Below, in pieces: positions 1 through 64,000 of a DNA stretch of 64,000 nt. The DNA lies in NCBI GenBank assembly GCA_036172245.1, contig JAYWIR010000016.1, positions 2,604,001-2,668,000 on the forward strand, given 5' to 3'. The stretch is from Raillietiella orientalis (lineage: Eukaryota). Made by a program: the position numbers and the translations under genes. The first letter of the stretch is position 1, and each line of letters begins with the position of its first letter. Below the pieces are notes generated by a model that ran no database searches, was not told the origin of the DNA, and saw nothing but the letters and a program-made list of their open reading frames with translations.

Positions 1-220
1 AGTATTCGCTTTTTAGGTTTGCGAGTTCTTTTGCTTCTTTGATGCCCTGCCGTGATCAGTTCACAAGGTCGTTTGGAGGGTTTATCGTAGGCTACTGACT
101 CAGCTTTTCTATATCATCCAAGAGGATGATGGAGAGTTCCATGTGGGGTGAACTCTGAACCCGCTGCATCGATTCCTTCTCAGTATTCGAACCCGCGGCG
201 CTTGGCCGTGCCACGAGCGG

Positions 221-280
221 AGACCACCGTAGCCACACGGCCTCAGACGCGGGCAGGAGGCCGTGTGGCTACGGTGGTCT
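221..280. repeat. Perfect 24-bp inverted repeat (hairpin, 12-nt loop)
   Basis: 221-244 agaccaccgtagccacacggcctc is the exact reverse complement of 257-280 gaggccgtgtggctacggtggtct. Confidence 0.95.
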
Positions 281-2344
281 GTCAGAGCGAGGCACGAGCG
301 TTCCATTGCATGCGGTGCATTTGCGGTTGCTGCTTTGGTGATGCTGTTTTTGTACAGTGAACTTCACACCCATTCCTCAGAAGTGTACGTTGCGTGCACC
401 CATTGCAATCTGAATGCGCATACGCGGGAACATTTATGACTCCCTGAGCAGTTTCTTTCATCTACTAACGACACCTGTGGATACCAACATGCCATTTAGA
501 ATTTCACACAGGGAGTGGGTGCTTCCACCCCTCCACCCCCCAAGTGACTTCTCGGATCGGAAGGAGAGAAAGAATAACCAAAGTTTTGAATGCAATAACC
601 GTTTCGTCTTCCGATCAATGCGAGAACTTTAATCTCGATCGACTACCCTGCGACTTTTTCATTTGGATTGCTTCCTTATCCAGGAGATACACAGTCGGCT
701 ACGATTCTTGCAGCTGATCGGACAGCTTCCAAACTTCGACACGTCCACCCTATCAGTGTGACGTGGAATATGTCATCATATATTGCACGGACCCTGGATG
801 AATAAAAGTGCCGTTGCTGATGTTTAGGAGGCGCCAAACTCAATTTCTTAAATGCGATGTCGGGAGTGTGCTCGTGGACTCGAGATGACAGGTAATGTAC
901 TCTTCCGTGAATATACAAAAGCTTACACTTACTCTATAGGTTGTTGCGTAATTTAGCGGAAGCTAAAATTCGTGCATATTCCCAGATCTTGAAGAAACCG
1001 AGCCGAACGATTTTGGATACCTTGTTTCGGAGAGAAACGCGAGCAGGACGGCAGTCTTCAGTGCCAGCAGGTCAACAGGTTAACTTCCGCCAAAGCAAGG
1101 AGGCGGCGATGCTGGGATGCTGCTTTTTACGTTAATTCGTCAGCGCGACAGATGTGGTGCTTTGTTCGTAGATGCAATCCACGGCCTCCTTATCGAAGAG
1201 TCAGTTTAGGAAGACAAACGGCACAAACAACTGGCTTGAGATTCGAGGCGCAGCATTCCATGCGACGGGTCTTTACGTTTCTCTTGCCCCGGGAAGGAGA
1301 TGCTCACGTGCTGGATCGATCTCCCTCAGCTGCTGCACCACCAAGGGCACTTTTCTCGTGTTTCCGGCACTCGCCGCTTTTGCGAATCCAGCCGCTCCGT
1401 TTTCCAGGTCTCGTCTTCTCGTGCAGCGTCCTGACCGCACATCACGATTTGGTTCGCCCCTGGCGCTCCATCCCTCACGCCGCCTCTTTTGCAACGGCAA
1501 GGTGCGAGTACGGCGTGAGTATGCGGGGCATTCGACCTCGCGGAAGATAAAGGTAAGAAGAAAAAGGTCCTCGACAGCGTGTTGTGCCCGTGATGCAGTT
1601 TGCACACAAAGCTTGCGGTCTGCACGCTTCTGCTGGACTTGTAAAGTTTTCAGCTAGGAGCGACCTGTGAAGTTTAGGGAGAGGCGGTTTCCTGGATCCG
1701 GAACTCGTGCTTCGATGTGGCTGCACGTCTGTCCACGTGAGTGGCAACGTGGTTTCAGCCCCTTACGTTGGAGCTCTTTCGTTGCAGTGCGTGAGGCCCT
1801 CTGTGCAGATCACACAAGCGTGTACACTTTGCGCTTTACGCCTCCGGGCAGGGTGGCTGTTTGCTGCCGCGCGTTTGGTCAATCAAACTGTGGTTCCACC
1901 CCGTTCCTGGTGGCATCATCCGATATGTGAAAGAAGAACTCATGAATGTTGGATGGAACCCTTCTTTCCTCATCAAAGAGACTTGTTGCGATTTGATGCC
2001 GAGCACGTAGACCCCTTGCAAGCTGTCGCCCATCGAATCAAAGGCGCCATCACTTTTGTACTGGCGCAAACGGTGCAGTCCATCTTTCCTCTTCATGAAG
2101 TCAATGTTCACTGCGCCACGATCTTTCTAAACCAGCGTGCCTCCGTGCAACGGAGCACCGGATTTCTATGCTCTGGTCCGAGACTCCTGAATAGCTCAAA
2201 GTGCCTGCTGTTCCTACGGTCAGTGCCTTCGGCAAGCCATCTCTGTAAGACTGTGACATCGCATTAGATAGGCGGAACACCATTCTTGGTTCCGTTTTTT
2301 CTTCTTCACGTTTCGTTAATCTCCATGGGTCAAGTTGATGATTC

Positions 2345-2591
2345 TTGTCTGGCTGAAGCCTTTTGCCCGAATCCTTTTCCCAACTTATGATGGTATCCGA
2401 ATTCCAAGTCAGCTGTTTCAGGTCCTCGTAAAATTAGCCGAGAGATTCTTTGCTCACATGGCACAAGGCAACCAGACCACCACATCCGTGGTGGTCTGGT
2501 GCCTCCGTTTCAAGGAAGGAAACCACACGCTTCAACCTTCCACAGTCCGATTGCTGCAACTCCATGCGCAGCATATAATCCATCGAGCCAT
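2345..2591 (-). mobile_element. Degenerate THAP-like zinc-finger domain, probably a DNA transposon remnant
   Basis: Minus translation MARWIICCAWSCSNRTVEG*SVWFP...VVVWL...LSANF, plus KRLQPD in a shifted frame, resembles the THAP pattern C-x2-4-C...FP...W...C..HF...RL.P; contains stops and frameshifts. Confidence 0.35.
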
Positions 2592-2849
2592 AGTTGCAAT
2601 GCACTGCCGATGGCCAAGGAAGAACATCTGAGTTAATTCCAGAGCTGCGTCCCCTAACGGTAACAGTCGGTCACCAGCCATTCCGTGGGTGCAGTCCGGC
2701 TGGTCGCTCCAGTTGCTCACGTAATGGGTTTCTATAGCCAGAGTGAGTCTTGTGTTGGTCCAGTTTCTTCGTAGGGCGCTCGCTAGCTTCCTACTTTTCT
2801 TCTATTCGTCTGGGATTCCAGTTCCTTCGTCAGTCGTTCTCCCAACCTT

Positions 2850-3690
2850 TCCATATTGTGCACACGTGGGGATTCTTCAGAGAGCGGTCCTTTGCGAACG
2901 GCGCTGTTCGGCTCTGCACTTTGTCTTGGGTGAAATCGATCACAACCAGGTGAGAAGTTGTTCCAATAAGATGAGAAGCCATCCGTCCGCTTGCCATCAC
3001 GAACCCAAGCTGCAGCTGTGGGTGCTCTTTTTTTTCTCGTATGTGTTGGTCTCTTTGAAGAAACGTAGGGAAAGATCAGTCATCAGTCATCTGTCAATCG
3101 CTTTCAGTAGGAATAGGCAATCCAAGAGGGGTTATAATAAGATGGTCGCATATCAATTTTGCAATGTCCTTGTTTCTTATGCCTTCTTGAAAATCGAAGC
3201 GCATCAGAAATGTTGTCGTACCCCATCTATCGGAAGGGTTCTGACCGCTAAATACTTATTTTTTGCTTTCGTATTTAGAATTCCATGGCCGTCATCAGCC
3301 CCCAGCCGTGGTCAGCAGCTTGACCAATGGGTAAAATGTCTTGTCAGTTTCAAAGTGGCGTAGTTAGGAAGGTAGAGGAGGGAGCTCAAAACAATCTTTC
3401 AAGAAGGGAGCTTCGCTACGGATGTGGCGTTCCGTATCTCGCCCGTCTTGCCGCAGACTTTGAACGTAATCCGGAGGATGCAAATACACCAAACGGGAAC
3501 TGTCAGCAGACTCGGTCCTTCCTCGACACTGTCCCGAAATGCTTGAGAGCAGGAATTCCAATCAGTGATTTGCTTTCAAAAGCGCCCCCGAAATCATTGC
3601 TTTTCCCTGTCGATAGAAAAGAAATCCCTGCTTGGCCATCCGGAAGTTTGCGAGATATTCGCCGGCGTCCAATTCTTAACAACGGTTTCG
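2850..3690 (-). mobile_element. Highly degenerate PIF/Harbinger-type DDE transposase remnant
   Basis: Motif remnants in the expected order across frameshifts: ELDAGEYLANFRMAKQGF (FRM at 3645-3637), ALKHFGT...FGV, LGADDGHGI (GAIDGTHI-like, 3305-3288), *LMTD, RVHNM (CVLHN-like, about 2860). Confidence 0.45.
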
Positions 3691-3839
3691 GAATTTCTTC
3701 CTGAGGAGCATTCCGAAGAAGATGAGGCGTTGCTTCGGAGAGGAAGGACTTCCGCTGTTTTCCGTGCGAGCCCTTTCGATGGGGCAGGAGCCTGCGAAAG
3801 CATGTCGGCAACTCAGTGGGGCTCAAGGCTCGCATTTTC

Positions 3840-4402
3840 TCTCGTAGGTGCTCAACCAGAGTCAGTCGCCCCGAGGCCACTCAACGTAAACAGGTTCACG
3901 AGGAATTTCGCAAAGTGTGCTTCTGTTCGGCGCTGAAGTGAGGGTTAGAGAGTTGCACTTTGCTCCCAGATTCTTTCGAAAGCGGTTGTCGTGCATGGTC
4001 CGAGGTTGCCCAAGAAATCCTCTCATTCAGTGAGTTGCCGGGGCATGTTTGAGAAACAGTACCTTTTTCTCGTAGTTGCTGGGAGCATCGTCGTGATCAA
4101 GTGAACCTCATCCCCGTGGAACAGGATCTTGTTTGGAACAGTAGTCGACGTTGGAAGTGGGGCTACCTTTGGCGTGCTCCAACTGTGCTCTGTGGAATGG
4201 AGGTCTTCTGATTTGTGGAAGAGTTCGAGGTTCTTGCAGTTGCAGGTAGGCTTGCAGACGAGGCGTTCCTGCGGCTCCGCTTCCTTGAGCGACGATGGCT
4301 TAGGTCCATTTCCGACGGCATCATTTTTTTAATGGATTGGAGTTCGTCGTCCGTCCAGTTATCGACTGTGAGACACCAGGACGTGTCCCTAGCGTAAGGC
4401 AC
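3840..4402 (-). pseudogene. rep: Endogenous circovirus-like (CRESS-DNA virus) replication-associated protein (Rep), decayed
   Basis: RCR motif I SWCLTVDNWTDDE (W at 4378); frameshift; WT*AIVAQGSGAAGTPRLQAYLQL (motif II, 4263-4249); RAQLEHAKGSPTSNVDYCSKQD (motif III YCSK 4143-4132); PVYVEW then GATDSG..STYER Walker A remnant (about 3872-3843). Order and spacing fit Circoviridae-type Rep. Confidence 0.85.
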
Positions 4403-4404
4403 TA

Positions 4405-5020
4405 TTGTAAGACTGGTGGGTATGTGTAGGCGAAGAAAGAGGGCCAGCTGGTAAACAGTATCACCCGGATGGGCCTAGCTCTTGGCCTGGAGAAAGTCTG
4501 ATAAGGGTAAAAGTGTTTACGCGCGGTTCGTGTGAAGGGAAGGAGCTGCGTTGGGGGGCTGTAAAAGAAAAAGAAAGACCGGTTTTGGCGTTTTAAGAAA
4601 CGCGGGTTGGGTAGGAAAACGAGTTCGAAGTTAAGGAGGAAGAAATACGGTATTCGGCGTAAGTACTCTGGAAAGTACTTGAGGAGGTTTGATCGGAAGC
4701 GAGTTTTTGAGAAAAGGTGTGTGTCCAGGAATGTGGTTGTTCAGGCTCGTAACTTCGGTGCAGCAAGTCGTTCGGGAGGTAGTGGTTATGATGAAGCGTG
4801 GTTGTGGATAGAGCAGTATGAGTATAAGGATCTTAAGGACGTTTTGGTGGATTGTCAGTTGGTATGATTTGCGCAACTATCTTGAGGAAGTTACTTTGGC
4901 TGGAATTATGTATCGATAGAGCTGATGGCTGTAGGAATTTCTGTTGCTGCGATTGCTGATGATTTGGGAGGGAAAATGTCACGTAAGAATGCTTTGCTTC
5001 TCAGGGTTTATTAAGAGGAA
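4405..5020 (-). mobile_element. Degraded 3' fragment of a LINE-like retrotransposon (post-RT region and 3' UTR)
   Basis: A/C-rich minus strand; LTIHQNVL then RSLYSYCS across a frameshift resembles the LINE ORF2 motif L.IYKS.IRS.L.Y.S; several stops. Confidence 0.35.
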
Positions 5021-7089
5021 CGGAACCTAAACGTGAAGATCTAGCACTTAGAAAAAATACAACGCCAAGAGCCGATTCGAAAGTCAAGAGCAACAGGCAG
5101 CCGCATGGTGGTGTGACTCCGCGGTGTGCGCGCTTCGAAGGCCCTACGAGACCCTGACATCCATCCGGTGAGCGTTTACTGGGACTACCTGGGAACCGCG
5201 GTCGAGGAGCCTGTCTTCTCTTGACCACAACTCGGCATTTGCAGCAGATATCGGCATACCCTCCTTCTGCAACAGCACTCGCAACATTTCGCGTTTCCTT
5301 CTCCGCTCCATGGCTTCTTTTCTATGTGATCACAGACGGAAATTTCGCATGGAGTCCCGTGGGCGCCGTTCCCAGGCTTAGAGGGCGACGAGCGTGGCGG
5401 GCAATCGTTGCTGATGATCATCTGACTCCTGAAGTGGACGACTCAGCGGGGGGAGTGCTTTCTTCTAGTTGTTCCTCGCAGCCATTCCGATTTTCCTTCC
5501 TTTCCGCAGAGGTCTCATCAAGCAGATTTCTTGGAATCTGCCGGCATGGTTTTTTATGACTTTACTTCCTCTTTCAGAAAGTCGCGTTCGGTGCCTTTCC
5601 TCACCGTACGACGGTGGAAAGATCTGCAAGAGTGCCGACTTGGCAGAACTCTGGTTTCCTCTTGCCGTGACCTCTTCCTCGAGGCTTCATCGTCGCGCGT
5701 TGTTACGGTCTTTCCCCGTCCGATTCGAAAAGACCCACTTCGAGAGTTTGCAACATTCCGCCCGCTGTCGAGAGTCTCTACTCTTCTTGTCAACCAAGCT
5801 CTGCTTGCTCTCGTTTCGATTTCGGAGAAGCCTCGAGGAAGGCTGCTTGCTCAGCTTCTGACAAAGGAACCACGCCGAAGCTCCGCAATTCGATCCCAGG
5901 CAGTCGATTCTCCTCTCTTCCGCAGTGCTCGTTTGCTTTTTTGCGCGCAGCGCAAATCCATCCTGCGTGGGTGTCATCGTGCTCCACCGAGAAACCCTCT
6001 CTCGGGCACCTGCGTTGCTTTCGTTCCTTGTTTTCGTCCCGGGTTTCAGCTTCGGTGATGTTGAACCATGGTTCCCTCGCACGTTCGAGTTGGTGTACAG
6101 TACGCAGTACACCTTTTGGTGAGACGATCGCTTCCGCTTTCTTACTGACGAAAGCAGCACGAGATAAATACGGATGGAAGTTCATGGGCTTGAGAAAGTG
6201 GCGCAGCAGCTCTCTTCCCCCTCCTGGACGCCCGAGAAGCACCGGTCGCGCGAGCCTTCCGTTCCCATCGTCCCTCCGATTTGCCGGAGCACCACGGTCT
6301 GCAAGAGGACTCCACTGGTTGTGGCTCGAAGCAGTTCGTTTCTTTCGATTGCACTACGCGCTGGCAATCGGAGTGAGCATCCGAGCCGGAGCAGAAGGGC
6401 CGGGAAGAGATCGACAGGCACCCGTCGTCATGTGTTGTTCGACATGGATGGAACAGGTACTACGATAACACACATCCGTCGAGGCACGCGGAAAGAAGTT
6501 AGCAGACATCATGAAATGAGATGCGAGTCACTGGTGAGCTGTCTTCAATGAGGGTTTCTGTTGTACCTCACATTGCAGAGACGTCTACTCAGATTTACCG
6601 TGGCGAACTGATTAAAGTGGAAATTCACTTCGGTGTCGTGGAGAAAGTAAGTATGAAGCAAAAGTTGGCTTAGCAAGAACTGCCACCGAGGGGAACAGGG
6701 TAGGCAGGGCTGTCGTCTGCGTGAAACCATCGCAACTGAAATGTGGATGAACAGGGATAGCCGAATGGTTGGGCGGAACCTTCGAAGCAAAGTTCAGATT
6801 CTCAGAGGGTTTCCTTTTTCGAACCTTAGTCTTTGGGCGTGTAGCTCCAAGCGCCAGCTTCTCAAATTGGGTGCACAGAAATGACGGGACAGAGGTCAAC
6901 ATGAGTGTCAAGCAATCCAGTTTCCTTTCCGGCTATGCAGTTCTGCGCCAAGACCTTTACAAAATCGGTACATGGGAAGCTGATCCGATTTCGCCTTGAA
7001 ACTATTACAAGGAACCGTATAAACGATGAGAAGGTTCGTAATATCGAACTGCTTTCTTATTTATCTTTCTTGTATTGCCTTATCGCAGG

Positions 7090-8640
7090 CACGCAAATAC
7101 TTGGGAAAACCCTTCGGCATGAAGGTCTTCCACATGCAACCGACTATGGAAGACATCTGCCAGAACGCGAGTGCCATACTTGAGAGTGTACTCTCAGGAT
7201 GGCATAAGATGGACGCATTGAAAACCTTCTACTCCAGCCTAGTTCATTACGAGAGGCTGGGAACTCACCGAAAAGTGGAATGGCAGTATGTCGACGAGCA
7301 AGGAAGAAGTTAAAGAAGGTCCTTCACCTACCATCCTGGGTAGCAAACGAGTATCTGTACGGAGAGAGAACGAAAGGCTGCCTAGGACTAATGAAGCTAG
7401 CTCAAGAGTCCGATACCTTCATCGTGGATAGCTGTTTCAAACTGCTTACGTCGGCAGACAAAGCAGTACCTAAACTTGCAAAAATAACCCTGGATGAAAT
7501 CGTCCAAATACGGAACCAAGAAGCCCCGACAGATGATAATCTCGGGGAATTCATGACGGGCAAGAAGATCACAAAGCCCAGATGGGATATTGAGAGCCTC
7601 TGGTCGAAAGGAAGGAAGGCCTCTAGGAGAATTCAAGTCCGTTGGGAGTTCAACAAGGAGAACCCCGTATAACGGTTGACGGCGTAATCTTCGCCAGCAG
7701 TACAAGAAGAGGGCTTCCCTCCGGCGTGAGAGCATTGCACATATCCTCTCCATTGCACATTGCACAACACGCGTGGCAATCCCTCATTGAAAACCACGTT
7801 AGTCAAGGGAAGGCCATGCAGCGTGTGGGCATGCATCACTCTTCAAGCTTCTTCCATACAAACGGAATCCACCTAAGATACCAAGACTACAGGTTCATCT
7901 ATGCGGCAAGACTGAACCTTCTGCCACTAAACGCTGGACCAACGAAGAAGGTTCATGAAGGGATTTGTCGGCGTTGCGGAACCGAAGATGAGACTTTATC
8001 ACACATGCTCAACAGATGTAAAAAGCACGCGCCTCTGACGATGCAGCGCCACGATGCTATCCTGGAAATTATGAAGAAGGCCGCAATGGAGGAAGCCAAG
8101 TGGACTCTGGTATCAAGCAATCGCAGAGTGCCAGGAACCACCTTCACCCTAATACCCGAAAAAAGAGATCGAATCGGTGTGCTGGACATCGCCTGCCCTT
8201 TTGAAAACGGAAAGGAGGCGTTCACCACATCTAGGTAAATAAAGGAGGCCAGATACCAGGATGTCGCCATGCCAACTCGGAAACGCTGGGAAGATAACCA
8301 AAGTACAGGCGATCCTTGTCGGCCCACTTGGAGCATGGGATCCTCAAAACGACAACGTTCTACAATACCTAGGAATTCCGGAGAAGCAGCTGATAAGGCT
8401 ACGGCAGCGGATGGCAGCCACCTGCATCCGCTTCTCAAGCAGCATCTATGCAACGCATGTTAGAAGGAAAAATGCAGCCCAACCGGAAGACCTGGACAAT
8501 GCTCCCACCCCGGAAGAGAGAGCACCGAGGAACCGTGGAGAACATGGAGGAAACATCATTCGCGAAAGATTTTCCAGAGCCATTCCGGCAACAGTTTTTG
8601 TATTAATCCAAAATGCTAAATTTATCTGTTACAATTAAGC
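7090..8640 (+). mobile_element. 5'-truncated, decayed RLE-type non-LTR retrotransposon, Utopia (NeSL group)-like
   Basis: KYLGKPFG, LSGWHKMDALKTF, EYLYGERTKGCLGL, VDSCFKLLTS, WSKGRKASRR, QGKAM, YRFIYAARLNLLPLN, CCHC CRRCGTEDETLSHMLNRC (7966-8019), RHDAI, VLDIACPFENG, KEARY, ILVGPLGAWDPQND, IYATH; frameshifts near 7310, 7665 and 8290, stop at 8236. Confidence 0.85.
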
Positions 8641-8811
8641 ACTTTGGTTTTATGCAGTTTTTCTGTTCATCTTTGGTTTGGTCGAGGGTAACTCAATGAT
8701 GCATGTAACTTGCTAATTTGTGCCTACGTTCACAACGGTTAATTTTATTTAGATAATTAACACGAGTGATGTTACTTCAAGAAACTTCATCGAGCGAGTA
8801 ATTACAAAATC

Positions 8812-8817
8812 TTTATT
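8812..8817 (-). terminator. Probable RPA1 polyadenylation signal AATAAA
   Basis: tttatt on the plus strand, about 150 nt downstream of the RPA1 stop codon. Confidence 0.55.
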
Positions 8818-8965
8818 CTTCCCATTTTTGGCCAAATCCTCATTACAACGTTCGAAAATTTCTTGTCCTTTCAAAGGATGCTGAATACACTGTGCATACA
8901 CTTGTTTTATGGGAGACTGGTTTCCTTTTCAGTACTTTACATGATAAACATCAAACGATGCACTT

Positions 8966-11638
8966 TTAAATACAAGTCGATAATTTGTTTATATTTTCAA
9001 TCAAGAACTGCCCATACTCAACTGGATTCAGTACTCCACAATCCACAACACTTGTTTTTAACCTGACCTCATCCTAATGGAACACGTAAGTTAAGCACCA
9101 GTAACAACTCTGCTTACATTGAAATTCTCCATTTTGACTCTCAGTTTGAAAATAAAGGATTTGAAATATGCTTCTTGAAAAATTGCATTAAAAGCATCCT
9201 CATTAGCATCTTTCAGTTGACCAAGTCTAGCTGCAGTTGTGTTGAGTATGGTCTCTGCACTTTGTTGAAAGCAAGTAACCCACAGGGTATCTGTGAAGTC
9301 GGATATGTTCATCTGCAGAGCAGCTTGCATAAGCCAAATTGACAGTACACTTACATTGAATAACAAACGATACTTGAAATCTGGAAAGTCTTTGTTGCAC
9401 TTCTCACAACGGTACCTTCCATTGGCCATATCCACTACTTTTTTGTTGCAATCATCTGTAGGGCATGCCATATACAAGGCATTCTCCCTACGCATCACCA
9501 CTACTGTAGCTTTGCAGGAGTAATAGTCTGCTTTGTCTTTCTGACCCAGCTGCTGCAATCGAGCTTCTTCCAATGTCAAAAAATTACTTCCAGATGCTGT
9601 TTTGTCTTTAAATAATACAGCCTTATTTTGCAGAACGAACCTGACAGTCCATCTCTTTGGTTGGATAGGCTCACCATTCCTAGGGAGCAGCCTTCTGCAT
9701 CATACCAACCTCTCAACATGTGTGCTTTGGGTATATCAGGATTGATCTGTTCACCAAGCATTTCTTAGTACTCCAGCCTATATACCCCTGACCTGTAAAG
9801 TGCTGGAACCCAAACACGAGAGTGACCGTCCTCCAAAATCCGAGACTTTGACTCCTTTCACTGCCACAACTGGGTGGCCAGATGGATCAAACTGCTGTGC
9901 TTGTGCACTCCAGAGAGTTAAAGTCACTTGGTGACATGTGTCATCCACTAATACGATGTCTCTTTTCAGCAGTTCACGGTTGGTTGTGCGCTGTAACAAC
10001 TTCTGAGGCTCTGAAGCAGATTTACACACACCAATGACATCTGTGGAATGAACCACTGTATCTATTGGACTTTTTATTAATACACCAACCTACTACACTA
10101 TCCTTATCTATCTTTGACAAATGATTGATGGTTACAAAATTCAACTGCAACAAGGGAATCGAACTACAGTCTGTATGGCATGGAATCACTTGTGTGTCAC
10201 TTAATAATGACATTTCATAATCATTATTGAGACTACTGTACTGTTTGTTGGCTGATTTCAGAGTTGCTTTGTGAATGTAATACACTTTGTTAACCTGTCA
10301 AGTGTTTATTGCAGTTTCATCTTCCAATAATACTTACTTCAAAACGATCAAACAATTTATCACAAACATCATTGAATGCTGTAGCCCTGATCTCCCCTGA
10401 TTCATCAACTAGATCCATATTGAATAATTTTCCTTCCCCTCTCGAATTTGACCATGTGCGAATGCTACTTTTACTTGTCACACGTGCTCTTATTGTCCAC
10501 CTGAGCACTGAAAATGTAAAAAGTGACACAATGAATTTTTTTTTACTTATTCTGATATGGAGTTAAACTGGAAATAGGGAATATCATAGTTGGTGGCGAC
10601 ACACCAGGATCCGAAACAAATGGCTGTGATATGTTACTTGGTTTTGCAACTGGGATGTTTTGGGCCAAGTTCTTTGCTGGTGCTGGAGCTACTATAAACT
10701 TTGAGCACTGAACACAGAATTGAAAAAACAATAACCTGAAAGATTGGCTCCCGAGTCCACATAGGATTGGGGATTACCGATTTTGCCTCCAATATCAAGG
10801 CCTTTGATCAATACTGTCAATTCAAGAATAATAATCACCCTCCTAAATGATGAAATACAATTTTTGCTGTATAGAATAGACACTTTCAATCATTTAAGAA
10901 CAAAAATATTAGTTCTTAAATTGGTGAATAAAGCTAATATTGCATACTTGACTTGCATAGCTTAATCATACATCTAGGTCACTACAATAATTCACAGATT
11001 GCATTTAAGAAAATCATGATGGAAAATCGAGAGAGAACACCTGATTCCTTTGAGAATAGAGGATTTCTAAAAGATCTACTCTTAAGAATAGAATAGTACT
11101 TTTCTGTACTGACTCCACTTGCACTTGTTCCAGTGTTTATGAGATTACAAATATATTTGTCCAATCGAACAACTGCATTGTTATCTATTTCTCCAGATGT
11201 AATTTTGGAATTTAGTTGAGTAGCCAGCATGGCAAAAGCATGATAATGTTTTCCATCTGATATCATTAAACGATATCGTTCCATCGAACCTCCAGGAATC
11301 TTTTTATATCCCTAGAAGATACACATTAGGTGATAAGATTAATGGAGAATCTGGTTTGCGACCAGCATTTTGACGATATTGGTTAAACAGCTTGATATCT
11401 ATGGCAAATACTTACCAATATTTGAAGAACTGGTTTTTCATAAGTTCCCCCTTTCATTACAACCTATAAAAAGAAAACGGCATCAACATTACTATGTCCG
11501 TTTATTGTCAAACATCAAACACAATTTACTCAAACGATATAATAATCAATTGATTTAAATGTGAAGAAATAAGAAATCAATATAAATCAATGAATTCCTT
11601 CTTACATCTATTGCTCCTTCTGACAAATTCGATGCCAT
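8966..11638 (-). CDS. RPA1: Replication protein A 70 kDa subunit, 12 exons, 603 aa
   Basis: Exons 11638-11606, 11463-11416, 11311-11100, 10842-10736, 10691-10547, 10500-10338, 10294-10090, 10040-9793, 9746-9641, 9596-9355, 9312-9118, 9073-8966; all GT-AG with consistent phases, 1812 nt in total. Motifs [60 protein letters not shown] and the zinc ribbon [13 protein letters not shown]...RCEKC. Confidence 0.97.
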
Positions 11639-11689
11639 TTTCAAGGTTAGCAATGAATGAAGCAGTTCCAGCTATACCATGAACAAGAA

Positions 11690-11909
11690 CCCGCTAAAAT
11701 CCAGTAATGCTTACCATGATAGTTCTCGAAATGAGAAGATGTTTTTTTTTTTTAAAAAAAAAAACTACTACTTTTCACCTATAGCTATGATACTTTCCAA
11801 CAAAAGACATATTTGTGCATTTTAATATAGAAATAAAATTTAAATATTAACATTAAATGTTTTGGCAATCTTAGATTAAAAACCTGCAGAAGATGCACGA
11901 TTATCGATT
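11690..11909 (-). promoter_or_regulatory. Putative RPA1 promoter: E2F-like site, T12A11 tract, DRE-like site
   Basis: TTTTAGCGGG (minus strand, 11699-11690), T12A11 at 11742-11764 and TATCGATT (7/8 match to DRE TATCGATA) at 11902-11909, all upstream of the ATG. Confidence 0.3.
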
Positions 11910-13830
11910 ATTAAAGAAAAGATAAACCTCAGATCGTGTCTTCAGATATTATAGCTATCATAATTGCGGGAGTTATAACATCAACATTTCAGGACTAATT
12001 CCTGTAACTGTATTGTATTTTCTAGCAGTCGTAGTTTAGTCGTAAAGTTCAAGGGTTCACGTCTTTGTGCCACCATACCATCACCTCTTTCTTTCTCGGT
12101 ATATTCAACAAAGTTATACAATACTTGCATTCTTCCTGTACTCAAAATATTCCCGTTGGACAAATTCTAATGAACTTAGTGTAGACGTATAATATAGGTG
12201 TTATGTAGGTTATTAAAGAGCATAGAATTTACAGGAGATGGTAGCATACTAGAGAGCGATACTCACTCATTGAAAGTAAATCATTATTCTCTTTTTTGGA
12301 AATTAAAATTAACAGTTATTCGCAGAACTGTGAAATCCCCTAATGTAGCGCGTGACTGTAGTATCACCATGCATCTAAGCTGAAATGTGATCTTATGAAT
12401 GATAGTCCATCAAGGAAGGCAAGAATCAAGAAAATTTGTACCACTATTGACACTGCTATTTTAGACAAATCTGTTGGTCAGAGAAAGTAGTATACTCATC
12501 CAGAAGAGTACCTTCCATCCCTCTTCCTCTCTTAGTAGGAGATGGAAGTTCGAAGTTTGGACGCTCCGCGAGGGGCTCAGATCCCTTCTTTGCTAACTCT
12601 GCTCTATTCCCCGCGAGCCTCTGGCTTTTAAAAGCAATTTTGGAAACAGGAGTCGTCTGGTCACATGCTTCCTTGGAGAGGGTCACTTGAGAATCATCGC
12701 ATCTCTGAATAACTGTTTGATGGCCCAGATTCGCGGAATTCTTTGAGACGGGAGGGGTTCTTTCTCAGCCTCTCTTTGATGACGTTGCTGGTCCAAAAAC
12801 GTCTGAGGTGATGACGTTTGATGATGTCTGAGGTGTCAAGTCCTGAGCTTCGTTTGGAAGAGGAGCAACCTACTCTTTTCGTTGCGCTCAGAGTATCCAT
12901 CCTGCAGAGCATCCTAGTCGTCTTGCTTAGTAACTATCGGCCCTCGGACGCGCACATGAATCCAAAGACCAGCCCATGTCAGAAATGCTTCTGTGGCGCT
13001 TCTCAAAGGAAGCAAGCTCTCCCAAGACTACTGGTAGAGGAAGAGGCACACCCTGGAAATACTGCTGATTGGACAGAGAGCGTCAGTCCTCAAATCTCCG
13101 GTCAGCGCAGATATGTGATGACTGAAAGACAAAGAGCCTAGAAGAAGAGAGGATTCCTGAAAAGGAGACTGCTGAAAGGACGGAAAAGAAAAAGAGGAAA
13201 GAGAAATGGGATAAACAGGTCGGACTTGCTTCTCAATGTGATTGATAAGAGGGAATGGGAAGAGAATCGGGAACACTCGCGGGAAGGGTAGCTTTCCACA
13301 TGAGTTCGTGAGACGAGAATGAGATGGGAAAAGACGGAAGCGAGGAGGCTGACGGGAAGCAAAAGAAGGGAAGGAGAGATTTCGAGATACCTGAGCACCG
13401 TTCCAACCTGCCCTTCCACGGTAGGCGTCGGCAGAAAACTCCCATCCATCCAGGAACGCTGTGGGAGGAGCGGAGCAGGACGAAGGTAGGTCAGCGCGGG
13501 ACTGTTCCGAACCCTGAAAGTCGGGTGAAAGTTCCAGCAGCGCATGCTTGTGGGTGCCTGGGTGAACTCCCTAGGAGGATTGCAACAAAACCGGTGATCT
13601 CAAGGAATAGGAGGTAAGGTGAGGTTGGCATGGTTTCCGGCTGGTACTGGGTGGTTGTCTCTCCAGCTGGCTCAGAGCAGCCTCCTCCTCCGGCTTTATT
13701 GGAAGAGCACCACAGCCATCGGAAGGAGCACAGACGGAAGGAGAGCGACCGCAGCAGCTGACGAGGGAGACTGATAGTCCGTGCACGCTCCTTCCAGTTC
13801 CTTTGGTGCTGAGAAGCTGTGCTGACTGAC

Positions 13831-16800
13831 GGCCAAGGAGATCTGGCCCTTCTGCTTCAGGTATGCGAAGTACTTCCGTTCGTTACCCGAGACTTCTTCA
13901 AATATCCCATATCCGCAGCTCAGGAATGTGGAGCAGCACCTTTCCAAAGTGACGGGAGCACAGTCTTCGTCGTCGTTGAACAGCAGGGCCAGCGCTGTGT
14001 GCTGCGGAAAAGATGGTGGTGTTCTTCAGAGCGGTTCGAATGCAGCGGGGGCGTTGGTCGTCACACGCGATCCTCTTGAGACCTGCGCGCCCGCTGGAAG
14101 AGGAAAACCCCAAGCACGGACACACACAAGCATTAGGGAGGAAGGGAAGGGAAAGAAGGGGAGAGAAAGGGACGAGTGGGCTCGATTTTCTTCCCTTCCT
14201 ATACCAGACAAGATCTGCCTGGGAAGGGAGAATAGGAAAAGGAAGGGTGAGGGGGAAGATCGACCAGGGTGTGAGGGGCGGCGGAGGCATCCCAAGCGAC
14301 TGGGCCTCCACTCCAATGCTTATTGTGCCGATGCTCCTCGTCTGTCGAAGAGACGGCAGGTGGAGAGCGAAAGGCGGGGACGGCGAGTCTTCAATCCCTT
14401 CCCATTCTCCTGAACCCAATGTTCTCACAGTGACATCGCGACAGGCGAGTCGAAAAAACTGAAGGCAGTGAGGACACGCGCCGCGAGCGCCCTCTACTCC
14501 TCGTGATCTTTGTTTCCCCTTTCCTCCTCCTTCTCTTATTCTCGCTGCGCAGCGATGCGGAGCATTTCAAGAACGCGCAGGGTTCTCCTTTACCGTCGTC
14601 TCTTAGGAAGCTGCGTCCTCGCTCTTGTTCCCTCCGAAAGAATTCGCAGCGGAAGGAGGCGGGGAGGGGAAAGGGGAAATGCCCGTCCTGCCGCGTCTTC
14701 TTTCTCTGCAGGACGGGAAAGGCAGGGAGGAAAGAGGGCTGGGGGTGCATCCTGCAATCCCCTTCTTGGCTCTGAGGACTGCTTTGTCGTTCAGTGCTTC
14801 CTATTGACCAAACATTTCCGGGCACCCGAGCTGGTTTGCATTGCGACTGAGCAAGGTCGCTGCTAGGGAGCTGTCCCGCGAGCAGTCTCCAGCCCCGGGG
14901 CGACCGCCACTCCCTTCTCCCTTCCCTTCGCTGCCTGCGCTGGCGTGGAAGGTACGCACGGCCCGATCCACGGCGGTGAAGCAGCTCGTGCGCGCACCAG
15001 AGTTGGCGCACGGCATAGACCGAGCATGCGCGCGCATCTGCCGGAGTTGGCGATGGTCAATGATGGGAAGGCGTCCTCCACAACGCCAGAGTGAGCCGGG
15101 CGGAAGTAAGGGGAGGGAAGAGGTGGACATGCAAGCGGCAGCCACCCACTCCCACTGGAGGACGCCGCGGGCATTTCCTTCCGTTCCGCCACAGAAAACG
15201 CCTCTGAGACTCCAGAAGCCCGGTTGTTCCTTCAGTGGCGTTGCTAGTGGCAAAGCGCATGTTTTTTTTTCCTTCTTCCCCAGACGGAGAGGGAGTTCGG
15301 AGGGCGTCCCGCGGAGCTTCCCTCCCGTGACTCCTGCGTCTACGGCGATCTCCCCATGCTGCCCAGGAGAGGAAGGGAGACGTGCGGGAAAAAAGCAGCG
15401 GCGCAGAGGGAGAACGTCCGTCGCTGCAGTGGAGGGGTCTGTGGGGAGAAGAGTCGAGCAGGTGGCTGCCACCCGCGGGCCTCCCATTACTCCCTACCCG
15501 CTGGTCCACGCGACTCCTGGAGACTCTCACATCCCGCCGAGCAGGTGCTGGTGGCACGGCTACCGGTAGAGCGCAGTACCTTCTTCCCCTTTCTTTTCTT
15601 GCAAGAAGACTCTTCTGGGCGCGCGCGCTTCGGGAGAGAGGGGAGGGGGGGGGGAGCTCCGAGGCGCGCGGGCCAATGGCCTCCGCGGAATCGCGCGAAG
15701 AATTGACGAAGGGTGTGCGTGAAGGAGTTGAGAGGGAGATTGGAAATGAGATGAGAGCGTCCAGCACCGTCTCTTAGATTCGCGAAAAAGAGATACTGGC
15801 AAGAAACACCCCGAGGCGCATCTCCTTCCTCTCCCTCACGAGACCAGCCTTCGATGAAGGTCGGAGGATGAGTTCTGCGGCGGAGATCCCTGGACGCCGC
15901 TCTCGGGAGGACCGCGCATGGTTTGCCTCCTTGCCGCTGAGGGGGCGGTGACGGCCGAGAGGGCGCGTACATGGGTGCCCTGCGTGAGGGTGGTCTCCCA
16001 GCAGATGGAAGGTCAGCCGTCTTCACGACCTCCGTGCCTGGAGCGCAATGGCGTTCCTACGCCCGTGCCAGCCGCAGCCGCCACCCCTCCTCTCCCCTTG
16101 TCCGACTGCCCTTCTGCAGAAAGCGCGGGAAGGACGCATCCTTCAGTGGACCACGGCAACCCCGCCGAGTGGCACTCGGGGCTCCTGTGTGTGTGCGCGT
16201 CTTCCGAAAGGGCTCACAGACCCTCTCCAAGGGTGGCTGTGGACGAGATCAACCTCGACCCGATCACCCTCCCCCGGTCTCGTTTGAAACGGAGGAAGTC
16301 TTTTCAGCAGGGCTCCTGGGGGTGAGGAAGGAAGGTGAGGCGGAGGAGAGGTCTCCCCGCCGTAGGTGCCGCCAAAGGATTCCGGGGTTGCCATCGGAAC
16401 CTCGGATCAAACCAACCAGCTGGACATGGGTGGGGGGACGAAGGTGTTCTCGGAGTCCTCCTTGATCGCCGGCTGCAGGCCATGGCCCGCACTGGAAAGG
16501 CGAGGCGGGAAAAGGGGGAGGGATAGGAGGGAGAGAGACTCATCACCCTCCTTCCCTCCTCCTCCCGCGACCCTCCTTCCTACTCTCGGACTGCAGAAGC
16601 AGTTGCGGCGTGGAACCGCTGGCGGACGAGGTTCGCAAGGCATAGGCGAGGGAGGTGGGGGTGGAGGTGGGAGGGCCCTCTCACTCACCAGTTCGGAGAG
16701 CAGCCTCTCGTGCCACCAGTAGTGCTTCCCATAGCAGGTCCTGAAGAGCAGTTTCTCCTCTGTCAGGCGCAGGATGATGTCCTGGGAGCGGAGCACCAGG

Positions 16801-18293
16801 CTGGAAAAGAACGCTATGCCAGGTCGGTGGTCGGCCACCCTCGGGCGGAGTAGCGAGCGCGTTGCTATTTGCATTTGCCTCTGTGAGAGTGGGCGGGAAG
16901 GGAGGAGAGGTTTGGGCGTCCCGCAGGTGGCGCCAGCGCAAATGGCGACGGAACCCTCCGGCGGCAGTAGCGGAAGAACAGAAACATCCCCGGGCGGACC
17001 TCCCACCGCTCACCTGGACCGAGGACGGCGTGCGTGTGAGGGGGGCTGGGGAGGCGCGCTGCGGATCATCCGTTTGCGAGTCGGTAGGTCAGCTCCCCTC
17101 TTTTCTTCCCACGTGACTCCACTGGCGCCGAAATCCGTCTTAAGCGCAAGCTCCATTGGAAGAGGATCGAAACGGGGGATGACGGTGGCGGCATCCGCGC
17201 TGCCGAGGCGGCATGCACTCGACGGAGCCACCTCCGTCCCGCTGTGCGTAGCTCGAGAGAGGCAGAAGCAGCCCTGAGCCATCGCAGAGCGCCACTGGGA
17301 AGCGCGCGGGTGAGGAGGAGGAGGGGAGGCTTTCGCCGAGAACGGGGACATCCTGGGGACGAAGATTGCTGCCCAAGTGAGCCCTTCGGAATTCATCTGG
17401 CGTGCCCCCTCGCGACGCAGGGAGATGGGCGGATGGCGCGTCCGAGGCTCCAGATGCTTGGAGACTGGCGGGGGGAGGACCTAGCGAACGAATCGCTCCC
17501 TCTTCAGGGAGAAGGAGAAAGTCGATCCCAACGGGATATTCCCCCCCCCCCTTCCTTGAGGGGGGGGTATCCTGGGTTCCCCCGCCCGAAATTCCGCAGC
17601 TCGTCGGACGGGCCCTGCTCTCGTGGGGTCAGCGCCCTGCCATGTGTGGCAGCTGCGGTGCGGACCGGCGATGACGCCCCTGCCACGCGGTGGGATTGCG
17701 GGTGGAGGGGCGGCATGGGTTAGGTGCCTGCAGCAGAGGCGTCGTGGTCAGCTTTCCGCCAGCGGGGGACACCGCGGTTCGGCAGCAAGCGAGGCACCGA
17801 CTGGTCTCTTCCTGAGGGGTAGGTGGGAGGCGGGAGAGGGGAGGGATGACGGCTCAGACTGGGGTGCTCCGGGCCGCGGCGGCGGGACCGCTTACCACTG
17901 CAACTGATCGCAGCTCATCTGGGAGAGGAACGGGGAGTCCATCTTCCTCATGACGGAGTGGACGGCGTGAAGGAAGGAGACGGAGTAGTTGAAGTAGACG
18001 GCGTGCATCTCCTGGGCGGCGCAGCGGCACAGCTCCATGTCCAGATCCGGAGCTGAGGGAGGGACGTGCGGCGCGAGAGGAAACGGCCGCAGGGAGCTGC
18101 ACTTGCGAGCCAGTTGAAGAACACGCAGCCCGTGCTCTGGAGCACCAGTAGCGGGGTCCGGTAGCTGGTGTAGTTGAAGGAACCCGTGGCGAAATGGATC
18201 TGCTGTATCCTGGGAAACGTCAGGTGCTTGCTAAAGCGGGGATCCGCGAAGCCGGTCCACTTCTCCAGGCACTGAATGCACTCCTGCATCCTC
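13831..18293 (-). CDS. Core exons of an unassigned multi-exon protein-coding gene
   Basis: Phase-consistent GT-AG exons 18293-18103, 18052-17896 and 16800-16689 join to RMQECIQCLEKWTGFADPRFSKHLTFPRIQQIHFATGSFNYTSYRTPLLVLQSTGCVFFNWLATPDLDMELCRCAAQEMHAVYFNYSVSFLHAVHSVMRKMDSPFLSQMSCDQLQCLVLRSQDIILRLTEEKLLFRTCYGKHYWWHERLLSEL. Further exon 14001-13831 reads HTALALLFNDDEDC...GYGIFEEV...YFAYLKQKGQISLA. Strong GC3 codon pattern; intervening exons are unresolved. Confidence 0.7.
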
Positions 18294-19915
18294 CTGCCAG
18301 AGGGCGGGTTTGGAGCACGCTCGGAAGGAACTAAAGTCGGAAGGGGGGAGGGGCGAGGAGAGAAAGGGGGAGAACGGCGGCGGGAACCAGGGAGACGGGA
18401 GGCTGCGTCCGTCTCCGGGGTCGGGTTCCGTCCGCCCGCAACGCAGTCCTTGCTACCGCTGACGCGGAAGAGTCTGCTCCTGGGGAAGGGTTAAGAAGGG
18501 GGAGAAGGAGCGCCAGTGCTGCGTCAGCAAACTCGCCCTTTCCTCCTTGCATCGCCCTCGTTCCTGGGCACCTGCCCAACGAGCCCTGAAGAGTGCGCCT
18601 GAACGAACTCGAAGGAACTTGGAGACCTGGAGCGCCCTCTCAGGGGACGGGCAACTGAGCTTCTCGCAGAACCGGGCGGAGCGGTCACGAGCGGCGAGGC
18701 TGAGAAGTCGGCCGAGGACGATTCCCTTATCCCCTTGAGAGATTGCGTGAGGGATCACGGGCGTTGCCCTTAGTGCATGACTCCCGGGAGCACAAACAGA
18801 GCGGGAAGATGCGTTTATCCGAGCGGCGTTGAACTCTTTAGAGAAAGAGGAAGACGTTACTTTCAGGCAAGGAAGGAGGGGAGGGGGAAGGTTCCCGTTC
18901 CAATCCTGGAAGGCCAGGAAACTCTCTGGCGGGGGAGGAGAGGAGGAGCATTCTTTCCAAAGAGTCCCAATGCGCAAGAAGCGCAAGCGGGTTCGAGCTG
19001 CTTGCGCTTCCTGCGCCTTGGGATTTTCCGCGTCCGCTTCTTTGCCTGCGGATCACTTTGGAACCTCGGCGCCTCTCGAAGACGGTGCATCTACTCTGGA
19101 AGCTGCTGGAACTGCCGGTCGTCCCCGAAGTGCCATCCATACGAAGCTCCCAACTCTTCGGAGCTCTTTGCCAAAGTGGTGTGAACGGAACAGCTGCTGG
19201 TCGCTTCTGGAGGCGCGCGCTTCTCCCTGCCTCTCGCCTCCGGGCATCCGAAATGAGCCTTGCACCACCAACCAGACTTCCTCCATCCTTTCTAGGGCTT
19301 CCTGGAGCGCGAGCTCCTCCTCGCTTGCCCTGAGGCGGACGCGCACGCACTCCCGGACGGTGCTCAGCCTGCGTCCTTGAAGGATCCCCGAAACCTTTCC
19401 TGTTTGCAGACGCTGCGAAGCAAGGCGTAATCAGGAACGGGTTCGGGAAAACAGGAGGAAGAAGACTGGAGGCGCTCTAGGACGATCGCCGGGGGGAGGG
19501 CGTAATCCCGAAGGCACCCGGGGCGATGGGAATCTGCATGCGCTTCCGATCCACCCACTTGGCGAAACGAGGTGGTGGTTGGAGGATCTCTCAAGCACCT
19601 CCCGAGTGGAAAGTGTGGGAAGCGCGGGATTTTTTTCGAAGCGTCGCCAGAGATCGCTGCTCCGAGAAGACCGAGGAATTGTGCGCCCACCAAAGCCTCG
19701 AAATGGGGGTGCGTGTTGCTTGCGGAAACGCTTCACACCCCGTGCGTCCCGTTTCCTCGGGAGGAGAGGGAGGGAAAGAGAGAAAAAGGACTTGGACACG
19801 AAATCGCCAACAGCGAGCCCAAGACCACGAGACGCACATTCGAAGAAGCCGTGCTCGCGGACCTCTTCCCCTTCTCTCCTGTCGTTTCGTCTTTCAGATC
19901 TAAGGAAATGCTTAC

Positions 19916-20190
19916 TGGCAACCGTAATTGTATCTTCCGAGGAAATCTCCTCCCAGTTGGAACACGAGCAGCGGGGAATACTCCATTTTATATGCCCAGT
20001 ACGGAACGAAGCAGATGTCCATTAGGGGACTCAGTACATTCGTTGAATGGAAAGTGCAAGCCTTATCGACAAAGTTCCTGTGCGCCAACAATTTATGTCC
20101 TCTGGCCGGGTCGGAGCAGAAATGCGAGAGATTTCTCACGAGAGCGTCTCTGAAGAAATCGCTTTCTGCCAGATCTCCTTGAGAGTGGAC
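19916..20190 (-). CDS. Probable internal exon of the same unassigned gene
   Basis: Acceptor tttcag and donor CA|gtaagc flank an open 275-nt frame VHSQGDLAESDFFRDALVRNLSHFCSD...DICFVPYWAYKMEYSPLLVFQLGGDFLGRYNYGC. Confidence 0.55.
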
Positions 20191-23100
20191 CTGAAACACA
20201 GGACCGGGTCTCGCACGCGAACTTTCTCATGCACCACTCCCGCTTCCATATTTCATCCCCCAAGCGATGGGGAGCCCCCTTCTCTTTCGCGGATGTACAT
20301 CAGTCATGCACCGCCTGATGTACGTTTGGGAGAGAGAGAGACGGGGTGTTCGTCCCGTCGGAACTTGGCACAACGGATCGTCTTCTCGTGGGAAAAACTC
20401 CTCCCGGTTCTGTCTAAATGGTGCATGGGCAAACAAACGCCCTCTTCCTTCGAGACGTCCCTCTGGTGAGATCCAAGCACGAATTCCTTTCATCTAAGAT
20501 TTCTTGCGTTGGAGATTTTCGCTGGAAAAATCGATCGGGAAAGGGGCGAGCGTCCGCGAAGCGCCGCGGTAAGAAACCTGCGTCTTCGTCGCTCAAGAAC
20601 TGCGGACGCACTCCCCGAAGGTGTTTGCTGACGCTGAATTTACTGATGTCTTCCGCTTCCTTTCTCCTCGGTTTTTGCTTGCCTTTGCGACGCTGGGGCA
20701 TGTCCGCTCCCGCTACCCATTATGCGCAGTTTGGAGGCACTGTCCCGCGGTTCACACGCGGGATCCCGATGAGGGCGGGGTGGGAACTCTCCCGTCCAGG
20801 ATACCCAAAGCTGCAGCGAGTCGAGGAAAGAAGCAGCGGCAGAGACTGGGAGCGTCAGCGTTAATTCGCACTGTCTACGACAGCCCATCGGGAAAGTCAA
20901 GAGCTCCGGCAGGGAACTCTTGAAATGGCATCTTCCCGCTCAGGAAAAAAGCTCCAAACAGATGGGATCCTTTCGTCGCAGGCAAAAAGACGCGACATGA
21001 GAACGCATGAGTGGTCCTCACGAGAGGAAAGAGAGTGTGATGCTCACATGAGGGCGAGGTGGTGACGGTTCCCTCGTGAGCGTTCAGGAACGTCTCTTAT
21101 TCCTGCGCACACGCAGATGAAAGAGGTGATCTGCGCCAAGCGACCGCCAAATTCAGAAGGTTCATCATCGAGATGGAATCGGAGAGTGGAACCATCAAGG
21201 GAGCATTCTCGTGGTCACACCCGAGCTACCGAAGCGCTTTCGCTGAAGAGAGAACATCTTGGAAACGAAGCGAGTCTTCGAGTGAAACTGCATTGTACCA
21301 AGCGGGATGAGCACTTTCCTTCAATTTATTGGCCTTAGGAATTCTAGGCGGCGAAAACGAAGCAGCAGAGAGTCAGGGGCTGCGGGAATCTAGAAGTCCG
21401 CCAAACATACCCTTACTCTCTCCCCCTCTCCCCTCCTCCACCCCCCACGGAATAGCCTTCCGCATCGCAGGTTCGAAAGAAACCGAGCCAAATCCCTCGA
21501 GCCACTGCGGCCATCTCGGCACCCTTAACCGGAGTGAATCCTCTAATGGCCAGGAAAGGAAGCTTCGTCACGCTCCTGTTCCTTGGAAGACCTGGAAACA
21601 GCAGGATTTGGCTCACAAGGAGAACGCGCAAATGAAAATGCACTCCCTGACCTTTGGACCAGGTCCGAATAGGGAGGTCACACGCAGAAATGCGAGGGAT
21701 AGAACGAATCTGGTAATGACGATTCCTCCTCGGAGTTGCGTGGATGCCGCCTCCCTTCCTCTTGCAACCGAGAAACAATTTGTTGCTGGGCCGTGCCAGG
21801 AAGGAATGCGCTCGCATGGCGACGGAACTTTCGCAGCTCCAGCTGAGACAGATTTATGCAAACTGGTACCAAAGACCTTTGGGAGACGCCGACCCGCATA
21901 GGAAGGCGGGAGGACGGATGTGCTGACGTTCGCCACTCGTTCGGGAGGAATTATTCCTTCCTTATTGTTCCTTTCCTTCGAACACCCACGGAATCGACTT
22001 GGAAACGATAGGGGGCTGAAGGCAGCAGCACCCTGCGCAACGTTACACGCTCCAAGATGCTCGGCAAAAAAGGCAGATTACTACAAGCACAGCTCTGTCT
22101 TCATCAATGGATCGAGACGCGTGATGGAACGCGAAACTCCAATAACGCGGAATTTTATTGCCCTCCAACTGAACTCGGGGCCGCTCGCCGACGCATCGCG
22201 CACGCGGATGAGGCGCCGTGCGATCCCGGCGCAAACCCTGGAATGCTCGTTCCTCGCATCTCCTTTTCGAGACACCTTTTTATATCCTGTAATGCGGGCT
22301 CGGTGTGGGACCATGAATTGATGGCTGCTCCATAATGTATAGAATGTGGATACGACTGGTCCGGGCGATCGGAAGATGGGTCGTTTCGCCGCCTAATTGG
22401 TCAACTTGAGGAAGTCGGTCCGAGAACGGCTCATTTTTACTAGACATCAGTCCACTACATTAAAGGCGCGTGTGATTTTCAGGATCAGCTTTCCAGCCTG
22501 GGCCAGATGCGCATCTCGGCTTCCGGGCTCGTGGTGGCTTATTGCGAAAGAAGGGCAATCAGCCAGTCCTGGCCTTCGTGGCTCAGAACGACTTTATAGG
22601 TCGAATGTTGATAAAAGCGTTCGCGTTTTCGCGGAGCTCCCATCTTCCGTTGCTCGGGAGGTTCGATGTCCAGCGTTCGCGTTCCATACGTGCGTGGATA
22701 CGCAGACGATCCCTAATCGCAACCCGACCTCATAACTGTCAACCAGCATGAGGTCTCAGGAACGAAGCCCCCTGAGCTTGGTGGCTCCCGTATGCGCGAG
22801 CGACGACAACTCGGCAACCCACCGGCAACTCGGACAAAGGGCAGAGCTCGGCCGCAACTCACCATCCCTCACTCTCAGCCGAGGAGGCGGGGAATTAGGG
22901 GCTCGAGTTTTCCTCACCTCGCATCGCTTTGACACGGCCGCATCGGATGCAGCCGAAAAGCATCTTCGCCTTCCCAGTGTCCATGTCAGCGGCATGCCCT
23001 CTCGCTTCTGGCTTCAGTAGAATTTTCAAGAAAACCCGATGCCCATTCTTTTATCGCCCGGTCCAGCGAGGCAACTTTGCGGCCGTTCCTATGTGCTGTC

Positions 23101-26100
23101 TGCATCCGACCTTGTAGGAGACTTCGGGAGATGAGGGGGATTCTTCACGAGCACACCGCAAATGGGAACGTTGCTCGCGGTTCAGTTTAGCTCAGTTTGA
23201 TTTCTCACACCTCGCATCCGGGTTGATGCGTTGCTAAGGCGCTGCCCGCCCGTCTGTTTGTTAAGGAAAGGAAAGCCCGCTGAAACTGAAATCCTGGAAT
23301 CGCCCTGGATGCCGCATAAGTCATGCACGAGTCTTTTTGTCTTCTGCCTGATCCTTCTCCATTGAAGATCGCGTCCCCGAAGCGAACGTCGAGCTATCAT
23401 CGAGCGCCGGATGCTGAACGGAGGTCGATTTTTTACGTTCTTCTTCCGCATTCGATCTCTTCTCGGAGGGGAAAAGGTCGGAGTTTTCCAGGAAGATCCC
23501 GTCCTCCCCAATGCCAGGGCGTGTACTCCTCACGAAATCTTCTGGGGTTCCGGAGCGCGGGAGCGTTGCGAGGGTGCGCTTCGCGCCCGCGGGCTGCTCG
23601 ATGAACGAATGAGCAAAAATCCAAGTGAAGCTTCACGAACGGTACTTTTGCGCAGATGTTCTTGTTCCTTAACCACCCTTGTTGTGGCCAGTCCACCTTG
23701 ACATCTTGAGGAAACGCTCTGCCTTCCAGATCATCTGTTGCGATGCGAGAGGCGTTCGAATGTAGGTGGATGGGGTGACGGGAGCGTAAACGCGACACAT
23801 CCCAAGGGAACTTCTTCGAGTTCCCACTTGCAGCCCTCTTGCCCGTGTGCCGGTCGCACCTGGGGCGGATCCGAGATCGGGACGTGACAGAATCCTCCCG
23901 TTCGGAGGACCGACCCGCCCCACTTGCTCACACCGAGTCCCGCATATCGGATCGAACTGCGCGCAACACGCCTAGGGCATCTTCTCTTACAAGTAGGGCT
24001 CTCGGGATTCCCTACAAAGCTCGGTTCCCAGTCCCTTCTCCCGGAGCCTCGGCATGATCTTCCTAAAAGGGAAAACGCTGGACACATCGTGCGAGGCTCG
24101 CGAGTTGGGAACGCTTCGAAATTCACGGTTGCCGCAACCTTCACGGTCGGCATGGCAAACGGCCCAAGCTGATAGAACGTGCGTTTCTTTCGAGACAGCT
24201 TCCGACCTCTGTAGGTCGAGAGTTTCGTGCAATAAGATCGCCCAGGCTTTTGCGCTGCTGAAAAATTCCTTCGTTCCCGGAGGACTGTGGTATCCCTGTT
24301 CTGCCGACTGACTCGCAGGAATGGCAGACAGCCTCAGCCACCTCGGCCCCTCGCGCGAAACGTTGAAAAGCAAGGAAAAACAAAACCAAATCTATAAAGC
24401 CCTGTTTGAAGAGTCACATCAGATTGAACCCGATCCCTGGAACTAAAAGGGTAATGGAAGGCCGCATTTGGGCGAGGAGGGAAACAAAAAAAAAAAAAAA
24501 AAAAATAGGCTCACACGTCAATTACTTCTTGAATACATGATTCGGGAAATTTTTTCCGCAAACATTTTGCTGGCTGAACGTGCAAGCAGCTGTTTAAAAC
24601 TGGTAATCTGTTTTGAAAAAAAAAAAAAAAAAAAAAAAAGAAACTTTATTTTTCTTAGAATCGATCATGCTGGGCACTGCACGAGTTGATTAATTGATTT
24701 CAGTTCTGTGTTTGTGCCCAACTTGGGCACTGTATCGATTTCCTATAAATATCATGGGGGGGGGGAGAAGAAAAGAAAAGAAGAAGAAGAAAAAAATCTC
24801 CTGAGCTAACAAACATGGGTATAATCAATTTGGCATTCCAGCACGGTATAGAAACACCTCGACATTAGAGATTGGCACAGATAGGAATTTTTTTTTTTTT
24901 TTGAAGAAAAACTCGAATATGGAAATTGAGAAGGGGTAAAGAGAGGATATTTGAGCAGAAAAGTAAAATCGATGTTTACAAATGGAGGTCCAAGCTACGA
25001 GCATCTTAATTTAACAGCCCTCGATGAATCCGGAAGCAGTGAATGTATGGTAAAGACCTGTAAGTAATTACAGATGTTTTGAAGCACTTGTAATTCGAAT
25101 GCGCAACAACAGGGCAACAGCAACAGCAACGAAAATTGGACAAGAAAGTGATTTTCAAGGCACAAAGAAAACAGTGAGTGACTCTCATAATAGACTGACC
25201 AGGATGCCGCACAGAAGTACCAACACGAAGTAGCGCGTTCTTTTCCATTGCAGCATTGTTGCTCCCGGGAAAACTTCCGGAATCTTTGTTTCTTTTTCTT
25301 CTTCCCCTCTTCCGAGCGACTCAGGGCTCCCAGCAGTTTTGGCTGCAAGAAGTTGGGGTAAGTTTTCTGAAACGAGGAAGGCGAGTCGTAGAGTAAAACA
25401 TTAAGAGAATTCAAACCGACACGCTAGTTTGTTTGCTGAATGCTTACAATGAAGGGAGATGCGCAATATCCAGAAGGATTATGATGATCTTCTATTTCCA
25501 AATACACAGTAAAGGGTTAAGAATGAAGGAAACAGCAGCAGCAGCCGGAAGAAAGGAAAAGAAAGAACAGACATTGTGTGATATCGCGTGCGAGACCCGC
25601 GATCGAACCATTCCGAAAACCACCTGTGCATGTCCTAATCCGCTTTCAGATATCGCTCGGATTTTCGGTGGCATATTGATTCTTCATTCCAGCTAAGATT
25701 CCATTTGATTGAGGTCCAGTTCCTCTGAACAAAGTGAGTCATAGTGACTTTGTCAAGAGAAACGAAACGAAATTTCCCTACATAGAATCCAGCATTTAAA
25801 TAGCTTTAGGTGTCAGTTCTATAAAGGAGAATGTACTCATTAAACACGTCCTAATCAGGAGCGAGTCATCTGCAACCGGAATCGGAAGAGTTTGTTTTCA
25901 CTTATTGCAGTCGGATCTTCTTTTTTCCACAAGCATCTGACAGAGATGAACAGTGTAAAAAAACGAGGCTGTAATGAATGCTAACGACGAATCAGTTCGT
26001 TTCCGAAACAGCATCCCTTGTTTTCCAACTGGCCCTTGCAAACAACACGTTCATAAAAAGGAGGCAAACGACACGCGCAGTTTACGACACTCTCACGATT

Positions 26101-26282
26101 TCTCTTTTTCGTCATCATCATCGTCATAATTTCTTTTTTCTTCCTTTTTTCCTCTTTTTTTTGGATCGCGCGCGCGCAACTCTCGAAGCTGAAAGGAGCG
26201 CAGTGGGTCGCTGGGCAAACAGCCCCGCGCGCGCTGTTTCGTTCGAATAAGGGCGGGCCGGGGTCGGTCAACTACCGCTTGC

Positions 26283-26676
26283 GGAGCAGCAGTAGTTGAA
26301 CCCTTCCGAGTCCGGACCCTTCCTCTCCTCCTTGCTGTGTGCACACGCACGCACGCACGCACGCACGCACGCACGGTCTCCAAGGAGAGGAGGATCCCCT
26401 GGAGGACGATCTCGGCGCGCGCGTTTCCGGTTCCTGGAGGGACCCTCGAGGAACTCTGAAACTCCGCCAAAGACGCCCCCAGGGGATTCGACCGACTGCT
26501 CATGTCAACTCAGAGCTTGGAGACATCCGAAGCACGCGTGACCCCTCCCCTCCCCGCACCGGCTCCCTTCGTCCGCGCGGTTTGGTCGCGCGCGTGCGCA
26601 TTTCGTACTTCTTGCTGGAGCCGAGCTGCTTCTCCGAGCTGTGCGAGTGGTGGTGGTCGCGTCCGGGACAACGCAT
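26283..26676 (-). CDS. Candidate 5' exons of a minus-strand gene
   Basis: Exons 26676-26609 (ATG, MRCPGRDHHHSHSSEKQLGSSK), 26455-26375 and 26334-about 26283 (KEERKGPDSEGFNYCCS) join with consistent phase-2 GT-AG junctions. Confidence 0.4.
26347..26374. repeat. (GCAC)7 tetranucleotide microsatellite
   Basis: Read directly from the sequence. Confidence 0.95.
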
Positions 26677-29600
26677 CCCGGACGGTCTCCTTGCCAGGGA
26701 GCGGGCCCGTTCGTTCGGCGGGCGCGTCGCCCTTTTTTCTGCTCTCTCCTGCTCTCAGGATCGACGCGGCCGAGGATGCGAGGGCCGGGTCGTCCGCAGA
26801 AGCAGTCTGAGCCCCTCTGGTGGCTGCGCTTCCTTTCGTTTCGGCAGGGCTCTTGGGGCCGGTGCCAACTGCCAGCACGCGGCGGGACCCAGACTTCTTC
26901 CCGTGGAAGGTCGCCCCGCGCCTGCACCCGACAAGCGGAGAGTCAACGCAGAGAGATGCAGGTCGCCTCCGACGCAGGTGGAGGAGGGGACTGCGGATGG
27001 ACCCTGCACTCATGCTCGGCACGTTGCCAGAAGCGGAGTGTTCCCAGTCCAGGGAAACTTCCCGTCGAGAGCGCCGCCGCCGCGAGACGGTTGCACGCGG
27101 GCAGCCAGGCAGTGTAAAGACAGGTGCAGCCGGGGGGGGGGGGGGAAGGGCCGTGCTGAAGACGCAGACAGGCGCGGCTCCTCCCGGACCCTTTCTCTCC
27201 TCCTTGGGCTCAGCTGGAGGAAAGGGGGGAGGGGGAGCGATGGCGCAGGAGCGGCCTGGGCGCCGGTGCCGCCGCCAAACAAGGGAAGGACTGTGCCAGG
27301 GTGAATTCGGATGCAGCCGGCTCGGTCGGGGGCCGTTCAGTTCGTCGGGAGCTCGCGGGCGGCGCTGCTACGCTCTTCCGGAAAGAATGAGATTGGGAGG
27401 ACGCGGGAAGCGGATCTGCCGACGGCTTGGCTGCGCCCGGCGGTGCCGGCCGTCAGAGCTGGCGGCTTCCCATCTCCTAGAGCGCTCCGGCACAGATGCC
27501 CCCAGGGCACTCGACAAAGGTTGGCCGTGTCGAAGCGGTGGGGGAGGGACAGCAGCGACACGACTCTGTTGATTTCAGGGGCGTCCGCGTAGGGGGAGTC
27601 AGGCGCCACGGAAGGTGCCAGTGCGGCAGATCCCCTCCTCGACGTCATCCGAGGTCAGAGAATTCCTTCCGGGCAGGGGTGCGTGCCAGGAGCTTCCGAG
27701 AGCGGGAAGAAGGGGAAGAGAGGAGGAGCGCGCGCTGGATTCGAGCGCGCGCCTGGGGAGACGAGGACGCCCGAGCAAGGCGCCACTCGTTCGCGGCTTG
27801 GCGACGCCTCGAAGCACAAAATCCCCGCGGCATCAGAAGCGCTTTCTCCCCAGACGTCGCGAACCTTCCCGATGAGGAAGAACAACGCCCGGTGTTCCCG
27901 GATGGGCGGTGGCCGCATGACCATTGCCGCCGGCAACCCCTTGCAAACGTCGACGGTGGCGCGTGTGATCCTCGTAGGAAAAGATGCTGGGAAGACACGT
28001 GTGTGCATGTGGGGGGGGAGGGGAGGGGTCCGGGACGCTAGGGGACGCTGGTTCCCCCTGCGCTTGTTCCTTAGCAACGCGATGTCGGCGGCAGCGGTCG
28101 CGCCCTTCGCTCCGTACTGATTTGTAGGGCACCCGAGGATTTTCCAGCCAGGAATTCGAGCGGTGTAGGGACAAAAAAGAGGGGGATTGAGGGGGGGAGC
28201 GATCTCGAGCCACCGGTCCCCGCGCTCGCGCGCCCTAATCCCACGGCGTCGTGCCGCGACAGCTGACTGCAGACCTCACGAGCCAGTCGGGGAAGAGGGG
28301 TGAGAGCAGGGACGGTGAGAGGGGGCAAACTCGAACGCTCGCGGGACCGCGGGATCGGATGGGATGCTACTGCTGCTCTTCTGATCCCGTCAAGACCAAA
28401 AGGTGCGCCCTCCGCCGCGACGCGGCGCCACCTGCGACCGAGCCGAGGGCACGTCGTGCGCACCTGCTCTCTTCCCTTCTTCCTTCACCCCGTCCCTCTC
28501 TCCTCCCCTCTCCCGCAGCGGAACCCCACGCTGTTGCACGTCGCCGCTGGGATGGCAAGGAGGGGAGGGGCACCGTCGTAATCCAGACAGCAGACGAGAG
28601 AGGCACCCGCTTCTAGCAGCAGCAGCATCTTCGCTGCTCCCCCGCTTCCTCTTCCTCGCCCTCGATTTCCGGCACGCTCCTTCCTCCTCACCCCCCCTTT
28701 CTCGCCTCCCGCGCGCGCCTCTCCCGAAGGGATTGAGGGACGCGCTTGCATCGATCCGACTCGGACCACCGCTCCCCACCGGACGTCTCTCCTCCTTCCC
28801 GCTCGGTCCGCAGAGAGCGAGCGCGCAGTCCCGCGCCAGCTACACCTCGGGCCATTGCGGCGAGTCGTGGGAACGGAGTCACGCTGCTTCCTCCCGGAAA
28901 GAACCGGACAGGACAGAGGAGCCGAAAGCGGCGCCGATGGTTTATTTTTAGCCGTTTTCGGGACTCCCCTCGCTCGCTTATTCGCGGCCAAGGGCCGCGG
29001 GGAATGAGGGGAGGGGAGAGGGAGAAGGGCAGGAGGAAGAGGACGGAGTCTTTCGCGCCTGCTTCCCGCCTTTGCTCCCGCCCGCGTTTACTCGCGGGGT
29101 AAGGTCGGGACCTGCTCCCGCGCGTGGCTCGTCGGAAGATCCATGGGGGAGCCTCCTCTTCCAGACGCGCCGGTCCGTTCTGGGAGCGCCTAGATTCGGC
29201 TACTCCGGCCACTCCGTCACGGCGCGCGCGAGAGGGGGGAGGGCGAGCGAGTCTTCTTCCTTTTTAGCCAGAGGCTTCAGGTGGGCCGCCGCACTCGCTC
29301 CGTGGTCTGTTTCCGGGGAAGGGGGGGCGCCTCTCCCGAGGCGGTGAGAGAGGAGTAGGACGGGCGTCTCCGCCGCCTCCCATTGCTGCAGGGGACTTCC
29401 TCGGGTGATGATGGAGTTCCTCTGAGTTTACCCTGACAAATGGGTACGCACGTGGGTGGAGGAAGAGAAGGGGGGGGGAGGCAGGAAATGCAGGCGGACT
29501 CTTGACCATCTTCGGTCGCTCGCCGCTTGCTGGCGCGCTCTCTTCTCTGGATCAGTGAGATGCCCTCCCCAGGCAGACCTCTCCCAGTGCCCTCAGGCAG

Positions 29601-32600
29601 AGGTAGCCATGGGCCGGGGACGGCCGCCTCTGTGGTCCTCCAGTAGCAGCAGCGAGCCATGGAGGTGAGACCTGACCTCGTGGATGCCTCGGCGGGGTGT
29701 GGGATTACTATCTGCCTGTCCCCTTCCCTCTTCTAAAGATCCTCGGGTCCCCGCCGGGAAGCCAGAGCAGCTCCCGAGGATGTTTTTTTCTCTGAGGATC
29801 CCAGGGTCACTCATGGCCTGTGACTCGCCCCTGGGGGATTTCTGGGAGCTTCTTGATCTCTAAAACCCTCGGGGTAGACACGAAGCTGCTCGAGAGGAGT
29901 GGTGGAATCCTCTCTCGAAGTCCCCCTACATCTTGCCCTTTCCCACTTCCCTTCTTCGGAACCGAGGCCACGCCGCCTGGGTTTCAGCACATTCCGACTG
30001 CCCACCTGCTCGATGTTTCTGAGCCGGCGCAAGGGGGGGAGGAGTGTTGTCCTGGTGGTAATCGTGGGGAGCGGGGGTTAGAGGTGGGGTTGGGGGTAAG
30101 CAGCCGAAATCCCGACGTCGCTCCAGCGGTCTGCAGCAGGGCGGCGACTTCGAGGACGAGTTGTTCGCGAAAGGGGTCGCGAGACGGCATCGCCCGACTT
30201 TCCAGCCGCACCGGTGTCTCCTTGGCGACGCTTCCTTCGCCCCCGTCGCTGCACGGCGGCTGTTGCACTCGCTTGCAGAAAGGGGAGCAACGCCGCGCTT
30301 CCGGGGTCATTCCTGGTCTCCCATTGCCCTGATCCGAACTCGCCATCCCCACCCTTCGAGAACGCGCGTGGGTTAGCCCTCCTTTCCCCCTCGTTGCTCA
30401 GACGGCGCATACATGGCTCCGGTCACTTCCCGGGGGATCGAGCGCGCGCGCGCCGCTCCCGGAGCGAGGCGGCTGTTCCATTCTGTCGAGCTGGAATCCA
30501 GACTTGGGGGCAGGGAGGGAGGAAAGGGGCAGCGAGGGAGGCACTCTCCTGTCCGCCGCCCGGGAAACGGTGCTCCGTCACGCCGTACCGGCTTTATTGG
30601 AGGATCGCGCCGCTCGCCTCCTTGACAGTCGTCTTCTCTCCCTCACCCACTCTTGAAGGTTCCCTCTCCCTCTCTCCCTCCTTTCCCCTTCCTCCCTCGA
30701 CGCGAACGCTCGAAGACTCCGAGCTCTCGGACGAGGGGGAGTGAGCAGGCAGTGGCGCCGCCCTCTCCTCCTTCCATGGCAAACAGAGCAACCGCCCCAG
30801 AAACATGCCGTGCACACACACGCGCTCGAGGAGAGGGGGAGATCGTCCCACCCTCCCTTCTCAAGGCGGACTCCGGCTCCATCCCGAAATCCTTATTTTT
30901 TTTTCTTCGAACGGCTGGACCCTAGAGGAAAAGGGTGGGGGTGGGGAGAAGGAATCCTAAGTTTCCTCGGAAATCGGAGCCATCGGTTGCAGTTGCCGTC
31001 GTCGACGCCACCTATCAGAGAAAGGAGGACTGGGTTAGAGGATGTTGCGTCGCGAGCAGACCAGACCAGACCTAGGCACACCCGGGCGGCAGCTGACGGG
31101 CGGCAGGCCCGCAGGACAAGCCCCGGGAGCAGCCAGTCGCTCGCGGAGAACGGCGGAAGCGGCGGCGCAAGGGGGTTCCGGAAACCCAGGAAGGGGGGAT
31201 CTTCCATAATCCCTTTCCCCCCCGGGGAAAAGGTGTTCCCAGGAAGACGACGGCCACCATGGAAGCGGAGGTCAGCCTGGAAGGACAACCTCTCCACTCC
31301 AGGGTTCAGAGGAGGGCGATCATCCTTCCTCTTCCGGGGACCGGTTTACGGAGGAATGAAACCGAAGAGACTGGAAAGGACTTCTTGCTCTCATCCATGG
31401 GGAGGAGGTCGGAAGCTGGCCGCTTGGAGGGACTCCCAATGGTCCTGCAATGGAAAGGACTCTCTTTCCCTCGGTCTTTACCTGGCGTCTGGCTTCGATG
31501 CCGGAGCCAGGGAAAACTTCTCCCCACCCGGTCCCGCCGGACGCGGCCGATCCCCCTTTCCATCCAAGGGTTCTTTCCCTTCTCCTGGATGCGAAGCAGT
31601 GGCGGCGGCGGCATTCCTTGAAGAAAGTCCTCTGGATCTGCCAGCCACCAGCTCGCACGCACCGGCTGTCAGGCTGCTCGTTGCCATGTGAACCTGCTGC
31701 AGGACGAGACGTGGGCGATCCCGGAACGCGCGCTTCTCTCTCCCGGACGAAGTTTGCAGAGGTGCTGGAAGCTTGTTAGACACCAAACGGGCCACGAGGG
31801 ATGAGGCGGGAGCAAAAGGGAACCGATGGCTGTTGTCCTGGAGACCCGTGCCCGGCCTCTCTCCTTTCGACAGCAGTCGCCCCTGCCCGTCCAATGGAGA
31901 CAGACGGGGATCCATCGGTGCGTCTTCTCCTGCCTCGGTTGGCCCGCATCCTGCGACCCGGGCAGGCTGGGAGGACTCGACGCGGTGGGCGGTGGCGGGG
32001 GGGGGGGAGGGCACGAAGCAGCGCGGCCGCTGCCGCATCCTAGGGAAGGGTCCCTGACCCGACGTCCCTCGGGGAAGGAAGGAGGAGAGGAAGGGAGGGA
32101 GGAAGGGGCTGGCGGCGGTCCGCGTAAGGAGAGCCTCCAGATGGGCGACGTGGCGGGGCGGCACGTGCGTCCCGCGGGGCTTCCAGCTGACGCTGCCGAA
32201 GGGTCTGGCTGTCGTGGTTTCCGGAGCAGGTCGCAGAGCTTCGACTTCGACGCTGGCGCCGATTCCTTCAAGCGGGTTCAGCCGGAATCGCCCTCCCCTA
32301 ATGTACCTTCCGGAGCTACGCCCACCGCGAAAGAGGGGAGGAACTCCGAGTCACCAAGGCAACCCGGGCAGCCTCGGGTGCGGAGGCGTCGCCTCTGAGC
32401 GCGCCTTCCGGGACATGGCCAGCGATCGGGAGGGATCGACTCTGTCGCAGGACGGCAGGGATCTACTCAAGGAGTTTTCTTCACCTCCTGCGAACGGGGG
32501 ATCCTGCCTCCCGAGGACGCAAAACTGCTCCTCCCGTAGTTTTCCTCTTGGACTGTCGCCCCGGGAGTCCGTGGAGGTGAGGATGTTGCTGCCGCGTGAC

Positions 32601-34372
32601 CTCCGAAGAGGAGCTCATCCCAGGGGGATTTTCTGCCCCTTCGGCTGACGGAAACCACCCTGGACTCCCCAGGACCCGGAGCTCCTAGAGGGCGATCCCT
32701 GCTGCTGGAGAGGGATGCACATCCTCCCTCCCCGTGAGGCGGTAACTTCCGGAGGAGTTCCTGAGAAGGTGATTGCCGCCGCGCCCGCCCTGGCAAAGAA
32801 GGAGGGGAGGGAGGAAGCCACCGTCCTCCGGCTGCTTTGCCACGGTGGGGGCCGTGGCCACTGCTGCCATCGCCATTGTATGGGAGGCACGGCGACGCGG
32901 TGCCCCTTCACGAAGCCCGGAGGCGGGTCACAGATGAGCGCCTCCTGACAGCGGTGCTAGAGAGGAGAGCGTGCTCTCTGTTTCCTTCTCGACTGCCCGT
33001 CCTGCCTGGTCACGTCGCGAGCACCATCGTGGAGGCGAACGGGCCAAGTCGGACGGGGGATCCGACCTCATCGGCCGAAGGGAATGTGTTGCCACCTGTT
33101 CGGACGACTCCTGACTTCGGCGCGCGTTCGGCAGGTGCAGCGGACGTTTTTTTAACGAAGCCGTGCTCCCTCGGTGGCGCCCACGCACGCTGGCGCCTCC
33201 GTGCAGCGAGTAAACGCCGGGAACAGACGTGGCAGCGATCGTGGTAGGGCTATGACGCTCGGTAGCGGTGCTGGTCCATCGAGGAAGCGCGAGGCGAGGA
33301 GAATCCCCAGAAGATCCGTGCGCCCCCTCTGGGACATCCCCGGGACAAACCCGCAGCAACGCGGTCTCGCGTGACCCCCGGAGTGGTGGCGCACGCCTGC
33401 GAGCTACCGATGAAGGCATCAGCAGGGGAACCGGAAGGGTCTGCCCTGCTCTCTTCCTCTTCTGCCAAGCACCGTTGCTATGCAGCAGGCCATGTGCCTT
33501 CCGAGATGCCGGGGGAGTGCTGGCTGAGGGCCACCACGGACACCATCTCGGATCACTGGTGACCTAGCGCAGCGAGCACCGCCAACAGATGCTGCTGTCC
33601 AGGCGAATTCTCTGTACGAGCCGGTGAAAAAGGTACACCAGTGGGCGACACCTTCCGGGATGGCTGCTGCACGGAAAGATGTCCTTTGCGATAGCAACGT
33701 CGGAAAGGACTGCTCGGGAAAGGAGGAAGCTGTGTGCTCCTCCATCTGCCTTCCAGCAAAGTGTTATCGTTCTCGGCTCTCTCTTTAATCAAGCCATTTG
33801 GTTGCTAAGATACCTTCCTTGATTTTTGTTTTTTTTCATACAAACTACATGTACGGCGCGTGGGGAATCCATTTTGACATGCACGGAATTGGAGATCGAG
33901 GGCGAGCGGCGTGTGAACCGTGAGGGCAGCCTAAGGACCATGCCGAAGCCAGGCAGAGGGGAGGGGGGACGGGATACCGTGCTTTAGAGGTGCCCGGAAA
34001 GTGAAGCTCACCTTCGCGGGTTTCCATGCCTTCCCCTGAACGTCTTGGAGGAGCAGGTGATTCAGGACGCTCTTTGAAGACAACGAGGAAGCCAGGGAGA
34101 GAGAAAGTCGAATCTTCGAGAGGGTCACTTGGGAAGTTTCGTCGCTGCTTCCTCAGTGCGCGCACCCCCGCGAGCTCTCCGCCGATGACGCACGCGATCA
34201 CGTGGGGGAGGAGGAAACTGCCGCTGCTGGCCAGCTTCCCGCTTCTGCCACCGACGCCGCCCTTGGATGCAGGAGACGCAGGAGGGTTGCATCCTCCCGC
34301 CAGTGGGCAGGGAGCGACCCAGTGGCTCCTGACGGATAGGTACCGTTTCTGAAGCTCCTTCCCTCTTCTTCG

Positions 34373-34975
34373 TTACGCGATTCCTGCTCCAGGAGAAAGG
34401 AAAAAAAAAAAAATTGAAAAAAGGGAAAATCGCTGGGGATGCGACGAGAGGGAGCGCCCCGCCTCCATCCTGGTCCACAATGAACAACACTCTTTGCTTC
34501 TGAAGGAAGGCTCAAACGTTTCCTCCCCCTGGAGTGAGGATAGGATCGCCCCGCTCCTCCGACTTCCGGACTGTGGTTCAGTCGAGCCGAGCTCGGGCTC
34601 CCGTTCCGAGCTACCACTCGAATCCTTTCGCTGCCGGGGGCGGCGGCAGCTTCCGCGTGTGCGATGAGGAGAGGGTTGCGGCGGACGAGAGGAGAAGAGG
34701 TAGGGCCAGAAAGACCAGGGGGGCCTGATGCGGAGGTGCTCCTGGAAGGATGATGGGGGCGTGGTCAGAAAGGTCCACTCCTCGCGGCACTGGGCAAGGA
34801 AGGCCTCCAGGCAGCATCGGGGCAGGTCACTCAAAAAGCTCTGGGCTTCTTTGCTGTTTCGCTTCCGGCTGCACGCAGCAAGCAGGTCGAGCCGGAAGCT
34901 TGCCGTCCCCAAAGGGCACTCAGGGGAGCTGAGGACGTGAAGCGGCGCGCTGCTGGCGGCAGCCCAGTCGTCCTG
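34373..34975 (-). CDS. Possible coding exon of an unassigned gene
   Basis: Acceptor-like cctcccag, then DDWAAASSAPLHVLSSPEC...DLPRCCLEAFLAQCREEWTFLTT with GC3-biased codons; no recognisable family. Confidence 0.3.
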   Translation of the reverse strand, partial: QDDWAAASSAPLHVLSSPECPLGTASFRLDLLAACSRKRNSKEAQSFLSDLPRCCLEAFLAQCREEWTFLTTPPSSFQEHLRIRPPWSFWPYLFSSRPPQPSPHRTRGSCRRPRQRKDSSGSSEREPELGSTEPQSGSRRSGAILSSLQGEETFEPSFRSKECCSLWTRMEAGRSLSSHPQRFSLFSIFFFFLSPGAGIA

Positions 34976-36265
34976 GGAGGTACGATGGGGGTCGCGAAGG
35001 GCGGCCACGGATCAGCCGACACCCCGACTCCCTGAGAACGGGCGGGTCACCGTCCCGGTGCGCTGGAATGGAAGGCATCTCAGGAGGTTCGAATGAGAAA
35101 AGCGAGGGGGATCGCTACCGGAGGAGGGAGGGGAAAGGGGAAAGGAAGGAGACCCTTGTCCAAGCCTAGAGGACCCCGCGGTTCCTGGTTGCCTTGCTGC
35201 AGCGCATCAGAGGAATTCCCGTTGAGGGCATACAGGTTGCCCACGGTGGTGGTTTAGTAGAGGTGAATCGAGAGAGGCAGCCAGCCACCCCACGAATCCC
35301 CTAAAGCAGAGTTTCCTTCCAAGTCGGAGACGGCCGCAAAAGAGGTTCGTCTCCACCTAAGGGGCTTTGCTTCCTGCATCATCCCCGGGAAGGAGCCTGG
35401 TCTACTGGACGGCGGAGAGCTTGTCCATCAGATGGCTGGTCAAACAGGGGAGGCTCCTTCAAGGGAGGAAGCCACTACTGCTTCACTCCGGCCTCCACCG
35501 GGGCGCACTGAGAAACCCCGGGCGGGTGCACTGCCTGGCGGCAGTTCCCTCCTCCCCACCGTCTAGCGCAGGAGCGGTTTCTGAAGCACCCGGTACGTAT
35601 CCCTCCTCTCTCTCATCTCCCCGTCCTCATCGCCTCGCGGTACAACTCTCGCAGCTAGGAGACGGCTTGCCAAATCGAGAGTTGCGAAATCCACAGCCGC
35701 GCCGCGCGTAATGCTGCCGACAACGAGGAGGGTGCAGCTCGTGGGGGAAGCAGGTGATGGGTATCAAAACCCGAAAACTCTGGGATGCCCTCTTTACTTC
35801 CGGTGACGTTCGCCGTTCGTTCGGAAGGGGACGCGGGGCAAGGGGGGGGGGAGAAGACTCGACTGAGGACCCCCTTGCAGGAGAGTGCGATGTTTCTTGC
35901 TTTTTCTTTCCATTTTTCTCGAGGTCAAGTACCCCCTCAAGCTGGGCGTGCTGCTCGCAATCTGCCTGGGGAGGTCTAGTGCAGTGAAGAAACGCGATCG
36001 ACGGATGGATGGGGGTGCGCGTGGGGAAAAGTTGTGCGAGGAAGGGAAGGGGCGCTGCTAGGAGGACGGAATTTTTTCTCTTGTCTCAGTTTCCCACCTA
36101 GCCCTGTGCTGTCCCCGTGGCCACACGGGGAGGAGTGGTTTTCTGAATGCCGCTCCTCCCCTTCTTGTGAAAGACCGGGAGAGGAGAGAGGCCGGGATCA
36201 CGGAAGCGAAGCACCACGCCTGCCATCATGGCGAAGGTGGGCCCCTCTCCCTCCCGGGAAGGGGC

Positions 36266-39200
36266 TCAAGGGCAGATAAGAGGGTGGGAACCAACTGCTT
36301 GCGAGTTCCCTCCAGGCGAAGATCCCTCGCCCGTCGGAAAGGAGGAGGGCGGTTTCACCGGGAAACCGTGGAAACGGGGGAGGAGGTGAAGACGTGATGA
36401 GGTGCGGGAAGAAGATGCCGCAAGCGGCAACAAACTCCGCACTTCCTTCCCCAGTTTCGCTCTCCATTCCTTCCCCCCTTCCATCCGTCCGCTTTCTAGC
36501 CGCTCACCCTGCACTCTGCTCCTCCCCTGCGCGACCCAGGAGTACCTTTTCGACACCAGGAGCCTCATCCAGGGATTGGACGACAGCAGCGACGAGCTTT
36601 CCTTGTCGTGGAGGGGGTTCCGTTCGTTTCTGCGGAACTTGGCCCGCCTGTTCTGGAACCAAACCTGGAAGGGTCAGCCGGAAGTGTTCAACAGGAAATT
36701 TCCGGGCCTTCGGCTTTCAGAGGCGCAGGAAGGGGAAGGGGAAGGGGAGGGATGGAAATGTGAAGGCAGCGAGGAAAAGGGCCTCGGGTCGAAAAGGACG
36801 ACGCGTTGCGCCCGGCAGAGCGGTGCGCGACCCCGGTCTCGCCGTTTTAGTCCCTCGGGGATGCGGGAAGGGAGCCACGTCGGCCAAGCGTGCGCCACAC
36901 TTTGATCTTAGCCAAAAGGCCGAGACCAAAAGACGCGTCTGTCCCATTTTCCTTCTCTAGCTTACTCCTATGCCGATCTCCCCTTCGCATTACCACCCAC
37001 CCTGTATCCCGTGAGAGTGCTTTCAAAGAAGGAACGCAAAGCTTGAGGCGTTGGCTGAGGCACCGCTGTGCGTGTCTCCCCAGAAACGGAAGTTCTTCCC
37101 ATTCACCTTTCGTGCAGCAGTGCCCCAAAAGGGCCCAAGTGGGGTACGGAGGAGGTGGGTGGGGGTTACGCGCGCTTGCAATTCTGTAGCAGTGGCGGAC
37201 ACAAATAGCCTCCTGCTTTTTATCGCTTCTCTTACGAGGAGTAGCGCCTGCGTCCTGTCGGTTGCGCGCGAGGAGAACCAGGAGGATGCTGGTCAGAAGG
37301 AAGACCCTGAGGGGTTCCTTCTGGGCCAGCTCGGAGTGCCCACACGGTTGCCATCAAGCTGCTGGATGGCGTTCGCGGGCAGTGGCGCACCCTGACGACG
37401 CGCCTCATTCTCCCTTGACCTCACGGGATGGGAAGGGAAGCATCAGACCCCACTTCGAGCATTGGTTGCGAAGTGCAAGGGAGGGGAACCGTGCGCAATG
37501 CGTCATGTCGCAGCCACAGTGACATACGCGAGCATGGCCAAGCGACCCCGCTCCCCGCAAGAGGGTCCTGGTTGGCAGGGTTGAGGGCGTTCCTCGGGAG
37601 AGAGCAGCCCCTACCACGCGCGGAAGTCCCTCGAGCGCGCGGGACGCGGTTTTAGGGTTGAAAGACATAGCTGCTCCCCCTTCCCTGTGTCCTCGAGTGC
37701 GGTTCGAGGGAATAGGGAGGCTCCCCCCCGAACGAGTGGCCCCTCCCGCAGTCATCCCAGAGACCTGGATCCTGGACTCGCTCAGGTTCACGGAAGCTGC
37801 GAGCTCTTCTCTGACGAACGCGTCCGGGTAGTGCGTCTTGTCGAAGGTCATCTCCAGAGCAGCGACCTGTTGGTTGGTGAACGCCGTCCGGCTGCGCCGC
37901 TGCTTGCGCCTCCGCTCGACAGCGGGACAGCCGCTGGCGCTGGTTCCGTCCCCTGGAAAGCAGGCAGTCTTGGAGGAGGGAAGAAAGGCGGGAGGGATGG
38001 CGGCCGATAGTCTCCTGGAGTGCTGTGGCAGCGGCTCCTCGGTCCAGCGAGCGCAGACCGCAGCTCCTCCTCCAGCTGGCGCGGGAGCCACCTGTGGACC
38101 GTGAACTAGTGAGACGAGCGTGAGCAGGCGAAAGCAGAGGGATGAGGAGAGGCGAAGCACGAGGTGACAGGGAACCGCTCCGAGAGAACCATTTCCATGG
38201 AGACGCGAAGACGGACGCCGTGCACGCGCAGACAACGACGAGGTTCCGGGGATGGCCATGGATGGGAGAAGGTGGAGAAAGGGGTTGGGTGGAATCTTGT
38301 TTGATCTCGTTCCTGGCAGAAAGGAGGAATTCTGAATCCAGGGAAGAATAGCGCGAGAACGACGGCAGTGGAAGCTCGGGCTGGCGGATAACCGGGAAGG
38401 ATGGGCAAACGTCCGTCGCAAGGGCCCGCAGCCAGGTGGTGAGGAGCAACTCACTTGAGGGGGATGGGGGGGAAGAGGAGAAGGAGGAGGAAGCGGAGAG
38501 GTGGGGGTCGTCAAACGACGCATCGGGTCAGGAGAAACGAAGGTCTTTCGTTGTATCTGAAACCCGGTCTCTTGTCACGACCGCTCGCGGAAGGGAAACC
38601 GGGAGGGGGCGGCAGTCGCGTCGCACTCGGAGACGTCGACAGGGCCTTCCTGGACAGAGTAGGTCGGGAAGAGGAGGGTCGCTCCTGGTTCGGTGGAAGG
38701 TTTGCCTCTTCCTCCCCGTGCTCTCCCTATGGGACCCGCATCCTCAAGCAGGGAGAAAAGGGGGGACTACGATGGGGAAACTCACGAGAGGGAACCACAG
38801 CGCATGTCAAGGAGGGCGATGCGAAGCGGCACCCGTTCTTCCCCGGGGTCCGCGGAATCAGGGACTCCCTCGTCCGTTCATCTCGAAGAGGATGTCGGGA
38901 AGGGAACGAAAAGGGGTAGACGGAACCATCGCTTGCTTGCGTGGATGTTTTGGAGGGGGAGAAGGAAAAGAAACGGATCAAGAAAGGAGTAGGAGTAGAA
39001 GGGAGAATTTCCTAGCAAACTGCCCACGGCTCAAAGGGCCTGCCCTGGGGATCTCCAAGGGCAAGGAGAGATGGAAGGTTAACCAGTCCTTGGTGACTCG
39101 CACCAGGCGTCTCCTCGCTTTTCCTAGGGACTCCCAAAGGCTGCGGAAAGCGGTTGCCAGGCAACGACGCGGATCGCGAAGCCACCGGCAGTGGCGAGAT

Positions 39201-40575
39201 CGCCCCCGCCTCTCACTCCGCCCTCGCGTTTGGGAGGCTCCGATGTCGGTTCCATCCCACGCCCTACCTCCACCCAAAGTTTACGCATCCCACACGTTAA
39301 TTCCGATTTCTTCCCACTGGCTTGCTGGGCGAAGAGGAGGAGGAGGAAGGGAGGGTGGAGGAGCGATCCGCTCCCCGACGAGGTCGGCAACAGGGAGAAT
39401 AGGGAAGCCCCCGACTTCCGCACCCGTCTCTCGAACAACGCGTCCCTTCACGACGAAAGCATTTGTCCTCCCTTCCCCCTTCCCCTAATCCACTCCTCTC
39501 CCTCCATCCCCCTTTTCCGGAAGGAAAGGGGGCGAGTGAGAGGAAGAAGCGGGCACGGCTCTGGGGCTGTCCCACGCGTGCTCGACTACCCCCTTCCCTC
39601 GACAAGTCCCAGGAGAAGATGCCTCCGGGAGGGAGAAAGGGAAGGACAGCCGAAAGGTGTGCTGTTCTCATCTCTCCCGGGGACACGGAGAAGGGGGGAC
39701 AGGTGGAGCTGGGGACACTCTCGCTGAGGGTCCGCCCCAGAGAGGAGAGACAGAGCGCGGTGTCTTCGCGCCCTCTCCCCGCTGCGTGCGCTCCTCCTTG
39801 GAATCTTCCTAGCGCGGGGTCCCCCTTATACCTGTGCCTCTGGGAGGTCCGGGAAGTTTTCCATCTCCTCCCGGGACGAAGAACCCTGTCTCACCCCTTT
39901 CCGGGAACGTGATCAGCGCGCCTCCTTCCCCTCCTCCAGGTCCGGCTGTCGTCATCAGGGGACCCTCCGGCCGACCCCTCCCTGAGTTTCCTTCTTCCCT
40001 TCTCTCCTCAATATCTGATCCGGAGGGTGCCTGCAGGCAGTTCGAAGCAGCGTCCGTCCATCCTGGGCCCTGCTTCTTCCCTCGGGGGAGTCGTGAACCA
40101 GGTAGGAGGAAGGGGAAGGGGTGAAGCTGGTAAGGAAAGGAAGTTTCCCCTTCAGGGGACGTCCCCTTGCTCCCCACTCGCGTGCTCCTCGTTTCCTGTG
40201 AGCCTCTGCCAAGGTTGCCAAGGGTGCGTCCCGTCTCAGGCGGAAAGGGGAGAAGGAAGGAGGAGGTGGGGGCCGCCATCTCGGGGCCAGCTCGCGCGCG
40301 CGCGCTCTCCCGCGCCCGGCACACCACTTGCCTGCGCTCTCTTCATCGGGGCGCGCCTTCCCGCCGCCGCCGTCAGGGTAGCGGACGCTTCCCTGCCCTG
40401 CGCCGTCGTCGTCGTCGTCGTCGTCGCCACCGCTGCCAGCCGCGTGGGCGCGCGGGCGGACGAGCCCTTCCTCGTCCGACTCGTCCAGGCCCAGAAGGCG
40501 ACTGACGGTAAACTTCCTACCACCCTCCGGAGGGCCGCACCGCCGCGGGCAGGTGGCGCCGCTAGACACGTCCAT
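36266..40575 (-). CDS. Prrx: Paired-related (PRD class, Q50) homeobox transcription factor, Prrx family
   Basis: Exon 40575-40332 carries the eh1-like motif [12 protein letters not shown] (cf. Prrx NFSVSHLLDLEE). Exon 37952-37765 reads [50 protein letters not shown], followed by the typical PRD helix-3 intron. Exon from 36664 reads [28 protein letters not shown] and FRRNER are Prrx signatures. 3' end uncertain (read-through stop at 36266 or donor at about 36545). Confidence 0.85.
36897..36925 (-). ncRNA. U2: Truncated U2 snRNA 5' fragment (pseudogene-like, 29 nt)
   Basis: Minus strand TCTCGGCCTTTTGGCTAAGATCAAAGTGT matches U2 from about nt 7 to the start of the branch-site pairing region, with the invertebrate-type GATCAAAGTGT; the flanks do not match U2. 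Confidence 0.85.
40404..40426 (-). repeat. (GAC)7 trinucleotide repeat encoding poly-Asp in Prrx exon 1
   Basis: gtc repeats on the plus strand, in frame as DDDDDDD. Confidence 0.85.
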
Positions 40576-43508
40576 GGCCGCCGCCCTCACTCGGCGCGAG
40601 CCTCGCGCAGAGACCGCACCCGGGATTGATGTGCGCGCACGTCGGGAGAGAGGCGCTCGCGGAGAAGAACTCCCTCTTGGGAGCGAGCGGGATCGCGGAG
40701 TGCCGCCTTTCCGCCTAACGGGAACTCTCGACTCTCCTCTGCCTCGCGCTTCCCCCCCCCTCTTTCTTCTTCCCTGCCTGCTCCTGTGAGAGCGACGTCC
40801 GCTCGCTGGCACGGGACTCGTGCCAAGGAGAGAGTGCGCGCCGGTGTTCCTCTCGCAACCCCCTTCCTCTCCCTGCGTTCCCCCCCTCTCCCTCCGTTTC
40901 ACTCGAGGCGACTCCCGTTCGCTTCCGGCGTCTGGAGAACGGAGGAGGCGGCGGCGGTGGAGCGGAGTCTTCCCGGATCGCGTCCGCGAGCGGAGATCGC
41001 CCCGGCCGGAAGCCGGGTGCGCGCGCGCTCATTTTCCCCTCCTTCCTTCCCCGGGACTCCGACAGAGAGCGCCCGAAAGCCGCTCCCTCGGGATATTTTT
41101 ACTCGTGCCTTTCCCGGCGGGCACGCGGGATTTCTCTCGCTCTCCTTCGAGCGAAGCGCTTCCTCTTCTCTCCCCTCCCAGACCCTTTTCCGGGAGCACC
41201 CGGCCCGTCAAGGAGGCGGTGGGAGGGGAGAGGCGGAGCGGGCAACCGGGACCTCCCTTCCTCCTCCCGAAAAAAAGACCCCGGAGTACTCGCGCCGTCA
41301 ACCCCGGACCCGCGAGCATCCGTGTCTCCTCGCTCTCGGTAGGGGGGTAGAGGAGGAGGTCTTCTTCCCCTTCCATCCGGGAGGGCTGGAAGGAGGGAGA
41401 AGAAGGAGGCGGCGTTCCCGGATGATTGATCTGCATCCCGGGACAGCTGGCGCGGGAGCGCTCCCGCGACGCCGCGCGGAAGGGACGCGTTTTTTACTGC
41501 TTGTCAGCGCTAGCGAGGAGCTCGGCGAAAGGGACGGGGGCGCTAATTGGGGTAATCGATCTTCCCAGCGTCGTCGTCCCCGATCCCAGCAGCGCCGGGC
41601 GCGCGGCGCCTCTTCTGCGGAGCCATCCGTGTGGAGCGAAACCGTTCAAGAGGGGGGAGGGGCAAGGAGATCGTCGAGGGGGGAGGAAGGATGGCGGCGG
41701 GACAGCGTCACGGTGGGGCGGGGTCTCGGGGTGCTCACAGGGGCAGGACTCTGAGGCATTTCTCCGGCGGAGCAGGAAGGTGGCGCAAGCGCATCCCGGG
41801 ATGGTGAAGCGGACGCTCCCGAGCCAGCGCGCTCGTGAATTCTAGCTGCGCTGGGGAACCTCCGATCCCTCGGTCTCTTTTCCATGCCATCCCCTCCCCC
41901 GCTCCCATTGCTTCCAGCTTCTTTCGACTTCCTCCCAGGAGCTTGCTGAGCGACGCGAGCTAACGCGACGGCGATGTCCGCAAGTAGCCATTGGCTGGGA
42001 GAAGCCTCGGAGACCTCCCTCTTCGGAGTCCCCCTCGCCAGAGGCACAGAGATCACCCCTTGGCTTCGTGCGGGAGCGCTTGAGATCTTTTCTGTTTCCG
42101 TCTCTTCCCCATTCCTTCATTTAAGGGAGATGATTCCGCTGTAGGAGAGGAAGACAGAAGGAAGAAGAAATCCGAACGTTCTCCTCCCTTCCTCCTCTTC
42201 CTCACTTCTTCTCCTCTTCCTCTTCTTACTCCTCCTTCTATTGCAATCCTTCCTTCCTTTCCCTTCCCTAATGAAGATTGGTCCCTTGAGCCTCGCTCCC
42301 TCTCGTGGGAACGATACTCGTGCATCCCTCAGCTGTCCAGGGGAACCAGGATGAACGGCGGCGGGACACTCGACCACGGCGTAGAATGGTTCGGCAGTGG
42401 AAGCGGCACCAGCCTTCTCGGTGGCTGCAGGGGCAGAAATCACAGCAGACTCGAGTGTGAGCGGTGGCGGGACCCGTGGCAACCTGGGGAGGACTCCATG
42501 GGGGACCATTATTAGGGGGCGTCCCGGGAAGAAAGCAGGAGCGTGCTTCGTGGCAGTTCGAAAAGCGGTCGGTCCTGCCAACATCAGTGTTGCCGCGTGC
42601 AGTGAACCTCCCTCCCCCCACAGGTGATTTTTGATAGCACCAGACATCCTAATGATGACGGTCATGGAAGCAAAGAGTAGCCAGGGGCAACAGTGGTGAA
42701 GCTGCAGACAGCGGTGGGAGCCAGAATCGAGGGGTCACGGCAGTGAAGATGCCTCGTTCCGCCCTTGAGGTGTAAAGGAACTGGGAAAGGTTCGGTTGTC
42801 GGGTGCAAGTGCTGCTGCTGTCTCAGAGCTACTAGCGCTCCTGGAGGAGGCAGTTGCTGGGCAACGCCCCGAAACACGACAGGAGTGGGGAGGCAGCAGA
42901 AGCGCACTCGCTGGCAACACGTCTAATCAACTGCGGCAGTGGTCATATGGCAATCCTGTAGGATCAGCAGCAGCATCGGTGTTCCCGAGAGAGGTTTCAA
43001 GCCCCCAAGAAGGGGAAGACGACCCTTCCTTAACTCCCTTGCGGGGAATGGTGCGCTTCTGGGAAGAGGGTTCGAGCACTCTCCTCGAAAAGTGTAATTT
43101 CCGTCAGGGTAGGACAACGAAGTTTGGAAGAGGAAGAGGGGAAGACAGCGCCGTCCTCACAGAGGACGTGCATTCGGCAGGACGAGAGAGAAAGTGAGCT
43201 TTCCTCTCCTCTGCTATCCCTTCTGAGGAAGGCAGATGAGGCTCATCTCATCCGCCTTCCTCTTCCCGCGCGCCTTCCTTCCTCGGATGGGACTCTTGCC
43301 TTCTCCGTCTTTCCTGTCTCCCTGAATGCGCTCCAGGAAGATCCCTCCCTCTTCCGACTACATCAGAGACGGTGGCGCCCATCAGGGGAAGCGGCCAGAA
43401 GCGAAGGCTCCCCAGCAGGTTGCATCTGGGGGAAGGAGGAAGCGCTGGAAACTTCCCTTCTCAGGAGCGCGTTCCAGTGGCTTTTCAGGAAACCCCCACT
43501 ACTTGCGC

Positions 43509-43536
43509 ATTCTTCGTTTTCATGAAAACGAAGAAT
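43509..43536. repeat. Perfect 28-bp palindrome
   Basis: attcttcgttttcatgaaaacgaagaat equals its own reverse complement. Confidence 0.95.
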
Positions 43537-46500
43537 TGTCAGGGAGGCTCCCTCCGCAGTGTGAGTTCTCGGATAAAAGGATGACGGCAGGGGAGAAGGC
43601 ACTATTGGTGATTCGGACCTGGCGGCGGTCTCTTCTGCCTCTCTCCATCCGGAATCTGCTCGCTCCACTGTGGTAGCAAAAGACCAAAGACTGGTCTCCC
43701 CCTCCTTTTACCGCGGCTCCCGTGCCCTCCTCTTCCACGAAGGAAGGCAAACGAGCTTCTCCAGCTGTGGTCGGCCCCAAACCACTGAGGGCATCGGGAT
43801 ACCCTACCATCCCTGGAGGAAGCTTCTGAAGAGGAGGATTCCGGGGCTATCTCTTTTTTCCTCCAGGACGGACTGCCTCTTCTCCTCCCTGACAGGGAGC
43901 GCTTGTTTCCCTATGCATCTCCCCTTTCCAGGGAAAGCAACCACTCCTTATACCGAAAAGAGTGTTCCTCGGGAGTGGAACTGATGCAGTCCCTGAGGAC
44001 TTCCAGAAGCACGTATGGATAGTTGCAGTGTGGCGACGGGATACTGAGTGAGCTGGGGAAGCGCCGGCGAGCCGTGGACTGTGGCTGACTGGCAGCCATC
44101 CCACGGAAGGTGGCTCTTCCGTGGTCGCGGGGTGTCCAGTCGAGGCGGAAGGGGAAAGATGCAAGAAGAGAAGGGCAGGAGAGGGACGGGGAAAAAGGGA
44201 TGGGTCTGCCATGCAAGGGGGGAGGAAACTCATGGAACCGAAAGTCGCCGCAGAGGATGTGACGGAAGTTACAGCCTGGTACGGGTTACTAACTGCAAGG
44301 AGGTGCCGGATACTCCATCCCCCCCAGTAGCTGGGAAACCCCTAAAGTGTCCCAGACGAAGGCTGGGGTCTCATGTGAAGGAATTCCTCAGTGCTTTTCT
44401 CCGCAGGAGAACCTCCCGGTCCCCAGGTTCCCTCTTCATGGGAGCTTTCCCTCGAGGGTCCTCAGAAAGGGGGCAGGGTGCAGGATTGAGTCAGGATTCG
44501 CTCCCGGGATCTCAGGGAAGCGAAAGAACCGGAATCGTCAGGTCTCCTCCCCTTTCCCGCCCACCGGAGAGTCCCTTGTTTTTCGTCCTCGGATTCCGAA
44601 GCGATTCCCAGAGAGAACGACGTAATCACCTTCCTTCTTTCCAGAGAGCCTTCTGCTTTCCTCCTCTTCCGCTTCCCCCTTCCTGCCGCTTCCAGGGCCG
44701 AGAGGTCACAGAAGTTGGCCTCATGCTTTGTAAGGGCGAAGACGGGAGGGGTGACCAAGCGACCAGCCGCAGCCCCGTCTTTGCTCTGCCGTCGGCATAG
44801 CTCAAGTCGGCGCGTTGGCGGTGTCCCTTGCACACCTTCCAGGGGTTTGCTTCCGGTCGCCGCCGCGGAGTGGTGGTGGAACGCGGATCGGAAGGAACAG
44901 GACAGGAGGAAGGGAGGAAGGGAGGAGGAGGGGAGGGAGAGAAGGGGAGGAAGAGGAGGAAAAGAGAAGTAACAGGAAAAGGAGGAAAGGGAAGGGTAGA
45001 CGGGAAGCTCCTTGGCATCTTTCACTGCGTGTCACGGCCAAGGGGGAGAGCAGGCGCTTGCGCGCGGCGGCGGTCACTCCCGACTCCACGTCCGTCCTGC
45101 AAAGGGAGAAGCGTCCTGCTCATTGTGCCTCCTGAACTTTATGGAAGTTCGGTGGTGATCCTGGAAAAGAGCAGATTCGTCCCCACAGCGGGAAACCTGG
45201 AGGTCTCCCGCGAAGGGGGGGGAGGGAAGGGGAACAAAGGGGTCGCAGTTTGGGGAGGGGAAATCCACGTGGGACTGCGGTCGTAAAAAGTCTGTCGCTC
45301 TCTTCACCCTTTTACGGTTCGCAGCCGAGGTGGTGAGGGGGATGCCCGGTGCAAGGAAGGGATGACCCCTGGGGTGACCAAGAAAGACTCCCTTGAATTC
45401 CTCCTCCTCCTCCTCCTCCTCTTCACCGCTTCCCCTGGACTGCCGGACTGTCTGTAGGACATCATAGGAAGAAGTTGGCGCCGAGATCCTCCCGACCGCA
45501 GGTGGAGCCAGCAGCAGGGTTCTTTCTAGGCGATAGGGAGGGAACCCAAACGAGGTAGGAAGACGCCTGCTTCCTCGTTCTTGCCTCGCCCTCCCCTCTC
45601 CACCGGAGAGCAGGAAGGGTTAGGGTTGGAGATGGGATGAAAAGGACAAGGAGAGAGTAGGAGAGGAAGAACGAGAGGGGGGAGGGAGCGACGAAAGGCC
45701 GAGGGTCCGTTCCAACGGGGAAGAACGAGAGGTTGAAAGCCGGAGGTTTCTCGGAGTGGAAGAGGAGCAGCTCGTCCCTCCCCTTCTTTCTCTCTTCCTC
45801 CCTGTTTCCTCTTTGCCGAAGGAAGGGGGGAGGGAAGGGAAGCCGGGGACGGGGAAGGGGAGGTAGGCTGCATGAAACGCGATCGCTCCCTCGTGGCGTG
45901 GGGTGACCGTCGCGGACAGTCTCGGCACCCCTTTAATCGCTCCAGAAGTCCTCGGACCAACCGGACGAAAACAAAGGGCGAGGGGTAGGGAAAGGGGGAG
46001 TCCTGTTTGCAGTAGGAGAGGCCCTCGTGTTTGCTGAAGGAGAAAAATTTCGGCTGGAGCGGCGGCAGGGCTGCGCGTGGACCCAGCGGGGGGGAGGAGA
46101 AGAGAATCCGAGGATGAAGAAGGGTCGCGGGATGTTCCCACGGCAAGCGTGTGAGGAAGGAACCGGCTTCGGGGGTGGCCGCTGTCCACACCAGGGCTCG
46201 GAGAATTCGTTTCTCCGCGGCGCAGCGGGAGAGGGTCATCACTAACCCCGCAGCATCACTCAGTCGTTTACATGGCTCGCCGGGCTCTCTGCCGGAAGGC
46301 GGCTGCGCGCAGTCCGGAGGATGACGTCACAGCGATTGGGACACGGAAGCTCCGCCGCGATCGCGCTGCGCCCTTCTTCACCACCCTTCGACTGTTACCT
46401 GCCAACAATGCAGGTGATGGAATCGTGTGTTGCTAGGAAACGTCTGCCCCGTCGCTCGCGACAACGGCCGGCTTCCCCGTTGATACGGTGCACATTCCGA

Positions 46501-46769
46501 TTTACGTTGGTGCGCCCGGAGGGTCCTCCTCTCCTGCGTCCATGGAGACGCCTACGCATCTCCACAACCGCAGGCAGCAAGAAAAACCGCTGCTGCCTGC
46601 GGTTGGCTCGACCCTTTTTGATGGGTCCACCTCCGACGGCCCAATCGCGCTCTCGGCCTCGTCTCTCCATGAGGCGATCGCTAGTGAAAAGGGGGGAAGG
46701 AGTTCTGGAAAGGGGTCACGTCGACGGCTGGAGGGAGCTGAGGGCAGGGAGTGCTAGGGAGGGGAGTGC

Positions 46770-46816
46770 GTCCTGGTCCTTCGTCAGTCCTTCGTCCTTC
46801 GTCCTGGTTCGTCAGT
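46770..46816. repeat. Short degenerate tandem repeat (gtccttc / gtcctg units)
   Basis: gtcctggtccttcgtcagtccttcgtccttcgtcctggttcgtcagt. Confidence 0.7.
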
Positions 46817-49800
46817 GTGCGGACTCTCTCCCCAGGACCGGAGGAGGACGCGCGGCTATACTAACCACTCTAGCCGGGGCCGATAGACGGAGGAGGAAGG
46901 TCACTCTAGACGAGGGATAGTGATCAGTGGATGCCAGTCAGAGGAAGAAGTTCATCGTCTCTTCCCGAGGTCATCCAGGACCGAGCTCACGTTTCTGTCT
47001 GTCTGGTTTGTCAGGAGTGCGAGCTAAAGGGGGGCGATCCGATCTTGTAGGAAGCATGACCCCGGAGGTCAGGGAGGGACGAGGAGGCTTGCAGATGATG
47101 AGGGAACCACGCACAGGGTCCAAGGTGCGGAAGGGGATGCGCGTGCGCAGACCCACGCGCAGGGACTCCGCGCGCCATCTGTGGATCCGCTCTAGCAGTT
47201 CTCCAGCCGGACTGCAGAGGGAGCGAGCTCCTTCCTGAGCAGAGCGGCTGCGAGTTCCAGCCGGGGCAGTCGGAGAAGGAGTAGCGAGTCGGTGGCGGCG
47301 CAAAAAGGGCAAGAAAAAGGGAGAAAAGGGAGCGCTGTCTCGTAGGATGAGAGCTCTCGATTTCTGTGGTTCTCTTCCCACCTCAGGTTTCCGGGAGTCT
47401 CAGGGATGCCGCTGCCGAAGGAGGGCGCGTGAGCCTTCTGCTTTCGGCCAAGAGAAGCAAGGAGGGAGGGTCAAGAGCAGTGAGAGCCCAGGGGTGCAAT
47501 AGAGTACTCCAGGGAGATGCCGCGGGAGACATGAACAACAAACGGACGATGACCATCGGCCTTCTTTGCTCGCACCGCCGAGCTAGCGTTGCCGAGAAGC
47601 GTCGTGGGACGGCACACCTGTAAAAGACCTACGCGCGCGCGCACGTTCTGCCTCCATACCCTCCCTCCTCTTCCCCCGGGAGGGCAGCCCCGCGACCCAC
47701 TCCGGCGACACCCTCCTCGGGCGTGCCATCGTGTCCGCGGGCACGCTCCGGAGGCGCCCCAGTCTCCGCGTCGGCTTCCTCATTGCGTCACTTCGGTGCA
47801 GGACCAAGACGGGGTCAGAGGGTCCCCTCTGACCCCGTAAGCTACTGGGAACCGACGAAAGCACAGAGGTGTTTGCAGCTTCTCGAACGTGAAGGATGAG
47901 AGGAGAGGGGAAAGTTGGTTCATGCGGTCCGAGAAAATCTGGGAGGGAAGGAACTCATCTGGAGGAGAGCGAAAGGAGGGGACGGAAGGGGAGGACCAAA
48001 CACGGTGTCTGAGGCTGGTGATGAGCGGGTCTGGCCTCTTCCCAGATCCCTTCCGCCCCCAATCTCTCTCCCCATCTTCATTCTTCGGCATCTGAAAGGC
48101 GTGACTTCCCGGGGAAGAGCACCGGGAAAATGGTCCCGCTTCACGCAACAGCAGTGATGCCCAGATCGTCCACCCGCGACCTCTCGCGGCAAGAGTGCTT
48201 TCCCTCTACAGAAGGAAGGGTAGGGACTCATCCCTCTCTGCCCTCTCGATGAGCAATCTTCGGAAGTCGAGCGTCAGGAGCTCAGAGGATCGCGGCGGAA
48301 AATACCATTCCCCCTTCATCTTTTCTCCCCTCTTCTCCTTCCCTTCTAGGGGAGGGAATGACGGGAACATGTTCCTCGGTGGAGCATTAGGGCGCGTTCC
48401 GTGAGAGGACCACCATCCGGAAGCTTTCCCGGATTTTGAAGGACCTCGCGTCAACAGATCTACTTCTGGCGTCTACTTCTAACGCCGCAGCTTCTAGAAA
48501 CGTCCCTCGTCTCCATGGGGACCGGAAGAAGCGGACGAACGTGCGAAGCAGGCATCCAGAGTGGGAACCAACAAGCATGGAAGAAGAGGGAAAGCGGTGG
48601 CTATCCACGATCGGGTGAGCATTTTGGGAGCCTGTCCTCCCCCTTCCCCATTTCAGGAGGATGCAAACATCCCTCTCTCCTACTTCTCTGAGTGGGACGC
48701 TGGATGTTCCCCCTCAAACTTCGTGTTCGGAAAAAATTGCGGCCTCAGATGCCGTTCCTGTGGCGGCTGCGTAGTCTGTGGGAGCTCCTTCGCCACCGAT
48801 CCCTCTGCTTCCTTCCCCCTTCCAGAGCGTCTCCCGTCTTGCCACCAGGCTTCCAGGGTTCCTCACCGGGCGACCAAAAGACGATCTCCAGAGCGACCGG
48901 CGGTGGCTCCAAGCTCCCTTTCCTCTAAGGCGGCTGCTTGTTTCCTCGACGGCTCCAAAGCACGTGGTCACTCCCCAGGAGGACCTCCAAAGACGTTCTG
49001 GATCCAGGTTGGCAGGAAACTGAGAAAGAAGCAGGAGATTCTAATGGGTCTGCAGACCCTTGAGTAGGCGCGGTGCTCCGAAGCAGGACTCCACCTCCGC
49101 AAGGACAGCGTCGGCGGGACCTTTCTAGGTCTTCCTTTGCCTGGAACCCGGTTTCCTTAGATGCCCTTCCCATCGTCCAAGCGAATTCCGTTGGGAAACC
49201 GTCCGGTCACCATCTGGACGGCAGAGCAGCGGCTGCGAGCAGCCGAATCTCATAGAATGAACCTTCTTTTCTTCCCGCATTCCCCACGAAGTCAGTGTGG
49301 CTGAGGGCGTCGCAGTGGCGCGCATGACCCAGAGCCAGAAATGGAAGCGTCGTCGCTGCCACTGCCTTCGTCTCCTACCGGTCTCTTTTGCGAGTCGTTC
49401 CCTCCTCTCTCCTCCTCTTCCGTCCCCATTTCTCAATGAAATTTCTTTCGGGGGAACGCGTGAACGCACCCGGTGACCTGCCCCTCTGGGCAACGACTAA
49501 TACCCGAGCCTTCCCGGAACTTTCTGCAGCAGCGGCCTCATGACCTCGGCAGGCGGTTCCTTACTGATTGCGGCCTTTCCGTGCTGGTCGCATCCCGCGT
49601 CTCTCAAGAACGTCTCTCAGGCCTCTTTCCTTTGCTTGGTACCCTGAGACCGGAGAGGAGCCGGTCCCACAGCAACCTCTTCCTCCTCCCATCCCGGCAC
49701 GAGCTTCTGCTTCCCAGGAGGCGCCCCCGCAAAGGGAGTGTTGTCGGATTGAGGCAAATGAATGTCCTTTCGCCCCTGAGCACGTGACTCTGCGAGAGAG

Positions 49801-50351
49801 TAAACAAAGGGGGGAAGGCGGCGGCCACCGCCTTTGTTCGGGGATCGAGGAGGGGAAGGAGGACGGAGATAGCGGGAGCGTCTTCATGGAACGCCGGGAT
49901 GCGGCGCCCCTCTCCTGGAAGAGCGGGCACGCGGCGCCCTTCTCCAAGATTTCCAGCACGCAAGGATCCTTTTCGAAATCTTTGGCAGCAGGCGGGAGGT
50001 TTCCCTAGGCGGGGAATGAGGGACCTGCCCAATCTGCCCGAGAAAGAATTTTCCTCCGCCTTTCCTGTCCGCGGGATGGAGGAGCGACACCTCCGTGACC
50101 CACGAGGACAGATACGCGGCTCCATCTTCTGCCTGATATTATAGGGAGGGTGCGTCCTTCCAATCTTCCAGGAGTGCAGGAGGGTTCGGAGTCTCTGACG
50201 GGAGGCGACACTTCCGGTGCAGATGGAGAGACTCCTCAAGGTGCCTTCCCGGCCCCCCTCCCTGAACCACTCAAGGGGGTCACTTCGAGATCATCTGAGA
50301 CTATCTTCTTCCTGGAGCTGTGTCCGGATTGCTCGCTGGAAGATGGGGATG

Positions 50352-50383
50352 GGAGCTGTTAGGAAAGTGGAGCTGTTAGGAAA
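50352..50383. repeat. Tandem duplication, 15-bp unit at 17-bp period
   Basis: ggagctgttaggaaa at 50352-50366 and 50369-50383. Confidence 0.9.
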
Positions 50384-53300
50384 TGGCTCTGTTTGTCGGA
50401 AAGCGGTCGAGGCGCCTCTCCTACTGGGACCATGGCAGGGAGAGCCACGCGTTCAGCAGGCTGTGGGCATCCCTGCCAAGCCCTCGGGCTCTACGTGCAC
50501 GCTGCAGCGCACTTGCCATCGGCAAAACCCTCAGAGGCGGAGCATCTACCCTCTCCCCTTCTCAACCCTTCTCTCTGTTCGGCGCCACGAGAGGCAACAC
50601 GAGCCCTCGAACGGCGGCCGAAGCGGCGGCGCCATCAGAGCTGCTCGAAGAGACCTCAAGGGAGGGTTCCCGGGGGAAGCAGACTGTCGTGCCGCCCTTT
50701 CTCTCTACCAAGCTCCCACGCGTACAGGGGAAGGCGGGAGCATCGCCAGCCATCGGCTCCGAGCACGGACTAGTCGCAGGGGCAACGGGAGAAAAGGGGG
50801 AGGAGGAAGAGGAGATGAGGGGAAGGAGAACTCGCGCAAGCACTCACACCCTGTGTTCGGGAAGGAGGGAAGTGGGGGAAAAGGGGGGTGGATAGAGAGG
50901 AGGACGCTGGAGATCTTCTCCCTTGTGTGCTCCCCATTTCGACATGCAGGGACTGTGAGCAACACCGAAGGCATCAGCCCGGGGGTTCAATAGCCGGTCT
51001 CCCTCTTTAAAGTGGTCTCTGCCACCGCTGGTTTCCCGTGTAGGGAGGGGGGAAAAGGGGGGGGGCACTGGCTGAGGGAAGAAGCGGCGAGGCTGGTGGG
51101 GGGCGCTGCCGGAGGAGGGAGCGGCTTCGGTGTTTTCCTTCGCGACCGGGACGACCGCAGTGAGAGAGGAGGGGGAGGTGGGAAGAAGGGAAGAGGACAC
51201 AGATCTTGGACCTGGACGCCACTGAGAATCTGATGATTCGCGATGGAAACAGTGTGGGCCCCCCGAGGGCGCTCTGCGGTGCGCGCGAGGACGATCTCAG
51301 GAAGGGAAGATCCGAGTAAATGCCGTGGGGGAGTAGACCCACGGTGAAAGCGCCGCAGGAAAACTCTCTTTCCGCCTCCCCCTCGGATGCAGCGGGCCGC
51401 GTAGGAGGCGAGGGCGTGGACCACTGCGGAGGAGCTTGCGAGAGCGAGAAAGTCTGCGAGCTCCAGCAGACGGAATTCCGGAAGTGGGAGGCGAGGGGAG
51501 GGAGAAAGGAGGAGCCGGCGGCTGCCGTATAATTCTCTCGGGAGGCTGGGAACATGATCAGCGCGCCGCGGACCTACGAGACGCGCAAGCCATTGGCCTG
51601 ATGAGGTCAGGGCGCTTCTCAGAGTGATCCCGCAGGACCCAAGGCGTGTGAGAAGTCAAGGATAACCCTCCATATGCCCCTCCATGTGCCTCTCCCGTTT
51701 CCGAACACGGGGTCCAGAGAGATACGGGAGGAGGAAGAGGAACGACAGGGTGAGTCTGTTCCTGGTCCTTCCCATCTTCTTTCCTCCCTTCAACGCAGCC
51801 TCACCCACCCATCCTCCCTTAGCGGAGGAGCGCTGTGCGTGCAGCCATGGACGCGCCGGCAGCTCCTTCCTACGGCCTCAGAGCTCAAAGAAGGGGAGAG
51901 GAAGAAAGATGCTGGAGCCAATCGCGGGGTCCGCCCTTCTTGCTGTCGGGGCGACAGCTAGAGAAGGGATTCCCGACCCCCGACCTTGATCCCCGACCGA
52001 GAAACTGGGAGCGGTTCTGCAGCGCGCGGCTTCCTGGCGCGGAAGCGTACGGTGTGCCGCCCACGCCGGTTTTCTTTCCCCTTGGGAAGAAGCGCAACCT
52101 GGAGGCTGCAGGCAGGGCGACCACCTCCCAGTCTGCAGTCTCCCTCCGAGACTCCTCTCGAGGTTCCTGCCGATCTTCTCACCAGCAAATTCCCCACCGG
52201 GAAAACGTACGCGCACGTCGCGTCCCGGATTCACCACCGAAATCTCCCGCCCCCCTCTGTGCACATCGAGATCCCTTCACTGTCCCTCACCTTCGTGCAG
52301 CTCTTCCCCTTCAGGCACTTCCTTGAGAAGTGAAGAGGATGAGGAGGGGGCGAGGATAAAACATTCCTTCCTATTTACTGAAGATGCAGTGACGGGATAT
52401 CTTCAGCGAAGCATTCTTTGCGCGTCCCGAATGAAAGATAAAAGACTCCGGGACTCTCGCCGCATCCTCTGAAGTCCAGATTCGTTCCAGAAACTTTCTG
52501 GAGGCTGAAACACTGACGAAAGGGAAGTAGGTGGTGCGGGTCTCGCACTCCTTGGAAAAATGAGGAATGCTCAAGAGGAACGTCTTTCCCAATTCGGGAT
52601 TCCTCCTCCTCCCGAGAAGGACCCGGAATGCCCACCCCTCCAGTCTTCCTCTTCTTGTCGCTGGAAGCGGAGACGGTGATCCGAAAGAAGGTCCTCCGCG
52701 TACCAGGAGGACAAACCTAACCGCCTTCGTCTCCCCCTTTTTCCTTCCCTCCAAGGAAAGCGTGGGTTCCGAGGTAGGGAGGCGGGGCTTTGGGAAAAAG
52801 GACAACGACGGGAGAGGAGGGCGGGGGAAAGGGAGGAGGAAGCAGAACTCTCTGCCTGGACCTTTAGGGAACGAGGGAACAGGTCTCTCAACGGGAGACG
52901 GAGAAACTCTGAGCTCTGAGATGACAGCTTTCCCTGGCCACTGGGGATCCCCAACGGAGTTTCGGGGAACTCGGCCGTTCCCAAGGGATTGGAAAGCATC
53001 CGAGAGGCATTCCCGAGCTGGTGCAGCTCGAGAGCACGGCGCTGGTGATGGTGGTGGAATTCCACGAAAGGGAAGGGGAAGGGCAGCAGGTGCGGAAGAG
53101 GGAGGAGAGACGGGAAGGACTCTCCCCGAGGGAAAGGACTTCTCCCCTCACGCTAAGCGCGAACACGGAGTGGATCTGGGAAGAGGGGCTCGCGGAGAAG
53201 TTGCTGGCGCGAGGATGGGTTCCTTGTTTTCCCATGCCCCTCCCCTCCCCCTCGAGTCTGGTGGACGGGTAGGGAGGAAGAAAAGGGCAAGGTAAGAGAG

Positions 53301-55084
53301 CCGAGTTGGATCTGCCTCTCACGAGTGCGCACTTTCCGACTTCCAACTCCCCCTCTACTCGAACGTCCAGGGAGGACTTCACGAAGGACCACCATCGTTC
53401 TTTATGGGCCCAATCCCATCCATCCCCGTCACTCCAGATTCCCCGATGGGAAAGCATGGTGAGTGGGAGGGAAGGGGGAGAAGGAGGAGATGAGGAGATC
53501 TCCTCCAGAGTTCCGCGAAGAGGTCAGTCAGCGGGACTCGTCTCTGACTGGAGCAAGCGCGGTGGGGGACAAGGAGATGGGGGTTTGGAGGCTCCTTCCG
53601 CCACGGCAGTTCACGATCCCTTCCGGGAGAGGTTTCAAGAAAAGGAGGCAGGTGACCTCTTCCTTTTAGGAGAAGTGTCATTTCTCTCTTCCCTTCCAGG
53701 GAGGCACCCTGAGAAGGAAGCTGTGGGGGGAGGTCAAGTGAAGGTTCTCAAAGTTGTCCCCAGGCCTTCTCGTGGAGAGAGTCGCTTGGCGCTCACTAGC
53801 GCATATCCCCAGGATGAGGCATTGCATCCCAGAGGGAAGACGACTAGGGAAACAGAAGTGACCCCTCTCCCAGGGAGACGAGCTTTGGGTTTCCGGCGCG
53901 ACTTCTCCCCTCATTGTCGGTCGACTGGAAGAAAGGACGTGCTTTGGGAAGAACCGCGCCTCTGCTCCACTTGGGGCGAGCGGCGCCACTTCTCGTTTCG
54001 GAGGGAGGGCTTGGAGGAATGTGGTCTCCAGGAGACGGCAATGCCCTCCATGATTGGGATCGTCGCTGTTCCCATACTTAGGCGAGGGGAGGGAGGGATC
54101 TGACCAGCCGGACTGGAAGGAAACAGAGTAAGATGGCGAACAAGTCGCTGGTAACGGAGCAGGTAGAACCCCCGTGAAACGAAGGAGGAAGGGACGAGGG
54201 GGCTTCCTCCCTTTCCCTTCCTTCCCTCGTCGACTCGGCTAAAGTTCTCTTCACCGTGAAGGAAGCGAGCCGCTCCCTTCCAAAGAGAGAAGCAGGTGGT
54301 CGAATTCCGGGCATCCTCTTACCCCCTCTTTCCTCCTCTTAAGAGCAGTAGATGCCTCGTCGCCTCTGGACCGGTCACTCGCTGCTACAGCTGAGCGTCT
54401 GGATCGATGGATGCCACACTTTCGGCTGGTGCATTCGTTACGGAGAGGGCAGGTGCGGGGCCTTCGATGGGCCTCCGCCTGTAGCCCGCCGCCGCCGCCG
54501 CCGCCTCAGCGCTCTCCGTTCGTTCCGGATCGAGCAGGGACGTCCCCAGCAGCAGCTGCTGTTGGGGACAGCGAGAGGGGACGAGGATGAGGACTTCCAC
54601 ACGTGCGGGAGACCGAGGTGCCTCTTCTCTGGGAAGACTCGGCCTATTCCAAAGGAAGGACTTCCCGGGGAGCCTCACCCACGCACTTCGCTCTGGGAAC
54701 ATCGTGCCGCCCCCCTCTTATACAGGGGGAAGAAGGAGGGGGAGGGTCTTGGAGACGCAGGGAAATTTCCCTTGGTTGCACTTCCTGCACCTGTTCATGC
54801 CCAGGAGAAAGGAAGAGGGGGAAGAGATGAGAGGGTGACGGTAGATTGTGGTGGTGGTGGGGGGAACGGGGTACAGCCCAGCAGGAGGAACGCCCGCGCG
54901 CATTTCTTCTTACTCCTCTCCCTTTCCTTGAGCTTCGCTGAGATGGGTCCCAGGTAAGCTGCTTCCCAGAAGACGACCAGACCTCTCGGAGGAGTCCATC
55001 CTGGGGTTGCATGCAACGGGAGAGTCTTGGGAACTTCCCCTCCCCTCTCCCCTGGATTGATCGTCCCGGCGTCATGTTTTTCCC

Positions 55085-55528
55085 ATTAGCGGGGCTCCCT
55101 CTAATCCACTCGCGATTTCCGGCGGCGAATTAGCATTCCGGGATCGCTCCCGGCAGAAAACGAAGAGAGAGATGGATGAGAGTAAGAAGGGGAGAGGGAG
55201 GAAAGATGGAAAGATGGGGGGGGGGGGGCGAGGAGAGGGGAGGGAGAAGGGAAGAAGAGGAGGCGGGAAGAACCGGAAGCGCGCGCTTGGACGGGATTGC
55301 ATTGTGACATAATCCATCCCTGCCGCCACCGCCGCCGCTGCCACCACCTGGGATCGGGAGGAGAACGGGAGAGAGAGTCCCGTTTCCTCTCCTCCCCTCT
55401 CTCCTTCTCCCTTCAAATCCACTTTCCCTCGTAGGGGAATCGGCGACATATGCTGGGATGAAACGGCGCGGAGGGGACGCGACAGCAGCTCGCTCCGGAC
55501 CGAGTCACATTCCCGCCTTAATCAATTA
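55085..55528. promoter_or_regulatory. Candidate enhancer: cluster of homeodomain binding cores
   Basis: TAATCC at 55102 and 55310 (the latter right after TGACA), ATTA cores at 55085 and about 55129, and paired-type dimer site TAAT-CA-ATTA at 55519-55528, in a GC-rich background. Confidence 0.35.
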
Positions 55529-58500
55529 AACTGATAGGGAGATGTGGGGAAGCTGGGACGCGGGGCCGGGATGACGGCCTCTGCCGCCGGGGCTCTGCAG
55601 GAGGAAAAGGGGGAGCCGCACCGCTCGGAAGCAGGGGCCTATGCGGGGTGGGAAGGGAATGGAGGAATGGGAGAAGGAGGAGTCGGGAGGTCGAAGGGAA
55701 AAGTCAAAGGTCTGCAGGATGGACGGGAAAGTGAAGAAGAAGAAGCCTGCCGGAGGAAAATTCTTTCGGGTATCAGAGACGAGAGACCGTCGGCCTTAGG
55801 AAGGGGCCTCTCCTCCCTCACCCTACCACCCATTCTTTCCCTTTCACACCCGAGGGAGGCGAGAGAGAGTGCGACGGGATCGCCGTGGACGAAGCGCCTC
55901 CAGCGAGGCAATGGTCCCGAGGAATCGAGTGCGCTTCTCCTCGACAGCTCCAGAGAGAAGCAGGGACCCAGGAAGGATGACGTGTCGATCTGAGTAAGGA
56001 AGAGAAAGGAAGGAAAAGAGGGAGAAGAGCGCAGGCTAGGCACTGGGAAGCCTCTGGCTCTGCGGATACCCATGGGAGGCACCGCCGCCACTGTCCCGCG
56101 ACGGGAGCGCGCCGGCTTCCTGGTCGGGAGAACCGACCGTCGCACGAGCATTCGGAGAGATGCGGCCGGCCCTCGAAAGGGCATCCTTCTTCGTGGGACT
56201 CCAAGAAGTCGGCCACATAATCGGTTCATCTGGAGCTGCACGCAGAGTCCCCGTTCCCTATACCACGCATGTCCTTTCCGTTCCCCTGGAGAGGAGCCGT
56301 CTGGAGAGGCGATCCGCTCCCGTTCCCCTCCTGCCTCGCAGTGGAGGCTCCTCGGAGTCTCGAGCCAAGAGCTTCTCTTGTCTACCCCTTGCTTCCCTCC
56401 AGCAAGTACGAGGCACCTAGCAAAGCTGGCAGCAACCTGCACCACCTCGCCGAAATTTCCAAGAGGAAATGTTTTTGGCGCCGACTTCCAGGATGGATGA
56501 GGAATAACAGGGAGCGAGGGAGGGTATCATCACTTCCGCCCTGGGGGCAGGTCCTCGTGGAGACGGCTGGTGGAAGAAGTGGTGGGGTAGGAACGGGGGT
56601 AAGGAGGGGAGCACCACATCTCGCTTGGTGACGCCTCTAGCTCCCGGCAAAGCCAGGTGGCAAAGCCAGGCGCGGTTTCTTGCATCCCACCTGGTGAGGG
56701 ACCCCAAAGCGCCCGTTGCCCTCCCTCCCCCCTCTCCGTGAACCTCAGATCTCCACGAGAACGGGATCACCCTCGACATTCCATTCCGAGAGCTCCGGGG
56801 CAGGATAGGGGAGGAGGACCCACGGCATTACCATCAGCAGACCTCCGCCGCGAAACTGCTGATGCTGTGGGATGCGCTGGACGGACCCTTCCTCCGTAGA
56901 GACGGCAGCTGCAGAGGACTTGCCTTCCTCTGGAAGGAGCCGAGTAATGGTGGTGCCGGCTGTCTTCCCGAAAGCGGCTCCCAGGACGTAGGAGGGAGGG
57001 TGGGCGAATGGCAACCCTGGACCCCAAGCGTCCGCAGGAGAGGGGTCGGAAGGCGCACGCGCGGTGTGTTTTCCTCGTTCGCATCCCTCACGCCTGGACT
57101 CCTGGTAAGGTGGGGAGGAGAGGGGAGGGGAGAGGCGCGGAGACGACCCCCCCCTGTGGTTTCGGCAAGGAGCGTGCGGGCCTCAGAGATCGTCTTGAAT
57201 TCCACTTCCCGGGAGTCCCGGAGAAAGCTCGCTCTCCCGCAGCTCGCGGCAGCTCCGAGTTTCTGGAAGAGCGGAAGGGAATGACCCTTCCATGGGACAC
57301 CCAGCGCGACAGGGAGGCCTAAAAACCCTGGGAAGTGCTGTTACAGGATGAACTGATCCTCCCGCGTGAACTGAAAAAGGATCACTTCCTCGAATGGGGG
57401 AGGAGGAGGGAACAAACACTCCTCCCTCAGGAGAGAGACTTCTCTCTAGTCAGCTGACCAATGTGACCGTTGCTGCTCCGCGGGACCACGCGGTTCACCT
57501 GAGAGGAAATGGCGGCTCCGGGAGACGCTTCGCAAAGCGCCCTCTCCAGGACTGGATTCCCGGAGGAATACTTTAGCCACTGACGACAGGTGGCTCCGAT
57601 CAGTGGGGTAGTCCACTGCGAGGGGCGCAAATTTGACTGGGCATGGGGGACGACCCGGGCGCGGCGGATGCAGCTTCACGCGGAAAGCCAGGACGAGGGG
57701 GCAGACGTGGCCGCTTCCCCGGATGCAAGAGGGAGGAGGGAAGGGACTTAGTTTCCCCTGTTGAGTGGTGGCACAGTCGACCTGGTGTGTCTCCCCTCGG
57801 GAACGGACCAAGGAGGTGGTCGGAGACGCTTCCAGAAGAACTCGGGTTCGATCGAGGAAAATCGCCACCCTTCCCCCTGGCACGATGGCTCCTGCCCACT
57901 TCCAAGGCTGGAGGTGGATTCCTCGCGTCCAGGCGGCCCTGCGGATCCTCTGCCATCGCCCCCTTCTCTCCCTGGCTTTTGCAGTCTTGGGGATTCCCGG
58001 TGGACATCAATCCTCATTAATGGATCGACGGCCGGAGCGGGATCGCAGGGGCATCCCAGAAAATAAGGTAGGGAAGGCGAGGAGGGGGAGGGTTATTAAT
58101 GGCTCCTCTTCCTCCGGGATAGCTCAGCGCCAAAAGATGCTGATCTGCCCAGCTCTCGCGTCCAGGTCTCTCCCTCCATTCCTCTCCCGAAGTGAATGAC
58201 AGATTTATCGAAACTCGTTGGGTCCCCACTTCCCGTTTCAGGAATCCCGCTTAATCATCCCGTGCCGGGAGGAGGGTGATCACAGGAGGAACGTGGAGCG
58301 CGGATTGCAGGATTAGCGCGGGAGGAGGGAGTGGCTGGGAGGACTGTTCCACAATCCTCCCCACCCGCACTCTCAGCGCGGGACTCTCCTGGTGGGATCC
58401 GAGTGAACCCTCAGGGCCTCCACGAAGTCCTGAGGTCCCCTTCTGATCTCCCTCATCTTCCCTCCAGCTTATGGCCTTGGGATCCTCGGGAAAACAAGGA

Positions 58501-61500
58501 AACAGAGCGCGGACGCATGTCGGCGAAACGCGTGAGTGCCCACGCGCGTGCAGACGCGAGGGAGATGCAAGCGAGCTTCGTGCGCACGCGTACAAAAACC
58601 GGTGTGCGCGCGTGCGGAGGCGCGTACAAGAACAGGAGCGTACACGCGGGGGAATCTGTGCGTCGCGTGCGAACGCGGAGAGTGTGCGCAGTGTGGATGG
58701 GGGCGCGCACGCAGGGCGAGACGTGCACGCGCGCGCGTGCGGAGTGTACAGAAAAGGGGAGACACATGCTCTTCCCTTCTCCCCTTCGTCCCCTCTCTGC
58801 GGCGTTTCGCTCTTCCCTCCCGTTGCTGGGAGACGTGCATCATCAGGACAGCGAGCGTCCCGTCAGATGGCAGAGCGCCATCTTCTATCTCTGGCGCGGA
58901 CGGCATTCCCTCGCACGTGTCGCCAAGCGGCTGACGCCGCAATCAACGCGCCGGAAGGCGGCGATGAAAACGCATGGAGGAGTGGGCGCGCGCCCAGCAT
59001 CGGAAGGGGATGAGCGGGGGGGGAGGGAAGGACAGTGGGTTCGCCCCCTTCACCGTTTTCTCGGGTTTTCCCGGAGACAGAAAAGGGGCGCATCCTCAGA
59101 GAGCCCATAATGCGCCTGATGGGAGACGTATCACCCGAATGCCCACCCGGAAGAGAGCTTGCTGTAGGCGAGCATGGATGAGGCGGCTGCTAGCGCCGTT
59201 GGTTTCCGGGTTTTCCCCGCCTCCTCCTCCACAGCCACAGCAAGAGATTCCATGCGAGCAGCCAGGCGATCGCGAGCTCCTTCCACGGCGACGGAGTGCC
59301 CTCGACAAGTCGGAGGCGGCCCGCCTTCGGGAGAGACGCAGGAAGCGCGCCATTTCCTCGTTGCTGCAGCGGCGGTTGCACAGGGTTTGTCGGGTGCTCT
59401 GTGGGCCCTGCCGCCTCTCCAGGGATAAAGCGCCACCCTCGTGCTCTCCCCACCTTGTTCCCTCTCTGTCGCCTTGAAAACGGATTGCCGGTGTCAGGAA
59501 TTTGAGGCGTTTCCCGAATTCCATACCGGCGGTCCTCCGACCCCCTGGAATCCCTCGATCTCCCCTGCAGATCGAAAGATGTTCCGAAGCTCTGGAGGCT
59601 CCGTGTCCCCCGGAGATGGCAAGTCTCGAGAGGCAACGCGCTTATTTGCTCTCCGCAGACTGAGACCCGGGATCGGCAAAGAGGGGACCACAGGACGTCC
59701 GAACGAGAGGGTCCGCCTCCACCCCCGTTTTTCCTGCTACAGTGGCTGAGCCCGTCGGTCCACCCCCTTCCCAAAAGGGGTAAGGAAGGTAAGGAGGAAA
59801 AGGTGGAGACGGAGGAGAAGGAAGAGTCAGAGATGCCCTCTGTCCAGCGTCCGAATCAAGAGGCGGACAGCGTTTTATCACCGCCACCATCACCAGGGAC
59901 AAACGGGCGATTATCTAGGTGGATGGGTGGAGGAGAACAACGCGCCCTTGCGAAAAGCACTGGAAGCTGCGCCGCGGCCAGAGAAGGGGGTGGAGGTCCC
60001 AGGCGAACGGGGAGAAGGCGCGCTCAGACCACCACCATCCCTCCCGAGGGGGGAGTCTCCCGTGGCCCGCTAGCAGACCGTAGCCGCGAAATCTGGAAAC
60101 GGCGAAGGAGGGGGAGAGGGGAGGAGAGGAAACATCGGGATCGATGGAAGAGCAGGAGAAGACGGCAGGAGAGACGAGACATGGGGAGCCCTCGCGGGTA
60201 CGGCGGCGAGCAGCGCGCGCCTTCCCTCTCCCCATCTTTCAGGGAGAGCCGGGCGGCGACAGCTGGCCGTGCGACGTCCAGCCGCCGCAAGACCGTCGGA
60301 GGAAGGCAGGAAGATCAACGGGAAGAGGAAACCGAGCGCACTGCGGGGAAAACAAAGGGCGAAATGACGCACAGGGGAGTCTCTGAGGCCCTCCAGAGCT
60401 CGTCGGAGGAAAGGAGACGAGGATGCATTCCTGGATCTTCCTGCGAGCCTGCTGCCGATGGGTCCGGAGGGAGGAGATATGAACGACCGCAGCGGCTCCA
60501 CAGGGGTACGAGAGGCGTTCTCTCGAGGGAGGGTCCCGAAAAGGAGAGGGGTGAGGAGGGGTAGGGTAGGCACTGCTACGGTGGCCATATGGCTCCACCA
60601 GCAGAAGCACGACGACGACAGGATGATGTCACGTGGACGAACGGAATTGGCTGGAGGACCGTCACGAGAGCAGCAGAGTAGCAGCCCGCGTCGGCGCCGC
60701 TGGTACCCCTTGAGCACCGCATCCTCCCTCTTTTCCTTCTTTTCCCTCGAAGTCCAAAGGCTCCAGGAAAGAGGCATCGGTAGATCCCGCGATGTCCTGA
60801 AACCAGGAAGAGGAACTCACGGCAGCCAGAGACCGCCATTGGGAGGGAGAAAAGGAGGGAGGAGATGTTGGTCCTTGGGCGGAGTCGATGCGAGGGGCTC
60901 GGTTGCGCCTCCCGTAAGCGATGCTAAGACCGAGTCGACCGCACTTCTCCCAGCCTCTTCTCCAGCCCGCTCGTGGCGCCCGCGGAAGAGGGGGCATTCC
61001 CGGAACTCCAGACTCCCCGCACGGGAGCGAGCGGCGTCGTTCGGAGAGGGAAGCGGGATTCCGGAGAAAAGGGGAAGCCACGAGTCGTTGCAAGGCGACG
61101 GCTGGGCGAAAGGCGGAAAACCAGGGGGCACGTACGGGGCCGCAATCCGGCAGCCTGCTCCTCTTCCCGTCTCCCAGGAGACCCCCCGCCGAGCCACGCG
61201 CCTCCTCTGTCAGCTCCTTGCGCCTGCTCACGCTTGCACACGCGCGAGAGGGCGAGGAGTGACGATGGTCGGGGGCAGCACACGTGCGGGACTCCAGTAG
61301 GGTGCGCATCTTCCCGGAAGCTGGGGCTCGCGCTTCGCGTCACCCCCTCCAGAGAAAAAGGGGAGCGCGATCCTCCGTCATGAAAGAAACGAGGGGGAAG
61401 GGAGAGCTCGGAACGGCGGGTGGGGAGTGGGGGTCGCGGGCTTGTCTGTTTCCCGAGAAGGAGCGAGCCGGAACGCAGTCGATAGCGGCCTTCCACACTC

Positions 61501-61639
61501 AAGGGTCAGGGTTTGACCCGATAACGGACAAGAGAGGGAGGAGAGAAGAGGGAGGGAGGAAGCCGGGGCACAAATGGCAACGGACGGAAGGATTCTTGCG
61601 TGCTGAACTGCGAGCCTCCAGGGACGGGAGAAGGAGGCG

Positions 61640-63840
61640 GTGTCAGCGCCTGGGGACTCGGAGCATCTGGACTCTTTCCTGGTCGAAGAGAAGGAGGATT
61701 TCGATCCAATGCTGCTGACCAGTGAAGCGCGATCGAGTAAGCTGGACATTGTCAAGGTTGAGCAAGACGCTCTCATGCGTCATCTCTCCAATGCAGACTT
61801 GCGCGGTGCCCGGATGCAGCATGTCTGACAACGTGAAGTGTGCTCAGGCCACCATAGGTAACAGTCTCTACATCGGCGACAACCTCGTGCTGGGATGCAC
61901 GGATATGGAGAAGGCGTTCGATACCGTGGACCATGGAATCCTGCTGAAGATTTTGAGGAAGCTGGTCTACCCGGAATACTTCGGCGACTACATGCTGAAG
62001 AATCTCGAAGGACAGTACTGCAGGATAACCATCAACGGGCAAGACACGGCAGTCATCCGGATGGAGAGGAGAATCCTCCAAGGAGACGCCCTTAGTCCGA
62101 TGCTGTTCGTGGTTTACATGCAGGCAGTTTCATCACTGGCGCACTGTGGCGGCCGTCTGCAAGGACTAAGACTAGACGACGACAGACTGACTCACCTGGC
62201 GTATGCGGACGATCTCCTCTTCTTCCTGAAGGACGAGAGGGACCAGCATGCGTTCCTCGGTGTCATCAAGTCCATGGAGAGAGGCCTAGGCTTGTAGATC
62301 AACGCCCAGAAATCCCAGCTATTGCCCATCGGAATCCTCCACCGGTCCGCCGTAACGGAGACTGGATTCCGAGTGGTGGACGGCATCAAGTACTGGGGAG
62401 TCCACATCGGCGACGCCTCGGCTCCGCAGCACATGTGGAAAGAAATCCTGGGGAAAACGAGAGAAGAGGCTGCAAAATACGTGCGACTGGACTTTTGCCT
62501 GAAAGCAGAGGGCAAACCTGTGGAACGGAGTCCTCCTTCCCAAGGAGCTCTTCAGAGCGGCCTCCTGCCGACTGGACGAGCGGACGAGCAACCAGGTGGA
62601 ACAACTGCAGAGAAAAATGCTTTGGAAAGAGTTCAAGCCGCGGGTCAGACTAAAACTTTGTGCCGACCGCGAGACAAGGGCGGGACCGGGATGAAATTGC
62701 ACGAGCAATCCATGGATCTGCAGGACGTGCGACAAATCCTGGATCTTGCCGCCAAATGGGACGAGTGGCCCTATGCAGCGCACAGAGCCTACTCGCAGTT
62801 GATCGACTATTCGAGAGGTCTGATTTCCGCCCTAATAGGCAAACAAGGACAGTGGGGAAGCATCGATCCCGCTTGGAAGCTCAAGCAAGCACTGCGGAAC
62901 ACCTACGATCTCAAAATGGCGCCTGCACGAACTGGCGAAGATCATCCCATGCTCCCTGCGCGTCCCTTGGGACACCAGAAGGTAGATGTTCGACAGGCCA
63001 AACAGGACCATCAAGGACTGCGAGCAGTTTGAAACCAGTGACGATCGCCAGAAAATGCGACTGATCCACCCCACCAAGAAAACGATAGAAAGATTTACCC
63101 ACAAAGATGGAGAGCTCTGCAGAAATCAGGAATCCGAATGCTGGCGCCTGATCACCAGACGAAACATCCGAGAAGCAGCGAAGAAGAATCCCGACAAGGA
63201 CGACGCTCTGTCTGTGGCCGTCAGCCGCTACGGGCGCCGACAGGTGAACCTGCTGGAGGTTGGAACCACGGTCTGGACGAGCGATCTACCACCCGACACT
63301 CAAGATGACCACCTGCTGTTTTATCACGGAGGCATCCTGAGCGGCACGGGGGCGAGACACTGGTCAGGGGACGCGCAAGAAGAGATATGCAAGGCCTGTG
63401 GAGCCAAGGAAACCCAACCCCACGTGCTCACCTGCCAGGACGCTGCGCCGGGACTGGGCCAAGGCCTGCAGAGGACGGACAAGATGGAGATCCTGGCAGG
63501 GATGTTTGAAGGGAACGGCAACGTTCCTCGATACAACCCAATGGTCCGCATTACGATCTCCCTGTTTATCACGAGCAGCGTGGTAAGAAGGGCAAAAAGG
63601 AGGACCGGAATCCACAGTGTGCCGGCTGTTGAAATACTGAAAGGTGTAGTTAAAAGGGAAATCGGCATCGGAAGTTGTGGACGCATTCCCGCTTGGACGT
63701 ACTGTTACATCCTGCAAAGGACTCAGGAGCCTTGTCATGTGAGTGAATTCCCCACGCAAACTCATCGACTGGATGCCCGAAGACCAACTTTGAAAGTGAA
63801 AACCAGTGACATTGACCAACACTTGCATGAACGAAAGTAA
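61640..63840 (+). mobile_element. 5'-truncated, decayed L1/Tx1-clade LINE ORF2 (RT and C-terminal zinc finger)
   Basis: ISPMQTCAVPG..SDN, DMEKAFDTVDH, ILQGDALSPMLF, LAYADDLL, GL*INAQKS (stop 62295-62297), IKYWGV, LCRPRDKGGTG, HGGILSG..HW..CKACGAKETQPHVLTC; frameshifts near 62510, 62655 and 62985. Confidence 0.92.
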
Positions 63841-64000
63841 AGCACACAAGCATGTCGGACTGGGGAAAACCGGAAAGAGCCGATCTGGTTTTGACGAGTG
63901 AGCGCCTAGGATAGAAGGAAGAGGAGAGGCTGTAGGGAGGAAATCCCCCTTGACCTCCCGGCAGGGGTCCAGCCTGCTTCCTCTGCACTCTGTTGCTAAG

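What the first reader, a model, noticed from the sequence alone, without database searches (positions are those of the whole stretch)
3840..4402. Fossil circovirus-like (CRESS-DNA) Rep endogenised in an invertebrate genome, missed by the ORF track
Seen: across one frameshift and in-frame stops, RCR motifs I (WCLTVDN), II (GTPRLQAY; catalytic His appears replaced by Arg) and III (HAKGSPTSNVDYCSK) occur in order, followed by a decayed SF3 helicase Walker A. Established: this is the Circoviridae-type Rep layout, and such endogenous copies link orphan CRESS viruses to their hosts. Inference: it records a past germline infection by a possibly undescribed virus lineage. The LINE-like fragment ends right at the Rep start (GTG CCT, perhaps once ATG CCT), which may explain the missing origin stem-loop. 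No Walker B or capsid was found.
Basis: partly seen in the sequence, partly recalled or inferred. Interest (0 to 1): 0.75.

Follow-up and report, generated by a model that had tools for sequence, protein, structure and literature searches.

The report
Decayed CRESS-virus Rep fragment in chromosome
A broken, inactive piece of the replication gene of a small circular single-stranded DNA virus lies in a eukaryotic chromosome near the RPA1 gene, which is a real but ordinary kind of viral fossil.

Summary
The Rep-like sequence is real. It lies on the minus strand at 4069-4402, not across all of 3840-4402. The motif II-III piece passes Pfam Viral_Rep (E 7.8e-6). It has 74 relatives with E <= 0.001 among 1.84 billion proteins. 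23 of those 74 also align their N-termini, with motif I, collinearly in a second frame.

Only the nuclease domain survives, matching profile positions 4-109 of 295. A profile search found no helicase or Walker A remnant. The gene is dead: no start codon, one frameshift, one in-frame stop, and two of the three metal-binding residues replaced.

No LINE domain flanks it.

Where a CRESS virus would have them, upstream of Rep, I found two further features. One is a decayed stem-loop whose loop holds CAGTATCAC, one base from a nonamer common in relatives. The other is the most basic open frame in the window, on the opposite strand, which looks like a capsid N-terminus. Both are positional inferences. 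A covariance model built from relatives does not detect the hairpin, and the basic frame has no homologues.

Verdict: a new member of a known kind (endogenous CRESS element), of modest interest. Earlier notes from this scan report other CRESS fossils elsewhere in this genome.

The parts
4316..4402 (-). Rep N-terminus with RCR motif I (WCLTVDN at 4358-4378). There is no ATG in frame: the codon aligned with residue 1 of two relatives (4400-4402) is not a Met codon.
   Evidence: Own profile positions 4-28 align to 4390-4316, i-E 4.4e-5. 23 of 74 relatives give a second, collinear tblastn segment here with their N-terminal residues. The frame is shown.
4069..4332 (-). Rep nuclease domain with motif II (GTPRLQAY) and motif III (DYCSK), in a frame different from that of motif I. 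The frameshift lies between about 4300 and 4316. There is an in-frame stop at 4108-4110.
   Evidence: Pfam PF02407 at E 7.8e-6. PDB 7kii_A at E 1.2e-5. 74 relatives. Profile positions 23-109 of 295, 71.3 bits. 74 of 74 relatives match here by tblastn.
3840..4068 (-). It holds no recognisable Rep linker or helicase sequence, so its origin is unknown.
   Evidence: No profile, Pfam or tblastn match.
4440..4476 (+). Candidate decayed origin hairpin. It has an imperfect stem (8 Watson-Crick pairs of 11) and a 13-nt loop, TAAACAGTATCAC. The nonamer-like CAGTATCAC sits at 4456-4464, on the strand opposite to Rep.
   Evidence: DNA fold -13.3 kcal/mol, z -2.96, 1 of 200 shuffles as good. AGTATYAC occurs twice in 64 kb. 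It is the only site in the window that meets 'nonamer with at most 1 mismatch plus at least 8/11 stem'. CAGTATTAC is the nonamer at 27 of 76 stem-loop sites in the relatives. Against: the covariance models R1 and R2 do not detect it.
4565..4867 (+). Candidate remnant of a capsid gene 5' part. It is a 100-codon open frame with an extremely Arg/Lys-rich first half and no start codon, pointing away from Rep.
   Evidence: 4568-4717 is the most basic of 47,477 stop-free 50-aa windows in all six frames, at 52% R+K. 50 of 57 relatives' second ORFs lie on the strand opposite to Rep, and 35 of 57 reach at least 30% R+K near the N-terminus. No homology was found.
4391..5040 (+). Compositionally distinct block with G far above C on the + strand. 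It starts at the Rep start and covers the hairpin and the basic frame. It may mark the right-hand extent of the viral insert.
   Evidence: It has the highest GC skew (0.46) of all 650-nt windows in the 64 kb; 4400-5050 is 12.7% C and 33.2% G.

Best explanation
This is an endogenous viral element, a dead fragment of a CRESS-DNA virus (phylum Cressdnaviricota, circovirus-like Rep of Pfam family Viral_Rep) fixed in a eukaryotic chromosome about 4.2 kb beyond the last detected RPA1 exon.

Shown: the fragment holds the N-terminal HUH nuclease domain of Rep (about 110 codons, minus strand, 4069-4402) and no detectable helicase. The gene cannot work. It has no start codon, one frameshift and one in-frame stop. 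Two of the three metal-binding positions are lost; the Gln and the catalytic Tyr remain.

Inferred, about 60% likely: the fragment is a contiguous piece of roughly 1 kb of double-stranded viral DNA. It would span the divergent 5' ends of the genome in the order Rep nuclease half, then intergenic region with a decayed origin hairpin, then the basic N-terminal part of the capsid gene on the other strand. That is the cyclovirus-like 'type II' arrangement, with the nonamer on the capsid strand. A piece spanning two divergent genes and the origin cannot be a copy of one mRNA. Entry would therefore have been by DNA-level joining of a replicative-form fragment, not by LINE retrocopying.

It has no present function that can be read from the sequence.
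For: Rep identity:
- Pfam Viral_Rep at E 7.8e-6, above the curated cut-off.
- Circovirus Rep nuclease domains are the only PDB matches.
- 74 relatives at E <= 0.001 in 1.84e9 proteins, 35-53% identical, mostly 270-350 aa. The 10 relatives looked up sit on contigs of 0.9-5 kb.
- A profile of 20 of these relatives retrieves proteins carrying PF02407 plus PF00910. The few that are named are circovirus, crucivirus, Circoviridae sp. and Cressdnaviricota sp..
- The collinear motif I segment in a second frame is matched by 23 of 74 relatives and by the profile.
- 9 of the 13 nuclease-domain columns invariant in 20 relatives are kept.

Decay: the frames show it. The metal-binding Glu and His are replaced; the triad Glu44/His52/Gln54 of duck circovirus Rep is taken from passages of PMC9973303 and the alignment.

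Integration: the fragment is embedded in a 64-kb contig with an RPA1 C-terminal domain (E 9e-40) and a homeodomain. It is the only Rep locus in the window.

Origin and capsid inference:
- The hairpin folds with z -2.96.
- 68 of 78 related viral contigs carry a stem-loop nonamer. TAGTATTAC accounts for 42 sites and CAGTATTAC for 27.
- In 21 of 25 opposite-strand cases and 40 of 51 same-strand cases the nonamer lies within about 190 nt upstream of Rep. Here it lies 54-65 nt upstream.
- One site in the window meets the criterion, against 1.03 expected per shuffled window. The chance of it falling in the 166-nt interval is therefore about 0.003.
- The basic frame ranks first of 47,477 windows, and a basic N-terminus is typical of the relatives' second ORFs.
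- The GC-skew block begins exactly at the Rep start.
Against: For the core claim there is nothing substantial against. The Pfam score is only 0.5 bits above the cut-off, and the motif I piece alone fails Pfam.

For the extension:
- Covariance models built from 64 relatives' origin hairpins do not find the candidate. It is not among the 25 (R2) or 21 (R1) matches with E <= 10 over the whole window, and it scores 0.8 bits, E 9.3, even in a 401-nt search.
- The hairpin criterion was framed after I had seen the site. Window-wide, the count (1) equals the shuffle expectation (1.03).
- The basic frame has no homologue in Pfam, in 78 related viral contigs, in the ESM Atlas or in a word-based search of longer proteins.
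- The whole block 4400-5040 is purine- and G-rich, so Arg/Lys/Gly-rich translations appear in all three forward frames. Its 52% R+K exceeds every relative, whose maximum is 46%.
- No target-site duplication or defined insert ends were found.
- No paralogue, empty site or read data could be examined.
Confidence: 0.85

Rival explanations
1. Only the 334-bp Rep nuclease piece (4069-4402) is viral. The G-rich block 4400-5040, its hairpin and its basic frame would then be unrelated host or repeat sequence that abuts it by chance.
For: The covariance models do not detect the hairpin. The basic frame has no homologue. All three forward frames are basic because the DNA is purine-rich. The window-wide hairpin count equals the shuffle expectation.
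Against: Three independent oddities coincide at the place and in the order and orientation that a CRESS genome predicts. They are the nonamer-like loop, the most basic frame of 47,477, and the most skewed 650-nt block in the window.
Confidence: 0.35
2. The fragment is a LINE-mediated retrocopy of a viral Rep mRNA, with a LINE fragment abutting the Rep start.
For: Earlier scan notes report LINE-associated viral fragments elsewhere in this genome (unchecked). There is a short A-rich stretch at about 5040-5100.
Against: None of 93 frames in 1-9000 matched a reverse transcriptase, endonuclease or any other Pfam family. There is no poly(A) at the Rep 3' side, and the 3' half of the gene, which an mRNA copy primed from the tail should keep, is the part that is missing. 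No target-site duplication was found. If the origin and capsid reading is right, the piece spans two divergent transcription units.
Confidence: 0.05
3. The sequence comes from contaminating exogenous virus DNA or a chimeric assembly, not an integration.
For: No reads could be examined, since no run was listed. No genome is held for this window.
Against: The sequence is a truncated, frameshifted, stop-containing gene with the metal site lost. It lies in the interior of a 64-kb contig with host genes on one side. A live virus would be intact.
Confidence: 0.03
4. It is a domesticated, expressed host gene derived from Rep.
For: Intact endogenous rep genes predicted to be expressed exist in some animals (passage of PMC6372831).
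Against: There is no start codon, the frame is broken twice within 110 codons, the metal ligands are lost and the helicase is absent.
Confidence: 0.02

Closest known systems
Endogenous circovirus-like / CRESS-DNA elements (CVe) of invertebrate genomes (Dennis et al. 2018, J Virol, PMC6069186; passages read)
   Same: They are Rep-derived, often divergent from all sampled viruses, fragmentary and degraded, and flanked by host sequence. That study counted 93 circovirus-related sequences in 307 invertebrate assemblies, all derived from rep.
   Different: This copy keeps only the nuclease domain. It may also keep the adjoining origin region and the capsid 5' end, which that survey did not detect for new elements. 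The host group was not established here.
Circoviridae Rep nuclease domain (Muscovy duck circovirus 7KII; PCV2 2HW0, 6WDZ, 7LAR)
   Same: Same fold family by sequence. Motifs I, II and III are in the same order and spacing, and the Gln of the metal triad and the catalytic Tyr are kept (PMC9973303 passages).
   Different: The Glu and His of the metal triad are replaced, the ORF is broken and no SF3 helicase is present. Identity to the solved chains is low (E 1e-5 to 1e-2), and most close relatives are unnamed metagenomic Reps, so family membership is open.
Cyclovirus-type ('type II') ambisense CRESS genome organisation (type labels seen in Table 3 of PMC6186406; the definition is recalled from Rosario et al. 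2012, not read)
   Same: If the hairpin and capsid readings hold, Rep and capsid diverge from an intergenic stem-loop and the nonamer sits on the capsid-coding strand.
   Different: The nonamer has one base changed from the canonical NANTATTAC, the stem has three mismatches, and the capsid identity is unproven.
Full-length tandem circovirus genomes integrated in cypriniform fish (passage of PMC6372831)
   Same: DNA-level integration that carries more than rep.
   Different: Those are whole genomes of genus Circovirus in vertebrates. This is at most half a genome of a divergent lineage.

Membership tests
CRESS-DNA virus Rep (Pfam Viral_Rep PF02407, HUH endonuclease) | Significant match to the family profile | tested here: met
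   E 7.8e-6, 26.5 bits against a cut-off of 26 for 4108-4299(-). 74 relatives at E <= 0.001. Own profile scores 71.3 bits.
CRESS-DNA virus Rep (Pfam Viral_Rep PF02407, HUH endonuclease) | RCR motif I (xxTxxN-type) upstream of motif II, collinear | tested here: met
   WCLTVDN at 4358-4378 aligns to profile positions 4-28 and to the N-termini of 23 of 74 relatives. It is in a different frame, so a frameshift is present.
CRESS-DNA virus Rep (Pfam Viral_Rep PF02407, HUH endonuclease) | Motif II metal ligands (Glu, His, Gln in circovirus-type Reps) | tested here: not met
   His is replaced by Arg. Glu is replaced by Gly or Gln, depending on the alignment. Gln is kept (triad from PMC9973303). This fits a dead descendant of the family, not an active member.
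CRESS-DNA virus Rep (Pfam Viral_Rep PF02407, HUH endonuclease) | Motif III catalytic Tyr (YxxK) | tested here: met
   DYCSK is present, with Tyr, Cys and Lys in invariant columns.
CRESS-DNA virus Rep (Pfam Viral_Rep PF02407, HUH endonuclease) | C-terminal SF3 helicase (Walker A, Walker B, motif C; PF00910) | tested here: not met
   No match to profile positions 110-295. A helicase-only profile scores -3.0 bits, reached by 67 of 200 shuffles. Pfam found none.
Endogenous viral element (germline-fixed) | Viral sequence contiguous with host genes on one contig | tested here: met
   RPA1 C-terminal domain at 9091-9699(-) and a homeodomain at 37405-38574(-) lie in the same 64-kb window.
Endogenous viral element (germline-fixed) | Independent confirmation of the junctions (reads, orthologous or empty site, population fixation) | not testable with these tools
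   No genome is held and no sequencing run was listed.
Family Circoviridae (Circovirus/Cyclovirus) | Rep groups inside the family in a phylogeny with named references | not tested
   Only about 110 decayed residues are available and almost all relatives are unnamed. The solved circovirus Reps are distant (E 1e-5 to 1e-2).
Family Circoviridae (Circovirus/Cyclovirus) | Ambisense genome with a stem-loop bearing a NANTATTAC-type nonamer between the 5' ends of rep and cap | tested here: inconclusive
   The pattern and fold evidence is positive. The covariance-model test is negative. The capsid is inferred from position and charge only.

The most novel reading that the evidence does not exclude
The locus would preserve the origin-spanning half of the genome of an unsampled type II CRESS virus: Rep nuclease domain, nick-site hairpin and capsid N-terminus. 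It would have been captured as DNA. The extreme G-over-C excess (with a milder T-over-A excess over most of the block) on the nonamer-bearing (virion-sense) strand would record cytosine loss on the single-stranded virion DNA before integration. That would make it a fossil of the virus's mutational bias as well as of its genes.
Probability: 0.12. Interest if true: 0.5.

Novelty: new member of a known kind. Interest (0 to 1): 0.3.

Why it matters
Endogenous CRESS elements are one of the few ways to tie the huge number of orphan, metagenome-only CRESS viruses to real hosts, and to date those associations. This copy adds one more host-linked Rep from a lineage with no close sampled relative. If the hairpin and capsid readings hold, it also gives genome architecture (nonamer, gene orientation) for that lineage, which Rep-only fossils do not. 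On its own it is a short, dead fragment of a well-known class. Earlier notes of this scan report other CRESS fossils in the same genome, so its main value lies in a genome-wide comparison of those copies.

Tried and rejected
- Whole-genome search of the window's own assembly: no genome is held.
- Word-based search for longer relatives of the Rep piece: none found.
- IMG/VR scan with the single Rep piece: 25 pattern matches, none confirmed.
- Helicase or Walker A remnant: rejected.
- LINE or RT neighbour: rejected for lack of any Pfam domain in 93 frames. A non-coding LINE tail cannot be excluded without the genome's repeat library.
- Capsid homology: Pfam found none. tblastn of all three forward frames of 4480-5700 against 78 related viral contigs gave one hit at E 0.62. 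The ESM Atlas gave no usable hit. A search of longer proteins found none among 77 candidates.
- Target-site duplication: only one 11-nt repeat (4953 and 5408), which does not flank the insert.
- Repeats of the flanks within the window: only two short palindromes elsewhere. No tandem repeats in 1-10000.
- Covariance models of relatives' origin hairpins: they did not detect the candidate. The best window hit, 58080-58116 at E 0.13, is a G-rich hairpin without the nonamer.
- Sequencing runs: none was listed and no RNA holder was listed.
- Earlier-findings look-ups by place (near), by sequence (twice), by relatives and by words returned nothing.
- Family-level phylogeny was not attempted: there are too few residues and too few named references.
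- Host taxon was not determined.

Full report
WHAT IS THERE

Read on that strand, one frame gives VPYARDTSWCLTVDNWTDDELQSIKKMMP (4402 down to 4316, motif I at 4358-4378). A second frame gives AIVAQGSGAAGTPRLQAYLQLQEPRTLPQIRRPPFHRAQLEHAKGSPTSNVDYCSKQD, followed by a stop at 4108-4110.

The second piece alone matches Pfam Viral_Rep (PF02407) at E 7.8e-6, 26.5 bits against a curated cut-off of 26. None of the other five frames I submitted matched a relevant family. Against the PDB it matches only circovirus Rep nuclease domains. Six distinct sequences score E <= 10, and the best is 7kii_A at 1.2e-5. Passages of PMC9973303 identify 7KII as Muscovy duck circovirus Rep.

An exhaustive HMMER scan of 1,835,955,588 representative proteins gave 74 hits at E <= 0.001. 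The best was 1.8e-7 at 46.9 bits; none reached 1e-10. The ten best I looked up are unnamed singletons or pairs on contigs of 0.9-5 kb.

A profile of 20 of these hits retrieves proteins that nearly all carry PF02407 plus PF00910. The few named ones are a python circovirus, a crucivirus, 'Circoviridae sp.' and 'Cressdnaviricota sp.'.

EXTENT AND STATE OF THE REP PIECE

By tblastn, 74 of 74 relatives match 4057-4347 on the minus strand (35-53% identity). 23 of 74 give a second, collinear segment at 4283-4402 in another frame with their N-terminal residues.

A profile I built from the 47 relatives of 250-400 aa aligns positions 23-109 of 295 to 4332-4069 (71.3 bits) and positions 4-28 to 4390-4316 (i-E 4.4e-5). 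Nothing else in 2500-5500 on either strand matches, with all filters off and E <= 100. The first figure is partly circular, because the relatives were chosen by similarity to that piece. The motif I match and the Pfam match are not circular.

A profile of the helicase half alone scores at best -3.0 bits anywhere in 3000-4110, and 67 of 200 shuffles do as well. The 'decayed Walker A' is therefore not supported, and 3840-4068 holds nothing I can recognise. The whole window holds only this one Rep locus.

The gene is dead:
- It has no in-frame ATG. The codon aligned with residue 1 of two relatives is not a Met codon.
- It has one frameshift between about 4300 and 4316.
- It has one in-frame stop at 4108-4110.
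- It has lost 4 of the 13 nuclease-domain columns that are invariant in 20 relatives.

The lost columns include the His of motif II (now Arg) and the metal-binding Glu (now Gly or Gln, depending on the alignment). The Gln and the catalytic Tyr remain. The triad Glu44/His52/Gln54 is taken from PMC9973303 passages and the alignment.

CONTEXT

No genome is held for the window.

The window is eukaryotic. An RPA1 C-terminal domain lies at 9091-9699(-) (E 9e-40) and a homeodomain at 37405-38574(-). The Rep piece lies about 4.2 kb beyond that RPA1 exon, on its 3' side.

Whether the host is an invertebrate was not tested. Earlier notes of this scan call it an animal and list other CRESS and RNA-virus fossils elsewhere in the genome (unchecked). 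None of them resembles this one by sequence.

The claimed LINE neighbour has no support. None of 93 stop-to-stop frames of at least 55 aa in 1-9000 matched any Pfam family above its cut-off. There are no repeats of the flanks in the window and no flanking duplication.

Immediately upstream of the Rep start, on the other strand, three features line up as in an ambisense CRESS genome.

(1) Hairpin. At 4440-4476 the DNA folds into an imperfect hairpin: -13.3 kcal/mol, z -2.96, 1 of 200 shuffles as good. Its 13-nt loop, TAAACAGTATCAC, contains CAGTATCAC.

I fetched 78 related viral contigs with the Rep alignment. Of these, 68 carry a stem-loop nonamer, and the two common forms are TAGTATTAC (42 sites) and CAGTATTAC (27 sites). 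It usually lies within about 190 nt upstream of Rep, on either strand: 21 of 25 opposite-strand sites and 40 of 51 same-strand sites. Here it lies 54-65 nt upstream, on the opposite strand.

AGTATYAC occurs twice in the 64 kb. Under the criterion 'at most 1 mismatch to NAGTATTAC, in a loop closed by at least 8 of 11 Watson-Crick pairs', this is the only site on either strand. Shuffled windows give 1.03 sites on average. The count is therefore not enriched, but the chance of a site landing in the 166-nt interval is about 0.003. That criterion was framed after I had seen the site.

(2) Basic frame. From 4565 a 100-codon open frame runs away from Rep. Its first 50 codons are 52% Arg+Lys, the most basic of 47,477 stop-free 50-aa windows in all six frames. 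In the relatives, 50 of 57 second ORFs lie on the strand opposite to Rep, and 35 of 57 reach at least 30% R+K near the N-terminus.

(3) GC-skew block. The 650-nt window with the highest GC skew in the whole 64 kb (0.46) is 4391-5040, starting exactly at the Rep start.

AGAINST THIS EXTENSION

Two covariance models built from 64 relatives' hairpins do not find the candidate. It is absent from the 25 (R2) and 21 (R1) matches with E <= 10 over the whole window, and it scores 0.8 bits (E 9.3) in a 401-nt search. In that alignment only 71% of cells pair, and the models hold little information, so their power on a decayed copy is low. The result is still negative.

The basic frame has no detectable homologue. 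The block is purine-rich, so all three forward frames look basic. Its charge also exceeds that of every relative.

I rate the origin-plus-capsid reading at about 60%.

MECHANISM

Shown: this is a truncated, inactivated Rep nuclease-domain sequence in a chromosome.

Inferred: it entered as a fragment of double-stranded viral DNA joined into a chromosomal break. The retained part is the 5' half of the gene, and possibly the origin and the divergent capsid 5' end as well. A 3'-primed mRNA retrocopy would not produce that.

No present function can be read from it. A role as a small-RNA source could not be tested (none was listed).

COMPARISON WITH WHAT IS KNOWN

Endogenous circovirus-like and CRESS elements are well documented. 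Dennis et al. 2018 (PMC6069186, passages) found 93 such sequences in 307 invertebrate assemblies. All were rep-derived, many were highly divergent, and the authors discussed the absence of detectable cap. Dennis et al. 2019 (PMC6372831, passages) describe mostly fragmentary, degraded copies in vertebrates, plus full-length tandem genomes in some fish. Rosario et al. 2018 (PMC6186406, passages) describe the NANTATTAC stem-loop criterion and the use of a disordered, basic N-terminus to call capsids when homology fails.

This locus is another member of that class. Membership in the family Circoviridae proper was not tested and cannot be claimed from about 110 decayed residues.

VERDICT

This is a new member of a known kind, of modest interest.

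Noticed in passing
window 9091-9699 (-): Open frame with a strong Replication factor-A C-terminal domain (Pfam Rep_fac-A_C, E 9.2e-40). It is the last recognisable RPA1 exon, about 4.2 kb from the viral fragment.
   Followed up: partly
window 37405-38574 (-): 389-aa open frame containing a homeodomain (PF00046, E 4.1e-13), i.e. a homeobox gene in the same window.
   Followed up: no
window 4391-5040 (+): Strongest GC skew of the whole window (0.46; 33% G, 13% C). T exceeds A over most of the block, and a weaker skew of the same sign runs over the Rep piece (3900-4400). I speculate that this records cytosine loss on the virion-sense strand of a single-stranded DNA virus. This is unexplained.
   Followed up: partly
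window 10001-12000: Sharp drop in G+C to 33.5%, between regions of 43-48%, while most of the window is 55-67%. The window is compositionally very uneven.
   Followed up: no
window 221-280: 60-nt near-palindrome (87% self-complementary) found by self-BLAST. A second, 40-nt one lies at 2466-2504.
   Followed up: no
window 58080-58116 (+): Best window-wide hit of the origin-hairpin covariance models (14.7 bits, E 0.13). It is a G-rich hairpin with a UUAUUA-containing loop, no nonamer and no Rep nearby, so it is probably chance in G-rich DNA.
   Followed up: partly
L001-L078 (IMG/VR contigs): Among 78 Rep-related viral contigs, stem-loop nonamers lie on the Rep strand in 44, on the opposite strand in 23, on both in 1 and were not found in 10. 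CAGTATTAC is nearly as common as TAGTATTAC in this set.
   Followed up: partly
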